Positions 1 to 64,000 of a DNA stretch of 64,000 nucleotides are shown in pieces. The stretch spans positions 71,408-135,407 of IMG/VR virus record IMGVR_UViG_3300025732_000020; one strand, given 5' to 3'. The position numbers were made by a program, and so were the translations under genes. This DNA comes from a virus. How positions within the stretch are numbered: the stretch's first letter is position 1; every line of letters starts with the position of its first letter. The notes under the pieces were generated by a model. That model saw only the letters and a list, made by a program, of their open reading frames with translations. It had not been told where the DNA came from and did not search any database.

Positions 1-1
1 T

Positions 2-793
2 AACTTAGCATATAATGAAAATGGAAGCGTAATTAAGTCTGTAGATTTATATAATAACGAATATAGCCGAGTATCTATTGATGTTAAGAAGGGAATTCCG
101 CTCACTACTACTTATTTCACTGTGACAGATAGTGGTCTTCCAGTAGCAATTTCAAAGGGTTCTATCAACGCGCCAATTTATAACCTTAATTCAAATTATC
201 AACGAGGCGGTGCTGCTGTAGGTTATTTCCAGATACTAGAAGCTAAAGAGCAACTTGATGCGGGAATTTTTGGGGTTACTCTTCCAACTGCTACAATAAC
301 TGAAAGTTCTGATGTAGAAACCTCAAATAGAGGAAGGAAGATTCTTGGAACTGCATCCATGAATTTTTTAAATACCACTGGTGTATCTCCTACATACGGA
401 TATTCCTACATAATTACTGCCTCTGTTGCTATTGGAAGGTTCCAGATTGATCGGATTAAATTTGAAACTCCCAGTACTTTAAGAGTTTCTTTCAGAAATT
501 CCGCAGACATATTAAATATTAATTATCTAGCTTCTGGCAATAATTTGAATGATGGAATTCAAACTTCAGGAATAGGAATTCAAGGTTCTATCCTTCAAAG
601 TTGGCCCGATGGAGTCCCTATCGATGTCGTAGCAGTAAATGCAGAGGATTCTTCAATTATTATCTCTACTCCCCAAGGCGTAAGTGATAAGTTTATCTCT
701 TCAGAAGACAACTATAGAATTGCCGGTGGTACATTAGGAGTAGTGAAATATAACTACTTCATTGCTGATGGCAATGTATATGTATCTGAGTGA
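2..793 (+). CDS. 5'-truncated hypothetical protein, probably virion structural (frame is open from the window start)
   Basis: Frame 2 has no stop from position 2 to TGA at 791-793, so the GTG at 122 is internal; first gene of a run of large S/T/G/N-rich ORFs. Confidence 0.55.
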   Translation, partial: NLAYNENGSVIKSVDLYNNEYSRVSIDVKKGIPLTTTYFTVTDSGLPVAISKGSINAPIYNLNSNYQRGGAAVGYFQILEAKEQLDAGIFGVTLPTATITESSDVETSNRGRKILGTASMNFLNTTGVSPTYGYSYIITASVAIGRFQIDRIKFETPSTLRVSFRNSADILNINYLASGNNLNDGIQTSGIGIQGSILQSWPDGVPIDVVAVNAEDSSIIISTPQGVSDKFISSEDNYRIAGGTLGVVKYNYFIADGNVYVSE

Positions 794-795
794 TT

Positions 796-803
796 GTTTA
801 AAG
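796..803 (+). promoter_or_regulatory. Putative late promoter GTTTAAAG (representative copy; about 14 intergenic copies listed in findings)
   Basis: Recurs on the coding strand, mostly 19-33 nt before start codons of structural or unknown genes. Confidence 0.65.
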
Positions 804-827
804 TTAGTATAAATATACCGGTTAAAT

Positions 828-3800
828 ATGGCCTCTAATGTTTCTGTAGGAAAAACAGCCCCAGTACCATTGGGGCAGCAACCTGCTTCTAATTCTTTGC
901 CTGTGGTTTTTGCGGAAGATCAAAAGCCGATTCCTGTCGAAGAACAAAATAAAGTACAATCGGAAGTTGCCCTGTCATTACTTGGCATCCCCCGCTCCGA
1001 AGTAGCGTTAGGTATTTTTGCTGACGTTAATACTTATGATGTTAATCCTACAGAGTGGGCTCAGTTCCCCTTAGAGAACGTTGCTATACAGACCACTGAA
1101 GAAGAGGAGGGTACGGTACTCGATGGAGTAGTTCATATACCTACTGAGGCCGGTGCTCAACTTATTGCGTCTGATAAAAATACCACCATCTTAACCTCTA
1201 AGAGATTCTTCCGTTATCAGCCTGGTCGTGTGTCCGCATCCACAATGGGTGTGAAAATGAACGTCACATCAGAGATAGAAACTGATACTCAAAAGGGTGC
1301 TCCATCGATTAAAAAGTGGGGTATTTTTGATAAGTTTGACGGATACTACTTTGAAATTGTAAATAACGGCATCGGAAACAACTTCCGTTGTGTAAGACGT
1401 ACTCAGGCTATCATTCCAGGGGAACCTGCTGGTTATTCTGGAGAACTAAAATGGTTTAAGAACGGAGGTTCAGTAACTTCTGCAGATGCTAAATTTAATG
1501 GATCCACTAACTTCGGACTTGCAGGAGTTGATCCAGTAATAATTAGAGATGGTCTGGTCTATGTAGCTGCAGCTATTTATGATCCTTCTTTGGTTTATAG
1601 CCCCGCTGATGTAAGGACTATCGATGGTAGTACTTCTCCAGAAAATCAACTGAAAAAATTTCAGTCAAATTCTGCATTTGCCTTAAGACTTGCTCAATAT
1701 AATGGTTCAACGTATACTGAGATCTTAGCGAATAGAAAACATCAATTCCCATTCGACCAAAGTACGACATACTCACTGGATGACGCGTTTGGCGATGATA
1801 AGATGCAAAATTCATTCTTGAATTATATCAGAGCTGATGCACATTGTAATTTCTATGGATTGATTTCTAACTTAGCTAGAAAGGGAAATACTACTAAAGT
1901 ACTAAGTTCTTATGCCGAGTTAATTGACCCTGCTAATGATTGGCAACAAGTCTTTTTTGGTACTGGAACCAATGTTGAACAACAGACTCACGATGCTATC
2001 TTAGGGGGGACAGGCGTCTGGGATCAGTCCCCTAGTACTACCAACAGTCAAGCTAAAGTTTGGAACCTTCTGGTTAATACGTTAGGTGGTAACAATATTA
2101 GTCAGACAGATTTTACTAATGCAATAGGAGTACCTTTTACTAGGACTATTAGTAGTACTAATGGCAATGTAACTCTAAAAGAATGGTTTAATATCTGTGT
2201 ACCAAAACCATACAGATACGTGTATGAATGGAGACCTTGTAGAGCAATGTTCTCCGGTGACAAACTTGATGGAGATCTAACACCAGTAAGATGGTCCGAT
2301 ATTAACACATCCGCCGAGTTCTCATTGGGTGATTCTGATGGTCTTGTAAATAGACCAGGTGAGGTTATCTCTACTCCAGAAGGAATCGTAGAATCTCAAT
2401 CAGCATATAATATCGACTTCTCAAAGGTCACCATGTGGAAGACCGAGTACTCATGGTACGGTGCTGTTGGTGCTACTTTCCTTTGCTACGTGCCTACAGG
2501 AAATAATGAAGCAAGGTGGGTAAGAGTACATCATATCCGCGCATCAAACCAACACTCGGTCGCTTCGTTAGGTAACGCGTTCTTGCCAATTACCTATCTC
2601 TGCCATGGAGGTATGAATAGCGGCTTAGATCCAAACAATAACGGAGTTGATATAGGCAACACTCTTGTTAAGTATGGTGCTTCTTACTATATTGATGGTG
2701 GTGATAAAGGTACTGTAAAACTTCTATCTAAATCTTCCGACTATAGTAGAACTGTTCCATCTGGAACAGTTACATTTACTCCTACTAGTTTCGATGGGCC
2801 TACTAGTAGTATGATAACTACAAGAACTAGTTTGGGTGCTACTAATGATAAAACATTGGTTGGACTGATGGGCGCATATATCTCGGGGGATACTACTACT
2901 AAGGTTAAGTGGATTGAGAAGAGTAGTACTACTGATGTGAAATTATACTTCACTGGGGTTATTCCTACTTCAGGGGCCGTTACATTGGTTGTTCCAAGAT
3001 CGCAACAATCACTTCTCACCCTTAGAGCAAAAGACTTTATTAGTAACAGAGATGGAGAAAAAGTAAGAAATAGACTACAGATTTATCCTATAAAGTTAGG
3101 ACTTGGGGTTTCCAAAGGTGAAGCTTCTGATCTTATTACAGTTCGTGGATTTAAAAATCCCCTCCTTATCACAACAAACTTAACAACTACTTCAACATCG
3201 TTGGCAACTACTGGTCTTACTGATACTATTAACACCAAGAGATCTATATTACCAATCGAGTTTACCTCAGGGCAAGTTAGTCAGATGGGACTAAGTTCTC
3301 TTCTTTCCTCTAATGGAAAGTACGTATTTGGATATTTCCTTGGAGGTAACGACCCAACTCTAGCTGGTAATACTACATCAGGTCAACCGATCCTTGGTAG
3401 AATCTATAGAGAAGACGGTAAATATTATTTTGCAAAATTCTTCTCTTATCCAGATCCAATATATGTCAAAGGTAATTTCATATACGAGAGGAATCTCTCA
3501 GTTGGTGCCGCAGCAGAAGGACTATCTTTTTCCGAAAGAACTATCTCGACTACATCAGACGGATACGCAGATCAAACAAAATGGTCGAATCTAGAAACTG
3601 ATGATCTAGCGACATTTGAAGAAATAACACGTCTTTCCGGTACACAAGTCGCTCAAGACTTTGCTCTTACTCCCGTCGTAGATACAGGAAATGAAATTTT
3701 CTCATATTACGTATCAAGAGGTGGATATCAATTTGATCTTCAAGATTATTTTGCATACAATAAAGAGTACCTTTCGTTCCCACTCACTGACGAGGTAGAT

Positions 3801-3893
3801 GTGATTAGTGTCTTTGGTCATTTTGACATCCGAGAGTCAACTACTCCTAATGTATTCAAAGTTAATACTTCACTAACTTGGGAGGAGCAGTGA
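828..3893 (+). CDS. Large virion structural protein of cyanomyovirus type
   Basis: 1021 aa; motifs SLLGIPRSEVALGIFADVNTYDV, LTSKRFFRYQPGR, TMWKTEYSWYGAVGA, KYGASYYIDGGDKGT, C-terminal WEEQ, recalled from cyanophage structural proteins; GTTTAAAG at 796-803 upstream. Confidence 0.65.
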   Translation: MASNVSVGKTAPVPLGQQPASNSLPVVFAEDQKPIPVEEQNKVQSEVALSLLGIPRSEVALGIFADVNTYDVNPTEWAQFPLENVAIQTTEEEEGTVLDGVVHIPTEAGAQLIASDKNTTILTSKRFFRYQPGRVSASTMGVKMNVTSEIETDTQKGAPSIKKWGIFDKFDGYYFEIVNNGIGNNFRCVRRTQAIIPGEPAGYSGELKWFKNGGSVTSADAKFNGSTNFGLAGVDPVIIRDGLVYVAAAIYDPSLVYSPADVRTIDGSTSPENQLKKFQSNSAFALRLAQYNGSTYTEILANRKHQFPFDQSTTYSLDDAFGDDKMQNSFLNYIRADAHCNFYGLISNLARKGNTTKVLSSYAELIDPANDWQQVFFGTGTNVEQQTHDAILGGTGVWDQSPSTTNSQAKVWNLLVNTLGGNNISQTDFTNAIGVPFTRTISSTNGNVTLKEWFNICVPKPYRYVYEWRPCRAMFSGDKLDGDLTPVRWSDINTSAEFSLGDSDGLVNRPGEVISTPEGIVESQSAYNIDFSKVTMWKTEYSWYGAVGATFLCYVPTGNNEARWVRVHHIRASNQHSVASLGNAFLPITYLCHGGMNSGLDPNNNGVDIGNTLVKYGASYYIDGGDKGTVKLLSKSSDYSRTVPSGTVTFTPTSFDGPTSSMITTRTSLGATNDKTLVGLMGAYISGDTTTKVKWIEKSSTTDVKLYFTGVIPTSGAVTLVVPRSQQSLLTLRAKDFISNRDGEKVRNRLQIYPIKLGLGVSKGEASDLITVRGFKNPLLITTNLTTTSTSLATTGLTDTINTKRSILPIEFTSGQVSQMGLSSLLSSNGKYVFGYFLGGNDPTLAGNTTSGQPILGRIYREDGKYYFAKFFSYPDPIYVKGNFIYERNLSVGAAAEGLSFSERTISTTSDGYADQTKWSNLETDDLATFEEITRLSGTQVAQDFALTPVVDTGNEIFSYYVSRGGYQFDLQDYFAYNKEYLSFPLTDEVDVISVFGHFDIRESTTPNVFKVNTSLTWEEQ

Positions 3894-3896
3894 TAA

Positions 3897-6800
3897 ATGG
3901 CTAATAATTATGAAATAAAAGTAAAAAGTAACTCTTCTTCAAGAAATATTTCATTAAAAGGTCAATCAACTGCTCCAAGTACTTTTGAAAAGGAACTACA
4001 ATTAGTAACCTACAGAGGTATCTCTCTTTTTTCTGACGAGGGAAATTCTCTTACGTCAGTTAAAAGAGTTCCTGATCCTAGAGACTTCTTAACTTCTAGT
4101 TCTCTTCCAGTAGTGGTTGATCCTGACTCATATGCAGAGACAGCAATAAGTACAACTAATAAATTTAGTAAAAGAGACCCAGTTGCGTTGCCTATAGAGG
4201 AAGTATTTAATGATGTAACTGAAACGAGTTCATCAATTCTAGGAATACCAAGAGGAGAGACTCAACAGGGTCTTTTTGGTAATGTTAGTTCTTATGGCTT
4301 AGATAAAAAAGACTGGATTGTTTATAGTGGTTATCCAGATTGGGACCAAGGTGATTATTGGCAATACAAAAACTCCCCTTCTGGACGTCATCAACCAACA
4401 ATAGATTATGACGATGCTAAAAATTCTGCGATTGCAATCTCTTCCTATCCTGTTCCGTACACTACGCCTGGTAACCCTGTTCTCTATACGTTAATAACTG
4501 GCGGGTCTCTTTCAAATATAGGTCCAGGCTGGGGGAGATATCTTCAGTCTTTAATTGCCATGTATATTATTGAACACATGGTAAATAACTTTTCCCAAGA
4601 AGAAAAAACAAGGTTCAGACTCGATTATTTAGATAATAATTATCCCAAAACCAGTTCTGGAAAGTTTAATAGGCTTTATTGGGATCAAATTTGGTTAGAT
4701 ATTGATCAAGGAAGATTTAAAACCATAGGCAATTTGCCAATTATCCCCCAAGGGCGTATAGAAAATATGTCTGGGGAAGGAGAGCAGGTTCTTCTTGATA
4801 TATTTAGTTTAATTGATGAAACTAAAAATACTCCATATGTAACTGCTACTAGTCTTTCTGATAACGGAGGATTTAATCTTTTAAGAGCTAGAGAACTAGT
4901 AAAAGATTCAAATCAGTCAATACTATACAACTCCGCGTTCTTTGGTACAACTAGATATAGATGGCCTAGTAATAACAAGGGCCATTTTGAGATTGCTACT
5001 CAGAAAGATGGAGACGTGTGGAAAGAGTATTGGTTGTTAGACTATGACTCACTACATGATGATTTAAAAAATTGGGAATTTAGAGTTTGGGAAACTGACC
5101 CTCCGGCGGATTCTCCAGAGAAAAAATATAAATTGCCGTATTATAGAATTCTTAATAAAGAGTCTGCGTCTGAATCTTTAATTTTTGGCCAGTCTTGGCC
5201 CAAAACATATTCAGATCCTACTATTCCACAGATTTCAAATTCTATTAGTGAGGGGAATCTAATTGGTAGTAAAGAAAGTAATTATGCGGTTGTTACTTTA
5301 ACATCAGCCCGTGCGTTTCGTTATCAACCTGGTAGAATTAGCGGATTTACGTATGGTGTAAGAGTATCTGAGGAAGGCGCCGGTCCTGGATCCATACTTG
5401 AGTTTGGTGTGGAAAATTATACGGACGGATATTTTTTCCGCCTTAAAGATGGCACTGACTTCTCTATTGTTAGAAGATCGACAATACCTTTAGGCGATAC
5501 GGACCTATTTATTGAGGCGGGATATCAAGAAAAGGAAGCATATATCAGTCAATTAACTGGGGTAGTCAAATATCGGGATCAATTAACAGATAGTGAAGTT
5601 CTAGATTTAGAACAGCTCGTGCTAGAGGGAAAAGAAGTAAAAGTATTTGAAACCGAAATCCAACAGGATATTATGAATGGGGACGGATTAAATTCCCAAG
5701 GCGATACGGGTTATATTTTTAACCCAGATACCGTAACCATGTATAAGATCGAGTTTGGTTGGTACGGTGCTATTGGAGCTAGATTCTATATTTATATCCC
5801 GACTGACAATGGAGATGCAAGATGGGTGACCCTTCATACGCTAGTAATTGAAAACAATATAGATAAGCCATGTCTAGAAGACCCGTTCTTCTTCTTCAAG
5901 TACCGCACTTATGTAGGTTCGCCATCACGTATCAGACTACCACAATTTATTCAAAAGTATGGCGCGTCTTACTACATTGATGGCGCAGATGAAGGCACAG
6001 TATCCGTATCTAGTGCTATAGCATCAAATAGAAAAGTTGAATCAAGTGATCTTGATGATGAGACTGGAGAAACCATCGAGCAGGAAATACCAATTTATAA
6101 ATGGTCATCTGTTCTTGGATTAAAACCTAAAAAGTATATTACCAATACTAGTGGAAATGAATTCTTTAATAAAAAAGAAATATTTCCTATTAGCGCCTCG
6201 GTGATTTCTACCGTTGACACCGAGATTAAATTCGTTAATCAATATGGCTGTGTTGATCATGGATTTACTTTCCAAGAGGGCTATAAGTGCGAACTTCCAG
6301 AATCGCAAAGATTAAGAGGCAAATTTTTAATTAATAGATTAGAAACTGAAAAAGATACACTAATTGAACTTGGTTTTAGTGAAAAAAGCCCAACTCCGAC
6401 AATTTCATACCAAGGTCCAGATCCAGACTTCCCAGAGGCAAGTCTCAATCTATTAGATATTGATGGTATTGGATATACCACAGAGTATTTGGGAAATTCT
6501 AACTGGGAAGATTACTATACGTTTAAAGGTTGGGATTCTTATCGGTATGCTTTACAAGGCACACATATTATTGGAAATAAAATATTCTGCGCATATGTAA
6601 ATCCTGAGAATGAGTATCTGAATTCAGAAAAAGGATGGTCGAACTCTATTTCTACCGCCGCAATTTCAAGGGTAACTAGAAATTCGTATTATAGTACTCC
6701 AGCGTCACAAAGACCTTGGAGCAAAGGACAGCTTCTCTTTAGATACCCTGATACTTATTCACTTAAGTTTTCTCCATATAGAAAAGATACAACTCTCATC

Positions 6801-8417
6801 TCTTCAGTTGGAATTACCTCAGGGGAGTTTTATCTATTATTTACAACTAAAGCTGGCGGAAGAGACAGTAATGGAGTACCATGCTCCGATGAGTACGTTG
6901 GTACTAGGTGTGATGGCAACTCTCATTTTGGAGATATTACTTTCGGAGTGATGTGGTCAAGAGGGAGTGAAGAAACCTATGCTAATCAACAATATCCTAT
7001 TAGGATGGTTTCTAAAGACAGAGCAAGAAATCATCCCGATAGTTTTGGTATAATTAATCCAAGTATTGATGGGAGTAATATTCCAACCGGTAATGCAGTT
7101 GATATTGAATTTGTTGATGCTACAAGTAGCACTACTGGAGTTGCTTATATTAAAGATAAAAAAATTCCCAATCCCGATGAATTTAGATATTATGAGGGTC
7201 TTCCAGTAGATGTATTTAGTCCAGTTCTTAGAGATAATGTGCTTAAAGTATCTCAGGCTGGGTGGCTGCACGTTGGCGTCGGAGGAGTAGAACAATCAGA
7301 AGCTGTACATGATACAGCTGGCGAGATTGATGACCAATTTCCTTCGCTCCCTGGAGTCGAAGGCGGCGAATGTCATGCTTTATACTGTAGAGTAGGGCCA
7401 ATTGCACGAGACGTGAGTATCTTAACCGAGGACAACACAGGTGACTCCACTAAAGAATATAATGATAATGGAACTTTAAAACCCTATTATTATTTAAAGA
7501 GTGACAGTCCGTGGCCTAGTGAGCTTTGGATTGATTCCGTGGGTAATCCTAAATTTGAAAATCTTACTGTAAAATCAATTACCACTAATGTATCATCTAT
7601 AGTAAAAACAATAGGAGAACCCCAAATATCTTTCCAAAGAGAGGGTACCTCGATTAGAGAGTATTTATTACCTGTGGTTAATGAAACTGGTTATGATATA
7701 AATTCTGTGGGGGAAGGATTGATAAGTGCTGCTTACTCAGGTATAGCTTTATATGCCCCCTCACTCCTTAAAAAAGATGACATTTTACTCACCAGTACAG
7801 TTACTGGATCCGACATATTCCCAATTAGATGGTTTATCTCTATGAGAGAAGGGGCAGAGGTAGGCTCTTTAAGTGTAGGTCAAGATATTGGTACTGGGAT
7901 AGTACAATATCCATTTTCTCCTTTGGGACAAACTCTGAGTGTTGATCATTACTCAAATGAGGGCTTACATGACCGTCAAGATGGTGGGAGTAACGACTTT
8001 GAAAAATCCGCAATTAAAACAATTAGAACTTTCTCGGAAGAAAACACATTAGATACCTCGATTAACTTTTCCGATACGTCCTATATTGATAGTTCTCTAC
8101 CAAGTTCCCCACAGTCAAAGAGAAAAAAATGTCCTTCTTTCTTAAGCAAGAGTCTGCTTGTCGGAGCTTCCTCCTCTGGAGTAGGAGATTATCCTATCCG
8201 TTCACTTAAGTTTAAAGAAACAGGAGATAATCTAGGATCCTTCTATTTATCTAAAAATGTCCCCACTGAAATAGACCTTACTTCAATGTTTAATATTTCC
8301 GCTGAATCTATTGGTCCTAGTTTTTGGAACAACAAATCATTATTTGTTATTGCTAAATCATTAGAAGATGAAATAGAAGGAAAAATTTCTATCACACTGA
8401 ACTATAAAGAACAGTAA
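3897..8417 (+). CDS. Large virion structural protein, paralog of 828..3893
   Basis: 1506 aa; shares SILGIPRGE, LTSARAFRYQPGR, TMYKIEFGWYGAIGA, KYGASYYIDGADEGT and C-terminal YKEQ with the upstream gene. Confidence 0.65.
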   Translation: MANNYEIKVKSNSSSRNISLKGQSTAPSTFEKELQLVTYRGISLFSDEGNSLTSVKRVPDPRDFLTSSSLPVVVDPDSYAETAISTTNKFSKRDPVALPIEEVFNDVTETSSSILGIPRGETQQGLFGNVSSYGLDKKDWIVYSGYPDWDQGDYWQYKNSPSGRHQPTIDYDDAKNSAIAISSYPVPYTTPGNPVLYTLITGGSLSNIGPGWGRYLQSLIAMYIIEHMVNNFSQEEKTRFRLDYLDNNYPKTSSGKFNRLYWDQIWLDIDQGRFKTIGNLPIIPQGRIENMSGEGEQVLLDIFSLIDETKNTPYVTATSLSDNGGFNLLRARELVKDSNQSILYNSAFFGTTRYRWPSNNKGHFEIATQKDGDVWKEYWLLDYDSLHDDLKNWEFRVWETDPPADSPEKKYKLPYYRILNKESASESLIFGQSWPKTYSDPTIPQISNSISEGNLIGSKESNYAVVTLTSARAFRYQPGRISGFTYGVRVSEEGAGPGSILEFGVENYTDGYFFRLKDGTDFSIVRRSTIPLGDTDLFIEAGYQEKEAYISQLTGVVKYRDQLTDSEVLDLEQLVLEGKEVKVFETEIQQDIMNGDGLNSQGDTGYIFNPDTVTMYKIEFGWYGAIGARFYIYIPTDNGDARWVTLHTLVIENNIDKPCLEDPFFFFKYRTYVGSPSRIRLPQFIQKYGASYYIDGADEGTVSVSSAIASNRKVESSDLDDETGETIEQEIPIYKWSSVLGLKPKKYITNTSGNEFFNKKEIFPISASVISTVDTEIKFVNQYGCVDHGFTFQEGYKCELPESQRLRGKFLINRLETEKDTLIELGFSEKSPTPTISYQGPDPDFPEASLNLLDIDGIGYTTEYLGNSNWEDYYTFKGWDSYRYALQGTHIIGNKIFCAYVNPENEYLNSEKGWSNSISTAAISRVTRNSYYSTPASQRPWSKGQLLFRYPDTYSLKFSPYRKDTTLISSVGITSGEFYLLFTTKAGGRDSNGVPCSDEYVGTRCDGNSHFGDITFGVMWSRGSEETYANQQYPIRMVSKDRARNHPDSFGIINPSIDGSNIPTGNAVDIEFVDATSSTTGVAYIKDKKIPNPDEFRYYEGLPVDVFSPVLRDNVLKVSQAGWLHVGVGGVEQSEAVHDTAGEIDDQFPSLPGVEGGECHALYCRVGPIARDVSILTEDNTGDSTKEYNDNGTLKPYYYLKSDSPWPSELWIDSVGNPKFENLTVKSITTNVSSIVKTIGEPQISFQREGTSIREYLLPVVNETGYDINSVGEGLISAAYSGIALYAPSLLKKDDILLTSTVTGSDIFPIRWFISMREGAEVGSLSVGQDIGTGIVQYPFSPLGQTLSVDHYSNEGLHDRQDGGSNDFEKSAIKTIRTFSEENTLDTSINFSDTSYIDSSLPSSPQSKRKKCPSFLSKSLLVGASSSGVGDYPIRSLKFKETGDNLGSFYLSKNVPTEIDLTSMFNISAESIGPSFWNNKSLFVIAKSLEDEIEGKISITLNYKEQ

Positions 8418-8422
8418 TTATT

Positions 8423-11400
8423 ATGGAAGGATACAGTTTTATAAGACAGAATCGCCCCGAAATTGGATTAGTTAGTTACTATGACCTGGGCGAAATTTAT
8501 AGCAGTGATGAAAGAGATGCTTTATTTAACATCCTTTTAGATCCAGACGCATTAGACCAGATCTATAATCTTTCTAGAAGTGGTCTTGTTAAAGAAGATA
8601 TTAGAACTGCTGGAGGGCTAGAACTGCCAGTTTATCATTCTATGGCTATTTCTTCAGAAACCTCACGTGGTATTTCTAATAAAATTCAAAGCCTTATAAG
8701 AACTGACGGAGAGATCGGAGATCCTGGATTACAAGACTTCAATATTTCAAATTACTCTGATAATATTATAGTTCTTCATGGTGGACTTGCTGCCAATAAC
8801 ATTGAATTTAGGTATCTTGATGAGGAAGGAGAAGTTAAAAAAACTGTCGTTCCAACTTCCAGAGAGAGTCTTTTCAACTCCATTGTAGATAGTGCAACTG
8901 GAAAATTTTCAGAGGCTTCTTTCTCTTCTTTGATTAGAATAAGAAGAAGATCACATCTTAATAATCTAAACCTGAGAGCTACTAACCTGCTGCTGAATAG
9001 AGAGACAATTTCTGAGTCTCCTACTCATATTTTTAAAATTCCTGTATATGTAAGAACTCCTTCTAATACTAATCCAAAGTGCGAATTATTAGAATGTTAT
9101 TGCACAGTTAACTCTCCATTAATTATCCCAGTAAGAATAGGAACTTCAGGTACCATTTCTTTTTCAAGAGAGATAGGTTCAAAGGATCAAAATCCTCAGG
9201 TTTCTTTTGTCTATGGATGGGAACTAAAACTACGTAGTGATCTTTCTATAGTAAAACAAGAAATAATTACTGACTCTAGAACTAGAGACGTTCAATCAAT
9301 TAGCATTAATGTAACTGGAACTCCAGCTTCTAATAAGGAGTGTTTACTCTACGTTTATCTTGATCCAGAGCAGATTACCGAAATAGACTTATCCTCGCTA
9401 GGGATTGCAGAGCAAGCTGGTAAGGATATCGGCCTTATCGGATTTAATAATCTGAAAAAAATTAATATTAGTAATAATAGATTATCTACCCTTCCAACTT
9501 GGATAAAAGTACTTGATACTAAACTTATTGAATTAGATATATCTGGCAATGTCTGGGACGAGCCAGGGGGTATATACTCCACATTTGATTACCAAGACAT
9601 GAGAAATTCCGGTATTTCAGGAATTTCAACTGCAGCGCCTCCTTCTAAAACTCTCACTGAGTTTATGTGTTATAGTGGATATAAAGCCTCCGGTGGTGGA
9701 AATAAAAATTCAAGTTATAAAGGATATTCTACGATCCAAGATTCCAATAATAAACTTTGGAAAGATTCTAGGAAAACTTCTATAGAAAGATTCAATTATC
9801 TTTATAATGGAAACCCAAGTAATCTTACTCAAGAGCCCATTCCAATTACTATCTCTGGCGAAGAAGGATTTAGAACTTTCACTCTATTGAACAAACTAAA
9901 ATTAGGGTCTGAAATTTATGTATGTAATGCTGATTTCTCAAGAGTTTTTCCTAATCTATTTGATATAAGCATCGATTCGTCCAGTGGGGCCAATCCTAAT
10001 TTGCTAACTGGTTTAATACCAAAAATCAATAATACCTCTGTGGACCAGATTACTATTGATTATAGGGGACAGACTACTATGGAGGGCTCAATAGGATATA
10101 TGGGAGATACTCCATTTTGGACTAATACTATTCAAAATATTAGTAATGGTACTATTACTACAAAATCAGCTTTTGAAACTGCAGCTGGAGTTACTACATC
10201 TTTATCGCAGGAGGAGATTTTAAACGCTCCAAAGGGATTTATTGGGAAATATAATATCAAATCATTTAATCTTGCTGGAAGTAGTATTGTAGGCGGTATA
10301 TTAACTGGCACCGATGATGTTTCTGGAACTAAAACTCTTGGAGTTACTCATCTTGTGAATAGTAATGACCCCACCGTTATCGCTAACGCGTGGAGTTCTT
10401 GGTTAAGTCAAACATCATATATTAGCTTCGATAGTTTTGGAAATGATTATAGGGATATTTACTTTAGAATTGCAAAAGGCTCGTCCTATAAGTGGATGAA
10501 ATTATCCGAGGTAAACTTAAATTACATTTACGGGGTAGACAGTAAATATATTAGTTATAATGAAGGAGTTACTACAGAAAACTCCTCAGACATCCTAACA
10601 GGTTTAGCATTACAAAATTTACAGGCGTATGCTGCAGCTTGGGGAGGAAAGATTTTTAGTATTAAAGATGTAGAATCAACGCTTAAAACCTTACAAATAG
10701 GTAGGAATAGATGGAAGGGTTATACCGCAGATCTTTCCGATCCTGTAAGCAAATTTGAGTCATCCAACGGAAATTATAAATATCTTCTTCCTAAAAACTT
10801 TATATCACCATCAAAAGAAAATACCAAATTTGAAAGCCTTTCTATTGGAGAGTGTCAGAATTATAGTTCTGAAGATCAAAGATTTATTCTTAGATCTAGT
10901 GAACTTAGTTCTTTCAAGGTACTTAACTATATTACTTTTCACAATTCTAAAATTTTTGGCGTTTTCCCAGCACTCTCGGCAAATGTTAATTCTGCGAAAA
11001 TAAAAATAAACATTAGTTATAATAACTTTAGAGACTTATCTAATCTAGGAACAGATAGAAATCAGAAAGTTATTGAGTTATTTGCTAGTGAGCAGTCTTC
11101 TAGTTTCGGCGGATGTAGGTTACCTAATTTTTCAACTTCATCAACTAATATAACGAAGATAGACCTAAATAATAACTTAAGTACAAAAGATATAAATGGT
11201 AAAGTATTACTCTCATGTTTGGCTGATCCTGACGTAATAGCAACTAAATCCCATCTGGGTACATTGCAGCAAGAAGTCTCCATTCCTCCCGTAACTTGGA
11301 ATGCGGAATCGGCTGATGGAAAAATCCATAGAATAGTCATAGCTTCTGGAAGTACTGATATATCCAAGCAGGTATATGTAAACGACGAAATAAGAGATAC

Positions 11401-12151
11401 GAATGAGTCTGGAAATGTAATTGGCATAGTAACTCAAGTACATAAGAGTGGCACTACGGGATTTATCCATGTAACTGGAGTAAGATCAGATGTTAATATA
11501 GATTTCTCTGGTAAAACTCTCGCATTTATTAGAAGAGGGCAAATAGTTAGTAACTATTTCCAAGATATGTCTAATTTACAAGAATTAAACCTACAGAATA
11601 ACAGATTGGTTGGTAAAGTTCCCACATTTAAAGGAGCAAAAAATTTAAAAGTAGTAAATCTTACAAATAATCTTTTCACTGAATGGCCTGGCGATGTATT
11701 TACCACCAAAGGATTCTTCTCTGGCGGTTCGGTAAAATTAACTAGTTTTGATATAAGAGAAAATCCGCTCAGTGTAGAGGCTATAAGACTAATTATTAAA
11801 GAATTATACGACTCTAAAACAGCGAATAGTAAATTAAGTTATTCTGCTCTAAAGGTAAATGTTCAAAAAACTAAATGGAATGGAACCGGATATAACACCG
11901 ACTGGTCAAGGAGTGAAGTTTTCTATAATACAACATCTAAACAAGTGGACGATCCAACCTGGATCAGACCCACAAAAACAGTAGATTCTGGACAGGTTGA
12001 TGCAAACGGTAATCCTATATACACCCAAGTTCCAGATACTTCAGCAACTCCTCCAAAAATTACTGTAGTTTCTGGAGATCCACTACTCGATCAATATAAA
12101 ATTTTGATAGGAAAGTATGGTATATCATTCTCTGGTATAGCCTCCACGTAG
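8423..12151 (+). CDS. Leucine-rich-repeat-containing virion/fibre protein
   Basis: 1242 aa; LRR consensus LxxLxLxxN seen as NLKKINISNNRLSTLP, KLIELDISGN, NLQELNLQNNRLVG, NLKVVNLTNNLF, KLTSFDIREN. Confidence 0.65.
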   Translation: MEGYSFIRQNRPEIGLVSYYDLGEIYSSDERDALFNILLDPDALDQIYNLSRSGLVKEDIRTAGGLELPVYHSMAISSETSRGISNKIQSLIRTDGEIGDPGLQDFNISNYSDNIIVLHGGLAANNIEFRYLDEEGEVKKTVVPTSRESLFNSIVDSATGKFSEASFSSLIRIRRRSHLNNLNLRATNLLLNRETISESPTHIFKIPVYVRTPSNTNPKCELLECYCTVNSPLIIPVRIGTSGTISFSREIGSKDQNPQVSFVYGWELKLRSDLSIVKQEIITDSRTRDVQSISINVTGTPASNKECLLYVYLDPEQITEIDLSSLGIAEQAGKDIGLIGFNNLKKINISNNRLSTLPTWIKVLDTKLIELDISGNVWDEPGGIYSTFDYQDMRNSGISGISTAAPPSKTLTEFMCYSGYKASGGGNKNSSYKGYSTIQDSNNKLWKDSRKTSIERFNYLYNGNPSNLTQEPIPITISGEEGFRTFTLLNKLKLGSEIYVCNADFSRVFPNLFDISIDSSSGANPNLLTGLIPKINNTSVDQITIDYRGQTTMEGSIGYMGDTPFWTNTIQNISNGTITTKSAFETAAGVTTSLSQEEILNAPKGFIGKYNIKSFNLAGSSIVGGILTGTDDVSGTKTLGVTHLVNSNDPTVIANAWSSWLSQTSYISFDSFGNDYRDIYFRIAKGSSYKWMKLSEVNLNYIYGVDSKYISYNEGVTTENSSDILTGLALQNLQAYAAAWGGKIFSIKDVESTLKTLQIGRNRWKGYTADLSDPVSKFESSNGNYKYLLPKNFISPSKENTKFESLSIGECQNYSSEDQRFILRSSELSSFKVLNYITFHNSKIFGVFPALSANVNSAKIKINISYNNFRDLSNLGTDRNQKVIELFASEQSSSFGGCRLPNFSTSSTNITKIDLNNNLSTKDINGKVLLSCLADPDVIATKSHLGTLQQEVSIPPVTWNAESADGKIHRIVIASGSTDISKQVYVNDEIRDTNESGNVIGIVTQVHKSGTTGFIHVTGVRSDVNIDFSGKTLAFIRRGQIVSNYFQDMSNLQELNLQNNRLVGKVPTFKGAKNLKVVNLTNNLFTEWPGDVFTTKGFFSGGSVKLTSFDIRENPLSVEAIRLIIKELYDSKTANSKLSYSALKVNVQKTKWNGTGYNTDWSRSEVFYNTTSKQVDDPTWIRPTKTVDSGQVDANGNPIYTQVPDTSATPPKITVVSGDPLLDQYKILIGKYGISFSGIAST

Positions 12152-12205
12152 TAGGGTGAATGACATAATGATTAAAGTAAATTAGAAAAAACTTAAGTAA
12201 TCAAC

Positions 12206-13948
12206 ATGAGTGGACTAACTCGATTTAAAAATCTTTCAGAAACTGGCTTAAATCTAAAAACGTCTTTACAAAAACTCTATGCTCCAGGGATAGAGGATGA
12301 TATTGAACTTTTTTCATTATCATCTTCTGTTTTATCTACAGTAATCTCTGGTCCTAAAGTACAAGATCCCACAGCTGAGTTTCCAGTAGAGACTCAAATT
12401 TATGGACTAAGATCAGAAAAGATCGTAGAAAGAAAAGGAGTTGAAGATATTCAGTATGATAGAACACGATTTTTAACTAAATACTTTACTTTTACTCCAG
12501 GTAATAAAGTATTTTTTAAAAACTTCTCCGTGAGTACTTCAAGTAATAAAGATTCATTTCATCCTCCGATTTTTTCAAATAATGGATCTATTCCAGATGT
12601 AGAGTTAGTCTATGGAGGAAGAGGTTTCTACTTTAAAAAAGGTTCCTCTAGCTCCTCTAGTATTTTACATGATGACAACGATTTTGAAAATGTTAATGAT
12701 AATGTCGTAGTATTAAAAGACGTTATTTTAGAGGGGGTAAATAGTAAAAGAATCAGTGCAAAAGCAACATTGACATTCAAGGAAGAGACTTTTAATGATA
12801 AAACCCATGCAACAAACGAATCTTATGAAGATTTTAATACTAGGAGGTTTACTCTAACTGATGTAGTTATTACAGAGAGGGGTACTGGTTACGGAATTTT
12901 TGAAAAATTAAGAATTAAAGAAACTTCATCAAGTTACTCAGTTGATACAGAATTATCAACTTTGGTAAATACCGATACTGCGTCCATTAATAGTTTAATA
13001 ATTCAGAGACAAGGCGGTGTTGCTTTTATTTTTCAAGACCCGATTATTAGGGTTAGACAGTACTACTATGAAGTAATAAATTCTGATCTGGACGGATTTT
13101 TCTTATTCGATAGAAAGAATAATAAATATGTCTTTCTCGATAAAGATACCGAGATACTTAATATTCAAGATATTGATATAAGGCGAGAAGACTTTATTAG
13201 AGTAAATAACTTTACTCAGTTTAAATTCGCCTCATCTGGAGTATATCTAAGTACCTATGCCGAAACATCGTTCTTTGCTAATGGATCCATTAGTTCTAAT
13301 ATTACTAGTTTGGGCAACCAAGTAGGTAGAAATTTAGAATCTATCAGAACTACTATTCAAAACGCAAAGAAGCCGCAATTAGCTACTAACGCAGAGAATA
13401 AACTTGGGTATAGTTATAATGCTTTTGAGGGCAGAGATGTAGCAATTTGGCAAAGAGTAATAATTAGGGATCAAGATGATTTATTAGGAGCGATTAGACA
13501 AGAAGGACTTAGTGGAGATGAAGTAAGAGACAATAGTTTAATCCCAGAGTTTGTTGTTACAAGTGGAAGTCAAAAGTTTACTATTCCTGGCCTATACATC
13601 AAGGTAGGAGATGTATATAAAAGAGCTTATTCTACAAAAGATAAGCCTTTCTATAATACTATTTCTTCAGTGGTTGAAAATCCGACTATTAGCACTAATA
13701 CTAGTGAGAACAGAAATTCTCTTCCACTTGGGACTCTCAGTGCGGAAGCTTATGACCAATCCAGTGGATCTTGGTATGCTTATAATTCAGTAATTTCTGA
13801 ATTTGCTCAGAGAATATCAGTATCTTCACCGGCAGGAAAGAACGGAGCATTCTATTTTCACAAAAGTACTGCGATAACAGTAACAGAAAAACCCAATTCT
13901 GTCTCTGGGAAAAGGGTATATTCAGTTCCCTTATTCCAGGCAGTTTAA
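12206..13948 (+). CDS. Putative virion structural/fibre-associated protein
   Basis: 580 aa; N-terminal GLTRFKNLSE...SLQKL motif similar to neighbouring genes; GGRGF/RGTGY-type beta motifs; GATTAAAG at 12170-12177. Confidence 0.5.
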   Translation: MSGLTRFKNLSETGLNLKTSLQKLYAPGIEDDIELFSLSSSVLSTVISGPKVQDPTAEFPVETQIYGLRSEKIVERKGVEDIQYDRTRFLTKYFTFTPGNKVFFKNFSVSTSSNKDSFHPPIFSNNGSIPDVELVYGGRGFYFKKGSSSSSSILHDDNDFENVNDNVVVLKDVILEGVNSKRISAKATLTFKEETFNDKTHATNESYEDFNTRRFTLTDVVITERGTGYGIFEKLRIKETSSSYSVDTELSTLVNTDTASINSLIIQRQGGVAFIFQDPIIRVRQYYYEVINSDLDGFFLFDRKNNKYVFLDKDTEILNIQDIDIRREDFIRVNNFTQFKFASSGVYLSTYAETSFFANGSISSNITSLGNQVGRNLESIRTTIQNAKKPQLATNAENKLGYSYNAFEGRDVAIWQRVIIRDQDDLLGAIRQEGLSGDEVRDNSLIPEFVVTSGSQKFTIPGLYIKVGDVYKRAYSTKDKPFYNTISSVVENPTISTNTSENRNSLPLGTLSAEAYDQSSGSWYAYNSVISEFAQRISVSSPAGKNGAFYFHKSTAITVTEKPNSVSGKRVYSVPLFQAV

Positions 13949-16900
13949 GCCACCCAAGTGGGTCTATTCCTAGTTAGGAGATTGATTTTATTATCATTAT
14001 CCTTATCTAGGAAAAGAAAAATGTTGGATTTCGTAGGCTCGTTATTTGTATAAACAAGAGCATCTTTATACAGATACGCATTGCTTACGCTCTGTGGTGT
14101 TACAGCTGGTATTTCAATGAGAAGTTTTGAGTTATAAGTTGTAGTACTTAAAGTAAAATCTGGTTTCTGTGCTGAAGTCATAGAAACCAAAATACTAGAA
14201 GTCTCACTAGTATCAAAATCTAATATTAACTTTTTATTGATTTGAAGATATTTACCACCTAAATCATTTATTTTGTTACTATCCGTAGATCCCCAATAAA
14301 CGTCATATTGTCCTTCTGTAGAAGAAGTAATCTCAGAAGTACTAGCTGTGATTGCTAATAGTTGCAGATCTTGAGTATCGTAAGGGGGATAGCAAATACC
14401 CCCTAGTCCTGGGTCAGAAGAAAATACTGACTTATCATATCCAAAAGGAGTTACAATTTGAGCGGGTGGAGCAGGGATTTCAGATCCGTCCGCAAAAGGA
14501 CTTACTTGAGTGGGACTAGTACTATCTTTTAAATATAAAGAGTCAGCAATTCCTAAACCTGCCCCAGAATCAATTTTTCTAAATTGGTATCCGGTGCTAT
14601 AGACATAGTTAAAGTCTATAAAGTCATTAAAGGATATAGGATTATCTACTTTATTCTGTGATGAATCTATAACATATGAAGGAAATTTTGAGAATGATAA
14701 GAAGTTATAAAAAATCTTACATTCTTTATTACCTACCAGAGTCGCTGGGTCAGTCGCGCCATGATCTATGGTAACTTTGGTATCGGCGTAACTATAGGCA
14801 GTTACATAATATGCAACTCCGTTGATTTCTATACGTGTTCCTAGGTAGTCAGTATTAGTCCCTGTGATCCCTTTGAAAAATGTTGAGTTAGTAATTGATA
14901 CTACAGCTGGGTTTCCATCCGAAGAAATTGTTAGTTGAACTTCTTCAGTGGGTCTTGAAGTACCAATTAAGTCAAAAAAGTGATATACGTCCCCACCTGA
15001 AGTTATAAATCCAGTTAAGAACAAATCATTAAAGTCCGTGCTAGGCGCTGTGCCAATCTCAAATGGACTATCAGCAATTATTCTGTTAGTACCCGGGTTA
15101 TCTGGGATTAAGTGTTTATTACCACTCAGAGTGCCATTTACATATTTAAATGCGACTGGGAATCCTTCAAATGCGTTACTGTTACCATTTACATAGTCGG
15201 CTGATGTGGAATATAACTTGATTACGTCATCTCCAAAAGAAGAGATGTTATCTGACATATGTAGAGCCTTACCTACTTTGTTGGTAGTAGCATCAGAAGA
15301 AGTAATTCCATAATTATTTACTGGGGTGCCGTAAATAACAACACTTCCACCTAATCCAACTTCATTTTCAGTAATTGTAAAGAACGTATAATTTTCCCCA
15401 GGGGTCCTTACCTCATTGGGTTGTAAAGGCTTTATCGTCTCATCCTTTTTCTGTCTTCCAATAAAAAGTAGTTTATTATGACTATAATCATAATCCCTAT
15501 CTGAAGTATTTACAGTCAGACTATTATCTATAGCTCCATCATATCGTGACTTATTATAGACATTTATTGGAGGTAATTCACCATAGATAATTTTATAAGC
15601 TTCATAATTGCTTTCAAGTTGTACTTTTTGAGGATTAGGTTCAACGTAGTTGGCGCCTATCCCTTCTAGCATATCATTCCTATTGGCGTATGTATATTGG
15701 ATGTTGGGATGGAAAATATACTCTTGCCAAAGTTCCTGCTCACTAAACTCGATAGGAGGTGCATTATAGACTCTATTAGTCAGAGCCACATAAATAGGAC
15801 CTGATGAGATTCCAAGATCAGAACTAGTTAAATTGCCGTCTGTTTGATTGATTTTAGCTCCTAAGAATCCTTGAGATAAAATCCAATCGTCTCCGTATAT
15901 ATTTGTTAAGTCTGGGGACGTCTCAGTAGAATAAGCAAGAATTTCTGCTATTTCATTGAAATTATTAACTAGGTTGACTCCATCAGTAGCTTGCCACGTA
16001 GCACCGCCATCTGATGTTTCTATTTTTACAATTGCTTTATAATCATTCCACTTAGTACTTTCTCCATTGGCGTGGATTTGATCTATTTCAAATCCTGGAG
16101 TAAGTCCAGGACTTAATTTTGCTAAGTCTCGAGCTGTAATGTTTTCTTCACCTTTTTCTAGAACTAAAGCATCATATTCCGCTGGGTCTTCCTGTCCGAA
16201 CCAATATCTAATTACTACAGGGACATAATCGTTGAAGATTTTCTTTGTATTTCCTTCAGGGTCACTAACTGTAACAGTATAGTCCCAACTTGCTCCATTT
16301 CCAGCTACTCTTTGAGTTGTTGGGGTACTACTGACAGTTTCTAGCGACATGGACTCATTAGACGGTCCTCCTTGGAGATAATACGTTCTATACCCCGAGG
16401 AGTCATCAGTAGCTGATTCCTTCGTGGGCTGTGAATAGTAAGTGTCCGAATTATATGTATCAAGGGCAGTCTTCCAAGAGCCCTGCACTGCTCCTGTACT
16501 TGAGTTATACCCCGTTATTTCAAAATAATCAATCTTGATGTGCCCAGAAACTTGTGTTAAAAATTTACCAAAAACACTACCACTAATTGATCTCTTCATC
16601 CAAAAGTCCATTTTTAGGCCCCAATTATATGGGTTTGATACTGCTTTTGGAAGAGAATAAGAAAAGGATATATTACCGTCTCTAATTACAGGAAATGAGG
16701 GATTTATGAGAGCGTTTGTAGTTGTATATTCTGATCTGCCTCTATAATCTTTTTTATAAGCTCCAGACCACCACCATTCTTTTTCTATATCTGGAACAAA
16801 CTCTCCATCTTTAATATATCCAACTCTGTGAGTGTCAAGTATCTCTTGGGGGGATGCCGGAATATAATCGGGGCCATTTACTACAGGAGCATTTGGATCA

Positions 16901-17439
16901 TTTTCGTCAATATTTAAATCATGAGTATAGAACGGAGGAGGGTTTGTATGAGAATATAACTTTCCTGTCTCTGTACCATCCTCTGTTTCATCCAGAGGAA
17001 CAGTGTACTTAAACATTGCAGTTCCTTGGCCTTGGAAGACAGTGCCTCTTCCAGCGAAGAATTCTAATTGCTTAAGTCTATCAGCAATTCTTTGTCTAGG
17101 ATTTACTAATGGAACTAAATTTCCAGATTTAGTTTCTAAATTAAGAGAACTATTTGATAAAATGGCTAGATCTTCATTTTTAAGACCATAGTTGATAATA
17201 CCATCTAAGATCTCAAGATCTGGATATAAAAATTTTCCCTCAGTTTGTTTTTCTGCGGGATCTTGGATATCAAGTAAAACTTCACTAAGAGCCTGTGAAG
17301 CATCACTAATATCGGAAAGGGCTAGATCTCTTACTAAACCTCTATATTTTACCTCTGTTTCCAAAGGTATTTTTAATTGGCTAAGAGGAGGTAGATTTGT
17401 CGATACTTTTACTCTTCCTGTTCTAGAGTATCTAGCCAT
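13945..17439 (-). CDS. Large virion protein with possible PA14-like beta-sandwich
   Basis: 1164 aa; N-terminal YRGLVRDLALSDISD...AL; WGLKMDFW...GHIKIDYF and DYVPVVIRYWFGQ resemble PA14-type segments; GTTTAAAG on minus strand at 17473-17480. Confidence 0.5.
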   Translation of the reverse strand: MARYSRTGRVKVSTNLPPLSQLKIPLETEVKYRGLVRDLALSDISDASQALSEVLLDIQDPAEKQTEGKFLYPDLEILDGIINYGLKNEDLAILSNSSLNLETKSGNLVPLVNPRQRIADRLKQLEFFAGRGTVFQGQGTAMFKYTVPLDETEDGTETGKLYSHTNPPPFYTHDLNIDENDPNAPVVNGPDYIPASPQEILDTHRVGYIKDGEFVPDIEKEWWWSGAYKKDYRGRSEYTTTNALINPSFPVIRDGNISFSYSLPKAVSNPYNWGLKMDFWMKRSISGSVFGKFLTQVSGHIKIDYFEITGYNSSTGAVQGSWKTALDTYNSDTYYSQPTKESATDDSSGYRTYYLQGGPSNESMSLETVSSTPTTQRVAGNGASWDYTVTVSDPEGNTKKIFNDYVPVVIRYWFGQEDPAEYDALVLEKGEENITARDLAKLSPGLTPGFEIDQIHANGESTKWNDYKAIVKIETSDGGATWQATDGVNLVNNFNEIAEILAYSTETSPDLTNIYGDDWILSQGFLGAKINQTDGNLTSSDLGISSGPIYVALTNRVYNAPPIEFSEQELWQEYIFHPNIQYTYANRNDMLEGIGANYVEPNPQKVQLESNYEAYKIIYGELPPINVYNKSRYDGAIDNSLTVNTSDRDYDYSHNKLLFIGRQKKDETIKPLQPNEVRTPGENYTFFTITENEVGLGGSVVIYGTPVNNYGITSSDATTNKVGKALHMSDNISSFGDDVIKLYSTSADYVNGNSNAFEGFPVAFKYVNGTLSGNKHLIPDNPGTNRIIADSPFEIGTAPSTDFNDLFLTGFITSGGDVYHFFDLIGTSRPTEEVQLTISSDGNPAVVSITNSTFFKGITGTNTDYLGTRIEINGVAYYVTAYSYADTKVTIDHGATDPATLVGNKECKIFYNFLSFSKFPSYVIDSSQNKVDNPISFNDFIDFNYVYSTGYQFRKIDSGAGLGIADSLYLKDSTSPTQVSPFADGSEIPAPPAQIVTPFGYDKSVFSSDPGLGGICYPPYDTQDLQLLAITASTSEITSSTEGQYDVYWGSTDSNKINDLGGKYLQINKKLILDFDTSETSSILVSMTSAQKPDFTLSTTTYNSKLLIEIPAVTPQSVSNAYLYKDALVYTNNEPTKSNIFLFLDKDNDNKINLLTRNRPTWVA

Positions 17440-17480
17440 AGTATTTTACTTATACCAAATAATAATAATAATCTTTAAAC

Positions 17481-18230
17481 CTATGATTTTGAACCGTAGA
17501 GATCTGAGTAGGCATAAATTACAGACTTTACGAAATCAGAACGAACAATTTCATTATATCCAAAGTTAACATGACCTACCGATTGGTTAGATCCAAGACG
17601 ACGAAGAGCATCTGATAAGCCATCACCGCCATAACGATTTGCTAGGTCTCTTTGGACTATATCCCCAAGAAGGGCAATGGAGGAATTATCGCCAAGACGG
17701 GTGAGGATCGTCATTACCGAATGAGCGGTAGCATTTTGCATCTCATCAGCAATAATCATGCATCTGTGCAAAGATCTACCTCTGAGGTGCTCAATAGGTA
17801 GAAACTCAATGACTTTTTTCTCAAGGAGATAATCAGCCTTGCCTTTTTGCATAAATACAGCAAGGGAGTCACGGATCGGCATGATGTGAGGAGCAATCTT
17901 CTCCTCAAGGTTACCTGGTAAGAAGCCTAGACCCTGTTCCCCTGGAGTAGATACAATTGGCTTTACATAATAAATTTTTTCAATTTCCCTCTTATGGAGT
18001 TTTTCACATGCTGCATGAATCGAGAGGAGAGTTTTAGCAGTTCCAGGAGGCCCGGTTAGAATCGTCAAAGTTTTTGTTTTCAAATACCTCATTGCATCAA
18101 CCTGGGAAGGATTCATAGGTAGAAGAGGTTTATGCTCTTCAAACTTGGGATTTGATGCCTGAATCATGTCGCCTTGTTCAATTCTTTGACGTCTAGAGGA
18201 TTTTCTTGCCATGAGAGGGTTAATTTCCAT
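17481..18230 (-). CDS. phoH: PhoH-like ATPase
   Basis: Walker A GPPGTAKT, LGFLPGNLEEK, HLRGRSL, IIADEMQNAT, LTRLGDNS, LLGDIVQRD, IVRSDFV; start could be the ATG at 18212. Confidence 0.93.
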   Translation of the reverse strand: MEINPLMARKSSRRQRIEQGDMIQASNPKFEEHKPLLPMNPSQVDAMRYLKTKTLTILTGPPGTAKTLLSIHAACEKLHKREIEKIYYVKPIVSTPGEQGLGFLPGNLEEKIAPHIMPIRDSLAVFMQKGKADYLLEKKVIEFLPIEHLRGRSLHRCMIIADEMQNATAHSVMTILTRLGDNSSIALLGDIVQRDLANRYGGDGLSDALRRLGSNQSVGHVNFGYNEIVRSDFVKSVIYAYSDLYGSKS

Positions 18231-18236
18231 TGATAC

Positions 18237-18274
18237 GAAAAAAGACCCAAAAAGAGAAATCTCTTCTGAGTCTT
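18237..18274 (-). terminator. Intrinsic terminator-like hairpin just upstream of phoH
   Basis: Minus strand AAGACTCAGAAGAG-attt-CTCTTTTTGGGTCTT-TTTT: 14 bp stem with G-U pairs and one bulge, followed by a U run. Confidence 0.7.
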
Positions 18275-18337
18275 ATGGATTTATATGTCTATGGAGGGAC
18301 ATAGATTGTCTTCGTATCCTGACAAACTTTAAACTTA

Positions 18338-18685
18338 TTAAGATACTCTTATTCTGAGAAAACTACCTGTTCTGTACACTCCTCCGATAGGAACTGGATT
18401 TGGATCTAGAGCAGCTTGGGCATCATCTGAAAATTCTCTTATGCCGGTGAAATCAATACGATCAAAAGTAACTGTTCCTCCAGAGCGATCGCCATATCTT
18501 CTTATTGTCCCAGTAGAATCTGCATAATAGACCTCGTCTAAAACTTCATTTAAAAATAACTCCCCCCGGTACATGTTAGAGGAATTATTGTCATGTAGGT
18601 TTTGTAAATATTCCTTATCATGCGTAGAATCCGATGTAAATCTAATTCCCCAGCGGTGAAAAGGAGGCTGTGGAGTAGCGGGCAT
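18338..18685 (-). CDS. Small fibre-associated hypothetical protein
   Basis: 115 aa; GELFLNEVLDEVYY and C-terminal FSDDAQAALDPNPVPIGGVYRTGSFLRIRV, a motif type common at the ends of phage fibre proteins; GTTTAAAG on minus strand at 18715-18722. Confidence 0.5.
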   Translation of the reverse strand: MPATPQPPFHRWGIRFTSDSTHDKEYLQNLHDNNSSNMYRGELFLNEVLDEVYYADSTGTIRRYGDRSGGTVTFDRIDFTGIREFSDDAQAALDPNPVPIGGVYRTGSFLRIRVS

Positions 18686-18829
18686 TTTCTTATTTAGTAA
18701 CTAATTATATTAGTCTTTAAACTCTGAAACTATTACTCAGGTAAAAAGTTGAGGTTACTTTTTAACTTTAACTTTTAACTTTTACAAACTAACCTGATAT
18801 AATATTTTAGTAAGTAAGCTGGAAGAAGT

Positions 18830-19393
18830 ATGTATCCTCACACAATCGTAGTCCTCGGGGCTGATCGAGTTGGAAAATCTAGTATCGTTAAAAATACTCA
18901 AGATGAGTTGATCTCCCGCGATGTATGTGTCCGTTCACTTCACTTCTCTGGACCTCAACCTCATCATCATACTCCCATCCAGCAATACCTCGATCCTTTT
19001 CAATCTGCCATTGAGGAAAAAGCTCAAGTAGTTATCTGCGATCGTGGATTCTCAGAGGTATGTTTTTATGAGAAGTTCCGCCGTCACATCGAGATCTCAG
19101 AAGAATGGGCTAATTCCGCCGAGTCTTTCTTCTCTGCTTACAGTCAGACGATTAAAGTTTTTCTTATTGAGCGGAACTGGGAATGGAGTCTTCCTCATCA
19201 CATTATCGAAGTTAATGACCTCTATCCAAATTGTTCCGATTATTTCCTAGAGATGCAACTCAAAGTTAGGAAAAAAGAGCATGAGGAGTATTACTCCTAT
19301 ATGAAGGACTATCTCTCTAACCGCTCGCTTCTTTCAGACGTTCAGATTATCTCTCCCACTTCCAAAAGTTTCTCTTTGGCTAATGTGGTTTAA
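18830..19393 (+). CDS. Deoxynucleoside monophosphate kinase (thymidylate-kinase-like P-loop)
   Basis: IVVLGADRVGKSS P-loop at the N-terminus; VICDRGFSEVCFYE carries the DR motif of TMK-like kinases; TGATATAAT at 18795-18803 upstream. Confidence 0.7.
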   Translation: MYPHTIVVLGADRVGKSSIVKNTQDELISRDVCVRSLHFSGPQPHHHTPIQQYLDPFQSAIEEKAQVVICDRGFSEVCFYEKFRRHIEISEEWANSAESFFSAYSQTIKVFLIERNWEWSLPHHIIEVNDLYPNCSDYFLEMQLKVRKKEHEEYYSYMKDYLSNRSLLSDVQIISPTSKSFSLANVV

Positions 19394-19426
19394 AGATCTT
19401 TGAATAGATATAGGAATTATTACCCT

Positions 19427-20149
19427 ATGGCAACCGTACTTAACACCGGTCTTCATCGTAAGATCGGCATGGAGTTTGAATATAAAATCTCCTTCCAAGA
19501 GTTTCTAACCGAGGCCATCACCTCACCTCTTGTTTCCTCGTATAACTCTGGTTCTAATACCCCAACAGCGCGTAATCAGTTTGTAGATAATTTCTTCACT
19601 TGTGGGCCTTCGATGGGATTTGAGGCTAAGCGTGCTGCTTATGGAGCCCTTGAGTTGGTTGTGGGCGCTCTGGTCGCTAATGCAAATGTCCCTGCTGCTG
19701 ACAAAACTGCTCTCAACGACCAACTTGTTAACATTACTCGTTATGTCGGTTTGACAGGCGATGGCGACTTCCATTTCATGGTAGCCACTTTCAACCTCGC
19801 AGAGACCATTTCATATATCACAGCTGATGTGGTCCCCGCTCCTCAGGCACCTACCGGTACTATCGTAACTCTAACCCTCCTTGATGGAGGAAGTGGATAT
19901 ACCGATACAGTTGATGGAACTGCCGATGGTGAGATTACCGTTGCATTCAACTCTACCGAATCCGCCAATCCCGTAGGATATACAGCTGGAGCCGGTACAG
20001 TATCTATCGATGCCGGTGAGGTTATTTCTATCGATGCTATCACTAATGGTGGTGCTGGATTTAAGGTTGGTCAGATCGTGACAATTACTCATGCCGGAGC
20101 GGATAATGGTGACACGCCTGCCTTCGCTGAGGTAACTGCCGTTTCGTAA
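19427..20149 (+). CDS. Putative virion structural protein
   Basis: ATG at 19427 preferred over TTG at 19400; C-terminal LLDGGSGY and ITNGGAGF beta motifs; GTTTAAAG at 19388-19395. Confidence 0.5.
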   Translation: MATVLNTGLHRKIGMEFEYKISFQEFLTEAITSPLVSSYNSGSNTPTARNQFVDNFFTCGPSMGFEAKRAAYGALELVVGALVANANVPAADKTALNDQLVNITRYVGLTGDGDFHFMVATFNLAETISYITADVVPAPQAPTGTIVTLTLLDGGSGYTDTVDGTADGEITVAFNSTESANPVGYTAGAGTVSIDAGEVISIDAITNGGAGFKVGQIVTITHAGADNGDTPAFAEVTAVS

Positions 20150-20161
20150 TCCAGGTAAGAT

Positions 20162-23100
20162 GTGTCTAGTCTGTATCGGTGCAAAGCTAGAGTAGCCTAT
20201 AAGCCTTTCAATTCTGAGAGGCTTATTGTCTTCGAGGAAAAACAAATCCAAGAGCTAAATGTAAAGCTCAAATGGAATAATTCTTTTTCCTCAATGAATT
20301 CACAAGGTGCCGATTCGGCAGGCACCTACACATCTGCAATAAGTCAATCAACCTGCCAGGTTACCATCTCCGATCCGTACTTAACCGGGGCGGCCTGGCC
20401 TGCTTTATTTGACGCTGCTTCAATGTGGTCAGCGTCTAATACAGCTCAAACAAATAACATTATTTTACCTCCCTGCGGTAAGGATCAAGATCCAGTAAGA
20501 GATAAGTGTTTTAACTATGGATCGATAGATGATTCAGCACTTGTTAATTCTGACGGGTCCTCCAGAGAACTATCAAGTACCTTTGCACATATCATAATTT
20601 CGCTATGGTACGAGGTAAATGGCACGTCATTTGGCTCTGATTATTACTTCAGGGTAAATAGAATTAGTATTAATCACGGAGCTAACTTCCCGTCTGTGAC
20701 TTTGGCGGGAACTGATCCTAAAAGTGTAGTCTTCAACCAAAACCTTATCAACGTTAAGTTTGATGAGGGGATGTCAGTTGAAGAGGCATTAAAGAAAATT
20801 GCTGAGGAAACCGGATATAAAGCTAGTTTCTGTGTTCCTCCAGGTGGAAAAACAACTGATCCATATATCCTCCCAAGATCATTAATCTACAAAGGCGTTA
20901 CTCCTGATGAGGCAATGAAAAAACTCATCGGGGCTACTGGCGGCGCAATGCTCTCCCTCCCCATAAAAGAACACGGGAATACCGTAAGTATTTGCACTCG
21001 TGGAGACCAGGTGGGAAGCTGCACAGTATTTTACCTTGGTAAGGGTCTCTATGAATCGTATCAGATTGACGGAGAGCCCCCTGCCACATTTGCTCTAAGA
21101 AATACTCAGAATGGCGCCAGCATTAACAACGGAGATCCATACGTCTCCGCAAGTTTTGCCGCAGAAAAATACTCCCTAAAGGAAGTAATTAAGCAAAAAA
21201 GAATTAAGGCACTTGAGAAAGTAAAAAAAGTCACTTTCCCAGATCTCTTCAAACCTTGTGAAAAGAGGTGTCAAGGGCCACTTAAGACCGGATATGGATG
21301 GACCGGAGCAGGTCCTAATGTAGAAAATAAAAGATACACGGATGTAAACTTTTATGGCATTGCTCCTAATGGTACCCAAGCGATTTCTTATCTCCCAGGT
21401 AAGGTAGAAAGTGCCTCGGAAGAGGAGGGGAAGGTAGTTGTTAAGACTGAGTTTTGGTTACAGATTTGTAAAGATGATAAGTCAGAGAAGTGTTTCGGTC
21501 GGTATGTATACCAAGAGTCTACCAATCTTTCCAAGGTAAAAGTAAAACGAGGTGATGAAGTAAAAGTTTCACAGGAGATCGGTTCATCGGAGAGTAATAA
21601 AAAAGAACTAGTTAGGTTTTATGTACTTGGTCATACTAACGAGTATACCACTCTAGATCCTCAACTTATTTGGAATTGGGCATCTCCTGCTGAGACTGCC
21701 GCGGACTTCCAAAACAAAAATGCTCCCACTGGACCCGGTAATAGCGTAGTAACTCCTGCGCCTAAACAATCCCTCAAAGACTGGAAAGCAACTACAACTG
21801 CTAAACCTAATAAGGTCTTATTGATGGCTGGCCACGCCGATTTTCCATCAGGTGCGCCTAATGAAAGAGAGTTAAATATAGAACTAGTAAAATGGGCGCA
21901 ACGTAATGCCCAGGCATATGGCATCTCTGATTACATTGAGGTGTATCTACCCTCCTCATCAAATCTACCAGAGAATGATCCACGTTCTCAATTTAGCAAA
22001 ACTTCTCAGGCAGCAAGTGCTGGCAAACAGGTAATTGAAATCCACAATGATGCTGCTTCAGGGCATAGTGGGGTAATACCACCAACAGGGGGAAAAAGAA
22101 TCTGGCAATTAGACGATGCCCTTGCATCATCATATGGATCCTTTAGTGTCAACCACCGAGATGGATTAGGCGTTCCTAAGAGAGGAGGAACAATACTCGA
22201 GGTAGGTAGGATGGACGGAGGAACTACGAGAGTATTTACTTCTGGTACTCCTGCTCAAAAGGAGGCATTATATAAGCAACTTATGGATCCCGTAATGAGA
22301 TCTATAGCTCAGGAAAAAGCTCGGAATGCTGGAACTGCCACTCCTTCCCCACAACCTACTCAAGGGCCTAATGGATCTGGGGGATTTGATGGATTTGTTG
22401 GTAAAGTAGGTGATACCGGTAACTCCTATGGATCACACGTTCATGTCGAAGCAGTTCCAAGGAATTCTGTTACAGAAACAGAATTAGATAGTCTAGTATC
22501 CAAATATGTAAAATTTGCTGGTAAGTCTAGGGGAAGAGGATTTAGTGGGCATGGATATCCTGGTATTGATTACCCGGCCCCAGAAGGAACGCCAATATAC
22601 ATAATTGGCGGAGCGTCCGTTTCCCAGATAGAGAGTACTGGTTGTACTAATGGAGATAAACGTTGTGGCGGTGGATTTGGTAATAGTCTTCTTATTAAAA
22701 CTCCAGAAGGAAAAGTACTTAGATTGGCTCACCTTCAAGGTAAATCGATCCCTCCTAATCTACCCGGTCTAACAAGTTCTGACTCAGGTGGTAATACAGA
22801 ACCAACTATTGCTACTGCCCCGTCAAATAAAGCTTTGACTATTGAGACTTCTTTTAAGGGAGTACCACGTGCCCTGCGAATCACCCCAGGGCGGACTGTG
22901 TTGTCTTTCGTTACTGACTACGACAAATGGCTCGATAATGGAGGGCCGCGTGGCCAAGATCCATCCACAGACCCCGGCGTCTGGATACCTTCAAGGTTTA
23001 GGAACTGGTTTGTAGGGGAAGTGGATTTTGTTTGGAGGCAAGGGGACCTAAGAGTTAACATCGAGGCAAGTAACGCCTGGGGTAATAGTGTCATCTCAGC

Positions 23101-23800
23101 TCCGACATTCTCAGAATATCTCCAAGGGAAGAAAGGCGCCGGGGAGTTTGAAAAAACTAATGATTACTATGGATACATAAGATCCATTGGCGATCTATGT
23201 TTCCCGATTAAGAAGGAAGATGGGAAATTGAGCGACTCGTGCAAAGAAAATTGTAGAGAGGCCCAAGAGTTTTACAAGAAGTATGGTTCTGGTACTCAAG
23301 AGGATACTGGAGCAAACGGTTCCTCTGGGTCGTTCCCCGCTGCAAATTGTAAGACAGGAGATCCAAAAAAGGACGCTATTATAAATGCCCTCTATTCTGC
23401 AGGTTTAAAAACCCCTAACGCACTTGCTGGGGCACTTGGTAACCTCCAGGCAGAAAGTGGATTTGATCATAATGTTCATAATACTTCCAAGCAAGGAACT
23501 ACTTGTGTTACAGTATCTGGAGTACCAGAAAAGTGTTATGGGTTGGTTCAATGGGGAGGTTCCCGTAAAACAGAAATTATTGCCAAATGTGGCCAAACAA
23601 GCACATTACAATGTCAGCTTGAGTTCATGGTACAGGAAGTGAAAAAGAGAGGTGGGGGTGTGGTAGAAGGTATGAATAGTGCTTCGAGTGCATCAGCAGC
23701 GGCTGAAATATGGAGAACAAAATACGAAGTTGGTAGTGGAGGAATAGCGGAAAGGCAACAATATGCTGAACAGATAGTTAAAACTATTACGTGCGGATAA
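20162..23800 (+). CDS. Baseplate hub / tail-associated multi-domain peptidoglycan hydrolase (gpD-like N-terminus, amidase_3, M23-like, tail lysozyme)
   Basis: Amidase motifs KVLLMAGHAD and IEIHNDA; M23 motifs GDTGNSYGSHVH, PGIDY, GGGFGNSLL, LAHL; lysozyme motifs ALAGALGNLQAESG, GLVQW, QLEFMVQE; N-terminal QVTISDP and SVEEALKKIAEE resemble late-control D hub proteins. Confidence 0.75.
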   Translation: MSSLYRCKARVAYKPFNSERLIVFEEKQIQELNVKLKWNNSFSSMNSQGADSAGTYTSAISQSTCQVTISDPYLTGAAWPALFDAASMWSASNTAQTNNIILPPCGKDQDPVRDKCFNYGSIDDSALVNSDGSSRELSSTFAHIIISLWYEVNGTSFGSDYYFRVNRISINHGANFPSVTLAGTDPKSVVFNQNLINVKFDEGMSVEEALKKIAEETGYKASFCVPPGGKTTDPYILPRSLIYKGVTPDEAMKKLIGATGGAMLSLPIKEHGNTVSICTRGDQVGSCTVFYLGKGLYESYQIDGEPPATFALRNTQNGASINNGDPYVSASFAAEKYSLKEVIKQKRIKALEKVKKVTFPDLFKPCEKRCQGPLKTGYGWTGAGPNVENKRYTDVNFYGIAPNGTQAISYLPGKVESASEEEGKVVVKTEFWLQICKDDKSEKCFGRYVYQESTNLSKVKVKRGDEVKVSQEIGSSESNKKELVRFYVLGHTNEYTTLDPQLIWNWASPAETAADFQNKNAPTGPGNSVVTPAPKQSLKDWKATTTAKPNKVLLMAGHADFPSGAPNERELNIELVKWAQRNAQAYGISDYIEVYLPSSSNLPENDPRSQFSKTSQAASAGKQVIEIHNDAASGHSGVIPPTGGKRIWQLDDALASSYGSFSVNHRDGLGVPKRGGTILEVGRMDGGTTRVFTSGTPAQKEALYKQLMDPVMRSIAQEKARNAGTATPSPQPTQGPNGSGGFDGFVGKVGDTGNSYGSHVHVEAVPRNSVTETELDSLVSKYVKFAGKSRGRGFSGHGYPGIDYPAPEGTPIYIIGGASVSQIESTGCTNGDKRCGGGFGNSLLIKTPEGKVLRLAHLQGKSIPPNLPGLTSSDSGGNTEPTIATAPSNKALTIETSFKGVPRALRITPGRTVLSFVTDYDKWLDNGGPRGQDPSTDPGVWIPSRFRNWFVGEVDFVWRQGDLRVNIEASNAWGNSVISAPTFSEYLQGKKGAGEFEKTNDYYGYIRSIGDLCFPIKKEDGKLSDSCKENCREAQEFYKKYGSGTQEDTGANGSSGSFPAANCKTGDPKKDAIINALYSAGLKTPNALAGALGNLQAESGFDHNVHNTSKQGTTCVTVSGVPEKCYGLVQWGGSRKTEIIAKCGQTSTLQCQLEFMVQEVKKRGGGVVEGMNSASSASAAAEIWRTKYEVGSGGIAERQQYAEQIVKTITCG

Positions 23801-24484
23801 ATGATACCAGCAGTAATAGCCAGCGGGATAATGGCGGCGGTTTTAAACTCCGCCAAGAAGCAATTACTTGAGACTGCTAAGTCCCAACTAATTAAGTCAC
23901 AAAAAGAGGCTTTAAGAAAAGACCTACTCGCTAAAGTCTCCCAGCAATACACCCGCGAAGCTGAACACAACTTTAGTCAGTATATCAGAGCTCTCGAATC
24001 AGCTCAGGTGGAGGTAAGCTTTGAAGGAAAACCTGGTGAGGCTTTCATTACGAGAGCGCAGTCTGCAGTCAGAGAATTAGAGAGCTATATTGACAAACAG
24101 AACCCCGACGGCGCAGTTATCCAATTCCTTAAAAAACGATACAATGAGGAGGGAATTAATATAATCACCGGGAGATTGTACGCAGGTCATCTTGTAAATA
24201 AAAAATCTCAAGGGGTCTATGAGATAGCAAACAAGATGGGTTATGCCGCTCCAGTGGATAAAAGAAAGCCTTGGTTGTCTAGCGAGAAGACAACTCAAGG
24301 GATCGAAGAGATGATGGCAAATGCCGCTCAAGAGATTTTTGAACTTAGTTTTGAAGACCTTGATTTGAGTTCTGACTTTGCTTTATTAAAGTTTACTCCT
24401 GGAGGCACTGGATTTAAACCCTCGCAAAAAATGTCCAACAAACCTCCCACTAAAAAATCTAGTAAGAAGAAAAAACGGAAGTAA
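23801..24484 (+). CDS. Hypothetical protein, possibly HK97 gp10 / Mu gpG-like virion morphogenesis protein
   Basis: IITGRLYAGH...EIANKMGYAAPV resembles the TGxL...YA motif; basic C-terminus. Confidence 0.35.
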   Translation: MIPAVIASGIMAAVLNSAKKQLLETAKSQLIKSQKEALRKDLLAKVSQQYTREAEHNFSQYIRALESAQVEVSFEGKPGEAFITRAQSAVRELESYIDKQNPDGAVIQFLKKRYNEEGINIITGRLYAGHLVNKKSQGVYEIANKMGYAAPVDKRKPWLSSEKTTQGIEEMMANAAQEIFELSFEDLDLSSDFALLKFTPGGTGFKPSQKMSNKPPTKKSSKKKKRK

Positions 24485-24485
24485 C

Positions 24486-25184
24486 TTATCCGTAGTACTT
24501 TGATCCCTTTTCGAGATTAGCCTTAGCACTTAGGGCTTGGAGTCTAGCATTGATGGCATGGTAGTCAAACCAACTCTCAGCAAGAGACGTGTCTTTAAAA
24601 TAACACTTAGTCCCACGGCAATACACATCTATCCTTTCAAGATCAACCTTTTCCTCCCTGCACCATTCCTCAACAAGGCTCTTAAATGGGTAAGAATGGT
24701 CAATATGAAACTCCCCGGCATTAATAAATACCCCATGAATAGGGCATCTCATGGGTTTCCTTTTAAGCTGGCGATTTACACTTAGTCTAAATGTTTTAAT
24801 TTGTGGCTCGATGATTTGTCTCATAGCCACCAAAACATCCATTTTATTCTGCTTGTACTCAGGAATTGGTTTGACTCTAGGGAAAAGTTCGTCTGTGACC
24901 TTGCCTTTTCCCAGCCAAATTTCCCTCTTCGACCGAGAAGTTACCATGACAACGCCTCTTACAGCTTTGCCTTGGAACTTTTTATTTCGTATTTTATACT
25001 TAACTTCCCCGCGGTCCTTAATTACTTTCCACTTAGGGATTAACTCTATTACACTATCTAAGAAGTCTTTATCGTTGTCTTTTACAAAGTAGTTGCATTC
25101 TGTTCCACTGACAACTTCTGTCCACTTTTTTTCAAAGGCTCCCTTCGTGTATTCATTACCTTTGATGGATATGACGCGTCGCAT
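24486..25184 (-). CDS. HNH-like (His-Me finger) nuclease with possible DCL/DUF3223-like N-terminal region
   Basis: CPIHG...FHIDHSYPFKSLV...WFDYH...LQALSAKANLEKG. Confidence 0.45.
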   Translation of the reverse strand: MRRVISIKGNEYTKGAFEKKWTEVVSGTECNYFVKDNDKDFLDSVIELIPKWKVIKDRGEVKYKIRNKKFQGKAVRGVVMVTSRSKREIWLGKGKVTDELFPRVKPIPEYKQNKMDVLVAMRQIIEPQIKTFRLSVNRQLKRKPMRCPIHGVFINAGEFHIDHSYPFKSLVEEWCREEKVDLERIDVYCRGTKCYFKDTSLAESWFDYHAINARLQALSAKANLEKGSKYYG

Positions 25185-25867
25185 AGGATAAACTCAATAA
25201 GTTGTTCTGAATATTTTTTAATATCATCCGCATTTTTAAGATGGGGATTTTTACGGACAATTGTTGATACCGATCTTTTCTTAACAAGGTAATCCATGAG
25301 AAAAGTCTCGTCAACTGGATCTAAATCAGTAATCTTATGGAGAAGGTCGCGATGGCTCATCATGAAATCCCCCATTGTCATTTCTGACTCATACTCTGGC
25401 TCAATAATGTTACAGTATTCGGTGACAGGAGAAAAACTCATAGCAAATGCTTGGCGAACTGCTCGGATTTTTTTCACAGGGACCTGGATTTTTTCTGCAA
25501 TCTGCTCATCGGAGATGTCTGGATCAGCAATTGTATATTTGCGGATCTTAAGATACAAATCGGAGTAGGAACGCGGGATTTTAACTAGTCGGGAATTATC
25601 TCGTAGGTAATTCAGCATATGAAACTGCAGACACCTATTCACCCAGGTAGAGAAGTTGGCGCCCTTACTCTGGTCCCAAGAATCGTAAATTTTTACTATA
25701 TACTCAAGAGCAGCGTCCCTAAGCTCCTCATAGGGCAATCCAGTAAATGAGGAGATTTTTCTGGCAACTTGAGAAGCCTTCCACATCTGTGATATAATTT
25801 GCTCATCGCGTTCAGACTGCCTTTTCCGCGACTTGCGTTTTTCCTGCTTTTCGGGTTCTATACTCAT
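25082..25867 (-). CDS. Phage RNA polymerase sigma factor (sigma70 family, SigF/SigB-like)
   Basis: Region 2 EELRDAALEYIVKIYDSWDQSKGANFSTW...MLNYLRDNSRLVKIPRS; region 3 PDISDEQIAEKIQVP; region 4 degenerate. Confidence 0.85.
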   Translation of the reverse strand: MSIEPEKQEKRKSRKRQSERDEQIISQMWKASQVARKISSFTGLPYEELRDAALEYIVKIYDSWDQSKGANFSTWVNRCLQFHMLNYLRDNSRLVKIPRSYSDLYLKIRKYTIADPDISDEQIAEKIQVPVKKIRAVRQAFAMSFSPVTEYCNIIEPEYESEMTMGDFMMSHRDLLHKITDLDPVDETFLMDYLVKKRSVSTIVRKNPHLKNADDIKKYSEQLIEFILCDASYPSKVMNTRREPLKKSGQKLSVEQNATTL

Positions 25868-26181
25868 GAGTTTTCAACTGCTCCGATGATAAAGTCTTTG
25901 AGTTGGGACTTTGCCAAAATTCCGTCAGTGTTAAGTCCTAGGAGGCTTGAGTCCTCTCCAAATACAGCGAAGTTTGGAGTCCCATCACAATCAATCTGGT
26001 CGCAAAATGCCCAGTCATCAGTGGTAACGTCCCATTCCCCAAATCCAATGGCAAAATGTGGATATTCTTCGGCTAGTTCATTAGCTGTTTCTGCCCAGAC
26101 TGGCTTCATTGCGTTACACGCAGCACATCCAGGTTGGTGGAAGAAAACAACTCTATGTTTAAATTGTTGTTGATCAGACAT
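25864..26181 (-). CDS. Thioredoxin-like protein
   Basis: VVFFHQPGCAACNAMKPVW (CxxC) and cis-Pro motif DGTPNF; TGGTATAAT on minus strand at 26212-26220. Confidence 0.85.
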   Translation of the reverse strand: MSDQQQFKHRVVFFHQPGCAACNAMKPVWAETANELAEEYPHFAIGFGEWDVTTDDWAFCDQIDCDGTPNFAVFGEDSSLLGLNTDGILAKSQLKDFIIGAVENS

Positions 26182-26220
26182 AATTGTATCCTTGCAAGTA
26201 ATACGCTATGTATTATACCA

Positions 26221-27834
26221 TTAGAGGTATCGTGTTGCAGACGATTTAGGGTTGGTATTAGTAACTATTTTTCCAATATCACTAGAGGCACGGCGGGACC
26301 CGCCTCTATAAAACGGATCATGGACCAAGCGAGGAAGTTTCTGCCTATCTCCGCCATGAACTGTCCTTCCACCCATGATCTCATCGCGATAGACGGTAAT
26401 GCCATAGACAAAAGCATCGACAAAGTCATCGTTTTTGATATATGGGAAAGATGTCAACTCAGACATCCTCTCCCCTAGGTTAGGAAGGTTTTCGTATAGG
26501 GAGACTAGATTGTCCTCGACAAGGGGGGCAATAGCATTGGCCCTAAGTACTTTATCCTTATTAGGTACTAATTCTTTAATCGAGATATTTATAGTCCGCT
26601 TAAGTGTTTGGATGAGAGGGACACCTTGTGCTCTACCTTCGATGTATATACATCTAATCTTCCAGGTCTTTACCAACTGTGGGAAAATCTTCTCAAGATC
26701 TGGGAACTCCATTCGCTCAAGAATATAGTGAACTAAATGTAATTTACTTTCTCGTTTATCATATCCCCAAATACAAATGGCCGTAAAGTCATTCATACGA
26801 TCGGCCTTATACGCCGTGTCAATGGTGGCATAGATATAAGAATACTTGCCTTTATTCTTACTATGGTACTCAAACCAGTGTTCTTTAAATATGGCCCCTT
26901 GTTCACCCGCCGGCCTTCCTTGATATAGAGAGTTAAAGTCTTTATCACCAATGGATTTTTTAATTGCCTCAAGGTTCTCTACGGGGAAGAACTCTGGCCA
27001 ATGAGACTGACCCAACTCTCTCCCCAGTACATCGTTCTCTTCATCGACGCATAGAGCTGGAACATTGAGTTCCCTCCAGCCTTCGGGGTCGGCTTTCAAC
27101 AACCTGCCAATAACATCATCGACATGGAACCTCGTGCCCATGGAAATGATGGCGTTGTTAGGAAGACCACGAGTGAGAAACTGTGCCTGTGTCCAAGCAA
27201 ATGTGCTCTCCATAACCGTCAATGAGTTACCATCCGCCAGAAGGTCATCAAGAATTCCAACTCCAGGCAACTCATCATCACTAATCACTCCGAAGCCAAA
27301 GCCGGTAACACTGCCGCCCGCCGAGGCAATTTTAATCAATCCGCCATTGCCATTACGGATGGCACTAAGATTACACTTATCTTTATCAATCTCACACTCG
27401 GGGAACAACCATTTAAAACTCTCATGAGAGACATACTCAATAACAGCTCTGGAGTTCTCATTAGTGAGTTGAAGAGCATATGAACTCATGATAAATTGAG
27501 CGGTAGGACTACGACCCATTTGCCAAGATGGGAATACCTTGGAGATGAGTAGAGACTTCCCAGTACGAGGAGGAAGGGAAATTGCACTTTGCTTATATTC
27601 CTTTTCTCCGTCACCGATCCTCTGCAGGAAGTTACCAATCACCTCATGGACTTTAAAGGGTTGGAACTTACCAGCAATAGGCACTTCAGATGTAATAAAT
27701 CTGGCATATGTTAAAAAATCTGTTCGGCATTTTAGCCTGAGGAGTTCTTGCTTATCCGACGGAGAAAGAGAAGCAAGATTAGCCTCCATTTCTTTAACTA
27801 ATTTTTTTTCTAATTTTACCTGAGATTTATTCAT
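26221..27834 (-). CDS. terL: Terminase large subunit
   Basis: ISLPPRTGKS Walker A, GILDD Walker B, MGTRFHVDD, IDTAY...NDFTA, YIEGRAQG, DDFVDA nuclease motif; ATG at 27834 forms an ATGA overlap with the stop of the upstream HNH gene. Confidence 0.92.
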   Translation of the reverse strand: MNKSQVKLEKKLVKEMEANLASLSPSDKQELLRLKCRTDFLTYARFITSEVPIAGKFQPFKVHEVIGNFLQRIGDGEKEYKQSAISLPPRTGKSLLISKVFPSWQMGRSPTAQFIMSSYALQLTNENSRAVIEYVSHESFKWLFPECEIDKDKCNLSAIRNGNGGLIKIASAGGSVTGFGFGVISDDELPGVGILDDLLADGNSLTVMESTFAWTQAQFLTRGLPNNAIISMGTRFHVDDVIGRLLKADPEGWRELNVPALCVDEENDVLGRELGQSHWPEFFPVENLEAIKKSIGDKDFNSLYQGRPAGEQGAIFKEHWFEYHSKNKGKYSYIYATIDTAYKADRMNDFTAICIWGYDKRESKLHLVHYILERMEFPDLEKIFPQLVKTWKIRCIYIEGRAQGVPLIQTLKRTINISIKELVPNKDKVLRANAIAPLVEDNLVSLYENLPNLGERMSELTSFPYIKNDDFVDAFVYGITVYRDEIMGGRTVHGGDRQKLPRLVHDPFYRGGSRRASSDIGKIVTNTNPKSSATRYL

Positions 27835-28673
27835 TCTGATATTCTCCAACCTTTATGTTGTTTTAATTTCCCACTATTTACTCTAGATAAATGGGCTTTG
27901 TTTAGTTTTAAATTTGGATATAAATTACTCAATTCCGTTATTTTTGCTTCAACTATTCCGTACTCTTCATGATACCATTTTATCTTTTTTTCTTTAAAAT
28001 CTATTCTCCTCCATCCTCTATGCTGATTTCTTTTTCCATTATGTACAGCCCTAAGATATGAATCATCTAAGTTCATATCTTTGTATATTTTTTTCATTTC
28101 AAATATACTTCCTTTATATACTCCGTGTATGTCATGGACAAATATGTATTCTGTTCGTTTTAAATGAGTTTTATTACTTACCTTCCTAGAAGTTTCTAGG
28201 TCTTTACACCATCCCTTATGATGAGTCCTTCTACCAGAAGAAACTAAATATAATAATGAGAAAGTTAATTCTGGATGTTTTTTACAAAGTTCTTCTATTG
28301 AACCCGTAAATTTACCATATTTATTGTGATAAAATGTTCTTATAGTTTTTCTTTTACTTTTTAAATGTTCTATATATTTATTTCTAATTTTTTCATAGTC
28401 TTTGGATCTTTTTATATTTAGTCTATTCGATAAGAAGAAAAAAGCTATCAAAGATTTTGTTGTTCTAGGATGCAAATTTCCGTGTCTTTTACTAAAATAT
28501 TTATATAATAATTTATGACATAAGAAATGTTCCCTAGTAGTTAAAGAAACTATAAAATTATTTTTTACTATACTTTTTGGTATAATATGATGTTTTTCGC
28601 AAAAATTATTGGGACATTTATTTCTAGATAATGCCTTTCTTATAATATTAAAGTAAGTCTTTCTATAATTCAT
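27831..28673 (-). CDS. Free-standing HNH homing endonuclease with three C-terminal DNA-binding repeats
   Basis: CEKHHIIPKS...LTTREHFLCHKLL (T4 Mob-like HNH); three ~45 aa repeats ending H(K/R)GW; visibly more AT-rich than its neighbours. Confidence 0.8.
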   Translation of the reverse strand: MNYRKTYFNIIRKALSRNKCPNNFCEKHHIIPKSIVKNNFIVSLTTREHFLCHKLLYKYFSKRHGNLHPRTTKSLIAFFFLSNRLNIKRSKDYEKIRNKYIEHLKSKRKTIRTFYHNKYGKFTGSIEELCKKHPELTFSLLYLVSSGRRTHHKGWCKDLETSRKVSNKTHLKRTEYIFVHDIHGVYKGSIFEMKKIYKDMNLDDSYLRAVHNGKRNQHRGWRRIDFKEKKIKWYHEEYGIVEAKITELSNLYPNLKLNKAHLSRVNSGKLKQHKGWRISE

Positions 28674-28718
28674 AACTTACTTTAAACTAAAAAGTTTCAA
28701 AACATGGTTCAAATTTGT

Positions 28719-31667
28719 TCAACAATCTGCCCTGCCTTCTTGACTTCTGCCTTGTTCATAATTGATTTGGTCTAGGATAGATGAGATTGTTTGTTGGGAA
28801 GACGGAGACAGGCCAGAATTGGGAAGATCAGAATATCTAGATGATAGTGAGTTACCCAAGAGCGAGTCAGGTTCTGGTGGTACTGGGGAATTTATCTTAG
28901 ATTCCAAAGAATCCTTAAGCACTTTATTCTTATCTCGCTTTGTTTTACACTTACCGAATGTAGGCGGAAGTTTTTTAGGTATTAGTCCTAAGACAAAGTC
29001 AGCAAGATCAACTAGATCTTTTGCTGGCTCTAGCTCTTTCCATTCACCGTGAGCAGTCTTTAAAAAGTTATTAGTTATAAATAAAGCTTCTTTTTTAGAT
29101 GCAGAGTTTAATTTAGCAATTTTTGTTATATTTTTAAATACGTTAGTAAGACTGTCTGTTGGAACAACTCCAACCTTGCCCCCTTTCTTTCTATGGTCAA
29201 GTCGCCTTACATAATTATAAGTATCTTTAATAGCTTTGGACGTCTCAATGATACTCAAAAGAGTCTGGGAGAAGAACGATGTGTTACCTACCATTAACTT
29301 GTTAATAAGTCGGTACTGAGCATCTATAAGTTTTCTTTCAATAGACTCTACCTTAGTTATATTATTATCAGTCTGCTTAAATCCTTTCTCAATCGCTTCA
29401 AAAGTATAGGTTAATTCAGACCATAACTCCGGCCAATCAGCATGTTTCGCTCCTTCAATCCTATCAGCCATCTCTGAGAGTCTTTTAACCCCAGTGATAA
29501 GTTGAGTTAAATCCCATTGGTTCCCTCCAGAGTTGCATAAATCTTCGCCTATTTTGGTGGGTATTAGGTCTAAAATATCAGATAGTGGATTATTGTTGTT
29601 ATTAGTAAGATCTCCTTTAGGAGCATATGAACTATGATTAGTTGATACAACGCTTCCACAAGGGTCTAGTAATTTATTACCATCTGAGTCCTCGCCATGT
29701 TTTGTTTTTCTACACTTAGGATCACATGGACACTCTGCTCCTTGACCTCCAAATAATCCCCCTAAACCAGGTATACCTCCCAAGACAGACGCCACTGGGT
29801 TAATGCCCGTCAGAGCAGAAAAAGCACTCAGTCCAATACCAGCTGGTCCTAAGAACGACGTGAATTGCCCTCCTAACCCAACTAACTGAAGTGCAGACGT
29901 AGCCAACTGAGGCACACCTTGCAATCCGCCAAGATTAGGAATACCGGAAAGATTTGCAAAATTAGATGCTAATTGAGCAATTTCACCAAAATCCCCATTA
30001 GAAAGTTTGCCAATAATGTCCCCAGAAACAAGATTAGAAATCCCGTCAATCCCTCCCATCGTAGAAATGATTTGATTAACCGAGTCCGGTAGGGATTGAT
30101 CTAAGGCACCTACAGCACTTCCAATGATATTTTTTATTGAGAGTGGTTGGCCATCAAGGATATCTTTTCCAATGTCCCATACTGGAGAGACAAATTGTGC
30201 TACTTCGGGAGGAAGTTGAGACATTCCGTACATTGTTGCAGCATCTATAGCACCCAATGCCCCTCCGGCCATATAAGCTGAGTACACCCCAGCTACCTGA
30301 GAAGGCAGGTCATTAAATGCTTGGTTGAAAGAAGTCTTACCAATTACCTGCAGAGCACTATCTAGAGAGTTATTTTTAATCCCTTGAGCGAGTATATCGC
30401 CCGCCCCGCCTGCTGCACGAAGGATCTTCTCTAGTTCACTATCAATCTCTCCACCTTTGCTGATTGCTGAAATTATCTTAGAAGTTACCGCCTCAATGGA
30501 TTGATTAGAATTACTGGCAATAACAATCTTCCCAAGATCCCCAAGCATATTAACCCCATTAAACTCTTTTGGTAGAGCTTTTGCGGCTATCATTGCTTTT
30601 TTAAGTGCTGGATCAGATGCCACTGGGGCAACTTGACTTCCTGCTTCTTTTAAAACTTTTTCTTTTGCATTACCAACTATATTCTGAGAAGAAGGTGATG
30701 CATTTTGCTTAAGAGCCTCTATTGGTTTTTTAGATGCTAAAAAATCTTTTCTCTTTGGCGGTGGGTCTTTAGGATAAAATTGAATTGGTTTTCTTGATCC
30801 AGAACTCACCCACTTCATCTGCTTTTGATATCTCACGCAGATGGCAAGTTCAGAATCCAATCCCGTATCAACAACCACTTCCATCCCATGGTTCTTTTCA
30901 GTGCAGTCTGGAAGTGTAGTACGAAATACAACCGGAGGAGATGATAGTGGCGCCCATGAAAAGTCTCCGTTTTCATCCCTTCGACAGGTTAACATTGTCG
31001 ATCTAAATTTTCTATCCTCAGTAAATTCCCTCACATCGCCCTCTAGTGCCTTGGAGCATTTTGGCATTCCAGATTGTTTAGAGAGGTTAGTAGTTACAGG
31101 CGATTCTACGACTCCAGGGTCAAAACCTTTCTCTACGATCTTTCCATTGGTAATAGATTTCCAAGAGTAGATGGGGTCTCCGCCTTCTTGGGTATTGTTA
31201 CGGCGAAGGCAAATAACTACATCTTGACTTACCTCATTCTCGAGTAGATAGATCCGCCCGGCGTTATCCTCATTGCACTTCATCCCTGGATCAGAAGAGG
31301 CATTACCTGCCTCCATCTGCTCACCGAGTATCGTGAGTTGGATCGGGGTACCTACCCCAGTACCACGTGGATCTTTGTTAAAAATCTGACTAACAAAAGC
31401 ATCATTGGTATTTCCACCCGCCTTAGAAATAAGACAAGGGGCCCCAATATATTGTGAACTTAATTGACCTTTATGGCTTCCTTGGACGTACATCCAATCT
31501 GAAGTCATACCTGCATAGAGTGCCTTTACTCTCCCTAACCGCTTAGGGTCGGAAACAGAAACAATAGTCCCTATTTCATTAAAGGGATCACCGAAAGGCC
31601 CTCCTATAGCTTCTAAACTACGCGTAGCGAGTTCTTTAAGTCCTTGAAATTCGTCAAAAAATCCCAT
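28719..31667 (-). CDS. Baseplate spike / gp5-VgrG-like protein with OB-fold N-terminus
   Basis: GTIVSVSDPKRLGRVKALY...SDW at the N-terminus; follows the gpJ- and gpI-like genes; long Gly-rich C-terminal region. Confidence 0.7.
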   Translation of the reverse strand: MGFFDEFQGLKELATRSLEAIGGPFGDPFNEIGTIVSVSDPKRLGRVKALYAGMTSDWMYVQGSHKGQLSSQYIGAPCLISKAGGNTNDAFVSQIFNKDPRGTGVGTPIQLTILGEQMEAGNASSDPGMKCNEDNAGRIYLLENEVSQDVVICLRRNNTQEGGDPIYSWKSITNGKIVEKGFDPGVVESPVTTNLSKQSGMPKCSKALEGDVREFTEDRKFRSTMLTCRRDENGDFSWAPLSSPPVVFRTTLPDCTEKNHGMEVVVDTGLDSELAICVRYQKQMKWVSSGSRKPIQFYPKDPPPKRKDFLASKKPIEALKQNASPSSQNIVGNAKEKVLKEAGSQVAPVASDPALKKAMIAAKALPKEFNGVNMLGDLGKIVIASNSNQSIEAVTSKIISAISKGGEIDSELEKILRAAGGAGDILAQGIKNNSLDSALQVIGKTSFNQAFNDLPSQVAGVYSAYMAGGALGAIDAATMYGMSQLPPEVAQFVSPVWDIGKDILDGQPLSIKNIIGSAVGALDQSLPDSVNQIISTMGGIDGISNLVSGDIIGKLSNGDFGEIAQLASNFANLSGIPNLGGLQGVPQLATSALQLVGLGGQFTSFLGPAGIGLSAFSALTGINPVASVLGGIPGLGGLFGGQGAECPCDPKCRKTKHGEDSDGNKLLDPCGSVVSTNHSSYAPKGDLTNNNNNPLSDILDLIPTKIGEDLCNSGGNQWDLTQLITGVKRLSEMADRIEGAKHADWPELWSELTYTFEAIEKGFKQTDNNITKVESIERKLIDAQYRLINKLMVGNTSFFSQTLLSIIETSKAIKDTYNYVRRLDHRKKGGKVGVVPTDSLTNVFKNITKIAKLNSASKKEALFITNNFLKTAHGEWKELEPAKDLVDLADFVLGLIPKKLPPTFGKCKTKRDKNKVLKDSLESKINSPVPPEPDSLLGNSLSSRYSDLPNSGLSPSSQQTISSILDQINYEQGRSQEGRADC

Positions 31668-31670
31668 CCA

Positions 31671-33824
31671 TCATTCCTCTATGATTATTTCCGGCTCAAA
31701 GAAACCATCACCTACTGCCCAAAGATCCGCTGATAAATAAGCATATTGAGTGCGTTTATTTAGATTATCAGGAAGCCAGTTTTTGGCAATGTAATTTACA
31801 CGGTCCCATGACTTCCCGCCTCTATTGTAATAATAAGGAACTCTAAAGAATACATTTCTACTATCCTCTTGAGTAGTTACTCTTGAAACTCCTGCCACTA
31901 TCTGATTAGTAAAGTTATTAATTCCCAAATCTGACTCTCCACCCACTTGGAGAATATCATGCTTATATGGCCAGAGAGGAGGAGCTTCCGTCTCAACATC
32001 TCTTAGACCATTTCTTGGATTTGTTATTAACACTTTATATTCTCCTTCAGAGTCGTTGGAGCCGTTTGCGATGCCTGATATCTCTACCTCTTGCGGTATA
32101 TGAGACTTTAAATCAAAAACAGAAGAAAGGAATGCAAAAGACAGTAAACTACCTTTCGCCTCCATTAGACCATTCCATTTACCATCGTAAACTTTTAAGT
32201 TATTTGTTGGAATGAGACTAAGTAATTTTGTATTAGTATCATAAACTTTTCCTTTGTAGTTATATCTATTAGGTGTAAAAGTTTGAGATATTGAATTATA
32301 CTCAATAGTATTAATTTCATTAAGACAGATTTTAAGACTATTATCTTCTGATGGTTCGGAAGTCCAAATAGAGTTTGTTGTAAAAGGAAATTGACTAAGT
32401 GCCTCGCCCTTAGGAGTTTTTACTTCCCCTACGCCAGGGACCGACACAGTTTTTTCTCTGTCAAACCAACCAAAAGCATTTTTAATAAGTGCTACTTTGA
32501 TTTTTCTTTCCCATCTTGTATCCCAAAGATCCCCTGTGAGTCCTACGTGCTGAGCAAGCCAATCAAGGACTAATGGCGAGCAGGTTTCTAGATCTAAGTA
32601 ATCTTGATAGAATGATGAAATCTGGTCTTTTTTCTTGGAGAGAAAATCATCGACTCCGCTAGTTAACCACTGAGATGGTGACTCCGAATCAGAAAATAAT
32701 GTATCCGAGCGATATGCTTCTGAGATACCAGGCAGTCTTGAGTATACTGGACGTGCAATAGATGTCTTTTGATAATCTAGTTGTCCTCTCTTTAATGAAC
32801 TATTTGTTACTTGAAGAATATTATTAAAAAGATCTTTTACTCTATCATAGACTACCGATATAAACTTGAAATTAGTATGAATTCTCGCTTCTCTATATAG
32901 CCATTCATCCTCGATAATATTGGAGCACTGCTCAAACCATAATTGAGGTAGTGATGAGAAAAGAGATAGTACCTGATCCTTGATTTCTACCCTTACTCCA
33001 TCCTCATGTAAAACGCCGGAGATGAATCCTTGGGTTTTTTGTGGATAAACTGATATAATAAAAGATGAAATAAATCTATCTTTTCTATTCTCTAGGCCTA
33101 TAAGATTTGTTTTGGGAGGATTGCTTACTACAGTTAGTCTTTCATCAATGACTTTTATCGCAGTATCAATAAAATCCTCTGAGAAATAATATTTTGGTGG
33201 AAGATATATCTTTGTATATTTAGATGCTGGGGACGTAATGTCGAGAGTTACTACCTCAGAATTATTGAATCCTGCCGCTTTGCCACGGAGTATAGTATTC
33301 AATGAGATTTCTTCGGTGCCATTTTTATAATAGATTACTGGAAGTCCAGAGTTGTAAGTATTGAAAGACTCATATTTCCACTTCTTGTTTCTAACATAAG
33401 AGAGTTTGCCAATAAGGCATTTTCCAGGATTACAAAGATCATCAGTCCCTTCTCCTTCCTTACAGGTAAGTCCATCTCTGGAGCAACTTTCCATGCCTAC
33501 GCGTCCGATCCCGCCAAGAGAATGGCCATGGGCATAGATCGGAAATCCACCGATATCGCCATCCTCAGATGTGACTTCAATATCAGAATACGTATGTCCT
33601 ATATTTTTATATATAAATCCATTCAGATCTAAGTTATCTTTCTGTACTTCAATAACCTGATCTCTGGGGGTATTTATGTCTCTTGATTCAAAGACAATCT
33701 TCCCAAGTTTATGAGCAAAGATTTTTTGCCTTTTAGTCCTATCAAACTCCAGGATAATATGACCTGAAGAAAGAGAAGGATTTCTTCTTTTCGACTTTAT
33801 ACTATCCCAAGTTGTTAGGTTCAT
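31671..33824 (-). CDS. Baseplate wedge protein, P2 gpI-like
   Basis: VYSRLPGISEAY and YLDLETCSPLVLDWLAQHVGL; ATGA overlap with the gpJ-like gene. Confidence 0.7.
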   Translation of the reverse strand: MNLTTWDSIKSKRRNPSLSSGHIILEFDRTKRQKIFAHKLGKIVFESRDINTPRDQVIEVQKDNLDLNGFIYKNIGHTYSDIEVTSEDGDIGGFPIYAHGHSLGGIGRVGMESCSRDGLTCKEGEGTDDLCNPGKCLIGKLSYVRNKKWKYESFNTYNSGLPVIYYKNGTEEISLNTILRGKAAGFNNSEVVTLDITSPASKYTKIYLPPKYYFSEDFIDTAIKVIDERLTVVSNPPKTNLIGLENRKDRFISSFIISVYPQKTQGFISGVLHEDGVRVEIKDQVLSLFSSLPQLWFEQCSNIIEDEWLYREARIHTNFKFISVVYDRVKDLFNNILQVTNSSLKRGQLDYQKTSIARPVYSRLPGISEAYRSDTLFSDSESPSQWLTSGVDDFLSKKKDQISSFYQDYLDLETCSPLVLDWLAQHVGLTGDLWDTRWERKIKVALIKNAFGWFDREKTVSVPGVGEVKTPKGEALSQFPFTTNSIWTSEPSEDNSLKICLNEINTIEYNSISQTFTPNRYNYKGKVYDTNTKLLSLIPTNNLKVYDGKWNGLMEAKGSLLSFAFLSSVFDLKSHIPQEVEISGIANGSNDSEGEYKVLITNPRNGLRDVETEAPPLWPYKHDILQVGGESDLGINNFTNQIVAGVSRVTTQEDSRNVFFRVPYYYNRGGKSWDRVNYIAKNWLPDNLNKRTQYAYLSADLWAVGDGFFEPEIIIEE

Positions 33825-35110
33825 AGCAAGTATAGATCAGTATAAGTATAGGTTAAGGGGCTAAAATCGTTTATTGAAGTAAAAGTAACTTGGGCGTTAT
33901 ATAATTTATAAGAAACAATCCCAGAAGGAGCAGAGAAAATCTGATTATCTGAGTTGATAACATCGATGTAATTATAATTACACTTACTCAGTACCTCATC
34001 CTCCTCTCCACTAAACCCTGCGCAAAGTCCCTCTAGATTTGCGCTATCCTTGATCATGAGTTTCATATCCAAGGTATTAACAGATTTTACGTATGAGTAC
34101 TCATATATCTTCCTTAGTAAATCTTGGTAGGAAAGGTTTGATCCAAGTGGTAGGTTAATTGGATTAATATACTCTTGCATTATCCCGAGGATCTGACTTG
34201 CTCTTAAGTCTATATTTCCGGCGATCTCGGCGGGGTCATAATATACTTCAATAACTAAGTCTATTGGAACTATTTCTGGGGTAATGATTGAAACATTAGT
34301 ACCCAATGTAACTCTATTTCTAATAGATTCAATTACATATTGCAATGTTGTATCAGAAAGCGGGTTACCATTCTCATCCCCCATGCAGATAACTATGTTC
34401 CCAGAAAGTACTGAAGATAACTGGTATCTTTCCTCATAGGTTAATACTTTTACCAACGAGGCTTCTGGGGCAAGAATAGTAACCTCATTTTTAAAGTCAG
34501 TCGCAGTAGTTAAATTTCTTCTGCTCAATACCTCAAAAGCTCTTTGCTTCATCGAATTAATGGACTCAAGATCTTTTCCGCCTGCCGCGGAATCATTATT
34601 TCTTAAGGACTCAAGTCCGACAAAAGCACGTTCGATTTTATTAATTTCACCTTCACCAACATTATATATCGATCCCCATTTACTTGAGCGGCAAATAATA
34701 GTTTTTGAATCTTCTGATTCTAGAATTCTTACTTCTTTTAAGAGTTCATATTCAAGGCCACTATTTGAATAAACTTTTGTTCCTTGCGGGATGATAACTA
34801 CTTTACTATACCCAGGTACTTTGTAAAATGTTATATCCACTAGAGCCTTAGCCCCGATTCTTCTTTGAATACCGAGTTGTCTTAACCACTGCAGACTAAA
34901 AGCCTCTGGAAGATTGTTCAGATAATAAAGTAGCTCTGATTGAGCAAATGCCTGACCCTCACTAATCGCTGCAAGAGGAGAAGCTGGAGTAAAATCATTT
35001 AACTCCCCACCCGACTCCAAACTGATCCTCGTCTGAATAGCACGGACTAAAGCCGCTGTATTACGACTATCTAACTGTAATGGGAGAATTGGTCCGTAAA
35101 TGTTTGACAT
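33821..35110 (-). CDS. Baseplate J-like wedge protein
   Basis: LNDFTPASPLAAISEG, IIPQGT, AAGGKDLES...LSRRNLTTATDF. Confidence 0.85.
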   Translation of the reverse strand: MSNIYGPILPLQLDSRNTAALVRAIQTRISLESGGELNDFTPASPLAAISEGQAFAQSELLYYLNNLPEAFSLQWLRQLGIQRRIGAKALVDITFYKVPGYSKVVIIPQGTKVYSNSGLEYELLKEVRILESEDSKTIICRSSKWGSIYNVGEGEINKIERAFVGLESLRNNDSAAGGKDLESINSMKQRAFEVLSRRNLTTATDFKNEVTILAPEASLVKVLTYEERYQLSSVLSGNIVICMGDENGNPLSDTTLQYVIESIRNRVTLGTNVSIITPEIVPIDLVIEVYYDPAEIAGNIDLRASQILGIMQEYINPINLPLGSNLSYQDLLRKIYEYSYVKSVNTLDMKLMIKDSANLEGLCAGFSGEEDEVLSKCNYNYIDVINSDNQIFSAPSGIVSYKLYNAQVTFTSINDFSPLTYTYTDLYLL

Positions 35111-36168
35111 TAGAATGTATTGGAGAATTTGCGAGAAGACATAGGAACTCCATCTTCCTTATCTGCATTAAGGATCTTGGGTAAAGACCCGGTATCAAAG
35201 TAGTCCCCATTTGACATAGTAGCAGGATCGTATGTCAATAGGTTATTAATTCTGGGGCCAATGAGACTGATTTCGTAAATATCTCTGTCCGCTTTGTTCA
35301 GACCTGGAATATTACCAAGTTGTCCCAAGACAGACGCCGCGTTCCATACGTCAGAATCAGTAAGTACTGAAGATATTGCTGATGGTATATCTCTTAATGA
35401 CTCCGCTCCTGAAGGGTTAAATATAGTCTCAAGAGAAATCCCCGAAGGATAACCAACATACCCGTCAAAAATAGAGTCTTTGAACGAAGCAGGGACCGAT
35501 GATGCCCCTTCAAATCCTGGATAAGCAATATCGGAGTAGTAACTCTGTGGGGTTAGATAACCTGACGTAAAAGAAATCCCTTTGAAATCTTTATCAAGAT
35601 CAGTGGTTTCAAGTAAAGGTACAGTAGTATTTTTAGGCGGTACACTTACTTTAGTATGTGGATTATTCCCTGCTACTGAGGCGATAAAATTAATATCTTG
35701 TCCAAAGACAGGATCTAAGGTTATATCAGAGATGATTTTTTTCGCTAAAGAATTAATATCTCCATAACCTGGGAAAGAATACTCCAAGGAGTTTACCAAG
35801 TAATCCTTCATACCATTACCATATTCAGATAAAGAATCCATTTCTGAATATAGGTCTTTAGGCAAAGAAGATCTAACTTTATTTTCCCATCCTGCCCCTA
35901 GTTTCTCATCGACATAATCAGCAAAAAGTTCATTATCGTCGTACTCTTGTAAAAGAGTATCAATCATTACGTCGATAAAGTACTCCTCAGAACCTAAAAA
36001 GTTTTGGAAAAAATCCGATGGAAGTTGGGGATCGAAAACCTGAGTAGGAGAGTTTGCTATGATCTGATTTTGAACTTCTCTGAATGAATCTACACTGCCG
36101 TAGGCAACTGAGGCTAACCCACTCAGTGTGCTAAATTCATCAGTAATATACCCTACTTTCAAGGTCAA
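35110..36168 (-). CDS. Baseplate protein with LysM / gpX-like N-terminus
   Basis: STLSGLASVAYGSVDSFREV resembles the LysM/gpX pattern (TLxxIAxxYG); located directly upstream of gpJ. Confidence 0.5.
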   Translation of the reverse strand: MTLKVGYITDEFSTLSGLASVAYGSVDSFREVQNQIIANSPTQVFDPQLPSDFFQNFLGSEEYFIDVMIDTLLQEYDDNELFADYVDEKLGAGWENKVRSSLPKDLYSEMDSLSEYGNGMKDYLVNSLEYSFPGYGDINSLAKKIISDITLDPVFGQDINFIASVAGNNPHTKVSVPPKNTTVPLLETTDLDKDFKGISFTSGYLTPQSYYSDIAYPGFEGASSVPASFKDSIFDGYVGYPSGISLETIFNPSGAESLRDIPSAISSVLTDSDVWNAASVLGQLGNIPGLNKADRDIYEISLIGPRINNLLTYDPATMSNGDYFDTGSLPKILNADKEDGVPMSSRKFSNTF

Positions 36169-36239
36169 AACTCTTTGCTCTATTAGAATTTAAACGATAG
36201 TAAGTAGGTTAAAGATTATCAGACAAACCTGTATTGTTG

Positions 36240-36791
36240 ATGGCTGAAGCAACGTTCCAACAACTAACTACTCTCCTTCCAGGAGAAGAACCATTTATCG
36301 GTGACCTTGAAGAAGGCGAAGTATGTATCAATGTTGCTGACGGTAGGATGTGGGCAGGAGACTCTATTAGTACTCCTGTTGAGTTGGGCGGGGCGGTTAA
36401 AAACCATCCTATTGGTCAACTTTTAACTTCAAATTATTTGGAGGTTGATGTATCATCCCCAGATAATTTACCCATCGCAAATACAAATCCGTTGGACATC
36501 CCCGCTGGGTATTACAGAGAGCAAAGAATACTACTCAGATTCCCAGAAGTTCCATTAGATGACTTCTCTACTTATTTTGACTATCCAGTTGATTGGGGCA
36601 GTGAGGTTAGTTGGAAAACTTATTCCTCAGCATTTACCTGGGGAGGAGGAGATGAGATCTTAAATCCAATGGCTAATAATCCTGTTGATTTTTACAAAGC
36701 CCAAGGAAGAATAATCTTGGTAGAACTGAGTTCTTTCGGTCCAAACTCTTATTGGATGGGAAGAGTTCTCTGGGTTAACTCTAATTCTTAA
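36240..36791 (+). CDS. Small tail-fibre-associated protein
   Basis: PFIGDLEEGEVCINVADGRMWAGD resembles N-terminal motifs of phage fibre/tropism proteins; GGTTAAAG at 36207-36214; ATG at 36240. Confidence 0.5.
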   Translation: MAEATFQQLTTLLPGEEPFIGDLEEGEVCINVADGRMWAGDSISTPVELGGAVKNHPIGQLLTSNYLEVDVSSPDNLPIANTNPLDIPAGYYREQRILLRFPEVPLDDFSTYFDYPVDWGSEVSWKTYSSAFTWGGGDEILNPMANNPVDFYKAQGRIILVELSSFGPNSYWMGRVLWVNSNS

Positions 36792-36806
36792 TTTATACCC
36801 TCGATC

Positions 36807-39800
36807 ATGCTAGATAAAATTCAGTTCCAGAATGGAACGATCGTAACTAAAGAATACCTCAATGAAACCCAGAAGGGCACGAGCTTTTCTGCTGAAACTT
36901 CCCGTTCAAATTTTTATTCCGAGCCGACCAATTCCGAGCATGCTGAATGGGCAATTGGTCAAAGGGACTCACTTAAGGATTGGGAAGTAGCCGATCCTAG
37001 AGAAGATAATGAAACTGCCATCGGCCGTCTTGCTCATGATGGTATTGTCTTAAAGTCTTACGATCCTGTTACTGGTGCTAAGGTATGGGGTCCTCCAACC
37101 TTGATAGAGACCTCTGTGGGCAGTGGAGTCTACGGAGTCTGGGTCGAGGCCGGTAGTATTGTTTTATCGGATGGCCTTCCTATCTCTTGGAGCGTACAAT
37201 TTGTACAATTAGTAAGTGGGCTAACTACTAACTACCTGTATATTTCAGAAGAAGAGGCAAGAAAAAATATTGAAGATGGAGAATCAGTAAAAATCTCTAT
37301 CGGCTCAAACTTGCCGTCAGTTTCTAATCCCCATATTCCCCTAGCAAAATTAGTCTTAAACGCAGATGGAACTTCGTTAGCCACTAATGAAGATGGAGAC
37401 TATGTGGGGGCTGGATACACCGACCTTCGCCCTTCTCTTTACATCGGTAATCTAAATACATATCCTAAGATTCTTAGAAATACTGAGATTAAAGAAGACT
37501 CATACATTGCAAAGAGTTGGGAAAGAGTTATTGCTGATACCTCCAACGGTTCGTTGATTGTCTCCCTACCATCTTCCCCTACAGATTCCGACCGCATTGC
37601 TATCGTTGATATCTCTGGTACGTTTGATAGGTACCCAGTAGTAATTCGCCCTGGAGATGGGACGAAGATCAATGGTTCTATTGATGATTGGATCGTAAAT
37701 ATTAGAGACTCACACCTAGAACTCTTCTATCATGACGCAACATCGGAGTGGAAGTTTGAGGAGACCCCCGGTGGTGATTGTAACCCCGTCCTTGGAACAT
37801 TCTTGAGTTGTGGTGGTAAAGAATTTATCGGTCAAAGACTAGCCACTGAATGCCCAGATGGTCAAGTAGTTCCTGTAACTTTCCCGAATACGCCCGATGG
37901 TATATATCGTTATGAGGCATCTACTCAAAAATGCTATAAAGAGTACTATGAAAAAGTAGCTATTTATGCAAATGGGGAAGGTGGACTCATCCCAATTAAT
38001 GATGCTCCTAGGTGTTTAAAAGATACCTCTGGAGTGGTTACTGCAGCTACAGTAAAAAATATCATTTATGTAGATCCGGCTACAGGTGAAGATTCCCTTT
38101 CAAATAATGGGTTTGATTCAAATAAACCGTTTAGATCTATCGAAAGAGCACTTATCGAAGCCGTAAGAGAAAGTCGTAGAGCTGGTCAATATAACGATCG
38201 TTATGACCGCGTGATGATCGAGTTAGCTCCAGGTGATTATTACGTTGATAACTCACCTGGTACTAGCAGCGTTCCAGCACTCTCCACTGGAAGTAACTAC
38301 GTCCAGAGAGTGGACACAGGATTTGAAGTATTACAATCTTCAAAAGAAGATCGAGCGTTAAAAATTCAAATCGATTCACTGAACGCCACTAGTACTCAGC
38401 CACCAAATGCTATTAACTTAGGAAGAATTATTTATTCTGAGAGTGGCGGTGTTGGAAACATCGTAAAAATAGAAAAAACTGACTTTAATTCTTCTATCTG
38501 GAGTATTACTCTGGAATATGTTAGTGGTTCTTTCTTGGTTAATGATAAGATTTATTATGATAATCTTTCAATTATCAACCCATCGAGTGGCGGTTTAATC
38601 GTACCTAGAGGTATTTCCATTGACGGAGTCGATCTACGTAAAGTTCGGGTTAGACCCATGTATGTGCCCGAACTTACTCCAACTACTACTGAGCCTCAAA
38701 GAAAGAAAACTGCTATATTTAAAGTAACTGGCGGTACATACATCTCCCTACTCACATTTACTGATAACCCTCAGTATGCTCGTTCTCATAACACTGTAGT
38801 TTCAGTAACTTTTGCGTCTGAGGCCGAAATTAAAGGGTCAGGTGATGAAGTATCTTACTATACGAAATTAAATTCTCTATTTAATACTCTAGATGGCTGG
38901 GGAGGTCAAGGACTTGAAGCTCTTAATGCTGAGACTACTATCGTTGCTCCAATACCTCAAAGCAAAAATCTTAGACAAACTGACGAAGAAGAAAACCAAA
39001 CAGGACTACCTTTCTCTGACTCTAGAGATAATTCTCCAGTTTCCTACCCTGGTCCAACTAAACTATATAGAGATGATTCTTCCTCTTCAAGACCATTTGA
39101 CTTACCAGATATTAACTCCACCAGATCTTCATCTCCTTACGTATTCAACTGTTCTGTAAGATCTATCTTTGGACTTAGCGGAATGTGGGCTGATGGGGCC
39201 CTAGTTTCCGGCTTCAAGTCGATGGTAACTGCCAACTTTACTCAAGTTTCATTACAAACAGATCCTAATTGCTACAATGAGGAGGCATATTACCTAGATC
39301 CTCCTACAAACAAACAAACTGGTTCTGGTAAAACTTATAGAGTAAGCCCCAATGATACTTTTAAATATCGCCACTGGGGATTCAGAGGAAGTAATGATGC
39401 TACTATCCAAATAGTATCTTGCTTTGTAATCGGTAATGCTGATCACTTTATTGCAGATAGTGGAGCTGACCTTTCAATTACAAACTCCTGCTCAGACTTT
39501 GGTGATGTTTCTTTAAGAGGTATCGGATATAAGGATAAATCCTTTAGCCAAGATGAAGGTGTCTCTGGGGTAGGTGATTATAGAGGGACCAGACTATTAG
39601 AAATTATCCCCCCTCTACCATTAAAGTATGCCTGTAAGAAGGACCAAGAGACAGACCCGGTATTAAATAATTGTTTCGCTGACCGTCCTGCTACTATAGT
39701 TGATACGGAAATTAACACCGGATTAATTATTAATTATGGTAGAACTAAGAAATGGGTCGAAGAAAATGCAGTAGGGTTTAAAGCACCGGCAGAAATTAGA

Positions 39801-41795
39801 ATCTATTTTGACAATAGTGATATAACTCCATTCAACGAGATTAATCCCCCAAGCGCTGATAATGCAGCCTTTGGTCAGTTTTCTTATACTAAAGAAAAAT
39901 CAGACGGAACTTTTGTACATGCTGGAGGAACTTCTTTTGTAAATAGACGTAGAATTTATGTCTCTGGATTTGATGAAGCGGGTAACTCAATCTTATATGC
40001 TGGAGAGATAAAACTACCTAGTGCTAAGTCTCCTGGATATTCTCAATTAGACTCTAGATCTAAAGTATTTTTCTGGGATTCTCTGGAAGGGTCTTGGTAT
40101 TTTGCAGTGGATACTTCACAGATTGTGGAGGAAACCAATGACGATGATGGAGACGGCTTCCTACTTAAGAAGTTTGATTTTGCATTTAAATATGTCATTG
40201 CTCCAGGCACAGCTCCTAATCAAACTGTGGCTGAAATTCCATATATTTTTGATAGGACATCTATTAAGATTATCAGAGGTGTTGACTCTAGGACTAATGA
40301 TGAAAGGGTATATAGAGCAGTATTGTCTGGATTTGATAAAAAAATTGGTATCAGAAGACCACAACCATACTACATTCTTGAAAAGCAAGTAACTGAAAAA
40401 GGTTATCCTTTAAACCGTGGAGATTTAATTGATGATCCTTTAACGATTACCCAGGTTATCTCATATAATGATGTATTCCGTCCTGGAGTACCTAAGGATA
40501 AACTAGTACTTGATGTTGATAAGTATATCACTTATATTACAACAGGATCTACTGCTAGGGACGTATTCGCTGGGGGAGTATTTCCAGATATTGACCTCGA
40601 TGAGCCAGAATTAACTCAAGATCCCGCTAATTCAATTACTAGAATTGCTTTAGAAAAGTTAAAGGATAGGCCAGGAGTTGAGTTCGACGGTAATAGGTCG
40701 ATTGCTCCTAGCACAGAAAGGATTCTGTTAAGAGATTCACTTTCCTCAAGTGAAGAAGGAATTCTAATTGGACTTCGTCGTCCTTCAGTTATTAGAGCAT
40801 CTGGCCACACGTGGGAATGGACAGGATATCTTAATTATGATACTGCTTTCCCAACCTTCCAAGGTGACCCCTTGGAGCAGGATTTCGCCCTTGGTAAAAT
40901 TATCGTTGAGGATAATGGTGGTAGAGTATATGCCACAGGTATGAATGAGGAAGGCAGTTATTATATTGGTACTACGGTCTTCGATCTTCGCTCCGGTGAG
41001 CAATATGCTATTCCTCTAAAGGCAGATAATGAGCCTGGAAATATCACAAACCAGGTACTTAATAATGTAATCATTAAGAATACCGTCTTAATGAACGATA
41101 AGAGTAAAATCCTTTTCCAAGGATCTGGGGAAATTCTCATTTCTAAAGATACTGAAATTAACTCAACTACTGGATTTATAGACTCTTCTCACAAAGCATA
41201 TGCATCTACTACTAAGGCCGGATTTGTTCAATTAGCCAAGAGTGAAGAGATTGCTGGCGCTAGAGGCCTTAGAGGCTTATCTGGTATTTCTGACAGAGTA
41301 GTTGTATCTGCTCTACAACTTGCCCAAGAACTTGATACTAGACTTTCAGGATTCGTTCAAGGAGGTACTGGAGTAACTGTAGGAATTACGCCTAATGCTG
41401 GGGACCCAGATGATCCAGAAGATGATTTCAATCAGTACACTATTTCTATTGGCCAACCTGTAGAAACGAATTCTGATGTAGTATTTAATAGTGTAACAGC
41501 TGCTCAAGATATTTGCGCTTTCTCTGATATCAGGTTAAAGCAAAACGTTATTTCGATTGATGGTTCATTAGCAAAGATTGAAGGTCTTCGTGGCGTATCT
41601 TATGAGCTTAAAAATGACCCAGGTGTTCCTCACCTCGGCCTGATTGCTCAAGAGGTGAAAGAAGTTGTCCCTGAGGTAGTTCTACATGACTCGGCTTCTG
41701 ATATGTACAAAGTATCATATCAGTCTCTCATCCCGGTCCTCATTGAGGCTGTTAAAGAACTCTCTGAAAGAGTCAAGAAACTGGAAGGTAAGTGA
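36807..41795 (+). CDS. Long tail fibre / receptor-binding protein with C-terminal intramolecular chaperone (peptidase S74)
   Basis: FSDIRLKQNV...LGLIAQEV...VSYQSLIPVLIEAVKEL; cyanomyovirus-type IYVDP...PFRSIERALIEA and GGLIVPRG...DLRKVRVRPMYVP; gp34-like DTSNGSLIVSLPSSP and AGFVQLA. Confidence 0.85.
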   Translation: MLDKIQFQNGTIVTKEYLNETQKGTSFSAETSRSNFYSEPTNSEHAEWAIGQRDSLKDWEVADPREDNETAIGRLAHDGIVLKSYDPVTGAKVWGPPTLIETSVGSGVYGVWVEAGSIVLSDGLPISWSVQFVQLVSGLTTNYLYISEEEARKNIEDGESVKISIGSNLPSVSNPHIPLAKLVLNADGTSLATNEDGDYVGAGYTDLRPSLYIGNLNTYPKILRNTEIKEDSYIAKSWERVIADTSNGSLIVSLPSSPTDSDRIAIVDISGTFDRYPVVIRPGDGTKINGSIDDWIVNIRDSHLELFYHDATSEWKFEETPGGDCNPVLGTFLSCGGKEFIGQRLATECPDGQVVPVTFPNTPDGIYRYEASTQKCYKEYYEKVAIYANGEGGLIPINDAPRCLKDTSGVVTAATVKNIIYVDPATGEDSLSNNGFDSNKPFRSIERALIEAVRESRRAGQYNDRYDRVMIELAPGDYYVDNSPGTSSVPALSTGSNYVQRVDTGFEVLQSSKEDRALKIQIDSLNATSTQPPNAINLGRIIYSESGGVGNIVKIEKTDFNSSIWSITLEYVSGSFLVNDKIYYDNLSIINPSSGGLIVPRGISIDGVDLRKVRVRPMYVPELTPTTTEPQRKKTAIFKVTGGTYISLLTFTDNPQYARSHNTVVSVTFASEAEIKGSGDEVSYYTKLNSLFNTLDGWGGQGLEALNAETTIVAPIPQSKNLRQTDEEENQTGLPFSDSRDNSPVSYPGPTKLYRDDSSSSRPFDLPDINSTRSSSPYVFNCSVRSIFGLSGMWADGALVSGFKSMVTANFTQVSLQTDPNCYNEEAYYLDPPTNKQTGSGKTYRVSPNDTFKYRHWGFRGSNDATIQIVSCFVIGNADHFIADSGADLSITNSCSDFGDVSLRGIGYKDKSFSQDEGVSGVGDYRGTRLLEIIPPLPLKYACKKDQETDPVLNNCFADRPATIVDTEINTGLIINYGRTKKWVEENAVGFKAPAEIRIYFDNSDITPFNEINPPSADNAAFGQFSYTKEKSDGTFVHAGGTSFVNRRRIYVSGFDEAGNSILYAGEIKLPSAKSPGYSQLDSRSKVFFWDSLEGSWYFAVDTSQIVEETNDDDGDGFLLKKFDFAFKYVIAPGTAPNQTVAEIPYIFDRTSIKIIRGVDSRTNDERVYRAVLSGFDKKIGIRRPQPYYILEKQVTEKGYPLNRGDLIDDPLTITQVISYNDVFRPGVPKDKLVLDVDKYITYITTGSTARDVFAGGVFPDIDLDEPELTQDPANSITRIALEKLKDRPGVEFDGNRSIAPSTERILLRDSLSSSEEGILIGLRRPSVIRASGHTWEWTGYLNYDTAFPTFQGDPLEQDFALGKIIVEDNGGRVYATGMNEEGSYYIGTTVFDLRSGEQYAIPLKADNEPGNITNQVLNNVIIKNTVLMNDKSKILFQGSGEILISKDTEINSTTGFIDSSHKAYASTTKAGFVQLAKSEEIAGARGLRGLSGISDRVVVSALQLAQELDTRLSGFVQGGTGVTVGITPNAGDPDDPEDDFNQYTISIGQPVETNSDVVFNSVTAAQDICAFSDIRLKQNVISIDGSLAKIEGLRGVSYELKNDPGVPHLGLIAQEVKEVVPEVVLHDSASDMYKVSYQSLIPVLIEAVKELSERVKKLEGK

Positions 41796-41798
41796 TCT

Positions 41799-43925
41799 AT
41801 GGCAGAAGGAATAAGATTTAAATCGAATGGAGAAATTGTAGTAGAAGCTGGGTATCAGTATGTAAAAGGCAAATTAGACATTTGGTGGAATGATAATGCA
41901 AATGACTGGGGTATTGCGTTAAATAGTCTGTCTTTTTCCGATGCAAATGGTACCGTTTCATGGCAAAGAGGAGGCTCTGAGAGTGGTTCTACTGATAGAA
42001 GCTTTAAATTATTAGGAGATCCTAACTCAAATACCATCTATTCTGTAAGTTATACCTCTAAGGATTGTCCTCTTAGACTTAATAAGGAGAGCGATTCCAA
42101 GTTATCATTTTATGATGATGATGGTACTGACAATAATGCTACAGTAACACTTAGTACTACTGAACCAAAAAAATTCGATTCTACCACCACTCCCCCGACG
42201 GATGGCGGAACACCACCGCCGCCGCCGCCGGTCACAGTAGATTGTAGCCCTGGTCCTTGGTCTGAGTCTGTTCCACCTACCTGTGGTAGCCCGCCCCCAG
42301 GGGTATCGACTCCTGGCGGATTACAAATTACAGCAGCTGGGAGTGAAATTACTCTAAATCTTAAAAATTATGCCAATAAGTTGGTTACTCTTAAAGTAAC
42401 TCACCAAGTTGGCGAGGGGACTGCATGGACTCAAGGATTTAGTTTTAATATCCCAAATTGCTCAGATATTAGTCCTGATCCTGGAGGCCTCCCTTACTCC
42501 AAGCAGCCATATTCAAATCCAAATATTTCTGGAACAAATATTATTTATATCTATAATGTAGATGGCGGAGACTACGATTACAAGTTTACTTGCAGTTCAG
42601 TTCCCGGCCCAGCACCTTGGCGCCAACTCTACACTCAGAAATGCGATCCCTCATGTGATGAAAATGGAGAAAACTGTTCGACATATTGCTATTGTGTAGA
42701 AGCAGGCATAGAAACTTTTTCACCATGGCCTTATTGTACGGTTGGGGTGGCTATTTCTAAAAATGGCGGTAATAAAGTCCAATGGCAATATGAAGATGGT
42801 GGCGGGGGCGATTACAATGACCAGTATATTACTGTTGAAGTAGTTGAAGTAAGAAATACGGTTGAAAGTACTGGTCCAATTTGCTCTTCTGTTATTAGAA
42901 GTAATGTATGGGTACCTGATACAGCTGATAGTTCAGCTGATGGGAAATGTATTAGTGATTATAAGGACCATTCTGAAAAAGTTAGGTTTAGAATTCCTTC
43001 ACTCAAAGCATCTAAATTATCAATCACTCCTCCTGTTTGCTACTCATCATTCAGAGGAATATCAGGTGCACTTAGACCAGAGGATGACTTAGGAGTAGTT
43101 AGCCCAGACTACTCAGTTTTACATTTAATGGACGAAAACTCTAGAAGAACAACATCTTTAGTCACTGACTCTGATATCACCGTTGAGGTTTTAAAAGAAG
43201 ATGATACTTATATCAGTCCCTATGGCGAATCTAATCCAAGTTCAAATACAAATCTAGGGACTACAGATAGAAAGCACTATTTAGTTACTTTTAATGATGG
43301 GACAGAGATCATTGGCGATAACGCGAATAACATCACTATTTCTGTAGGTCAAGGCGTAACAGCCGATGGATTAAATACGCCTCCAGTTGTGTTCAAACAA
43401 GAAAAAGTAGCTGGAACAGTTAATAGTTTACGTGTATGGTTTTATATTAATTACGAACAAAATGCGCAACAAACAGATGATTTAGTTCACATCTTCGATG
43501 ATGAAACTAATACCACAAGCAGTTCCAGTATATTATCGGATGAAGGAGTTACGATTGTCCCACAGGCTGTAAATGATCCAGGTAATGAAGTTGAAGGATA
43601 TAGTACATTAAGCGCAACTAATAAAAAACATTATTTAGTAACGTTTAGTGACTCAACCATTGTCAATGCGGATGCTTCGAATATTTCGTTTGAAATAAAT
43701 CAGAATCTAACAGCTTCTGGGGATACCTATAAAATCTCTTTAGTTAAAAGAGAAAGAATTGATGATAAAAACATGAGAGTATGGTTTACATCATATAATA
43801 GTTCTAAGCCGGCCGGTTTGGAAATTGATAACACATTTGTTAGAGACTTCTCTGTAGCTAGAACTAAAAAAATTAACTTCTCCGGTAACGCGTTTACTAG
43901 AAGCTGGTATTTATCCACAATATAA
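41799..43925 (+). CDS. Pro/Cys-rich virion-associated protein with an internal duplication
   Basis: Poly-Pro linker at 42213-42230; EDGGGGDYND acidic motif; two ~115 aa units each containing KHYLVTF and RVWF. Confidence 0.5.
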   Translation: MAEGIRFKSNGEIVVEAGYQYVKGKLDIWWNDNANDWGIALNSLSFSDANGTVSWQRGGSESGSTDRSFKLLGDPNSNTIYSVSYTSKDCPLRLNKESDSKLSFYDDDGTDNNATVTLSTTEPKKFDSTTTPPTDGGTPPPPPPVTVDCSPGPWSESVPPTCGSPPPGVSTPGGLQITAAGSEITLNLKNYANKLVTLKVTHQVGEGTAWTQGFSFNIPNCSDISPDPGGLPYSKQPYSNPNISGTNIIYIYNVDGGDYDYKFTCSSVPGPAPWRQLYTQKCDPSCDENGENCSTYCYCVEAGIETFSPWPYCTVGVAISKNGGNKVQWQYEDGGGGDYNDQYITVEVVEVRNTVESTGPICSSVIRSNVWVPDTADSSADGKCISDYKDHSEKVRFRIPSLKASKLSITPPVCYSSFRGISGALRPEDDLGVVSPDYSVLHLMDENSRRTTSLVTDSDITVEVLKEDDTYISPYGESNPSSNTNLGTTDRKHYLVTFNDGTEIIGDNANNITISVGQGVTADGLNTPPVVFKQEKVAGTVNSLRVWFYINYEQNAQQTDDLVHIFDDETNTTSSSSILSDEGVTIVPQAVNDPGNEVEGYSTLSATNKKHYLVTFSDSTIVNADASNISFEINQNLTASGDTYKISLVKRERIDDKNMRVWFTSYNSSKPAGLEIDNTFVRDFSVARTKKINFSGNAFTRSWYLSTI

Positions 43926-44239
43926 TGATTACATCGATCTCCTCCTCTGGGCGTAAAGCCCGACCACCTAAATGGTGGGGAGGGTTAGTTGAAAAAATCC
44001 CTCAGATTTATTTGCCTTGGCTCAGACCAAAAGTCTGGACACCAGAACTAGCCAATAAATGGGTCAATACTATCCCATCTAAGTGCCCATTTGAAAGACA
44101 ATGGTGGGTGGGGGACAGACTGGTACTTTTCATCCCAGCTCTCTGTTCCCTCAATCCCTTCTCTACTCAACTCTACTCCCTCCGCCTTGAGGCTCAGACC
44201 TATCTAGTTCACTGTGAGTCGGATAAAAAATCAGTTTAA
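43925..44239 (+). CDS. Mo-dependent nitrogenase C-terminal family (Mo-nitro_C)-like small protein
   Basis: IPSKCPFER...IPALCSLNPFSTQLYSLRLEAQTYL matches the recalled cyanobacterial pattern IPxxCPFERD...IPPLCKLNPLYxQLxxLR. Confidence 0.8.
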   Translation: MITSISSSGRKARPPKWWGGLVEKIPQIYLPWLRPKVWTPELANKWVNTIPSKCPFERQWWVGDRLVLFIPALCSLNPFSTQLYSLRLEAQTYLVHCESDKKSV

Positions 44240-44347
44240 AGAAATGTAACAGGCGCTCCCTCTGGCGAGTGTCTGTGATAGAATATCCAAGTGAGCAAAG
44301 AGAGATCTTTCCTCCAAGAGACCATTACACTAAGAGAATTAATTAAC

Positions 44348-45277
44348 ATGGCAACTTTCAACATTACGACCATTGACCTGAGCACCAATGCTCCTCAACT
44401 TGCTCCGCTCTCTGGCCGTGAGTATAATGCTGACTATACTCAGCTTCCTAACGCAAACCTCCCTAAGGCTATGCGTAAGGAACTCGATACTGTCTTCCAG
44501 TTTCTGACCGGTCAAGAACTCCCTCTTGATGAGAACACCTTCCTCATCAAAGCCCGCGATGGCGTGTACTTCCGTCTCTTCGGCCCCGTCCTTAAGGTTG
44601 GTGCTGACGGCGTCGAGGGTACTGAGACTGGTAAACTTTACGTTCAATGGGGTCCCCGCTTCATCCCCGTTGAGATCGCAAAGGGCGGTTTCATGACTGC
44701 CGATGGTCGTGAGATGGAAGCCGAGTTTGGCTCCTTTAACTTCTCTGGCCGAGGCGAAGACCCCTGCCTCTTCATCTCTGTTGATACCGAAGATGGCCAA
44801 ACTGTCCTCCCTGTAGCAGTACGTTTCAGTGACTGGGAAAATCCCACTGAACCCAAAGCCCTCAACGCTCTTCTTAAGAAAAAGCCCGAGGATGTTGTGG
44901 CTCTACTCCAACCCGTAACTGCAAAAGGTGCTGCTTCCGGTCCTCGCATTGAAGCCGATGAAGAAGTCGATTTCCGTGAGCTGGATGTAAATACTCCCTA
45001 CTCGGTTGTCGGCTACTACCCCTGTAAGACTTCTTATGGTCTGACCTATCGTATTCTGATTGATAACCTCCCTGAAGAGGGTAAGGTTTCTGGCGCATGG
45101 GCACATAGCTCCATCCGTCCTCTCTTGGCTACCAAGCCCGAGATCAATCGCGAAAAGCCCGCTACCCTCACTCTGCGTAGTAAAGAAGAACTCGATTCGG
45201 GTAAGATTCGTATCCGCTCCACCCTTCTGTTGGCTCAACAAGAGGCTGATGAGTCTGCACTTAACCTTAATTTCTGA
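44348..45277 (+). CDS. Hypothetical early protein, possible single-stranded DNA-binding protein
   Basis: ATG at 44348; TGATAGAAT at 44276-44284; C/T-ending codon bias; beta-rich C-terminal half; acidic tail ending in Phe (QQEADESALNLNF). Confidence 0.4.
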   Translation: MATFNITTIDLSTNAPQLAPLSGREYNADYTQLPNANLPKAMRKELDTVFQFLTGQELPLDENTFLIKARDGVYFRLFGPVLKVGADGVEGTETGKLYVQWGPRFIPVEIAKGGFMTADGREMEAEFGSFNFSGRGEDPCLFISVDTEDGQTVLPVAVRFSDWENPTEPKALNALLKKKPEDVVALLQPVTAKGAASGPRIEADEEVDFRELDVNTPYSVVGYYPCKTSYGLTYRILIDNLPEEGKVSGAWAHSSIRPLLATKPEINREKPATLTLRSKEELDSGKIRIRSTLLLAQQEADESALNLNF

Positions 45278-45299
45278 TCTATTAAGAGATTGAAATACT

Positions 45300-45331
45300 G
45301 CCCTAGAGGATTAACCTCCCTCTGGGGCTTT
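45300..45331 (+). terminator. Hairpin / probable terminator
   Basis: GCCCTAGAGG-attaacctc-CCTCTGGGGC followed by TTT, downstream of the stop at 45277. Confidence 0.5.
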
Positions 45332-45364
45332 ATAGTTTAAAGACATATTACCACTAGGTTTATT

Positions 45365-45892
45365 ATGGATAATGAGTTAAGAGTACCAGATGGCTGGGGA
45401 GTGGCAGAATATGCCGAGCCTGGTAAAGACACCGGTAAAACAAATAAAAATGTTGAGTTAGTCTCGCCTGGTCCACAGTCTGGCGAAGATGATTACCATT
45501 CCCAATATGTCGATCCAGAAGGGAAATTCGGTGCTGCTAAAACAGAAAGAGGATCTTCTGACCATTGCTCCTATGGCGGAGAAGAGGCTAATCAACAAGA
45601 ACCTGAAGGTTCCCAACCTTATGACGTAGGTCAACTCCATCTAGAAGATAAAGAGGTAGTTGTTGAGGATGGTAGACAGAGAGGTTACCACTACTACCTC
45701 GTGACCCATCCCGACGAGGAGTACTTCTATTCCGTGATTCCCAAACTCCGTGGCAACAAGGAGACCTATAAGAGTCCTCGTAAATCAACCCGTAAAGAGG
45801 CCCTAGAAGCTGCCTATAAGGTTCTTAATGTAACTCTTCCCGCTTCTATTTCAGATCAGATGCATTACGTGTATCCCGAGTCAGAAATCTGA
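45365..45892 (+). CDS. Hypothetical acidic protein
   Basis: 175 aa ORF; GTTTAAAG 22 nt upstream of the ATG. Confidence 0.6.
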   Translation: MDNELRVPDGWGVAEYAEPGKDTGKTNKNVELVSPGPQSGEDDYHSQYVDPEGKFGAAKTERGSSDHCSYGGEEANQQEPEGSQPYDVGQLHLEDKEVVVEDGRQRGYHYYLVTHPDEEYFYSVIPKLRGNKETYKSPRKSTRKEALEAAYKVLNVTLPASISDQMHYVYPESEI

Positions 45893-45933
45893 TATAATAA
45901 AATTCTTTTTCAATCTCACTCAAACCGCCAATC

Positions 45934-46929
45934 ATGTCCAGTATCCTAGAGCACAATAAAATGATCTTCAAGAAGGACTCTGGGTTTGATTTCCCAGAAT
46001 TCTATGACTACTATGAGCGGACCGTGGCTAGTGTCTGGAGGCATCAAGAAGTTGCCATGGAATCAGACCTTCGTGACTGGCAATTTAACTCCACGCCTGA
46101 TGAGCGGGCTGTGATCGCTGGGATTCTTAAAGGGTTCGTTAGTGCTGAGCTAGGTATTGGGTGTTATTGGGCTGATGAGGTATGCCGCATCTTCCCTAAA
46201 CCTGAGATCCAGGCAATGGCTAAAGCATTCTCTTTCTTTGAGACAATCCATGCTGCCGCCTACTCCTACCTCAATGATGTCCTCGGCCTCAAGGAGTATG
46301 AGGAGTTCATCAACGATCCTGTCGCCTGCTCAAAGATCGATACATTTTTTTCCAAGTATCCAGACAAGGTGTCCCTTGCTGTTTTCTCTGGAGCAGGAGA
46401 AGGCGTAAGTCTATTTAGTTCATTTGCTGTGCTCCTCAGCTTCAATAAAGATGGCCGGTACAAAGGTCTTGCCCAGATCATCTCATGGAGCGCTATCGAT
46501 GAGCAGACTCACTCTGAGGCAGGTTGCCAACTCTTCAAGAGACTCGTGGAGGAAACCGGACTTTCCGACGCTGACCGTCAGGCGATCTATGAAGGTTTCC
46601 AACTCGTAGTTGACAAAGAATCGTCCTTTATTGACCATATTTTTAATTCAGCAAATATCTCCTCAATCGATGCTGAGGAGTTGAAAGCTTATATTAAGAA
46701 CAGAGCAAACGAACGCCTACTTCTCCTCGGCCTTGACCAGATGTTCAAACTAACCACCGAAGAACTTACAAAGGCAAAATCAATTTCCTCTTGGTTTGAT
46801 CCGATGGTCAAAGGGGCAAGTAGTACGGACTTCTTTGCTGCTTCTAAAGATGGTGCTAACTACGTTGCCAAAGTCTCTCAAGATTTTATGGCTGTAGATC
46901 TTTCCGCCTTGGACCTCGTTCTTGCCTAA
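45934..46929 (+). CDS. nrdB: Ribonucleotide reductase class I beta subunit
   Basis: ETIHAAAY (radical Tyr), GAGEGVSLFSSFAVL, IDEQTH di-metal ligands, DFFA near the C-terminus. Confidence 0.95.
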   Translation: MSSILEHNKMIFKKDSGFDFPEFYDYYERTVASVWRHQEVAMESDLRDWQFNSTPDERAVIAGILKGFVSAELGIGCYWADEVCRIFPKPEIQAMAKAFSFFETIHAAAYSYLNDVLGLKEYEEFINDPVACSKIDTFFSKYPDKVSLAVFSGAGEGVSLFSSFAVLLSFNKDGRYKGLAQIISWSAIDEQTHSEAGCQLFKRLVEETGLSDADRQAIYEGFQLVVDKESSFIDHIFNSANISSIDAEELKAYIKNRANERLLLLGLDQMFKLTTEELTKAKSISSWFDPMVKGASSTDFFAASKDGANYVAKVSQDFMAVDLSALDLVLA

Positions 46930-46932
46930 CAG

Positions 46933-47088
46933 ATGATCAAAGAACCAATCTGCATTAAAGGCCACTGGGTAGTTGAGCTATCTGACGGTTATCAGATCAA
47001 ATTCAATGATGGTGAAACTGCCCAAGATTTTTATCTACTAAACAAAGCTAGAGAAGAACAAACTCATGGCAATACATCCGAATCCTGA
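46933..47088 (+). CDS. Small hypothetical protein (51 aa; absent from the ORF track)
   Basis: ATG 3 nt after the nrdB stop; MIKEPICIKGHWVVELSDGYQIKFNDGETAQDFY...; fills the gap before 47066. Confidence 0.55.
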   Translation: MIKEPICIKGHWVVELSDGYQIKFNDGETAQDFYLLNKAREEQTHGNTSES

Positions 47089-47272
47089 TAGAAGTGACGT
47101 CTTGATGGCGAGGGATCATGGCACAATGTGCCTTATCACTGACCCTAAAGCCGACAAGTATCTTCGCAGAACCAGAACGTCCAAAGTAACCACTCCACCA
47201 GAAGACAGATACTCCCGCCCATGTGGTGGTAAGGGCGGTTTTGATGATTATTGCGAAAGGATGGCGGAATAA
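47066..47272 (+). CDS. Small hypothetical protein (cyanophage-type)
   Basis: ARDHGTMCLITDP and SRPCGGKGGFDD resemble small cyanophage proteins from memory; TAATG coupling to the next gene. Confidence 0.55.
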   Translation: MAIHPNPDRSDVLMARDHGTMCLITDPKADKYLRRTRTSKVTTPPEDRYSRPCGGKGGFDDYCERMAE

Positions 47273-48012
47273 TGTACCATTTTGTGTATCTTTCTTTTGA
47301 AGATTCAAAAGGTGGAAGAAATTATATAGGTAAAAGAAGTTGCTTAAACCCCTATGACAATTATTTAGGGTCTTTTTCAGACACGTCTTTTAATCCAACA
47401 AATAAAATTATCCTATCCTATTATAAGACCGCTGAAGAAGCAATAAAAGGAGAGATTCAATGGCAAAGAGTTTTTAGAGTAAAAGATGATTCAAATTTTG
47501 CTAATCAGGTATATCAGACCGATGTAAAATTTGATTGTACTGGCAGAAAACATAGCGAAAAAACTAAATTAAAAATGTCTATCTCTCAAAGAGAATGCCA
47601 AAATAGGCATGATGTTAAAATTAAAAAAAGTGAAAATATAAGAAAAGCGTTAAAGAATGAAGAGATAAAATTAAATCACTCATCTCAGATGAAGAGAATA
47701 GGAAAACAAAAGGAGTCTCAACTTAAAAAGTCTATCTCTTTAAAGAAATTGAATGGTGCAGTCCATTCACGTAATGAATGGAAAGTAAGACAAAGTATTT
47801 CTCAGGTGAAAAGTCAAAATGATCCTGTTACAAAAGAATTAAAATCTAGAAGAATAAAAGAGGCAATGCAAAGTGAGCAAGTAAAAGATAAACTAAGAAG
47901 TAGAAAAAATCCTCAAAAGGGAAAGATATGGGTAAATGACGGATGCAATTCTTTAATGGTTTTTCCAAATGAGGTACCTGAAGGATATAAGAGAGGGAGG
48001 TCTAAAAAATGA
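47272..48012 (+). CDS. GIY-YIG (Seg-like) homing endonuclease
   Basis: HFVY...NYIGKR...YLGS at the N-terminus; NUMOD3-like GRKHSEKTKLKMS; AT-rich; ATG at 47272. Confidence 0.8.
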   Translation: MYHFVYLSFEDSKGGRNYIGKRSCLNPYDNYLGSFSDTSFNPTNKIILSYYKTAEEAIKGEIQWQRVFRVKDDSNFANQVYQTDVKFDCTGRKHSEKTKLKMSISQRECQNRHDVKIKKSENIRKALKNEEIKLNHSSQMKRIGKQKESQLKKSISLKKLNGAVHSRNEWKVRQSISQVKSQNDPVTKELKSRRIKEAMQSEQVKDKLRSRKNPQKGKIWVNDGCNSLMVFPNEVPEGYKRGRSKK

Positions 48013-48431
48013 GAGATGGCATGAATAATTTTCGTACCCCTGATGGGTGGAGGGTTAGAGGAAGGGAACAAGGAGGAAGAGATTTTTCTGACTCAAAAGA
48101 AGTCTGGAAGCAATGGCGTAGTTCCCCTTACGAGGTAAGTAATACTGGAAAGGTAAGAAGAAAGGGAAGTAACGAGGTCCGTAAACCAAGAGACGATGAC
48201 CGCAAACACCAGAGAGTGAATCTCACCTGGGATGGAAATAGAGAAGAACCACCTTTACACCAGATGGTTATGGAACTTTTTGGTCCTCCTAAGCCCAAGG
48301 GTGAACATATAGTCATCTTACATAAAGATAATGATGGGACTAATAATGCCATCTCAAATCTCAAATGGGGAACTAGGTCGGAGAACGTCCAACAAGCCCA
48401 CGATGATGGACTGATTAAAAAGTCAAAATAA
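48009..48431 (+). CDS. NUMOD4-HNH homing endonuclease
   Basis: EVWKQW...YEVSNTGKVR (NUMOD4), LHQMVMELF, LHKDNDGTNNAISNLKWGTRSEN (HNH). Confidence 0.88.
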   Translation: MRDGMNNFRTPDGWRVRGREQGGRDFSDSKEVWKQWRSSPYEVSNTGKVRRKGSNEVRKPRDDDRKHQRVNLTWDGNREEPPLHQMVMELFGPPKPKGEHIVILHKDNDGTNNAISNLKWGTRSENVQQAHDDGLIKKSK

Positions 48432-48532
48432 AAACTCAATAACAACCTAACCTAACAACCTAGTAACATTACCGTTACTGTTGGGTTAGTTTGCTATGCT
48501 CCATGATAAAATAAACTACCAACTCTGATAAA

Positions 48533-50449
48533 ATGCCTGAACTTCAAGTACCGGAATGGATGAGCAAGGAAGCCGTGGATACCCTTTCACGTGGATATCT
48601 CTATCAAGGTGAGACTCCTCGTGGGATGTATGAGAGGGTCTCCCATCAAGCTGCCAAACTTCTCAACTATCCTGAGATCTCCCAAGATATTTTTGAGATG
48701 CTTTGGAAGGGATTCTTGGGTCTAGCCACCCCAGTAGCAAGCAATTTCGGTACTTCACGAGGGCTGCCCATCAGTTGCTACTCAAACCACCTCTCTGATT
48801 CTGTCCCATCCATTTACTCCCATCTCAAAGAATCCGCAGCACTCTCTCAACATGGAGGTGGAGTAGGAACTTACTTTGGGGACATTCGTCCCGCTGGAGC
48901 GCCTATTTCCTCTGGAGGTAAGAGTACTGGCATTGTGCCTTGGATGAGACAGTATGACCAATGTGCCTCTGTTGTCTCTCAAGGCGGTGTGAGACGTGGC
49001 AGTTTTGCACTCTACCTCCCCATTGACCACCCCGACCTGCCTGAAGTACTGCGTTCTAAAGACCACTCGCAAGGTGACCCACGCGATTTTATTGATAGTA
49101 ACATCGCTGTAACCATCTCTGATGAGTGGGTGGAGAGTATGATCCGTGGGGATAGGGATAAGCAAAAGATTTTTGGCGAGGTACTTAAAGCTAGAATGAT
49201 TAGCGGGTCCCCTTACATGATCTTTATTGATAATGCCAATCGTGCCAATCCAGAGTGCTATACGCAACGTGGACTTAGTGTAAAACTTAGCAATCTCTGC
49301 TCTGAGATCTTCCTTCATACCGATGAGAACCATACCTTCGTCTGTGTACTTTCCTCACTGAATCTCTCGCGTTGGGAGGAGTGGAAAGATTGGACAGGTC
49401 CAGCAACTGGCAAAACTGCCCCTGAACTGGCTGTATACCTCCTCGATGCTGTCGTTGAAGAATTCTGCCACAAGGCCGAACGTCTCACGTCTCTTGGAAG
49501 AGCCGTACGCTTCGCCCGTAAATCCCGTGCTCTGGGCCTTGGGACCATGGGTCTTCATGCTCTTTATCAGTCTAAAGATCTACCCTTTGCATCTGAAACC
49601 GCTCGTTCTTTGAACATCGAAGTCCACGAGTTCATCAAAGAAAAAGCAACTAAAGCCTCTAAAGATATGGCTGCCACTTATGGCGAGCCTGAATGGTGCC
49701 AAGGTACTGGCCTCCGTCATACCCACCTCATGGCTATTGCTCCAACCAAATCTAACTCTGTGATCTGTGGGGCTGGAAGTGAAGGTATCGAACCCATCGA
49801 TGCCAACTATTATGTTGCTAAGCAAGCTAAGGGCACTTTTGTTCGTAAAAACAAGTACCTCGTTGAGTATCTTGAATCGATTGGCCGTAATACCGAGGAG
49901 ACCTGGGAGTCAATTCTAGAATTCCGTGGATCGGTGCAACATCTAGACTTCCTTGATGATTATCACAAGGATGTATTTAAGACTGCACGGGAGATTGACC
50001 AGTTTGAATTGATTAAACAAGCATCCGATCGCCAAAAATTTGTCTGCCAAGGGCAATCAATTAATCTCTTTGTTGATCCCGAAGCCTCTCCTGATTATCT
50101 TTTCAGACTCCACCTCAGTGCATGGAAAGGAGGACTCAAGTCCCTTTACTATCTCAAGAGTAGTTCTCTTCTTGTAAAGCGTAAAAAGCTTGAGACTTCA
50201 TCTAAAACCGCGAAGATCATCACCAAGGAAACCTGTCCATACTGCGTCATGGCAAAATCCCTTCTCAGGTCGAAAGATTACAAGATTGAAGAGATTGACC
50301 GATCTGAAGTTCCAGACTCAGAGTTTCCTTACCGCACTGTTCCTCAGATCTGGATTAATGGACACCACATCGGAGGATATAATGAACTGGCAGAAAAGAT
50401 CGGTACTCCCGAAAAACAATATGGTGAATGTGCTGCCTGCGAGGGTTGA
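48533..50449 (+). CDS. nrdA: Ribonucleotide reductase class I alpha subunit, without ATP cone, with an internal glutaredoxin domain before the C-terminal CxxC tail
   Basis: PISCY, SNLCSE, FVCVLSSLN, LKSLYY; Grx motifs TCPYC, TVPQIW, IGGYNEL; C-terminal ECAACEG. Confidence 0.95.
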   Translation: MPELQVPEWMSKEAVDTLSRGYLYQGETPRGMYERVSHQAAKLLNYPEISQDIFEMLWKGFLGLATPVASNFGTSRGLPISCYSNHLSDSVPSIYSHLKESAALSQHGGGVGTYFGDIRPAGAPISSGGKSTGIVPWMRQYDQCASVVSQGGVRRGSFALYLPIDHPDLPEVLRSKDHSQGDPRDFIDSNIAVTISDEWVESMIRGDRDKQKIFGEVLKARMISGSPYMIFIDNANRANPECYTQRGLSVKLSNLCSEIFLHTDENHTFVCVLSSLNLSRWEEWKDWTGPATGKTAPELAVYLLDAVVEEFCHKAERLTSLGRAVRFARKSRALGLGTMGLHALYQSKDLPFASETARSLNIEVHEFIKEKATKASKDMAATYGEPEWCQGTGLRHTHLMAIAPTKSNSVICGAGSEGIEPIDANYYVAKQAKGTFVRKNKYLVEYLESIGRNTEETWESILEFRGSVQHLDFLDDYHKDVFKTAREIDQFELIKQASDRQKFVCQGQSINLFVDPEASPDYLFRLHLSAWKGGLKSLYYLKSSSLLVKRKKLETSSKTAKIITKETCPYCVMAKSLLRSKDYKIEEIDRSEVPDSEFPYRTVPQIWINGHHIGGYNELAEKIGTPEKQYGECAACEG

Positions 50450-50505
50450 TCTCACGCCCAATCCGTGATAGAATCTACAAGTAAACATTGTTCCTAATCA
50501 GTTCC

Positions 50506-50961
50506 ATGAATTTCGACTATTCTCAGTTCATCAATGAAGGCTATGCTTCTCAGCAAAAATACGCAAAAGCTGCTGGTCAACCCGGCCCACTTGATGAAAA
50601 TCTCTCTCGGGAAGATCGCCACGCGAAAGTAATCGAGTACATGGGACATCTTATCGAAGAAACAATCGAGGCTCGGGTATATGTCCCTCGCCGAAGCTGG
50701 AAGAATAACGAGCCTTCTTTCCTCGACTCCGACAAGAACCGTGAGGAGTTTATCGCTGAGATGTTTGATATCCTTCTCTTCCACCGAGCAGCACTTGCAT
50801 ATGCTGGCGTAAGTGGCGAAGAATTTGCAGAAATTGCCGCTAAGAAAATGAATTACAACTCCAAGCGAAAAGACCACAACGTTAATGGTACTGAGGAGGC
50901 TTCGCAGAATCCCACCGAAGAACTGCAGGGTAATTGCAAATCCGCTGATTTCAATGGCTAA
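50506..50961 (+). CDS. All-alpha NTP pyrophosphohydrolase, T4 gp56-like dCTPase/dUTPase
   Basis: LIEETIEA...RRSWK...EEFIAEMFDILLF...GVSGEEF...KKMNYNSKR parallels gp56 / dimeric dUTPase motifs; TGATAGAAT at 50466-50474. Confidence 0.65.
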   Translation: MNFDYSQFINEGYASQQKYAKAAGQPGPLDENLSREDRHAKVIEYMGHLIEETIEARVYVPRRSWKNNEPSFLDSDKNREEFIAEMFDILLFHRAALAYAGVSGEEFAEIAAKKMNYNSKRKDHNVNGTEEASQNPTEELQGNCKSADFNG

Positions 50962-51118
50962 AGATTACAGGGCATTTGGCGAAACCAAGTGCCATTTCTG
51001 TGACGGGAGAGGATTTATAATCCTCCAACAATCAACTCTGGAGGGTAAAATCCTCCCTAACCACGTAGAAGAATGTGAGCGATGCAATGGACAAGGATTT
51101 TTTAAGCAAGATAGCTAA
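50954..51118 (+). CDS. Small DnaJ-type zinc-finger protein
   Basis: Two CxxCxGxG motifs (CHFCDGRG, CERCNGQG); ATG at 50954. Confidence 0.65.
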   Translation: MAKDYRAFGETKCHFCDGRGFIILQQSTLEGKILPNHVEECERCNGQGFFKQDS

Positions 51119-51572
51119 AGGACAGATCCTTGTCCTTAACGCAACTTACGAACCAATAAACATAACCTCATGGAAGAGGGCATTTGTTCTCCTTTTAAAG
51201 GAAAAAGCACAACTTGTTAATCACAGAGTAATCAGACTTCTTGAATATATCAAGATTCCTTTTACAAAATTAAAAAACAACAAACCAACTAGAAGTGCTA
51301 TTTATCAACGAGACGGACACAAATGCCAATACTGTGGATCCACTCGTAAACTGACCATCGATCACATCATTCCTAAGTCTAAAGGTGGTACAGACTCATG
51401 GGATAATTTAGTTGTTGCTTGCTCTTCTTGTAATATTAGGAAAAGTGATAAGTATCTAGAGCATACCGGAATGAAACTTATTCGTAGGCCTGTTCAACCA
51501 CGTACTCACCTAGATATTGCCATAACTCAGACAAATATGGCAGAGTGGAAAGAGTTTTGCTTTATGGCTTAA
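51087..51572 (+). CDS. HNH endonuclease (McrA/HNH_5-like)
   Basis: ILVLNATYEPIN, IYQRDGHKCQYCG, LTIDHIIPKSKGG, WDNLVVACSSCN. Confidence 0.9.
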   Translation: MDKDFLSKIAKGQILVLNATYEPINITSWKRAFVLLLKEKAQLVNHRVIRLLEYIKIPFTKLKNNKPTRSAIYQRDGHKCQYCGSTRKLTIDHIIPKSKGGTDSWDNLVVACSSCNIRKSDKYLEHTGMKLIRRPVQPRTHLDIAITQTNMAEWKEFCFMA

Positions 51573-51586
51573 TAGATTAAAGTTCG

Positions 51587-51616
51587 GAGGGAGGAGGAAT
51601 CTTCCCTCTTTTTTTT
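51587..51616 (+). terminator. Intrinsic terminator
   Basis: GAGGGAGGA-GGAA-TCTTCCCTC followed by T8: 9 bp stem with a GNRA loop. Confidence 0.85.
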
Positions 51617-51625
51617 ATTGTAGTA

Positions 51626-52192
51626 ATGGACTTTTACTTCTCGTTTGGCAAAAAGAGACCTTCGGAAAAATCGACGGTTATCTCCGCTGCATTTATCTGG
51701 GGTATTTTAGAAGTAATTATTGACCCTCTACTTGATTTTATTAATCGTAGAGTATTGAATAAAATAAAAGGAGAGGAATTAAAACGGGTATTTGACGAGT
51801 TGGATATTTTCTGGCTTAGAAATGGTTTGAATAAAGACTACTCTGAGTCTGAAGTAAGACTAATCATCTCTATGTTTTTAAGAGCTATAAAAGACGACCA
51901 TCTGTCCCGTAAGGAACTCTTAACTCTTGTTGACTTTGTTCAGAGAAAGTGGTCGTCCTCTGAGGCATTACAAAAAACATTTACCCAGGTCGATGAAGTT
52001 ATAGAAGCTAGAGTAGAAGCAACTGTAGACCAAGCCATAGAACTCTATGAAAAGAAATATATGGAAAAGCCACAAACCCCAGAGGAATTTGTGGTCAGTA
52101 CTGCCGAGATTATCTTTCATGAGCCAGATGGTAGCACGGCTCAAGAGTTACTCGGTGGGATGATAGAAATTAAGAGTAGAATTATTTACTAA
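51626..52192 (+). CDS. Hypothetical protein with N-terminal hydrophobic segment
   Basis: 188 aa; VISAAFIWGILEVII; helical remainder. Confidence 0.55.
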   Translation: MDFYFSFGKKRPSEKSTVISAAFIWGILEVIIDPLLDFINRRVLNKIKGEELKRVFDELDIFWLRNGLNKDYSESEVRLIISMFLRAIKDDHLSRKELLTLVDFVQRKWSSSEALQKTFTQVDEVIEARVEATVDQAIELYEKKYMEKPQTPEEFVVSTAEIIFHEPDGSTAQELLGGMIEIKSRIIY

Positions 52193-53403
52193 ATAACCCA
52201 GAGGGACTTCATCGGATCTTTAGAGGCAGTATTATTCTGCCTTAAGATTTTGTATGTGCCATCTCCTTGGGTCTCAGGATCGATCCATTCTCTGTTACCA
52301 TCTAGAGCTTCAGCAATCTCTCTAATCCAGTCTGCAGCAGTACATGCCGGAACATTCTGGCAAATCACATTACTATGCTTAGTTGGAATTTGTACCTTTT
52401 TGGCATAATCATCAGGGAAACCCATGAGGGCTAGACCCTCAGAAACGGTTAACCATCTGTCCTCATGGGGATGCATCAGATGAGGAAGAGTTTTCCACAT
52501 AAGCGATTGTGTTCTATACCATGCAAGTTTCATACTTCCGTCCATGATATTCTTTCCGGCTCTTTTTTTCTCCAAGGTGTAGTTGAGCCAGCGACTTGCT
52601 CTCTCATCCTTGACTACTCTAGCGGCTTCTTCTAACCACCCTGAGTCATAGATTACGTTCCATACGGACGTCATTCTCTTAGAGGCAACATGAGCTAGAA
52701 TGTCCTGCTTTGTAGACCCGGTAAACTTAGACTCAATAAACTGCCAGAGGGGGTCTGCACTAGGAAGATTTTTATTATTTGACACCGACTCCGTAGGAGC
52801 GAAATGTCCCTCTCCTAGGAATTTATGGAAAGGCAGGAAGTCTTTTTTAACTGGCGCAAGGACCGGGACCTTGTTACCCTTCCACAAGAAAAAGAAACTT
52901 CTTGTCCGTTCTTGTGGCACGCCATGATTAATCGAGGTGGTCTTTACCAAACTCATTGTATAGCCATTTGCCTGGGCGAGGGAGTTAATTCTTTCTGCAA
53001 ACTCCTCTCCCATCTTGGAGTAGAGAGTTGGGGCGTTCTCGACCATAATTGCCTTAGGAGCAATTTTCTGCATAGCAAACTCAGCAGCATTGTACATATG
53101 CATGTTACTAGGAGCAGAACATCCACGTGGGTTGTTTGCTTTATCCCCAGAGGTGGTGTTGGCCATTGAGAGCCCAGCGCATGGAGGAAGTGACGTTACA
53201 ATATCTACATAGTCAGTAGGATAGTTCTTCTCATCGAAATCGTAAAATGGCACCTTATCCATGTACTTGAGACAGTACTGATCATTCGCACCAAATACAC
53301 TCCCCCAAGATGCAATCCACTTCGGATCTGACTGAAGGGCAATCGAAGTTCCTACAACACTTCCCCCTACGAGAGGGATGATATGACCATGAGTATACGT
53401 CAT
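52189..53403 (-). CDS. Divergent DNA cytosine-C5 methyltransferase
   Basis: Catalytic LPPCAGLS (IV), VENAP (VI), GVPQERTRSF (VIII), RWLTVSEGLALMGFP (IX), CQNVP (X); motif I reads IIPLVGG instead of FxGxGG. Confidence 0.8.
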   Translation of the reverse strand: MTYTHGHIIPLVGGSVVGTSIALQSDPKWIASWGSVFGANDQYCLKYMDKVPFYDFDEKNYPTDYVDIVTSLPPCAGLSMANTTSGDKANNPRGCSAPSNMHMYNAAEFAMQKIAPKAIMVENAPTLYSKMGEEFAERINSLAQANGYTMSLVKTTSINHGVPQERTRSFFFLWKGNKVPVLAPVKKDFLPFHKFLGEGHFAPTESVSNNKNLPSADPLWQFIESKFTGSTKQDILAHVASKRMTSVWNVIYDSGWLEEAARVVKDERASRWLNYTLEKKRAGKNIMDGSMKLAWYRTQSLMWKTLPHLMHPHEDRWLTVSEGLALMGFPDDYAKKVQIPTKHSNVICQNVPACTAADWIREIAEALDGNREWIDPETQGDGTYKILRQNNTASKDPMKSLWVI

Positions 53404-53479
53404 GTGATATAATAATTAAGTCTAGAGTTCCTTAGACTAAAAATCCTCGGTTTAAAGATTATGGAGGATAAATTTAGCA

Positions 53480-53776
53480 ATGGATAAAAAACTCTCGGCT
53501 CAAGACTATATGGAAATCTTGAAAAAGAAACGTCAAGATGGCTCGTATGACTATGCCGATCGTGTCTTTTATAAAGGCAAAGTAATGCTTAAATGCCCCC
53601 CAGGAGCTACTAAGATGGGGAACACATGCGTCCCATCTGCTGCCACTGCAGCTGCCGCTGGACCAGGTAAGAACTGGCAAAAAGATCTCGGAGGCATTAA
53701 CCCTCAACAAGTTCAGCAATTAGGCGTTGCAAAAACGTCTAAGGATGTAAAAAAAGCTAGGGAAAAGAATGGATGA
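53480..53776 (+). CDS. Small basic hypothetical protein
   Basis: 98 aa; KCPPGATKMGNTC; GGAGG and GTTTAAAG upstream. Confidence 0.6.
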   Translation: MDKKLSAQDYMEILKKKRQDGSYDYADRVFYKGKVMLKCPPGATKMGNTCVPSAATAAAAGPGKNWQKDLGGINPQQVQQLGVAKTSKDVKKAREKNG

Positions 53777-55010
53777 GCCAATCATCGTTACTAATGGGCG
53801 ATTCTCGGTGTCTATAGGTATCTCTAAAAAACAAATTCAAAACACAGATTTTTCTGGAATAGAAAAATTAGAACCTGGAGTGCCCGATGGTGCCACTGTT
53901 TGGAAAACACAAAGTGGTAGAACAGTAAAAAGAAATCCAGTCACTAATAGATGGTCTTACGTTGATCTTCCTAAATCAGTAAAGAATGATTCCGATGATC
54001 ATGAAGCTATTGAGAAAGAGATTAATGACTTTCTTTCTAACTCTGTAGAAGAATTGATTAAGGAATTAACAACAGAAAGCACTATCAATAGACCAGATAT
54101 CTCTGGGGAGATTAAATCAGAAAAAAGCCATGGGAAGTATACATTAAGCTTAGATGAAGCTAAGTCTTTTCATGAATACCTAAAAAATCCAAAGTCACAG
54201 GAGAAATATTACGTTAGTGCTGACAGTGTAGATAATGTAATAGATAAGTTAAAACAGTCTCCTAATTTTACAAATAACCTTAAAAGGATAGCCTCTAAAG
54301 GAAGCATATCCACTAGAGGAGTTAACCTTGAAGATAGGGCTCGTAAAGTAATAAGGTTTTACCTATCTACTGGCGGTAGGTGCGCTGTTACAGGCGAAAA
54401 AATGAGTTTTAGTAATCTTCAATTAGATCATAAGATTCCTTTATCACTAAAAGGCTCAGATACAGAGGATAACTGGGCAATGATGAAACCAAAATTCAAT
54501 CAATTTAAGAGAAACTTACTGGGAGATAAGTTATTTAATAAATTAAATAAAGAAATAAATCTTCCAGAGCATTTAAGAAAGATAAGACAATTAAAAAATG
54601 AATCACTAAATAACGTTAGAAGTACCTGGGGTAACTTCCTAAGAGCATCAGACGCGGATACTATAGCAGTATCTTTACAGCCTGAACAGGTAAAGAGTTT
54701 AATAAAGGGTACTAAAGGTACAGAAGTATTGAAAGCTTTGCTAAATAAATTTGAAATTTCTTACTATACGCCATCTAATGATGGGATTAGAAGTAGAGGT
54801 TTAGTACTATCTAAGCAAAAAATGGCTAATCTGCTTTTAGATAGAATTAAAAATATTAAAGAAAATAATAAGAATATAGACATATCTATTTCATCTGCTT
54901 TTGAATTTCCAGATACCTCAAAGGATAATGATTATGATAAAAAGATCAAGGAAATTAGGGCAGAACAAAAATTAAAAACCAGTAATCAAAAACAAAACAA
55001 ACTACAATGA
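53769..55010 (+). CDS. HNH-domain nuclease with a long N-terminal region
   Basis: GRCAVTG...LQLDHKIPLSLKGSDTEDNW...FNQFK; AT-rich. Confidence 0.7.
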   Translation: MDEPIIVTNGRFSVSIGISKKQIQNTDFSGIEKLEPGVPDGATVWKTQSGRTVKRNPVTNRWSYVDLPKSVKNDSDDHEAIEKEINDFLSNSVEELIKELTTESTINRPDISGEIKSEKSHGKYTLSLDEAKSFHEYLKNPKSQEKYYVSADSVDNVIDKLKQSPNFTNNLKRIASKGSISTRGVNLEDRARKVIRFYLSTGGRCAVTGEKMSFSNLQLDHKIPLSLKGSDTEDNWAMMKPKFNQFKRNLLGDKLFNKLNKEINLPEHLRKIRQLKNESLNNVRSTWGNFLRASDADTIAVSLQPEQVKSLIKGTKGTEVLKALLNKFEISYYTPSNDGIRSRGLVLSKQKMANLLLDRIKNIKENNKNIDISISSAFEFPDTSKDNDYDKKIKEIRAEQKLKTSNQKQNKLQ

Positions 55011-55249
55011 TTGAAAGAATCTCAAAACCGATTCGCTTTGATAAGCAAATCCCTTGGCTCGTAGTAGCCCGTGACGGAGAAAAATTCTTTGTCGCTAAAG
55101 AAGATGTAATTGCCGAGGACCCAAGTATGGAACTCATTGAGATGGGAAGTCGTTCCCTTCTCCAGTGGGCAATGGAGTATGACTACCCACTCCGTAAATT
55201 TGTAAAACTCCAAAAAATATTAGTCAAGAAATATTTCGATATCCAATGA
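55007..55249 (+). CDS. Small hypothetical protein
   Basis: 80 aa; ATGA overlap with the upstream gene. Confidence 0.55.
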   Translation: MIERISKPIRFDKQIPWLVVARDGEKFFVAKEDVIAEDPSMELIEMGSRSLLQWAMEYDYPLRKFVKLQKILVKKYFDIQ

Positions 55250-55264
55250 GCAGGGGGTTTCTCA

Positions 55265-55273
55265 TGATAGAAT
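55265..55273 (+). promoter_or_regulatory. Putative early/middle extended -10 promoter TGATAGAAT (representative copy; about 9 copies listed in findings)
   Basis: TGn-TA(T/G/A)AAT upstream of the kinase, thioredoxin, 44348, nrdB, nrdA, dCTPase-like, TS-like and primase genes. Confidence 0.7.
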
Positions 55274-55302
55274 GATGATCAAATCATTCATCACGGGAGA
55301 CC

Positions 55303-56139
55303 ATGACTCTGTCATTTGACTATCAGTACATCAAGATTGCAAAAGAAATCCTTTCCGAAGGGACCGAAGTTGTCGGCCGAAATGATCTCCGCTATAAGCA
55401 GATGTTCGGCCAGACAATCAAAGTCGATCTTCGGGAGGGATTTCCTGCATTGACTATTCGCAAGATGCCCATCCGTAATCTCTTCCGAGAATTTATGTGG
55501 GATGTCAATGGAGACTACCAAGTCACCAACCTGGGTCCAGCCAAGCACTTCTGGGACTTCCTTGCGGACACCGAAGGCCGTCTCGCAGGATCTTATGGAC
55601 GCTCATGGCGATCTTGGCCCCAGGTCTGCCCTGAGCAGAATATGCAATGGGAAAACTTCCGTAGTGGACCCTTTGATCAACTTAAGTGGATTTGGGAACA
55701 ACTCCGCACTAACCCAACTAATCGCCAACTTGTTCTTCAAACTTTCAATCCTGCTTACGACTCTCTTCACTGCCCTCCTTGTCATCCTAACGTCACTTTT
55801 TCTAGCGATGGGACTTATCTCGATGTTCTGGTAACTGCTCGGAGTAATGACATGGCCACTGGAGTGCCACTAGACATGTTCCGTTATAGTCTTCTTACCA
55901 TCAAGATGGCTCAAGATGCCGGCCTCACTCCCCGATTTGTGATGTTCGCTTCTGCAAACAACCACATCTACTCCCAAAATGAGATGGCCATTGAGTCTAT
56001 TATCAAGAACGTTCCTATGACACCCTGTGACGTATGGATCAATAACGAAAAAACTCTATTTGAACTCGATCCAGAGACCGACTTCGAACTGATTGACTAC
56101 GAGTCTTATCCGTCAGTTCGTATGGAGGTTGCAAACTGA
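55303..56139 (+). CDS. Thymidylate-synthase-fold enzyme with Asp at the Asn177-equivalent site; candidate dCMP methyl/hydroxymethyltransferase
   Basis: FREFMW, SYGRSW, CPPCH (catalytic Cys at 55780-55782), RSNDMATGVPLD (GAC at 55873-55875), HIY, C-terminal EVAN; the fold is confident, the substrate is inferred. Confidence 0.85.
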   Translation: MTLSFDYQYIKIAKEILSEGTEVVGRNDLRYKQMFGQTIKVDLREGFPALTIRKMPIRNLFREFMWDVNGDYQVTNLGPAKHFWDFLADTEGRLAGSYGRSWRSWPQVCPEQNMQWENFRSGPFDQLKWIWEQLRTNPTNRQLVLQTFNPAYDSLHCPPCHPNVTFSSDGTYLDVLVTARSNDMATGVPLDMFRYSLLTIKMAQDAGLTPRFVMFASANNHIYSQNEMAIESIIKNVPMTPCDVWINNEKTLFELDPETDFELIDYESYPSVRMEVAN

Positions 56140-57416
56140 TGTCTTTGCCCTCCTACGATTACACCACGACTCTCCTTGAAGATGTATTTGAGCCCATCCT
56201 CAATCCTTATTATCCGATTGTCGTTATTGATTTCAAGGTATATGCTCATGCCATTAATAAATATGCTGAGTTGGCTTCAGAAGTCGCTAAAGATGAGGAA
56301 GAGTTAAAAACGATCATGAAAGCGATGTGGGCTTATAAACTCAATCGCGGGCCTGATATGCTCAAATCTTTCCCTTTTGTTGGGGTAGTGGTTGATGATC
56401 TCAAGGGTCAGTTTGAACCCGGGTTTTCTGAGGCATCGACTACAGGCGTGGGATATTGGAGACATATTGAGGCACATAAACTTAACCTCGCTGAGTATAA
56501 AGGGGGAAGGGGCGAAAAAACTCCCTTCTTCTACATTACGGAGGCTGCGGGGTACGAGTACATACTCTCCCAAGGATCCACGTTCCCTTACTTTGCAAAA
56601 GAGTTCTTTGAGGCGGATGACATTGCAGGACATATTTGCAGACTAAAGCGAAAGGCAAAAAAGAATACTGCCTTAGCCCAAAGACAAATCATCCTCTCCA
56701 CTGTGGATGGGGACTGGCAAGGACTAGTCTCCGACCCTCATGATATTGTCTGGGCCAATACCGGCCCATGGCTTCCCCGCCTCCGCTCTGAACGCGAGGT
56801 ATGCGACTACTACCTCCGAAAAGACAAACTTATCATCGACTCCGCATATGGGTGCTATACCGTAAAGGAAAAAGTCGGTGATGCTGGAGATAACCTTCTC
56901 CCTGGAACCCCCCTACGATTTTTTGACTTATACAATGAAGATTCTGAATGGCGTTTTACAAAGGAAGACACCGAAGCAATATCAAAAACACTTAACTCCA
57001 ATACTGCTTCGAACAGGGAAGATCATTTACTTTCCGCGAAGAAGTTCCTCTCCTCTAGGGGTCTTTTTATGCCAGAGATTGGAGAAACTCAGTACGATGA
57101 AAAACAATTTTTCATTACTAAAGCCAAAAAGATCCGCATTGAAAACTCTCATCCAGAGCTCCGTGGGAAAAACAAAACTCTATGCCTTAGTGTCGCGGAT
57201 CAAGAGGAAGTTTTTAAAAAATGTAAGCAACTAGCTCTTCATCAAGAAGAACTGAAGCAACAGATCAAAGAGCATACCGAGCAGGTTGCTAAATGTAAAG
57301 AAGAGGAGGATAAGAAGTGTATCAAAGACCTCCGACTCACAATTAAATCCCTTAAGGACCTCCGAGATTCAGTTGTGAACGATTTTAAACAACTTGTTGG
57401 AGTCCTAGACGACTGA
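56139..57416 (+). CDS. 5'-3' exonuclease (FEN / T4 RNase H-like) with C-terminal coiled coil
   Basis: VVIDFK, EYKGGR, FEADDIAG, STVDGDWQGL, GDAGDNLLPG. Confidence 0.85.
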   Translation: MSLPSYDYTTTLLEDVFEPILNPYYPIVVIDFKVYAHAINKYAELASEVAKDEEELKTIMKAMWAYKLNRGPDMLKSFPFVGVVVDDLKGQFEPGFSEASTTGVGYWRHIEAHKLNLAEYKGGRGEKTPFFYITEAAGYEYILSQGSTFPYFAKEFFEADDIAGHICRLKRKAKKNTALAQRQIILSTVDGDWQGLVSDPHDIVWANTGPWLPRLRSEREVCDYYLRKDKLIIDSAYGCYTVKEKVGDAGDNLLPGTPLRFFDLYNEDSEWRFTKEDTEAISKTLNSNTASNREDHLLSAKKFLSSRGLFMPEIGETQYDEKQFFITKAKKIRIENSHPELRGKNKTLCLSVADQEEVFKKCKQLALHQEELKQQIKEHTEQVAKCKEEEDKKCIKDLRLTIKSLKDLRDSVVNDFKQLVGVLDD

Positions 57417-57434
57417 CCCAAACTATCCTATAAT

Positions 57435-57459
57435 AGTCCCAGAGACCTGGGACTTTTTT
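57435..57459 (+). terminator. Intrinsic terminator-like hairpin between exonuclease and helicase genes
   Basis: AGTCCCAG-agac-CTGGGACT followed by TTTTT. Confidence 0.75.
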
Positions 57460-57463
57460 CTTT

Positions 57464-59305
57464 ATGGCAGCAGAATCTAAAAAACAAGGACATTCTTCGG
57501 CAAAGGAGACTCTTGGGGTGAAAGGCCCCTCGAAGATGTACAAATCGATTCTCGCTTGGTTGGAGAACAAAGGCTATCATCTTCGTTTTGATTACAATGC
57601 TAAACTTCAAAGCTTCCACTCTCTCTACGAAGAACATGATCCTTCTATGGATCCTATGGCGCCGAAAAGTATCCGGTATCCCAAGTGGTTCCAGTTTCTG
57701 GTACCAGCTTCTGAATACCGCCTTGAAGCCGCCCAAGACTTGATTCTTGATGAGACATGTATCGAAGAGATCGGCGCAGAAGAGCAGGAGTTTGCTGTGC
57801 CTCTCTTTGTCTATCGCAGTGGACGGAGTAGTGAGATTACTGACCATGTCCTTGGTCTAGAAAACCTCAAGGCTCTCCGTCACAAAAAGATGGGAGGTGG
57901 ACAGTATAAACTGGGTATTTCTCACTCTCCCAACAAGAACAAAGGTAATAAAAAAGCTATTGAAGAGACCTATGCCTATATCCCTGAGAAAGATTGGTTT
58001 ACCGAAGAACTTCAAGAACTGACCTTTGAAGATATCGTAAAGATCTTTCCCTATCACGAGGCTCAAATGATCAAGTTGATCATTGGCAGGGCATGTGTAG
58101 GCCGGAGCGGATCTGTCCATCCTGGTACTGGAGATATCATCGAGCATGGGTTCAGGAAGGCAGGAGTTGTGATTGGTGAACCTGGAGTTGGCAAGACCAT
58201 CACCCTCAATGGTATCCTCAACGCCATGAAGTATGTCGGGTATGACGTCTCTGCCATGGGAGACTTTGGTTCCCGTTTCAACCAAGGCTCCGTAATTACT
58301 TCCCACCTTGCCTATAACGACGACCTTACTTTGGAGTCCTTGGAGAAGATGCTCAAGGCCCATAGCTTTAAGTCTGTTGTGACTGGAGGGACGGAAAAGA
58401 TCGAGAATAAGGGTGTCGATGCTGTTGAGGTAGTTGCCAATACTGTCATCTTGGCAAACTGTAATGAATGGAAGCCAGAGATCACTTATTCTCTTGACTC
58501 TGGAGCGATTAGCCGCCTTGCTCCTATCTCCACCTATCGCCTCTTCGAGCTTGAGGAGATGAGTCAAGAGGAAGGCCATGACATCCACCCCGGCTCTCAT
58601 ATTAAGTGGTTGTGCGAGAAGTACGATACTGATCCGATGTCACTCTACCTCCGAGTTCTTCGTGACTGTACCGACTTTTTCTTGGGTAAGTGCCAAGATG
58701 CAGAGGATGTCCATTTCTACTCTGAATCTCTGCTTCCCTATATGCGGATTCAAATCCACAAAAACTCCCTTGAATGTTTCATCCGTTTCGGATTCTTGGC
58801 CTATGCCATCCGTCAACGTAAAGCCGAGGGCAATTGGCTCCCTGAGTTGACTCTTGGGTCCTTGGCAGAGATCCTTGAAGCTACCCGCTTCTTGATGATT
58901 GATAAGAGAGCCGATAAGTTCCGCAATCTACTCAAGGATGACTGGAATGATCGCCATCGGAGTCAATGGCACCCCTACTGGGCACAACGGAAGCTCCTCA
59001 TTACGTCTATTGACAAAGCCTACGAGATTTTCAATAACTACCGTAATGATAAGGATGTTGCTCTGACCACCGAGAATGTATTTGATGTTCTCCGCCTCCG
59101 TGATGGTTTCTCTATGGGTAAGAAGATGACGCATATTGTCCGTACTTGGGAAATGGTCAAGGGCGAGAAGAATAAGATCTATGAACTGGGTAAGAAGATC
59201 GTAGAGCAAATGAACGAAGAAGAACTAGAACCTATCTACAATGACCGGAACAAAGCAAACGTGGAGTGGATCTACAGTCCCGATTACGACCCTCAGAAAG
59301 TGTGA
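57464..59305 (+). CDS. SF3 / D5-like P-loop helicase
   Basis: VVIGEPGVGKT (Walker A), LAYNDD (Walker B), ILANCN (motif C-like), IENKGVDA; adjacent to the primase gene. Confidence 0.75.
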   Translation: MAAESKKQGHSSAKETLGVKGPSKMYKSILAWLENKGYHLRFDYNAKLQSFHSLYEEHDPSMDPMAPKSIRYPKWFQFLVPASEYRLEAAQDLILDETCIEEIGAEEQEFAVPLFVYRSGRSSEITDHVLGLENLKALRHKKMGGGQYKLGISHSPNKNKGNKKAIEETYAYIPEKDWFTEELQELTFEDIVKIFPYHEAQMIKLIIGRACVGRSGSVHPGTGDIIEHGFRKAGVVIGEPGVGKTITLNGILNAMKYVGYDVSAMGDFGSRFNQGSVITSHLAYNDDLTLESLEKMLKAHSFKSVVTGGTEKIENKGVDAVEVVANTVILANCNEWKPEITYSLDSGAISRLAPISTYRLFELEEMSQEEGHDIHPGSHIKWLCEKYDTDPMSLYLRVLRDCTDFFLGKCQDAEDVHFYSESLLPYMRIQIHKNSLECFIRFGFLAYAIRQRKAEGNWLPELTLGSLAEILEATRFLMIDKRADKFRNLLKDDWNDRHRSQWHPYWAQRKLLITSIDKAYEIFNNYRNDKDVALTTENVFDVLRLRDGFSMGKKMTHIVRTWEMVKGEKNKIYELGKKIVEQMNEEELEPIYNDRNKANVEWIYSPDYDPQKV

Positions 59306-59372
59306 GGGGGCTATTTGTGACAATATGTTAAGAGGGGCTAAATTTTTCTCTGTTCTTTGATAGAATTCTTCC

Positions 59373-60362
59373 ATGACTAAAATCTCCGCTTCCGTGTCCC
59401 TTGACGATGAGCAGTGGGACCACAAACCATCTCCGAAACTCCAGTATGGCTCCGAGGTAGATAAATTCGGTAATCCTAAGACCGAAGTAAGAGTCATTGG
59501 AGCCCGCCTCGGTTCTAACATTGAAGATGTGACTCCGAAGTCTCTGGCTCGATTCATCTCCCGTGGGCAAACCTGGAGTCCCTTTGTGTTTAACATCTGT
59601 CCTAATTGGAAACGGCCGAGAAGGGTTGAGGGTCTCTTCAAGTCGTGCCAAGTGTTTGCTATCGACTTCGACAATGGTGAATCCACCGAGGAGATCCAAC
59701 TCCGAGCTGCCGAACTTGGTCTAAAGTTTTCTATAATCCATCATAGCTTCAGCTCCACTCCCGAGCATCCAAAACACAGAGGGATTATCTTCACGGATAG
59801 GGAGGTAAGTGATTTTGAAACAGCCAAAAAAATCTCTACAGGGTTGGCCTACGCCTTCGATGGCGATAAACAATGTATTGATGTTGCTCGGTTATATTTT
59901 GGCTCAACTCCAAATAGTATTATTTCTGTTGAGGCTGAATATGTTGCATCGATTGGAGATCTGGAGAAGATCGCTCAAGAAGTTAATGCAGACCAATACC
60001 TAACCAAGTCTGAGAGAAATGTCGCCAAACCCGAAGGATCGGAGTGGGGAGATTCCAAACTCCAGCGTAAGATTCTTGGTGGATTGACTGCCGCCAAGAG
60101 GTCTTATGTCAAGAAGAAAGTCCTCGGAATCCTCAAAGACGTAGAGACATTTAATGGGAAGAAAGGGTCTCGATATGAATGTGTATGGAGGAATGCCTCG
60201 AGGTTGGCAAGGATGCCGGAGGTAGTAGGAAGCGCAGCATATCAATGGATGCTTGAGAGCATTGAGAAGAATCCTCATTTTGCCGATTGGGATTGGGATG
60301 CTAGTAATGTTGTTCTCAGCGCCATTCAATGGAGTTCGGATCATGCCGATGAGCCTGTATAG
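59373..60362 (+). CDS. Archaeo-eukaryotic primase (PrimPol/RepB-like) domain protein
   Basis: FAIDFDNG (DxD), HHSFSS...HPKHRG, DKQCIDVARLYFG; TGATAGAAT at 59358-59366. Confidence 0.75.
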   Translation: MTKISASVSLDDEQWDHKPSPKLQYGSEVDKFGNPKTEVRVIGARLGSNIEDVTPKSLARFISRGQTWSPFVFNICPNWKRPRRVEGLFKSCQVFAIDFDNGESTEEIQLRAAELGLKFSIIHHSFSSTPEHPKHRGIIFTDREVSDFETAKKISTGLAYAFDGDKQCIDVARLYFGSTPNSIISVEAEYVASIGDLEKIAQEVNADQYLTKSERNVAKPEGSEWGDSKLQRKILGGLTAAKRSYVKKKVLGILKDVETFNGKKGSRYECVWRNASRLARMPEVVGSAAYQWMLESIEKNPHFADWDWDASNVVLSAIQWSSDHADEPV

Positions 60363-60390
60363 ATTAAAGTTATCTATATAGAGTAGTAAT

Positions 60391-60969
60391 ATGGCGTATA
60401 ATGATCCTAAATTAGATGCCTGGGGCCCAGAAACAACTGTGCAAACTATTTCTTTTGGCTCTAAACCCAAAAGAAGTATAGAACCAGTCAGGACAAATTT
60501 AACAAATGGTCAACTTTGGGGGATCGATCCGGTTCCCACTCAGGCAGTTGGAGGTTATGAACCACTATGGGACTCAGATGAGAGTGATTATAATGCACCA
60601 TTGAGACCAGAACCACTGTGGGATTCTGGAGAAGGAAACGCACCGCTAAGAACCGAAGCTCTTTGGGAATCAGATGAGACAGACGCGGACGCTCCATTAC
60701 GTGATGAACCACTATGGGATTCTGGAGGAAGCGCTTGGAGACCAGTTAATGATATGACAAGTAGCGGTACTGGAGATAAACTAGATAGTTGGGGATCAGA
60801 GTTTAATGACGTCCCGCAGAGTGAGTTTGGAGTAGACTCAAATATTGACGGATCTGGACTTCAAGGAACTTCAGCACTGTCAACCGGCCAAGGATCCTCA
60901 CCTAATACAACTGTCTCATCCCCACCAACTCCACCTTCCACCCGCCCTTACATCTGGAAATATCAATAG
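60391..60969 (+). CDS. Acidic low-complexity protein with four tandem EPLW(D/E)S...APLR repeats
   Basis: Repeats at 60559-60744; GATTAAAG at 60362-60369. Confidence 0.6.
   Translation: MAYNDPKLDAWGPETTVQTISFGSKPKRSIEPVRTNLTNGQLWGIDPVPTQAVGGYEPLWDSDESDYNAPLRPEPLWDSGEGNAPLRTEALWESDETDADAPLRDEPLWDSGGSAWRPVNDMTSSGTGDKLDSWGSEFNDVPQSEFGVDSNIDGSGLQGTSALSTGQGSSPNTTVSSPPTPPSTRPYIWKYQ
60559..60744 (+). repeat. In-frame degenerate tandem repeats (45-51 nt, four copies)
   Basis: EPLWDSDESDYNAPLRP / EPLWDSGEGNAPLRT / EALWESDETDADAPLRD / EPLWDSGGSAWRP. Confidence 0.85.
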
Positions 60970-61015
60970 TAACCTGAAGGTTTAAAGAAAATATAGATAT
61001 AGCAATAACTCCCCC

Positions 61016-62920
61016 ATGCCTGGCCGCGAGGATTTAATAAAACAAAATATTGCTAAGGCAAGTGTCCGCGCGAATGTAGAAAATGCGGGGGAGCAGGGAA
61101 AAACTGCTGGGGAAAAGCCAACCTACTCCTCCCATCGTAGTCTTCTCGGGGGTAATCTCGATGTCGCCTCGGCTCTTGATAGCATTGAGTTTGCAGTAAA
61201 AGGCCCATTAGGCGATGGTGCTCTACGTAACTCCGTTGCATACATCCGGTATTGGTCCAGGCCTGGGAGTAAAACAACTGCAGAGTCAGCATCACAAACT
61301 GTCGATGCCACCCAACTCGATCCAGCTGCTGATTCCCAAGTACAATTACAACAAAAACTAAGAGAAAGTTACTTATTACCCAAGACTTTTGTAAATAGTC
61401 CAGCAGCTGACTATCTTGCAGATACATATAAGTATAGAGATGTAAGAGCAAATGATCGTGTAGCAGATGACTTCTTTAGTTTTTATTCATCTGGAAAGGG
61501 GGGAGCGGAGGTAGGTGTACAAGGAGATACCGCTGGGGATTTACCTTTGAGCAATGTTACCCTCTCCACAGATCTTACCAAACAGAAAAGTAGACAGGAT
61601 GATTTGTTAACTGAAGTTCCTAGGGTCGATGGAAGCAAGTACCTCGATGAGGTATTTAAACCTGGGTTGTCTGTGGCTGGGTTTGATCAAAAGTACAATG
61701 TAGATTTCACTGCTTATAAACTCCCTGGAGTGGGTCAACTCAAACCCGCAAATCCTAACGGATTTGTAAACACCATCTCAAAAATAGGAAAAAGTTCTTT
61801 CGGTAACAAACCAGATCAAATTGGCTACCAAGGCGCCGCTGGAGCAGCAAATGGAGACAAGGCAGCTCTGGCAAAGAGCGGTACTCTTGCCAAAGGCATG
61901 TGGCAGTTCCTCTTCAATCCATCTGAGTTGGAGATAACAGCGGGTCCAGAGTTCAAAGCTGCAGAGACCTGGGGAGTGAGTGACAAAGGAAACTCCGGTC
62001 AGCCACTCAACTGGAGTCATAATAAAAACGCCGAGTTGAAGTTCAACTCAGTACTTCTCAATGGGTATGTATTTGGCCGGAAGGTGGAGGAGTTGGAGCA
62101 GGGTATATTTGAACTCTTCATGGCAAGAGATGGTGAGGGCCAGGCAGGTCCTCCTATCCTTGAGTTTGTATGGGGGAAGAGGGTGTTTGGCCCATGTGTG
62201 ATTAAGGACATCTCTATTAAAGAGAAGATGTGGGATGAGGGGATGGTAGTCAATGCCGAGTTGTCCTTTACCCTTGAGCAGATTCCCGAGTGGACAATTA
62301 ATGATGGGTATGTAGATGTTGCCAGACCGGGCAAGATTCCCATGGTCTATGATCCCACTGAGGACAACAATGGAAATGTTGGGGCAGGAAGTACTGCTCC
62401 CCCCACAGGATCTCCTGAAGATAAAGCACCTGATCAAAAATCACAAAACCCTCAGTCTCAAACACCAACTCAGGTTGATTTTAAAAAATGTAGAAATATT
62501 CAATCTGATGCGGATGCTGCTATGGAAGTAAGCAAATCAATCAGATCTTCTATAGTAGGAAACACAAGTGCATTAATTTTTGGGACGGGTTTCGCTCAAT
62601 CTTTTCAAACCGGTCTCGCTAAATATACTTCACTTTTAACAAAATATAAAAATAGCCCAGTTTATAAATCATTTTTCGCAAAATATATAGTTGGAAAATG
62701 TCTTACTCCAACTGGAAATGTTTACGGAATATCAGCGGATCATGCTAAAGAATATAAATTAGCAAATACTCCACAAAAAAAGACTGAAGTGGATAATAAA
62801 TATAAGTCTATTTTATCTAAGTGCGCAGGGGGAGTAGGAGAGGTCATTAAAAGGGCATATACTGAAGGTGGTTGTAATAGATTCCAATCAAATCCGTCTA
62901 GCACTATAGAGAGATTATAA
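61016..62920 (+). CDS. Tail tube initiator / CIS_tube (P2 gpU-like) domain protein
   Basis: WQFLFNPSEL...GPPILEFVWGKRVFGPCVIKDISI...NAELSFTLEQ; lies just before the probable tape measure gene; GTTTAAAG at 60980-60987. Confidence 0.65.
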   Translation: MPGREDLIKQNIAKASVRANVENAGEQGKTAGEKPTYSSHRSLLGGNLDVASALDSIEFAVKGPLGDGALRNSVAYIRYWSRPGSKTTAESASQTVDATQLDPAADSQVQLQQKLRESYLLPKTFVNSPAADYLADTYKYRDVRANDRVADDFFSFYSSGKGGAEVGVQGDTAGDLPLSNVTLSTDLTKQKSRQDDLLTEVPRVDGSKYLDEVFKPGLSVAGFDQKYNVDFTAYKLPGVGQLKPANPNGFVNTISKIGKSSFGNKPDQIGYQGAAGAANGDKAALAKSGTLAKGMWQFLFNPSELEITAGPEFKAAETWGVSDKGNSGQPLNWSHNKNAELKFNSVLLNGYVFGRKVEELEQGIFELFMARDGEGQAGPPILEFVWGKRVFGPCVIKDISIKEKMWDEGMVVNAELSFTLEQIPEWTINDGYVDVARPGKIPMVYDPTEDNNGNVGAGSTAPPTGSPEDKAPDQKSQNPQSQTPTQVDFKKCRNIQSDADAAMEVSKSIRSSIVGNTSALIFGTGFAQSFQTGLAKYTSLLTKYKNSPVYKSFFAKYIVGKCLTPTGNVYGISADHAKEYKLANTPQKKTEVDNKYKSILSKCAGGVGEVIKRAYTEGGCNRFQSNPSSTIERL

Positions 62921-62926
62921 TAACCA

Positions 62927-64000
62927 ATGGCAACTTCATCAGTAATCCTAGACATACGGGCGAATACTCAACGAGCTCTTAGTGAGTTCAAGACATTCTC
63001 CTCCCAACTTGATAACAAATTCCTCGTATCGGGACTCAAACTCGATGTAGTTCGTAATGCTCTGTCCCAGATCAACAGGGAGTTTCAGAGAAGCATGGGG
63101 GAACAGGGGCTAGCCTCCGCCCAGTCCCTCAAGGCTGCCGAAAACCAGGCTGCTCAACTCACTAACATCTATACCGGATTCTCCAAAGCAGCCTCAGCAA
63201 GAATCACAGAGGACTTCTCCAAGGCGCTCAGTGATGTTGCTGTTAAAACTGGGGGCACAGTATCTGATATCCAGAAGTCCCTCGCAACTGCCCCGTTCCT
63301 CTCACGAGACTTATCATTTGGGCAAAGAGGGGCGATTTTAGGAGATATCCAGCGTATCCAGACATTCGCGTCCCAAGCAGGATTGGGAAATAATGCCGCG
63401 GATATTTTTAAGAAGATCGCGACGGGTCAGACCAATGCGATGGAGTTGGAGGAGTCTGATGACGCGCTTTCAAAAGTAATTGGTGCTCAACTACGTAATA
63501 TCAGTGGTGGTACTGACCTTGGCAGTATATCAATAAAAGATAGGACAAGAATTCTCCAAGATGTAATCAAGAATTTAAATGTTAATGAACTTGAGGAACT
63601 AGCAAAAGAGTCCGGTGGATTTAGAGTAGTTCTTGCGAAGTTCTCTGCATCTCTCTTCAATCCGAAGGTTGGTCTTTTTGGAGCGATGCGTGAGTTCACT
63701 CTGAAGACGGGTGAGGCTCCAACAACTCTGTTCAAAGAAACCACAAAACTATTTGAGAGTATTTTTGGCGAGAGCGGATTCATCAAGACCCTGGGCAGAG
63801 AACTGGCCAAGGCTTTCGGAGTCAGAGGGGAAGACGCAGCAGTTAAGTTTCTCGGCAGGGGAATTAGGTTCATCACCAACCTAATAAAAAATGTTACTGA
63901 TCTTATCGATGATGTACTCAACAACCCTTTAGTTAAGGGTATCATTGGAATAGTTAAATCAGCATTTGATGGTATAGTTGGTTTTATCCGAAACTTAGAC
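62927..64000 (+). CDS. Probable tape measure protein, 3'-truncated (absent from the ORF track)
   Basis: ATG at 62927, open to the window end (358 codons); MATSSVILDIRANTQRALSEFK; amphipathic A/G/L/K-rich helices; follows the tube-initiator-like gene. Confidence 0.65.
   Translation, partial: MATSSVILDIRANTQRALSEFKTFSSQLDNKFLVSGLKLDVVRNALSQINREFQRSMGEQGLASAQSLKAAENQAAQLTNIYTGFSKAASARITEDFSKALSDVAVKTGGTVSDIQKSLATAPFLSRDLSFGQRGAILGDIQRIQTFASQAGLGNNAADIFKKIATGQTNAMELEESDDALSKVIGAQLRNISGGTDLGSISIKDRTRILQDVIKNLNVNELEELAKESGGFRVVLAKFSASLFNPKVGLFGAMREFTLKTGEAPTTLFKETTKLFESIFGESGFIKTLGRELAKAFGVRGEDAAVKFLGRGIRFITNLIKNVTDLIDDVLNNPLVKGIIGIVKSAFDGIVGFIRNLD

Follow-up and report, generated by a model that had tools for sequence, protein, structure and literature searches.

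The window analyzed here is a 64-kb stretch of DNA, the right-hand part of a 135-kb viral contig, and derives from a TIM5-like, Aurunvirus-related phage. The contig is ~69% identical to S-TIM5 and S-TIM61 at the nucleotide level and starts within psbA, which bears out the probable cyanophage origin suggested in a preliminary description of the sequence. The features under study are collected in Table 1. The gene order nrdA, pyrophosphatase, HNH, methylase, ThyA, flap endonuclease and primase is shared with S-TIM5 and S-TIM61 (Aurunvirus; JQ245707 and OP053361), in which the orthologue of the TS-fold gene (80% amino-acid identity) is annotated simply as ThyA or thymidylate synthase. Unlike these phages, the studied phage contains insertions at 51626–52192 and 53769–55010, neither of whose ORFs has a match in S-TIM61, and a different gene between gyrase and psbA. 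The start codon of the flap endonuclease gene overlaps the TS-fold stop codon (ATGA).

Table 1. Genes and promoter elements discussed in the text (positions in the 64-kb window).
Feature	Position	Strand	Basis
Motif copy TGATATAAT ahead of kinase	18795–18803		TGATAKAAT search
P-loop kinase, thymidylate-kinase/dNK fold; candidate dNMP kinase for modified dCMP	18830–19393	+	Walker A, DRG, fold
Motif copy TGATATAAT ahead of nrdB	45890–45898		TGATAKAAT search
Ribonucleotide reductase small subunit (nrdB)	45934–46929	+	PF00268, 165 bits
Ribonucleotide reductase large subunit with C-terminal glutaredoxin (nrdA-grx)	48533–50449	+	PF02867, 340 bits; PF00462, residues 562–613
Sigma-70-type promoter, extended -10, ahead of pyrophosphatase	50446–50474	+	TTGATC, 17 nt spacer, TG-n-TAGAAT
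Probable all-alpha NTP pyrophosphatase (MazG/PRA-PH/dUTPase_2 clan), candidate dCTPase	50506–50961	+	Profile, PHROG, Atlas
HNH homing-type endonuclease	51075–51572	+	PF01844, 63 bits
188-aa ORF, convergent with methyltransferase	51626–52192	+	phrog_3316 (unknown function), sole match
C5 cytosine DNA methyltransferase, conserved in lineage	52189–53403	-	PF00145, 73 bits
413-aa HNH-like ORF	53769–55010	+	Weak HNH and endonuclease VII matches
Extended -10 element TGATAGAAT ahead of TS-fold gene	55265–55273	+	TGATAKAAT search
Predicted TS-fold dCMP C5-modifying enzyme	55303–56139	+	Asp177, Ala165, Cys143, Asn168, Asp169, His147 (E. coli numbering); C-terminal tail retained
Flap endonuclease/5'-3' exonuclease	56139–57416	+	phrog_26716, 317 bits

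The pyrophosphatase was tentatively placed in its clan by a PRA-PH score of 19.5 bits (slightly below the cut-off of 21.3), a match to PHROG 12184 (phrog_12184, "nucleotide pyrophosphohydrolase"; E 1.6e-6) and Atlas features of 0.97 to MazG-like clusters. Its translation contains EExxE and ExxD acidic motifs and is 78% identical to a hypothetical protein of S-TIM61. The earlier label "gp56-like" is valid at the superfamily level only, since pairwise comparison gave no direct similarity to T4 gp56, which itself matches the dUTPase_2/PRA-PH profiles. T4 gp56 hydrolyses dCTP and dCDP to dCMP; here, dCTP is the presumed substrate. In the kinase, the P-loop (Walker A, GADRVGKS), the invariant DRG of the DR(Y/F/G) type and the fold characteristic of thymidylate kinases and dNKs are all present. 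The AF2 model (pLDDT 96) retrieves thymidylate kinases as all of its top Foldseek matches (E about 5e-6, TM 0.5–0.58), and in Pfam the single match is a weak one to AAA_28. The kinase assignment is thus upheld at the level of the TMPK fold, and the enzyme may act on modified dCMP. The ribonucleotide reductase previously noted in the window is of class I, with an nrdA-glutaredoxin fusion.

These genes share promoter elements, as the preliminary description had stated for the TS-fold, pyrophosphatase, kinase and ribonucleotide reductase genes. The extended -10 motif TGATAKAAT occurs in 11 copies against 2.7 expected, a count reached in 0 of 100 shuffles, and copies precede the kinase, nrdB, pyrophosphatase and TS-fold genes and three other ORFs at distances of 25–45 nt; the element ahead of nrdA, TGATAAAAT, is a one-base variant.

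The C5 methyltransferase noted earlier, which lies on the opposite strand, is likewise confirmed. The family is defined by motifs IV (PC), VI (ENV), VIII (QxRxR) and X (GNxVP), which appear here as PPC, ENA, QERTR and QNVP and are conserved across 115 homologues. The N-terminus reads PLVGGS, as compared with FxGxG in the AdoMet loop of motif I; this segment lies outside the Pfam-aligned region and is moderately conserved.

The TS-fold product matches Pfam Thymidylat_synt (PF00303) with 184 bits over residues 8–277. Alignment to E. coli ThyA and to thymidylate synthases in the PDB places Asp at Asn177 and Ala at Gln165, with Cys146 in a PPCH motif and Asp169 kept. Among the 83 recovered members of the TIM5 clade, Asp177 is universal (83/83) and Gln165, the residue that orients Asn177, is never retained (Ala in 78, Gly in 3, Cys and Ser in one each). 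Cys146, Glu58, Tyr94, Arg166, Ser167, His207 and Tyr209 are invariant and Asp169 is preserved, which identifies the clade as part of the TS/pyrimidine hydroxymethylase superfamily; Asp at position 177 together with loss of Gln165 assigns it to the dCMP-specific branch. The Asn-to-Asp exchange at E. coli position 177 has been described as the rule for dCMP specificity (PMC13326640; bioRxiv 10.1101/2024.12.05.627091). The dCMP-type active site proposed earlier therefore holds, and as read from these residues the enzyme is predicted to act on dCMP rather than dUMP.

That the gene encodes an ordinary second thymidylate synthase working on dUMP, as its ThyA label in GenBank and the annotation of S-TIM5 imply, is very improbable. 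In Pfam, NCBIfam and the PDB, thymidylate synthases do score best, at ~30% identity. However, the changes at 177 and 165 are fixed, NCBIfam equivalog scores are far under the cut-off with the exception of one generic model, and the clade is split from Asn177 enzymes in the tree with support of 100/99. The searches for a second thyA and for thyX that had been proposed at the outset revealed a single TS-fold gene in each relative examined and ThyX in 4 of 5 relatives, so that dTMP would have another source.

The nature of the group added to C5 is the more delicate question. T4-type pyrimidine hydroxymethylases carry Asp or Glu three residues ahead of the catalytic Cys (Park et al. 2019, PMC6400193), and in T4 dCH the D145N substitution abolishes 5hm-dCMP formation (PMC6400193). 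The corresponding position 143 is Asp in T4 gp42, SPO1 gp29, M6, ViI and phiW-14; in the TIM5 clade it is Cys (76), Thr (4) or Ile (3), the TS-like Ile occurring in the deepest branches, and an acidic residue is absent from all 83 members. The clade also departs from T4-type hydroxymethylases, which are tail-less, in that its C-terminus is as long as in TS and conserves Val262 and Ala263. T4-type hydroxymethylases further have polar residues beside the catalytic Tyr (T4 Ser94) and at position 168, near C5. In the clade, residue 168 is Asn in 79/83, as in T4 gp42, SPO1 gp29 and M6, and residue 93 is Ser in 57 and Ala in 26. The shared Asn168 and the replacement of E. coli Trp83 and Leu143 by smaller residues speak for hydroxymethylation.

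The lack of an acidic residue 143 and the retained tail point to 5-methyl-dCMP. Asn-to-Asp mutants of genuine thymidylate synthases reportedly methylate dCMP. Xanthomonas phage Xp12 makes 5-methylcytosine with a dCMP methyltransferase, a deaminase and DHFR. By analogy, the TS-fold enzyme would be a dCMP methyltransferase that retains hydride transfer and releases dihydrofolate, 5mC would replace C, the DNA methyltransferase would top up residual C, and the glucosyltransferase of relatives (see below) would act elsewhere than on 5mC. The combination of Asp177, a non-acidic residue 143 (Asn in Xp12) and a retained tail is common to both enzymes, as is an accompanying deaminase, and MazG-type hydrolases adjoin the TS homologue in relatives of Xp12. 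Tail, His147, Asp169 and Arg21 are all kept in the TIM5 clade, tail and His147 being features of reductive methyl-transferring enzymes. In contrast, Xp12 has Pro in place of His147 and DHFR next to its TS homologue, whereas the search for DHFR (PF00186), with Xp12 as positive control, found none in S-TIM61 or in a complete relative (G000), and the TIM5 lineage has ThyX. Nor does the tree, unresolved at this node, join the clade to Xp12. A TET/JBP dioxygenase able to convert 5mC to a hydroxylated base was searched for and not found.

Counter-evidence from relatives lies between the gyrase gene and psbA. A proposed search for glycosyltransferases located a T4-type alpha-glucosyltransferase in this slot in S-TIM5-like relatives, and the same enzyme together with UDP-galactopyranose mutase (GLF) in a second subgroup (G001); GLF adjoins the glucosyltransferase in 5 contigs. 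The S-TIM61 protein matches PF11440 (GT72) with 37 bits and, in the PDB, T4 AGT alone (phmmer E 2.5e-14). For the modelled G001 orthologue, T4 AGT is a full-length match with E 2e-23 and TM 0.80/0.88, the next GT-B structure following at 5e-11. Of 50 homologues retrieved from a set of 1.84 billion representatives, 46 belong to Pfam AGT. By sequence and model comparison, the relatives' enzyme is a true homologue within the T4 DNA alpha-glucosyltransferase family (PF11440, GT72). T4-type alpha-glucosyltransferases need a hydroxyl acceptor on DNA, and the conservation of this homologue therefore points to 5-hydroxymethyl-dC. The studied phage has no AGT in the slot, as would suit an Xp12-like phage: a contig 99.985% identical to the studied one encodes an unrelated 354-aa protein, P0424, between gyrase and psbA (hhalign probability against AGT 0.4%), for which a PDB match at E 0.021 is the sole indication of a glycosyltransferase domain. 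Between the two products that the preliminary description had allowed, the evidence is divided. Replacement by 5mC appears somewhat unlikely, and we favour 5-hydroxymethyl-dCMP, with roughly even odds.

A DNA glycosyltransferase fed by an Asp177 TS-fold enzyme is also found in the 5-hydroxy-dCMP synthase systems of RB69 gp48, DLP3 gp80 and Rhizobium phage RL38JI (Lee et al. 2026, PMC13326640), and the RL38JI cluster includes an NDP-sugar (UDP-galactose) mutase comparable to GLF of the G001 subgroup. Unlike the TIM5 enzymes, these synthases have Glu143 and no tail, and their diagnostic D169N exchange is missing in the TIM5 clade: position 169 is Asp in 88/88 aligned sequences and Asn in RB69 gp48.

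In T4, hydroxymethylcytosine is produced by gp56 dCTPase, gp42 dCMP hydroxymethylase, gp1 dNMP kinase and the cd deaminase, followed by alpha- and beta-glucosyltransferases. The three-step logic earlier drawn from T4 is recovered here at the family or fold level, as a MazG-family pyrophosphatase, a dCMP-type TS-fold enzyme and a TMPK-fold kinase. The superfamilies of the first two appear to be those of T4, and the dCMP deaminase (encoded on the same contig beyond the window), a separate dTMP route, the AGT-family enzyme of relatives and homing endonucleases scattered among the pathway genes are further likenesses. The differences are that the studied phage, a myovirus outside the T4 group, has a polymerase of family A, that its TS-fold protein, without Asp143 and with its tail, is 24% identical to gp42 and no nearer to it than to real thymidylate synthases, that the kinase has no sequence match to the gp1 family, and that the lineage makes dTMP via ThyX, without a detected DHFR, and carries a C5 DNA methyltransferase.

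This methyltransferase would have no obvious job if every C were already substituted, and its conservation implies unmodified C in some DNA relevant to the phage. Modified dCMP might then remain at the level of the nucleotide pool, with partial or absent replacement in DNA; deamination might turn it into a thymidine analogue, or it might perturb host pools, and sequence-specific 5mC would be the main DNA mark. Some phages have deaminases that accept 5-modified C nucleotides as substrates (bioRxiv 10.1101/2024.12.05.627091), and the pyrophosphatase is a candidate dCTPase only. Against this, dTMP already comes from ThyX, and in both T4 and MetaGPA "modified" contigs it is the trio of pyrophosphatase, TS(Asp177) and kinase that goes with full replacement. 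We regard an effect restricted to the pool as improbable.

A TS-fold enzyme rewired for cytosine nucleotides and its helper enzymes make it probable that the DNA of the phage contains chemically modified cytosine, and replacement may extend genome-wide. As the best explanation, with a probability of roughly 0.5, we propose a hydroxymethyl-dC pathway with post-replicative decoration, of which the window would hold the pre-replicative half. Host RNA polymerase would read the genes early from the extended -10 promoters; the MazG-type pyrophosphatase would convert dCTP to dCMP; the TS-fold enzyme would place a one-carbon unit from methylene-tetrahydrofolate on C5 of dCMP, not dUMP; the TMPK-fold kinase would phosphorylate the product; and the phage polymerase would incorporate it, with dTMP supplied separately by dCMP deaminase and ThyX. 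After replication, 5-hydroxymethyl-dC would be decorated by an enzyme from the gyrase-psbA slot. More tentatively, the TIM5-clade enzyme may be a third, independently evolved dCMP hydroxymethylase, lacking an acidic residue 143 and keeping its tail, that feeds a strain-variable tailoring slot (alpha-glucosyltransferase, the same with UDP-galactofuranose supply, or the new enzyme P0424).

Cyanophage S-2L replaces adenine. The literature searched contains no report of cytosine replacement in any cyanophage and no statement on modification of TIM5-like DNA; as far as it reaches, cyanophages would be a new host group for cytosine replacement. The prediction rule based on residue 143 and the tail is broken either way: either hydroxymethylation is carried out by a non-acidic, tail-bearing enzyme, or a T4-type DNA glucosyltransferase persists in a phage lineage with 5mC, and both outcomes would sharpen product prediction for TS homologues. 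If the enzyme is a third hydroxymethylase, cytosines with diverse sugar hypermodifications would occur throughout a widespread cyanophage lineage, and current signature-based predictors would wrongly call them 5mC. New DNA-tailoring enzymes may be encoded in the variable slot between gyrase and psbA. Metagenomes from marine, estuarine, freshwater and aquaculture settings contain TIM5-like phages, and the lineage has been described as persistently rare (PMC10087341); speculatively, sequencing and PCR on hypermodified templates may under-count it. A modified genome would bear on escape from restriction and CRISPR in picocyanobacteria.

The preliminary description had assigned a dCMP-type active site to the TS-fold gene, and alignments with a Brucella thymidylate synthase (TS) structure and with E. 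coli ThyA, whose numbering is used here, bear this out. The protein keeps Cys146 (motif PPCH), Glu58, Trp80, Tyr94, Arg166, Ser167, Asp169, His147, His207 and Tyr209, and has Asp at the position of Asn177 and Ala at that of Gln165. The Asn177Asp exchange selects dCMP (PMC13326640; the rule is also used in bioRxiv 10.1101/2024.12.05.627091), and it is found throughout the clade formed by the relatives of cyanophages S-TIM5 and S-TIM61 (genus Aurunvirus). We aligned 88 full-length homologues from a collection of 5.8 billion proteins: 83 belong to this TIM5 clade, all with Asp177, and the remaining five, which have Asn177, are ordinary TSs of 24-30% identity. The clade is monophyletic in the tree (support 100/99). 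The S-TIM5 and S-TIM61 orthologues are annotated as ThyA in GenBank; that the enzyme is an ordinary TS nevertheless appears very improbable. A search for a second thyA or a thyX, as proposed in the preliminary description, returned exactly one TS-fold gene in each of four records examined; S-TIM61 encodes a ThyX, as do three of four IMG/VR relatives, among them G001, a complete genome of 159 kb with a TS-fold protein that is 89% identical to the one in the window.

The TS-fold stop codon overlaps the start of a flap-endonuclease gene (ATGA, 56136-56142), an arrangement suggesting that the modification enzyme and the replication module are translationally coupled. The order TS(Asp177), flap endonuclease, DUF5906 primase is kept in distant relatives with TS-fold proteins of 41-43% identity. 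One such contig carries a dNK/thymidylate-kinase-type kinase and another a dUTPase_2-type pyrophosphatase, each within 10 kb, so that the three-enzyme set recurs with non-orthologous parts; the dNK-like kinase shows no similarity to that of the window. No DHFR or glycosyltransferase annotation lies within 10 kb on the distant contigs encoding P0086, P0090 and P0091.

Published residue rules also bear on the product. Asp169Asn marks flavin-dependent 5-hydroxy-dCMP synthases (PMC13326640), and since Asp169 is invariant here a 5-hydroxycytosine route was rejected. In hydroxymethylases the residue at position -3 from the catalytic Cys is Asp or Glu and the C-terminal tail of TS is absent, and D145N abolishes 5hm-dCMP formation by T4 dCH (PMC6400193). 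When this rule was checked on T4 gp42, SPO1 gp29, M6, ViI and phiW-14, Asp was present in five of five and the tail in none; the residue is Glu in RB69 gp48, Leu in true TS, and Asn in the enzyme of the 5mC phage Xp12, which keeps the tail. In the TIM5 clade this residue is Cys (76), Thr (4) or Ile (3), and His147 is retained, as is the tail with Val262 and Ala263. By signature, the TS-fold enzyme looks like a reductive methyl-transferring enzyme, and its own residues favour 5-methyl-dCMP. Against this, Asn168 is common to the TIM5 enzyme, T4 gp42, SPO1 and M6, but not to TS or Xp12, residue 168 being within 6 Å of C5 (PMC13326640), and Trp83 and Leu143, described as gating solvent access (PMC6400193), are both replaced by smaller residues. 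Moreover, in the tree one divergent clade unites RB69 gp48 with four of the five reference hydroxymethylases (T4 gp42 is on a very long branch, its placement unsupported), and the Asp that they share may thus be inherited rather than independently required.

The gene context favours a hydroxyl-bearing base, in that the lineage conserves an enzyme of the T4 DNA alpha-glucosyltransferase (AGT) family, with a sugar-nucleotide mutase beside it in one subgroup. In S-TIM61 the gyrase and psbA genes flank a gene that scores above the Pfam AGT threshold, and the sole PDB match of its product is T4 AGT (E 2.5e-14). A model of the G001 orthologue (pLDDT 94) superposes over its full length on T4 AGT (E 2e-23, TM 0.80/0.88), the next-best GT-B enzyme being twelve orders of magnitude worse. 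When 1.84 billion representatives were searched exhaustively, only 102 relatives came up; among 50 full-length ones, 46 are Pfam AGT and one matches a generic GT4 model. A UDP-galactopyranose mutase gene (240 bits) directly follows the AGT-like gene in G001 and four further contigs, though not in S-TIM61, the relative G003 or two other contigs; phage RL38JI similarly combines an NDP-sugar mutase with DNA glycosyltransferases (PMC13326640). The search for DHFR that had been called for found none in the phage contig or in S-TIM61, whose genome is complete, with Xp12, where DHFR is annotated beside the TS homologue and deaminase, as positive control; this, too, favours a hydroxyl-bearing base, as does ThyX, which likewise avoids dihydrofolate production. 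Taken together, we favour glycosylated or free 5-hydroxymethyl-dC, with a probability of about 0.5, and consider 5-methyl-dC the less likely product. A methyltransferase-oxidase-glycosyltransferase route was set aside, because no TET/JBP dioxygenase (PF12851) was detected in five records.

The search for a glycosyltransferase, also suggested in the preliminary description, thus succeeded in S-TIM61, G001 and other relatives. In this phage the place between gyrase and psbA is taken by another protein, P0424 (354 aa), read from an ENA contig that is 99.985% identical to the phage contig over 13.4 kb and reaches 7.4 kb further left. P0424 is not AGT-like (hhalign probability 0.4%), has no match in Pfam, PHROG or a phage database, and was not found in IMG/VR or in four relatives; a single relative (57%) occurs in an ocean-survey read. 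The only lead is a weak match to a GT10 fucosyltransferase donor domain (PDB profile search, E 0.021), and similarity to T4 beta-glucosyltransferase is not significant (BLAST, E 1.2). The gyrase-psbA slot is therefore strain-variable, holding an AGT-like gene, an AGT-like gene with UDP-galactopyranose mutase, or P0424, and the sugar argument extends to this phage only by analogy.

The window spans bases 71408-135407 of a single viral contig, C1, of 135,407 bp (84% complete by CheckV estimate). At the nucleotide level the phage collection contains no relatives of it other than S-TIM5, S-TIM61, S-TIM66 and S-TIM54 (Aurunvirus; ~69% identity), of which S-TIM5, S-TIM61 and S-TIM54 are cultured. 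Compared ORF by ORF, the contig is syntenic with S-TIM61 from psbA (8.07 kb in S-TIM61) to ~149.7 kb; roughly 25 kb are lacking on its right, and the contig is thus without the S-TIM61 arc encoding ThyX, a helicase, a PNKP-type phosphatase, gyrase and the 'DNA alpha-GT'. The stretch occurs, as assembled contigs, in 20 sequencing runs of metagenomes whose labels are freshwater, marine, estuary and aquaculture. Outside the window, ~14 kb of small ORFs with almost no S-TIM61 homologues lie between DNA polymerase and the structural module; the three largest scanned have no Pfam matches.

Positions of the features discussed (plain numbers, window; C1, whole contig; L, loci on other contigs)
Feature	Position	Strand	Evidence or remark
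TS-fold gene	55303-56139	+	Pfam Thymidylat_synt, 184 bits
Probable all-alpha NTP pyrophosphatase (superfamily level)	50506-50961		PRA-PH 19.5 bits, slightly below cut-off
Kinase	18830-19393		Walker A loop, invariant DRG motif
C5 DNA methyltransferase	52189-53403	-	PF00145 73 bits; motifs IV, VI, VIII, X conserved in 115 homologues
Class I RNR large subunit	48533-50449		C-terminal glutaredoxin domain, residues 562-613
dCMP deaminase	C1:44274-44684		73% identical to S-TIM61 enzyme
HNH-type endonucleases	48009-48431, 51075-51572, 53769-55010		last is an insertion absent from S-TIM61
188-aa ORF	51626-52192		phrog_3316, unknown function; no S-TIM61 counterpart
Gyrase-psbA slot, this phage	L066:5719-6783		P0424
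Gyrase-psbA slot, relatives	L056:5906-8346, L002:6576-7856
Kinase and pyrophosphatase, distant contigs	L009:17390-17944, L011:16779-17378
Small-ORF region (L054)	C1:14264-28149
GTTTAAAG(A/T) sites	796, 8210, 17472(-), 18326(-), 18714(-), 19388, 28679(-), 44234, 45335, 53450, 60980		candidate late promoter

All genes named in the preliminary description are present at the coordinates given there, as judged by profile, alignment and structure matches, including the dNMP-kinase candidate, a genuine C5 methyltransferase and a complete RNR (nrdA and nrdB). The best structural matches of the kinase model (pLDDT 96) are thymidylate kinases throughout. The pyrophosphatase, described as gp56-like, is probably so, at the superfamily level only: T4 gp56 matches dUTPase_2 and PRA-PH, in a clan common to both proteins, but BLASTP finds no significant pairwise similarity between them. 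The same ORF matches PHROG 'nucleotide pyrophosphohydrolase' (E 1.6e-6) and MazG-like clusters (Atlas similarity 0.97), with no phmmer match in the PDB. The glutaredoxin domain lies in the RNR large subunit, and the reductant is thus fused to the enzyme. The shared promoter is also confirmed: it is an extended -10 element, TGATAKAAT (11 copies, 2.7 expected), and copies precede, by 25-45 nt, the genes for the kinase, NrdB, the pyrophosphatase and the TS-fold enzyme and three other ORFs, the pyrophosphatase copy having a matching -35 as well. A second motif, GTTTAAAG(A/T), closely precedes many structural ORFs and ORFs of unknown function, on either strand, and is a candidate phage-specific late promoter; RTTTAAAGW has 15 matches in the window (5.7 expected). 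The TIM5 lineage encodes a SigF-like sigma factor. Three HNH-type genes lie among the nucleotide-metabolism genes, where T4 likewise has scattered homing endonucleases, and the 188-aa ORF is convergent with the C5 methyltransferase, overlapping its 3' end by 4 nt.

Neither full-replacement model explains why a C5 DNA methyltransferase is conserved; partial or pool-level roles of the pathway are rather improbable. Our search of the TIM5 literature, which covered work other than the original 2012 S-TIM5 description (Sabehi et al.), found no statement of DNA modification. The TS-fold enzyme falls outside the T4-type definition and is not clearly Xp12-type. T4 follows the same logic, with dCTPase, TS-fold dCMP enzyme, dNMP kinase, deaminase and post-replicative transferase, although the TIM5-lineage parts are non-orthologous or independently derived. 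These results support the hedged interpretation first put forward, and we consider it quite probable that dCMP is the substrate of the TS-fold enzyme and that cytosine is modified in some form in the lineage.

What the first reader, a model, noticed from the sequence alone, without database searches (positions are those of the whole stretch)
55303..56139. ThyA look-alike with the Asn-to-Asp specificity switch (RSNDMATGVPLD)
Seen: codon GAC at 55873-55875 puts Asp 11 residues after the Arg of the RS motif, and the Gln before RS is Ala (TARSND). Established: E. coli TS reads QRSCDVFLGLPFN, and Asn177 selects dUMP. T4 dCMP hydroxymethylase reads RSNDVVFGFRND with Asp at this site, and Asn-to-Asp TS mutants methylate dCMP. 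Inference: the substrate is dCMP. The full TS scaffold, including the C-terminal EVAN, favours a methylase. No DHFR is visible in the window, and many cyanobacteria use ThyX, which would favour the redox-neutral hydroxymethyl transfer. An automated pipeline would probably label this gene thyA.
Basis: partly seen in the sequence, partly recalled or inferred. Interest (0 to 1): 0.8.

Follow-up and report, generated by a model that had tools for sequence, protein, structure and literature searches.

The report
Cyanophage dCMP-modifying thymidylate synthase look-alike
A gene that pipelines call thymidylate synthase in a TIM5-like cyanophage has the active-site changes that switch this enzyme family from dUMP to dCMP, so the phage probably builds modified cytosine into its DNA; whether the added group is methyl or hydroxymethyl cannot be settled from sequence.

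Summary
ORF 55303-56139 (+, 278 aa) is a full-length ThyA-fold protein. It has Asp (GAC 55873-55875) where E. coli has Asn177 and Ala where E. coli has Gln165. The rest of the catalytic set is intact.

The window is the 3' half of a 135-kb TIM5-like cyanophage contig. The signature is invariant in about 90 protein clusters and defines a well-supported clade separate from T4 gp42, Xp12 and SPO1-type enzymes.

All complete relatives also carry ThyX, a dCMP deaminase and a homologue of T4 DNA alpha-glucosyltransferase. So this gene is not needed for dTMP. A dCMP substrate is well supported (about 0.85).

The product is unresolved:
- Residue rules point to methyl: no Asp/Glu at position 143, His147 and Trp80 kept, and a TS-length C-terminal tail.
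- Context points to hydroxymethyl: the glucosyltransferase, no TET, and no DHFR in the phages or in 61 sampled host-family genomes, which all have ThyX.

I favour 5-hydroxymethyl-dCMP (about 0.45) over 5-methyl-dCMP (about 0.35).

The N177D rule is published. I found no paper applying it to TIM5-like phages. This scan already flagged the same gene in two other genomes.

The parts
55303..56139 (+). ThyA-fold enzyme, 278 aa, predicted dCMP C5 one-carbon transferase. Its stop overlaps the ATG of the flap-endonuclease gene by one base.
55873..55875 (+). GAC = Asp191, at the E. coli Asn177 position (pyrimidine specificity)
55837..55839 (+). Ala179, at the E. coli Gln165 position (partner of Asn177)
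55771..55785 (+). Cys157-Pro-Pro-Cys160-His161. Cys160 is the catalytic Cys146 equivalent and His161 the His147 equivalent. Cys157 sits where TS has Leu143 and hydroxymethylases have Asp/Glu.
56122..56136 (+). C-terminal tail Met-Glu-Val-Ala-Asn. It has the same length after Tyr209 as in E. coli TS (55 residues) and is conserved across the family.
50488..50961 (+). All-alpha NTP pyrophosphohydrolase (MazG/PRA-PH-like). It is a candidate dCTPase; that function is inferred only.
   Evidence: Pfam PRA-PH E=0.0015, below cut-off; phrog_12184 E=1.6e-6; atlas score 0.94; no BLASTP similarity to T4 gp56
52189..53403 (-). C5 DNA cytosine methyltransferase homologue with an unusual N-terminus (PLVGGS). 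This subfamily recurs next to this TS clade in unrelated phages.
18830..19393 (+). P-loop (GADRVGKS) and CDRGF protein, a thymidylate-kinase-like candidate dNMP kinase
   Evidence: motifs read from the sequence; AAA_28 weak; atlas score 0.96 to viral Tmk-like clusters
45934..50449 (+). Ribonucleotide reductase genes NrdB (45934-46929) and NrdA fused to glutaredoxin (48533-50449). Two homing-endonuclease-type genes lie between them.

Best explanation
The gene encodes a folate-dependent enzyme on the thymidylate synthase scaffold that acts on dCMP instead of dUMP. Cys160 attacks C6. Asp191 reads and protonates N3/N4 of cytosine, where Asn177 reads uracil in TS. The Gln165 partner is replaced by Ala. 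A one-carbon unit from methylene-tetrahydrofolate is then added at C5. I think the most likely product is 5-hydroxymethyl-dCMP, formed by water capture of the exocyclic methylene with release of THF. A thymidylate-kinase-like dNMP kinase would take it to the diphosphate, and cellular NDP kinase would presumably take it to the triphosphate. A MazG-like pyrophosphatase would deplete dCTP. The phage polymerase would then incorporate the modified base. After replication, a T4-type DNA alpha-glucosyltransferase homologue, encoded just beyond the contig end in all complete relatives, would glycosylate it. dTMP would come separately from the phage dCMP deaminase plus ThyX. Shown: the fold, the residues, their conservation and the gene content of relatives. 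Inferred: the substrate, the product and every pathway step.
For: 1. The substrate switch is present. Asp sits at the Asn177 column and Ala at the Gln165 column. The same pattern occurs in the two experimentally known dCMP enzymes, T4 gp42 (Asp/Met) and Xp12 (Asp/Leu). The N177D rule is established (Liu & Santi 1992, Hardy & Nalivaika 1992, as cited in PMC8670742) and is used predictively for phage TS homologues. In one test, 5 of 7 produced 5mdCMP (bioRxiv 10.1101/2024.12.05.627091).
2. All other catalytic and binding residues are kept: Arg21, Glu58, Trp80, Tyr94, Arg126, Cys146, Arg166, Ser167, Asp169, His207 and Tyr209. The AF2 model has pLDDT 95.9 and superposes on E. coli TS at TM 0.88-0.93 and rmsd 1.7-1.9 A.
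3. The gene is spare for dTMP. S-TIM5, S-TIM54, S-TIM61 and S-TIM66 all carry ThyX, as does the complete uncultured relative G067. A dCMP deaminase is present in the window's own record.
4. Several lines favour hydroxymethyl. All four isolates carry a PF11440 AGT homologue. Its only PDB matches are T4 DNA alpha-glucosyltransferase, E=2e-14, with the RG-EGCGV and HDH--LS--RN motifs shared. Among 50,697 phage records, its homologues occur only in T-even-type phages and the five TIM5-like records. The gyrase-AGT-psbA order is kept in G067 and G072, and the window's contig starts inside psbA. No Tet_JBP was found. DHFR_1 was found in none of the TIM5-like genomes and in 0 of 61 host-family genomes, which have ThyX in 61 of 61 and ThyA in 0 of 61. 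The known dCMP methylase phage Xp12, by contrast, encodes DHFR next to its TS. A clade member in an unrelated phage lies within 7 kb of a GT41 glycosyltransferase. Trp83 is replaced by Leu and Leu143 by Cys, which shrinks the shield over the methylene. Ser precedes the catalytic Tyr in 83% of the clade.
Against: Every experimentally characterised hydroxymethylase or hydroxylase I aligned has Asp/Glu at position 143, has lost His147 and lacks the TS tail. These are T4 gp42, SPO1 gp29, M6, ViI, PhiW-14 and RB69 gp48. The D145N mutant of T4 dCH is dead (PMC6400193). This family instead has Cys (rarely Thr or Ile) at 143. It keeps His147 and Trp80, and it keeps a conserved tail, M(E/D)VAN, of TS length. 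The published residue rule (PMC13326640) would therefore call it a methylase. A C5 DNA methyltransferase homologue travels with the clade, which fits 5mC as the phage's mark. The glucosyltransferase is only about 23% identical to T4 AGT, and its acceptor is untested. The glucosyltransferase and ThyX are not on the window's own truncated record. The candidate dCTPase and kinase rest on weak matches. There are no chemical data on TIM5-like virion DNA.
Confidence: 0.45

Rival explanations
1. The enzyme is a dCMP methylase of the Xp12 kind. It uses the same substrate switch, but the exocyclic methylene is reduced by hydride transfer from THF, giving 5-methyl-dCMP and DHF. The phage DNA would carry 5mC, and the co-travelling C5 DNA methyltransferase would fill in the sites that escaped. 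The AGT homologue would then have another acceptor, or would act after an undetected oxidase.
For: There is no acid at position 143, and His147 and Trp80 are kept. The TS-length tail is conserved, and the fold is closest to canonical TS. The rule in PMC13326640 links a non-acidic residue 143 to methyl products. The known methylase Xp12 also lacks an acid there, having Asn. In a test of marine-virome D177 homologues, 5 of 7 made 5mdCMP. The same C5 methyltransferase subfamily sits next to this TS clade in TIM5-like phages and in an unrelated phage.
Against: No DHFR_1 was found in the four complete relatives or in 61 sampled host-family genomes. Xp12, by contrast, carries DHFR beside its TS. 5mC offers no hydroxyl group for the conserved AGT homologue. 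No Tet_JBP was detected, and a 2OG-Fe(II) oxygenase is present only in S-TIM54. Leu143 and Trp83, which are kept or bulky in TS and Xp12, are reduced here to Cys and Leu.
Confidence: 0.35
2. The enzyme makes 5-methyl-dCMP mainly as a route to dTMP. 5mdCMP or 5mdCTP would be deaminated by the phage deaminase, as proposed for Xp12 and the marine mSCD-B5 system, rather than used to mark DNA.
For: The pairing of a TS homologue (D177) with a deaminase and a PRA-PH-like pyrophosphatase is typical of the marine contigs described in bioRxiv 10.1101/2024.12.05.627091. The window's own genome has a dCMP deaminase.
Against: The complete relatives have ThyX, so a dTMP route already exists. The deaminase lies about 80 kb from this gene rather than beside it. 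The DHFR problem described for the methylase reading applies here too.
Confidence: 0.05
3. The enzyme is still an ordinary thymidylate synthase acting on dUMP, and the Asp is tolerated.
For: It has a full TS scaffold and matches the TIGR03284 equivalog above its cut-off. It is annotated ThyA in GenBank.
Against: All 109 canonical TS representatives aligned have Asn at position 177. N177D TS mutants lose most dUMP activity (papers cited in PMC8670742). Gln165 is also lost. A second thymidylate synthase, ThyX, sits in the same genomes. No DHFR was found in phage or host family.
Confidence: 0.05
4. The enzyme performs another C5 chemistry on dCMP, such as flavin-dependent 5-hydroxylation as in RB69 gp48, or it acts on CMP as MilA does.
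For: The TS family has recently yielded unexpected chemistry (PMC13326640). The glycosyltransferase would accept any hydroxyl-bearing base.
Against: The diagnostic D169N change of 5hodCMP synthases is absent: Asp183 is kept in the whole family. His207, Tyr209 and Ser167, which read the deoxyribose, are kept.
Confidence: 0.05

Closest known systems
Cyanophage S-TIM5 'ThyA' (AEZ65733, JQ245707.2) and the S-TIM54/61/66 orthologues (Aurunvirus)
   Same: They are 78-80% identical over the full length. The active-site signature is identical, and so is the local gene order: MTase, then the TS homologue, then flap endonuclease, then DUF5906 primase.
   Different: They are annotated only as ThyA or thymidylate synthase. 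In the library I could search, I found no paper that assigns them dCMP specificity or reports modified DNA. S-TIM5 has Ala, not Ser, before the catalytic Tyr.
T4 gp42 dCMP hydroxymethylase
   Same: Asp at the 177 position, Gln165 lost, the RSND motif, Trp80 kept, and Trp83 replaced by a small aliphatic residue. The genomic partners are analogous: dCMP deaminase, a pyrophosphatase, a dNMP kinase and an AGT-family glucosyltransferase.
   Different: Only 20% identical and on a separate branch. T4 has Asp145 at the 143 position, Thr at 147 and no C-terminal tail. The window's protein has Cys, His and a full tail.
Xanthomonas phage Xp12 dCMP methylase (QNN97214)
   Same: Asp177, Gln165 lost, no acid at 143 and a long C-terminal region.
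   Different: 25% identical and on a separate branch. It has Pro at 147 and Phe at 83. It sits in a TS-deaminase-DHFR operon, whereas TIM5-like phages have no DHFR but have ThyX.
E. coli ThyA and other canonical TS
   Same: They are the best structural match (TM 0.88-0.93), with the same length, tail and catalytic residues.
   Different: N177D, Q165A, L143C, W83L and R127Q. There are also clade-wide changes: D205N, S180R, F62D, K48R and I79F.
Marine-virome TS homologues of the MetaGPA studies (eLife 2021, PMC8670742; bioRxiv 10.1101/2024.12.05.627091)
   Same: D177 TS homologues co-occur with dCMP deaminase and PRA-PH-type pyrophosphatase in phage contigs shown to resist C-sensitive treatments.
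   Different: Position 147 was differentially conserved there, but it is His here, as in TS. Membership of the TIM5 clade in those sets is unknown.

Membership tests
Thymidylate synthase ThyA fold (PF00303) | Full-length match to the family profile and TS fold | tested here: met
   PF00303 E=2.9e-54, covering 2-265 of 266 positions. AF2 pLDDT 95.9; Foldseek to E. coli TS gives TM 0.88-0.93.
Thymidylate synthase ThyA fold (PF00303) | Catalytic Cys146, Glu58, Tyr94, Arg166, Asp169, His207 and Tyr209 | tested here: met
   All are present and invariant in the family.
Canonical dUMP-specific thymidylate synthase (EC 2.1.1.45) | Asn177 with its Gln165 partner reading uracil O4/N3 | tested here: not met
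   The window's protein has Asp191 and Ala179. All 109 canonical representatives have Asn.
Canonical dUMP-specific thymidylate synthase (EC 2.1.1.45) | dTMP synthesis from dUMP | not testable with these tools
   Needs an enzyme assay or thyA- complementation.
dCMP-specific TS homologues (T4 gp42, Xp12 type) | Asp at the 177 position and loss of Gln165 | tested here: met
dCMP hydroxymethylase, T4 gp42 type | Asp/Glu three residues before the catalytic Cys (water activation; Park 2019, PMC6400193; PMC13326640) | tested here: not met
   Cys157 in the window's protein. Across the clade the residue is Cys, Thr or Ile, never Asp or Glu.
dCMP hydroxymethylase, T4 gp42 type | Ser/Thr next to the catalytic Tyr (T4 Ser94, structurally E. 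coli Val93) | tested here: inconclusive
   Ser97-Tyr98 in the window's protein. Ser or Thr occurs in 22 of 24 clade representatives, but Ala in the S-TIM5 isolates. The structural equivalence is taken from PMC6400193 and was not superposed here.
dCMP hydroxymethylase, T4 gp42 type | No TS C-terminal tail | tested here: not met
   55 residues follow Tyr209, as in E. coli. The tail M(E/D)VAN is conserved.
dCMP hydroxymethylase, T4 gp42 type | Partner DNA glucosyltransferase acting on the product | tested here: inconclusive
   An AGT homologue is present in all 4 isolates and in G067 and G072. It is not on the window's truncated record, and its acceptor is untested.
dCMP methylase, Xp12 type | Non-acidic residue at 143 and an intact closing tail for hydride transfer | tested here: met
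dCMP methylase, Xp12 type | A means to recycle DHF (DHFR in phage or host) | tested here: not met
   DHFR_1 was found in 0 of 5 TIM5-like records and 0 of 61 host-family genomes. Non-FolA reductases were not searched.
5-hydroxy-dCMP synthase (RB69 gp48 type) | D169N | tested here: not met
   Asp183 is kept throughout the family; RB69 gp48 shows Asn.

The most novel reading that the evidence does not exclude
The TIM5 clade may be a new kind of dCMP hydroxymethylase. It would hydrate the exocyclic methylene on an otherwise intact TS scaffold. That means a closing C-terminal tail, His147 and Trp80, but no Asp/Glu143 water activator, with Cys143, Leu83 and the small residue 165 opening the site to water. 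It would feed an AGT-type glucosyltransferase. A widespread lineage of marine and freshwater cyanophages would then carry glycosylated hydroxymethylcytosine DNA, made in a DHFR-free, ThyX-based nucleotide economy.
Probability: 0.4. Interest if true: 0.7.

Novelty: new variant of a known kind. Interest (0 to 1): 0.55.

Why it matters
TIM5-like phages infect marine Synechococcus and are widespread, yet I found no report that their DNA is modified. A genome-wide cytosine replacement would affect three things:
- how these phages escape host restriction and CRISPR;
- how well they are recovered by sequencing, PCR and polony assays;

For enzymology, the clade is a natural test of the published residue rules. 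Positions 177, 143 and 169 are used to predict the products of phage TS homologues in metagenomes. Here the rule (methyl) and the genomic context (glucosyltransferase, no DHFR anywhere, ThyX) disagree. Either outcome is informative. One outcome is a hydroxymethylase without the acidic water activator. The other is a reductive methylase working in a FolA-less host, alongside an AGT homologue that has a new acceptor.

Tried and rejected
- The single-sequence AF2 fold was useless (pLDDT 35.5) and was replaced by an MSA-based model.
- Megablast of 16 kb of the window against phage records found nothing. Relatives are only detectable at protein level.
- Absence of ThyX, AGT and DHFR in the window's own record is not evidence of absence. 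The contig starts inside psbA and ends before the ThyX region of S-TIM5.
- The claim of a 'gp56-like' pyrophosphatase is not supported by direct comparison with T4 gp56 (BLASTP E=0.9). There was also no PDB or NCBIfam match.
- The candidate kinase has no PDB sequence match.
- The S-TIM5 protein annotated 'kinase' is a HAD/PNKP phosphatase domain, not a dNMP kinase.
- P0093, a 447-aa relative, is fused to an HNH/NUMOD4 homing endonuclease, not to DHFR.
- Palindrome and CpG statistics of the 135-kb record show only mild, generic depletion (CpG odds 0.68, no TpG excess) and say nothing about modification.
- The sequencing-run search gave only coded DNA metagenomes kept as contigs and no RNA holder was listed. 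I did not lay reads because contigs cannot reveal base modification.
- The Sabehi 2012 paper describing S-TIM5 is not held in the library.
- Contigs of several more distant clade members were too short to be informative.

Full report
**1. The observation**

ORF 55303-56139 (+) encodes 278 aa. A GGGAG lies upstream of its ATG, and its TGA overlaps the ATG of the next gene. The DNA reads cta-gac at 55870-55875, giving Leu190-Asp191.

The protein matches Pfam Thymidylat_synt end to end (E=2.9e-54). It also matches NCBIfam TIGR03284 above its cut-off and PHROG 160, thymidylate synthase. phmmer alignments to solved TS structures put 'tARSNDmatGVPLD' on 'yQRSADiflGVPFN'.

A MAFFT alignment with E. 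coli ThyA, T4 gp42 and the Xp12 dCMP methylase confirms the key columns:

| Enzyme | Position 177 | Position 165 |
|---|---|---|
| E. coli ThyA | Asn | Gln |
| Window's protein | Asp | Ala |
| S-TIM5 ThyA | Asp | Ala |
| Xp12 | Asp | Leu |
| T4 gp42 | Asp | Met |

**2. What the DNA is**

The window is bases 71408-135407 of a 135,407-bp IMG/VR virus record estimated 84% complete. The gene's nearest isolates are cyanophage S-TIM5 and S-TIM54/61/66 (Aurunvirus), at 78-80% amino-acid identity. There the gene is annotated ThyA.

The neighbourhood is a replication and nucleotide-metabolism module:
- NrdB and NrdA-glutaredoxin;
- a MazG/PRA-PH-like pyrophosphohydrolase;
- HNH endonucleases;
- a C5 DNA methyltransferase homologue on the opposite strand;
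- then the TS homologue, flap endonuclease and DUF5906 primase.

A P-loop, thymidylate-kinase-like protein lies at 18830-19393. A dCMP deaminase lies upstream of the window, in the same record.

**3. How solid the signature is**

About 90 protein clusters share 43-100% identity with the window's protein. All full-length ones carry the following:
- Asp177;
- a small residue at 165 (Ala, Gly, Ser or Cys);
- His147, Trp80, Leu83, Gln127 and Asp169;
- Cys at 143 (rarely Thr or Ile);
- the tail M(E/D)VAN.

An exhaustive HMMER search of 1.84 billion representatives shows a sharp drop. About 15 relatives score at E<1e-39, and all of these are of the D177 type. Below them come generic TS at about 30% identity.

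In a FastTree of 89 sequences the D177/small-165 clade is monophyletic (SH-like support 0.97). It sits within the canonical TS radiation. It is separate from T4 gp42/RB69 gp48, from the SPO1-type dUMP hydroxymethylases and from Xp12. The tree is midpoint-rooted and quick, so I claim no donor and no order of events.

Compared with 109 canonical TS, the clade also differs consistently at D205N (100%), S180R (96%), F62D (92%), K48R, I79F and T47L. A Ser directly before the catalytic Tyr occurs in 83%.

The MSA-based AF2 model is confident (pLDDT 95.9). It superposes best on E. coli TS over its whole length (TM 0.88-0.93, rmsd 1.7-1.9 A).

**4. The gene is not needed for dTMP**

The S-TIM5 record encodes ThyX, a dCMP deaminase and this 'ThyA'. 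ThyX is present in all four isolates. It is also present in 6 of 10 long uncultured contigs, including the only complete one, G067, whose TS homologue is 89% identical to the window's. The window's contig ends before the ThyX region, so its absence there is uninformative.

With Asn177 and Gln165 both replaced, the published N177D mutant data, and a second thymidylate synthase in the genome, a dCMP substrate is the well-supported reading. I put it at about 0.85.

**5. Methyl or hydroxymethyl: the residue evidence**

I fetched experimentally characterised family members and tabulated the diagnostic columns.

| Enzyme | Product | Residue 143 | Residue 147 | TS tail |
|---|---|---|---|---|
| T4 gp42 | 5hmdCMP | Asp | Thr | absent |
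| SPO1 gp29, M6, ViI, PhiW-14 | 5hmdUMP | Asp | Asn | absent |
| RB69 gp48 | 5-hydroxy-dCMP | Glu | Thr | absent |
| E. coli ThyA | dTMP (methyl) | Leu | His | present |
| Xp12 | 5mdCMP (methyl) | Asn | Pro | long C-terminal region |
| TIM5 clade | unknown | Cys | His | present, TS length |

RB69 gp48 additionally has Asn at 169. The TIM5 clade keeps Asp169, which excludes the 5-hydroxy-dCMP type by the published diagnostic (PMC13326640).

By the published rule, acid at 143 gives hydroxymethyl and a non-acid gives methyl. On that rule the clade is a methylase. Two caveats apply. Leu143 and Trp83, which shield the methylene, are both shrunk here, to Cys and Leu. The Ser next to the Tyr resembles half of the T4 signature, but it is Ala in the isolates.

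**6. Methyl or hydroxymethyl: the context evidence**

All four isolates encode a PF11440 AGT-family protein (phrog_2888, E=2.9e-150). Its only matches in the PDB are T4 DNA alpha-glucosyltransferase (E=2e-14), with shared RG-EGCGV and HDH--LS--RN motifs in the acceptor domain.

In 50,697 phage records its homologues occur only in T-even-type phages and the five TIM5-like records. The gyrase-AGT-psbA order is conserved in the uncultured relatives G067 and G072 (55% and 65% identity). The window's contig begins inside psbA, so the gene would lie just beyond its end.

A glucosyltransferase of this family needs a hydroxyl on the base. No Tet_JBP oxygenase is detectable, and a generic 2OG-Fe(II) oxygenase is present only in S-TIM54.

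A reductive methylase makes one DHF per dCMP. DHFR_1 is absent from all TIM5-like records. It was not found in 61 sampled genomes of the host family, all of which have ThyX and none ThyA. Xp12, by contrast, has DHFR beside its TS.

In an unrelated phage contig, a clade member lies within 7 kb of a GT41 glycosyltransferase. A preprint reports that GT-B enzymes in phages associate mainly with TS-type, pre-replicative pathways.

**7. A complication**

The C5 methyltransferase homologue next to the gene belongs to a subfamily with an unusual N-terminus (PL[V/I]GG). It recurs beside the same TS clade in the unrelated contig (28% identity, E=3e-36). It also recurs on contigs of distant relatives, judged by matching contig lengths. 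This fits a 5mC logic slightly better than a 5hmC one, and I cannot explain it under the hydroxymethyl reading.

**8. Weighing**

The residue rules favour methyl by perhaps 3-4 to 1. The glucosyltransferase and the missing DHFR favour hydroxymethyl by more. The methyltransferase pulls back towards methyl.

My estimates are:
- 5-hydroxymethyl-dCMP with later glycosylation, about 0.45;
- 5-methyl-dCMP, about 0.35, plus 0.05 for a variant in which it serves dTMP synthesis;
- still a dUMP enzyme, 0.05;
- other chemistry, 0.05.

None of this is shown chemically. The pyrophosphatase (not similar to T4 gp56) and the kinase are candidates only.

**9. Novelty**

The N177D rule and its predictive use for phage TS homologues are published (PMC8670742; bioRxiv 10.1101/2024.12.05.627091; PMC13326640). 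I found no paper in the searchable library that applies it to S-TIM5-like phages or reports their DNA as modified. The records call the gene ThyA.

This scan had already noted the same gene in two other genomes and the pathway on this window. I reached the glucosyltransferase and ThyX evidence independently, before reading those notes.

The clade has its own active-site signature, and that signature makes the published product rule disagree with the context. I therefore rate it a new variant of a known kind.

Noticed in passing
window 52189-53403 (-); L163:7124-8425: The C5 DNA methyltransferase homologue has an atypical N-terminal motif (H--IPLVGGS instead of FxGxG). A 28%-identical homologue with the same N-terminus sits near a D177/C143 TS homologue and a GT41 glycosyltransferase in an unrelated Mu-like-tailed phage contig. 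This suggests a recurring TS-MTase-GT trio of unknown logic.
   Followed up: partly
window 47251-48431, 51075-51572, 53769-55010: The nucleotide-metabolism module is dense in homing-endonuclease-type genes. HNH_3/NUMOD4 and a phrog_314 homing endonuclease lie between nrdB and nrdA. There is an HNH after the pyrophosphatase and an HNH-like 413-aa ORF before the TS homologue. One clade member elsewhere (P0093, 447 aa) is called as one ORF with an HNH/NUMOD4 endonuclease.
   Followed up: partly
window 48533-50449: The NrdA large subunit carries a C-terminal glutaredoxin domain (residues 562-613).
   Followed up: no
host-family genomes G040, G043, G057, G064: In four picocyanobacterial genomes the ThyX match is split into two parts (profile positions 1-85 and 86-191) about 0.8-1.4 kb apart. 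In three of them the open frame is 514-701 aa. This looks like an intein or other insertion in thyX.
   Followed up: no
whole record G000:C1 (135 kb): The hexamer TCCGGA is absent (0 observed, about 10 expected, z=-3.2). With 64 palindromes tested this is marginal.
   Followed up: no
window 52000-58000: Near-identical DNA is held by runs labelled freshwater, marine and aquaculture metagenomes from 11 studies. This TIM5-like lineage may therefore not be strictly marine. The labels are coded and were not checked.
   Followed up: no
L010:19526-19987 (S-TIM5 UTS51927, annotated 'kinase'): The S-TIM5 protein annotated 'kinase' matches the HAD phosphatase domain of polynucleotide kinase-phosphatase (PF25109, E=1.7e-18), not a kinase domain.
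   Followed up: partly
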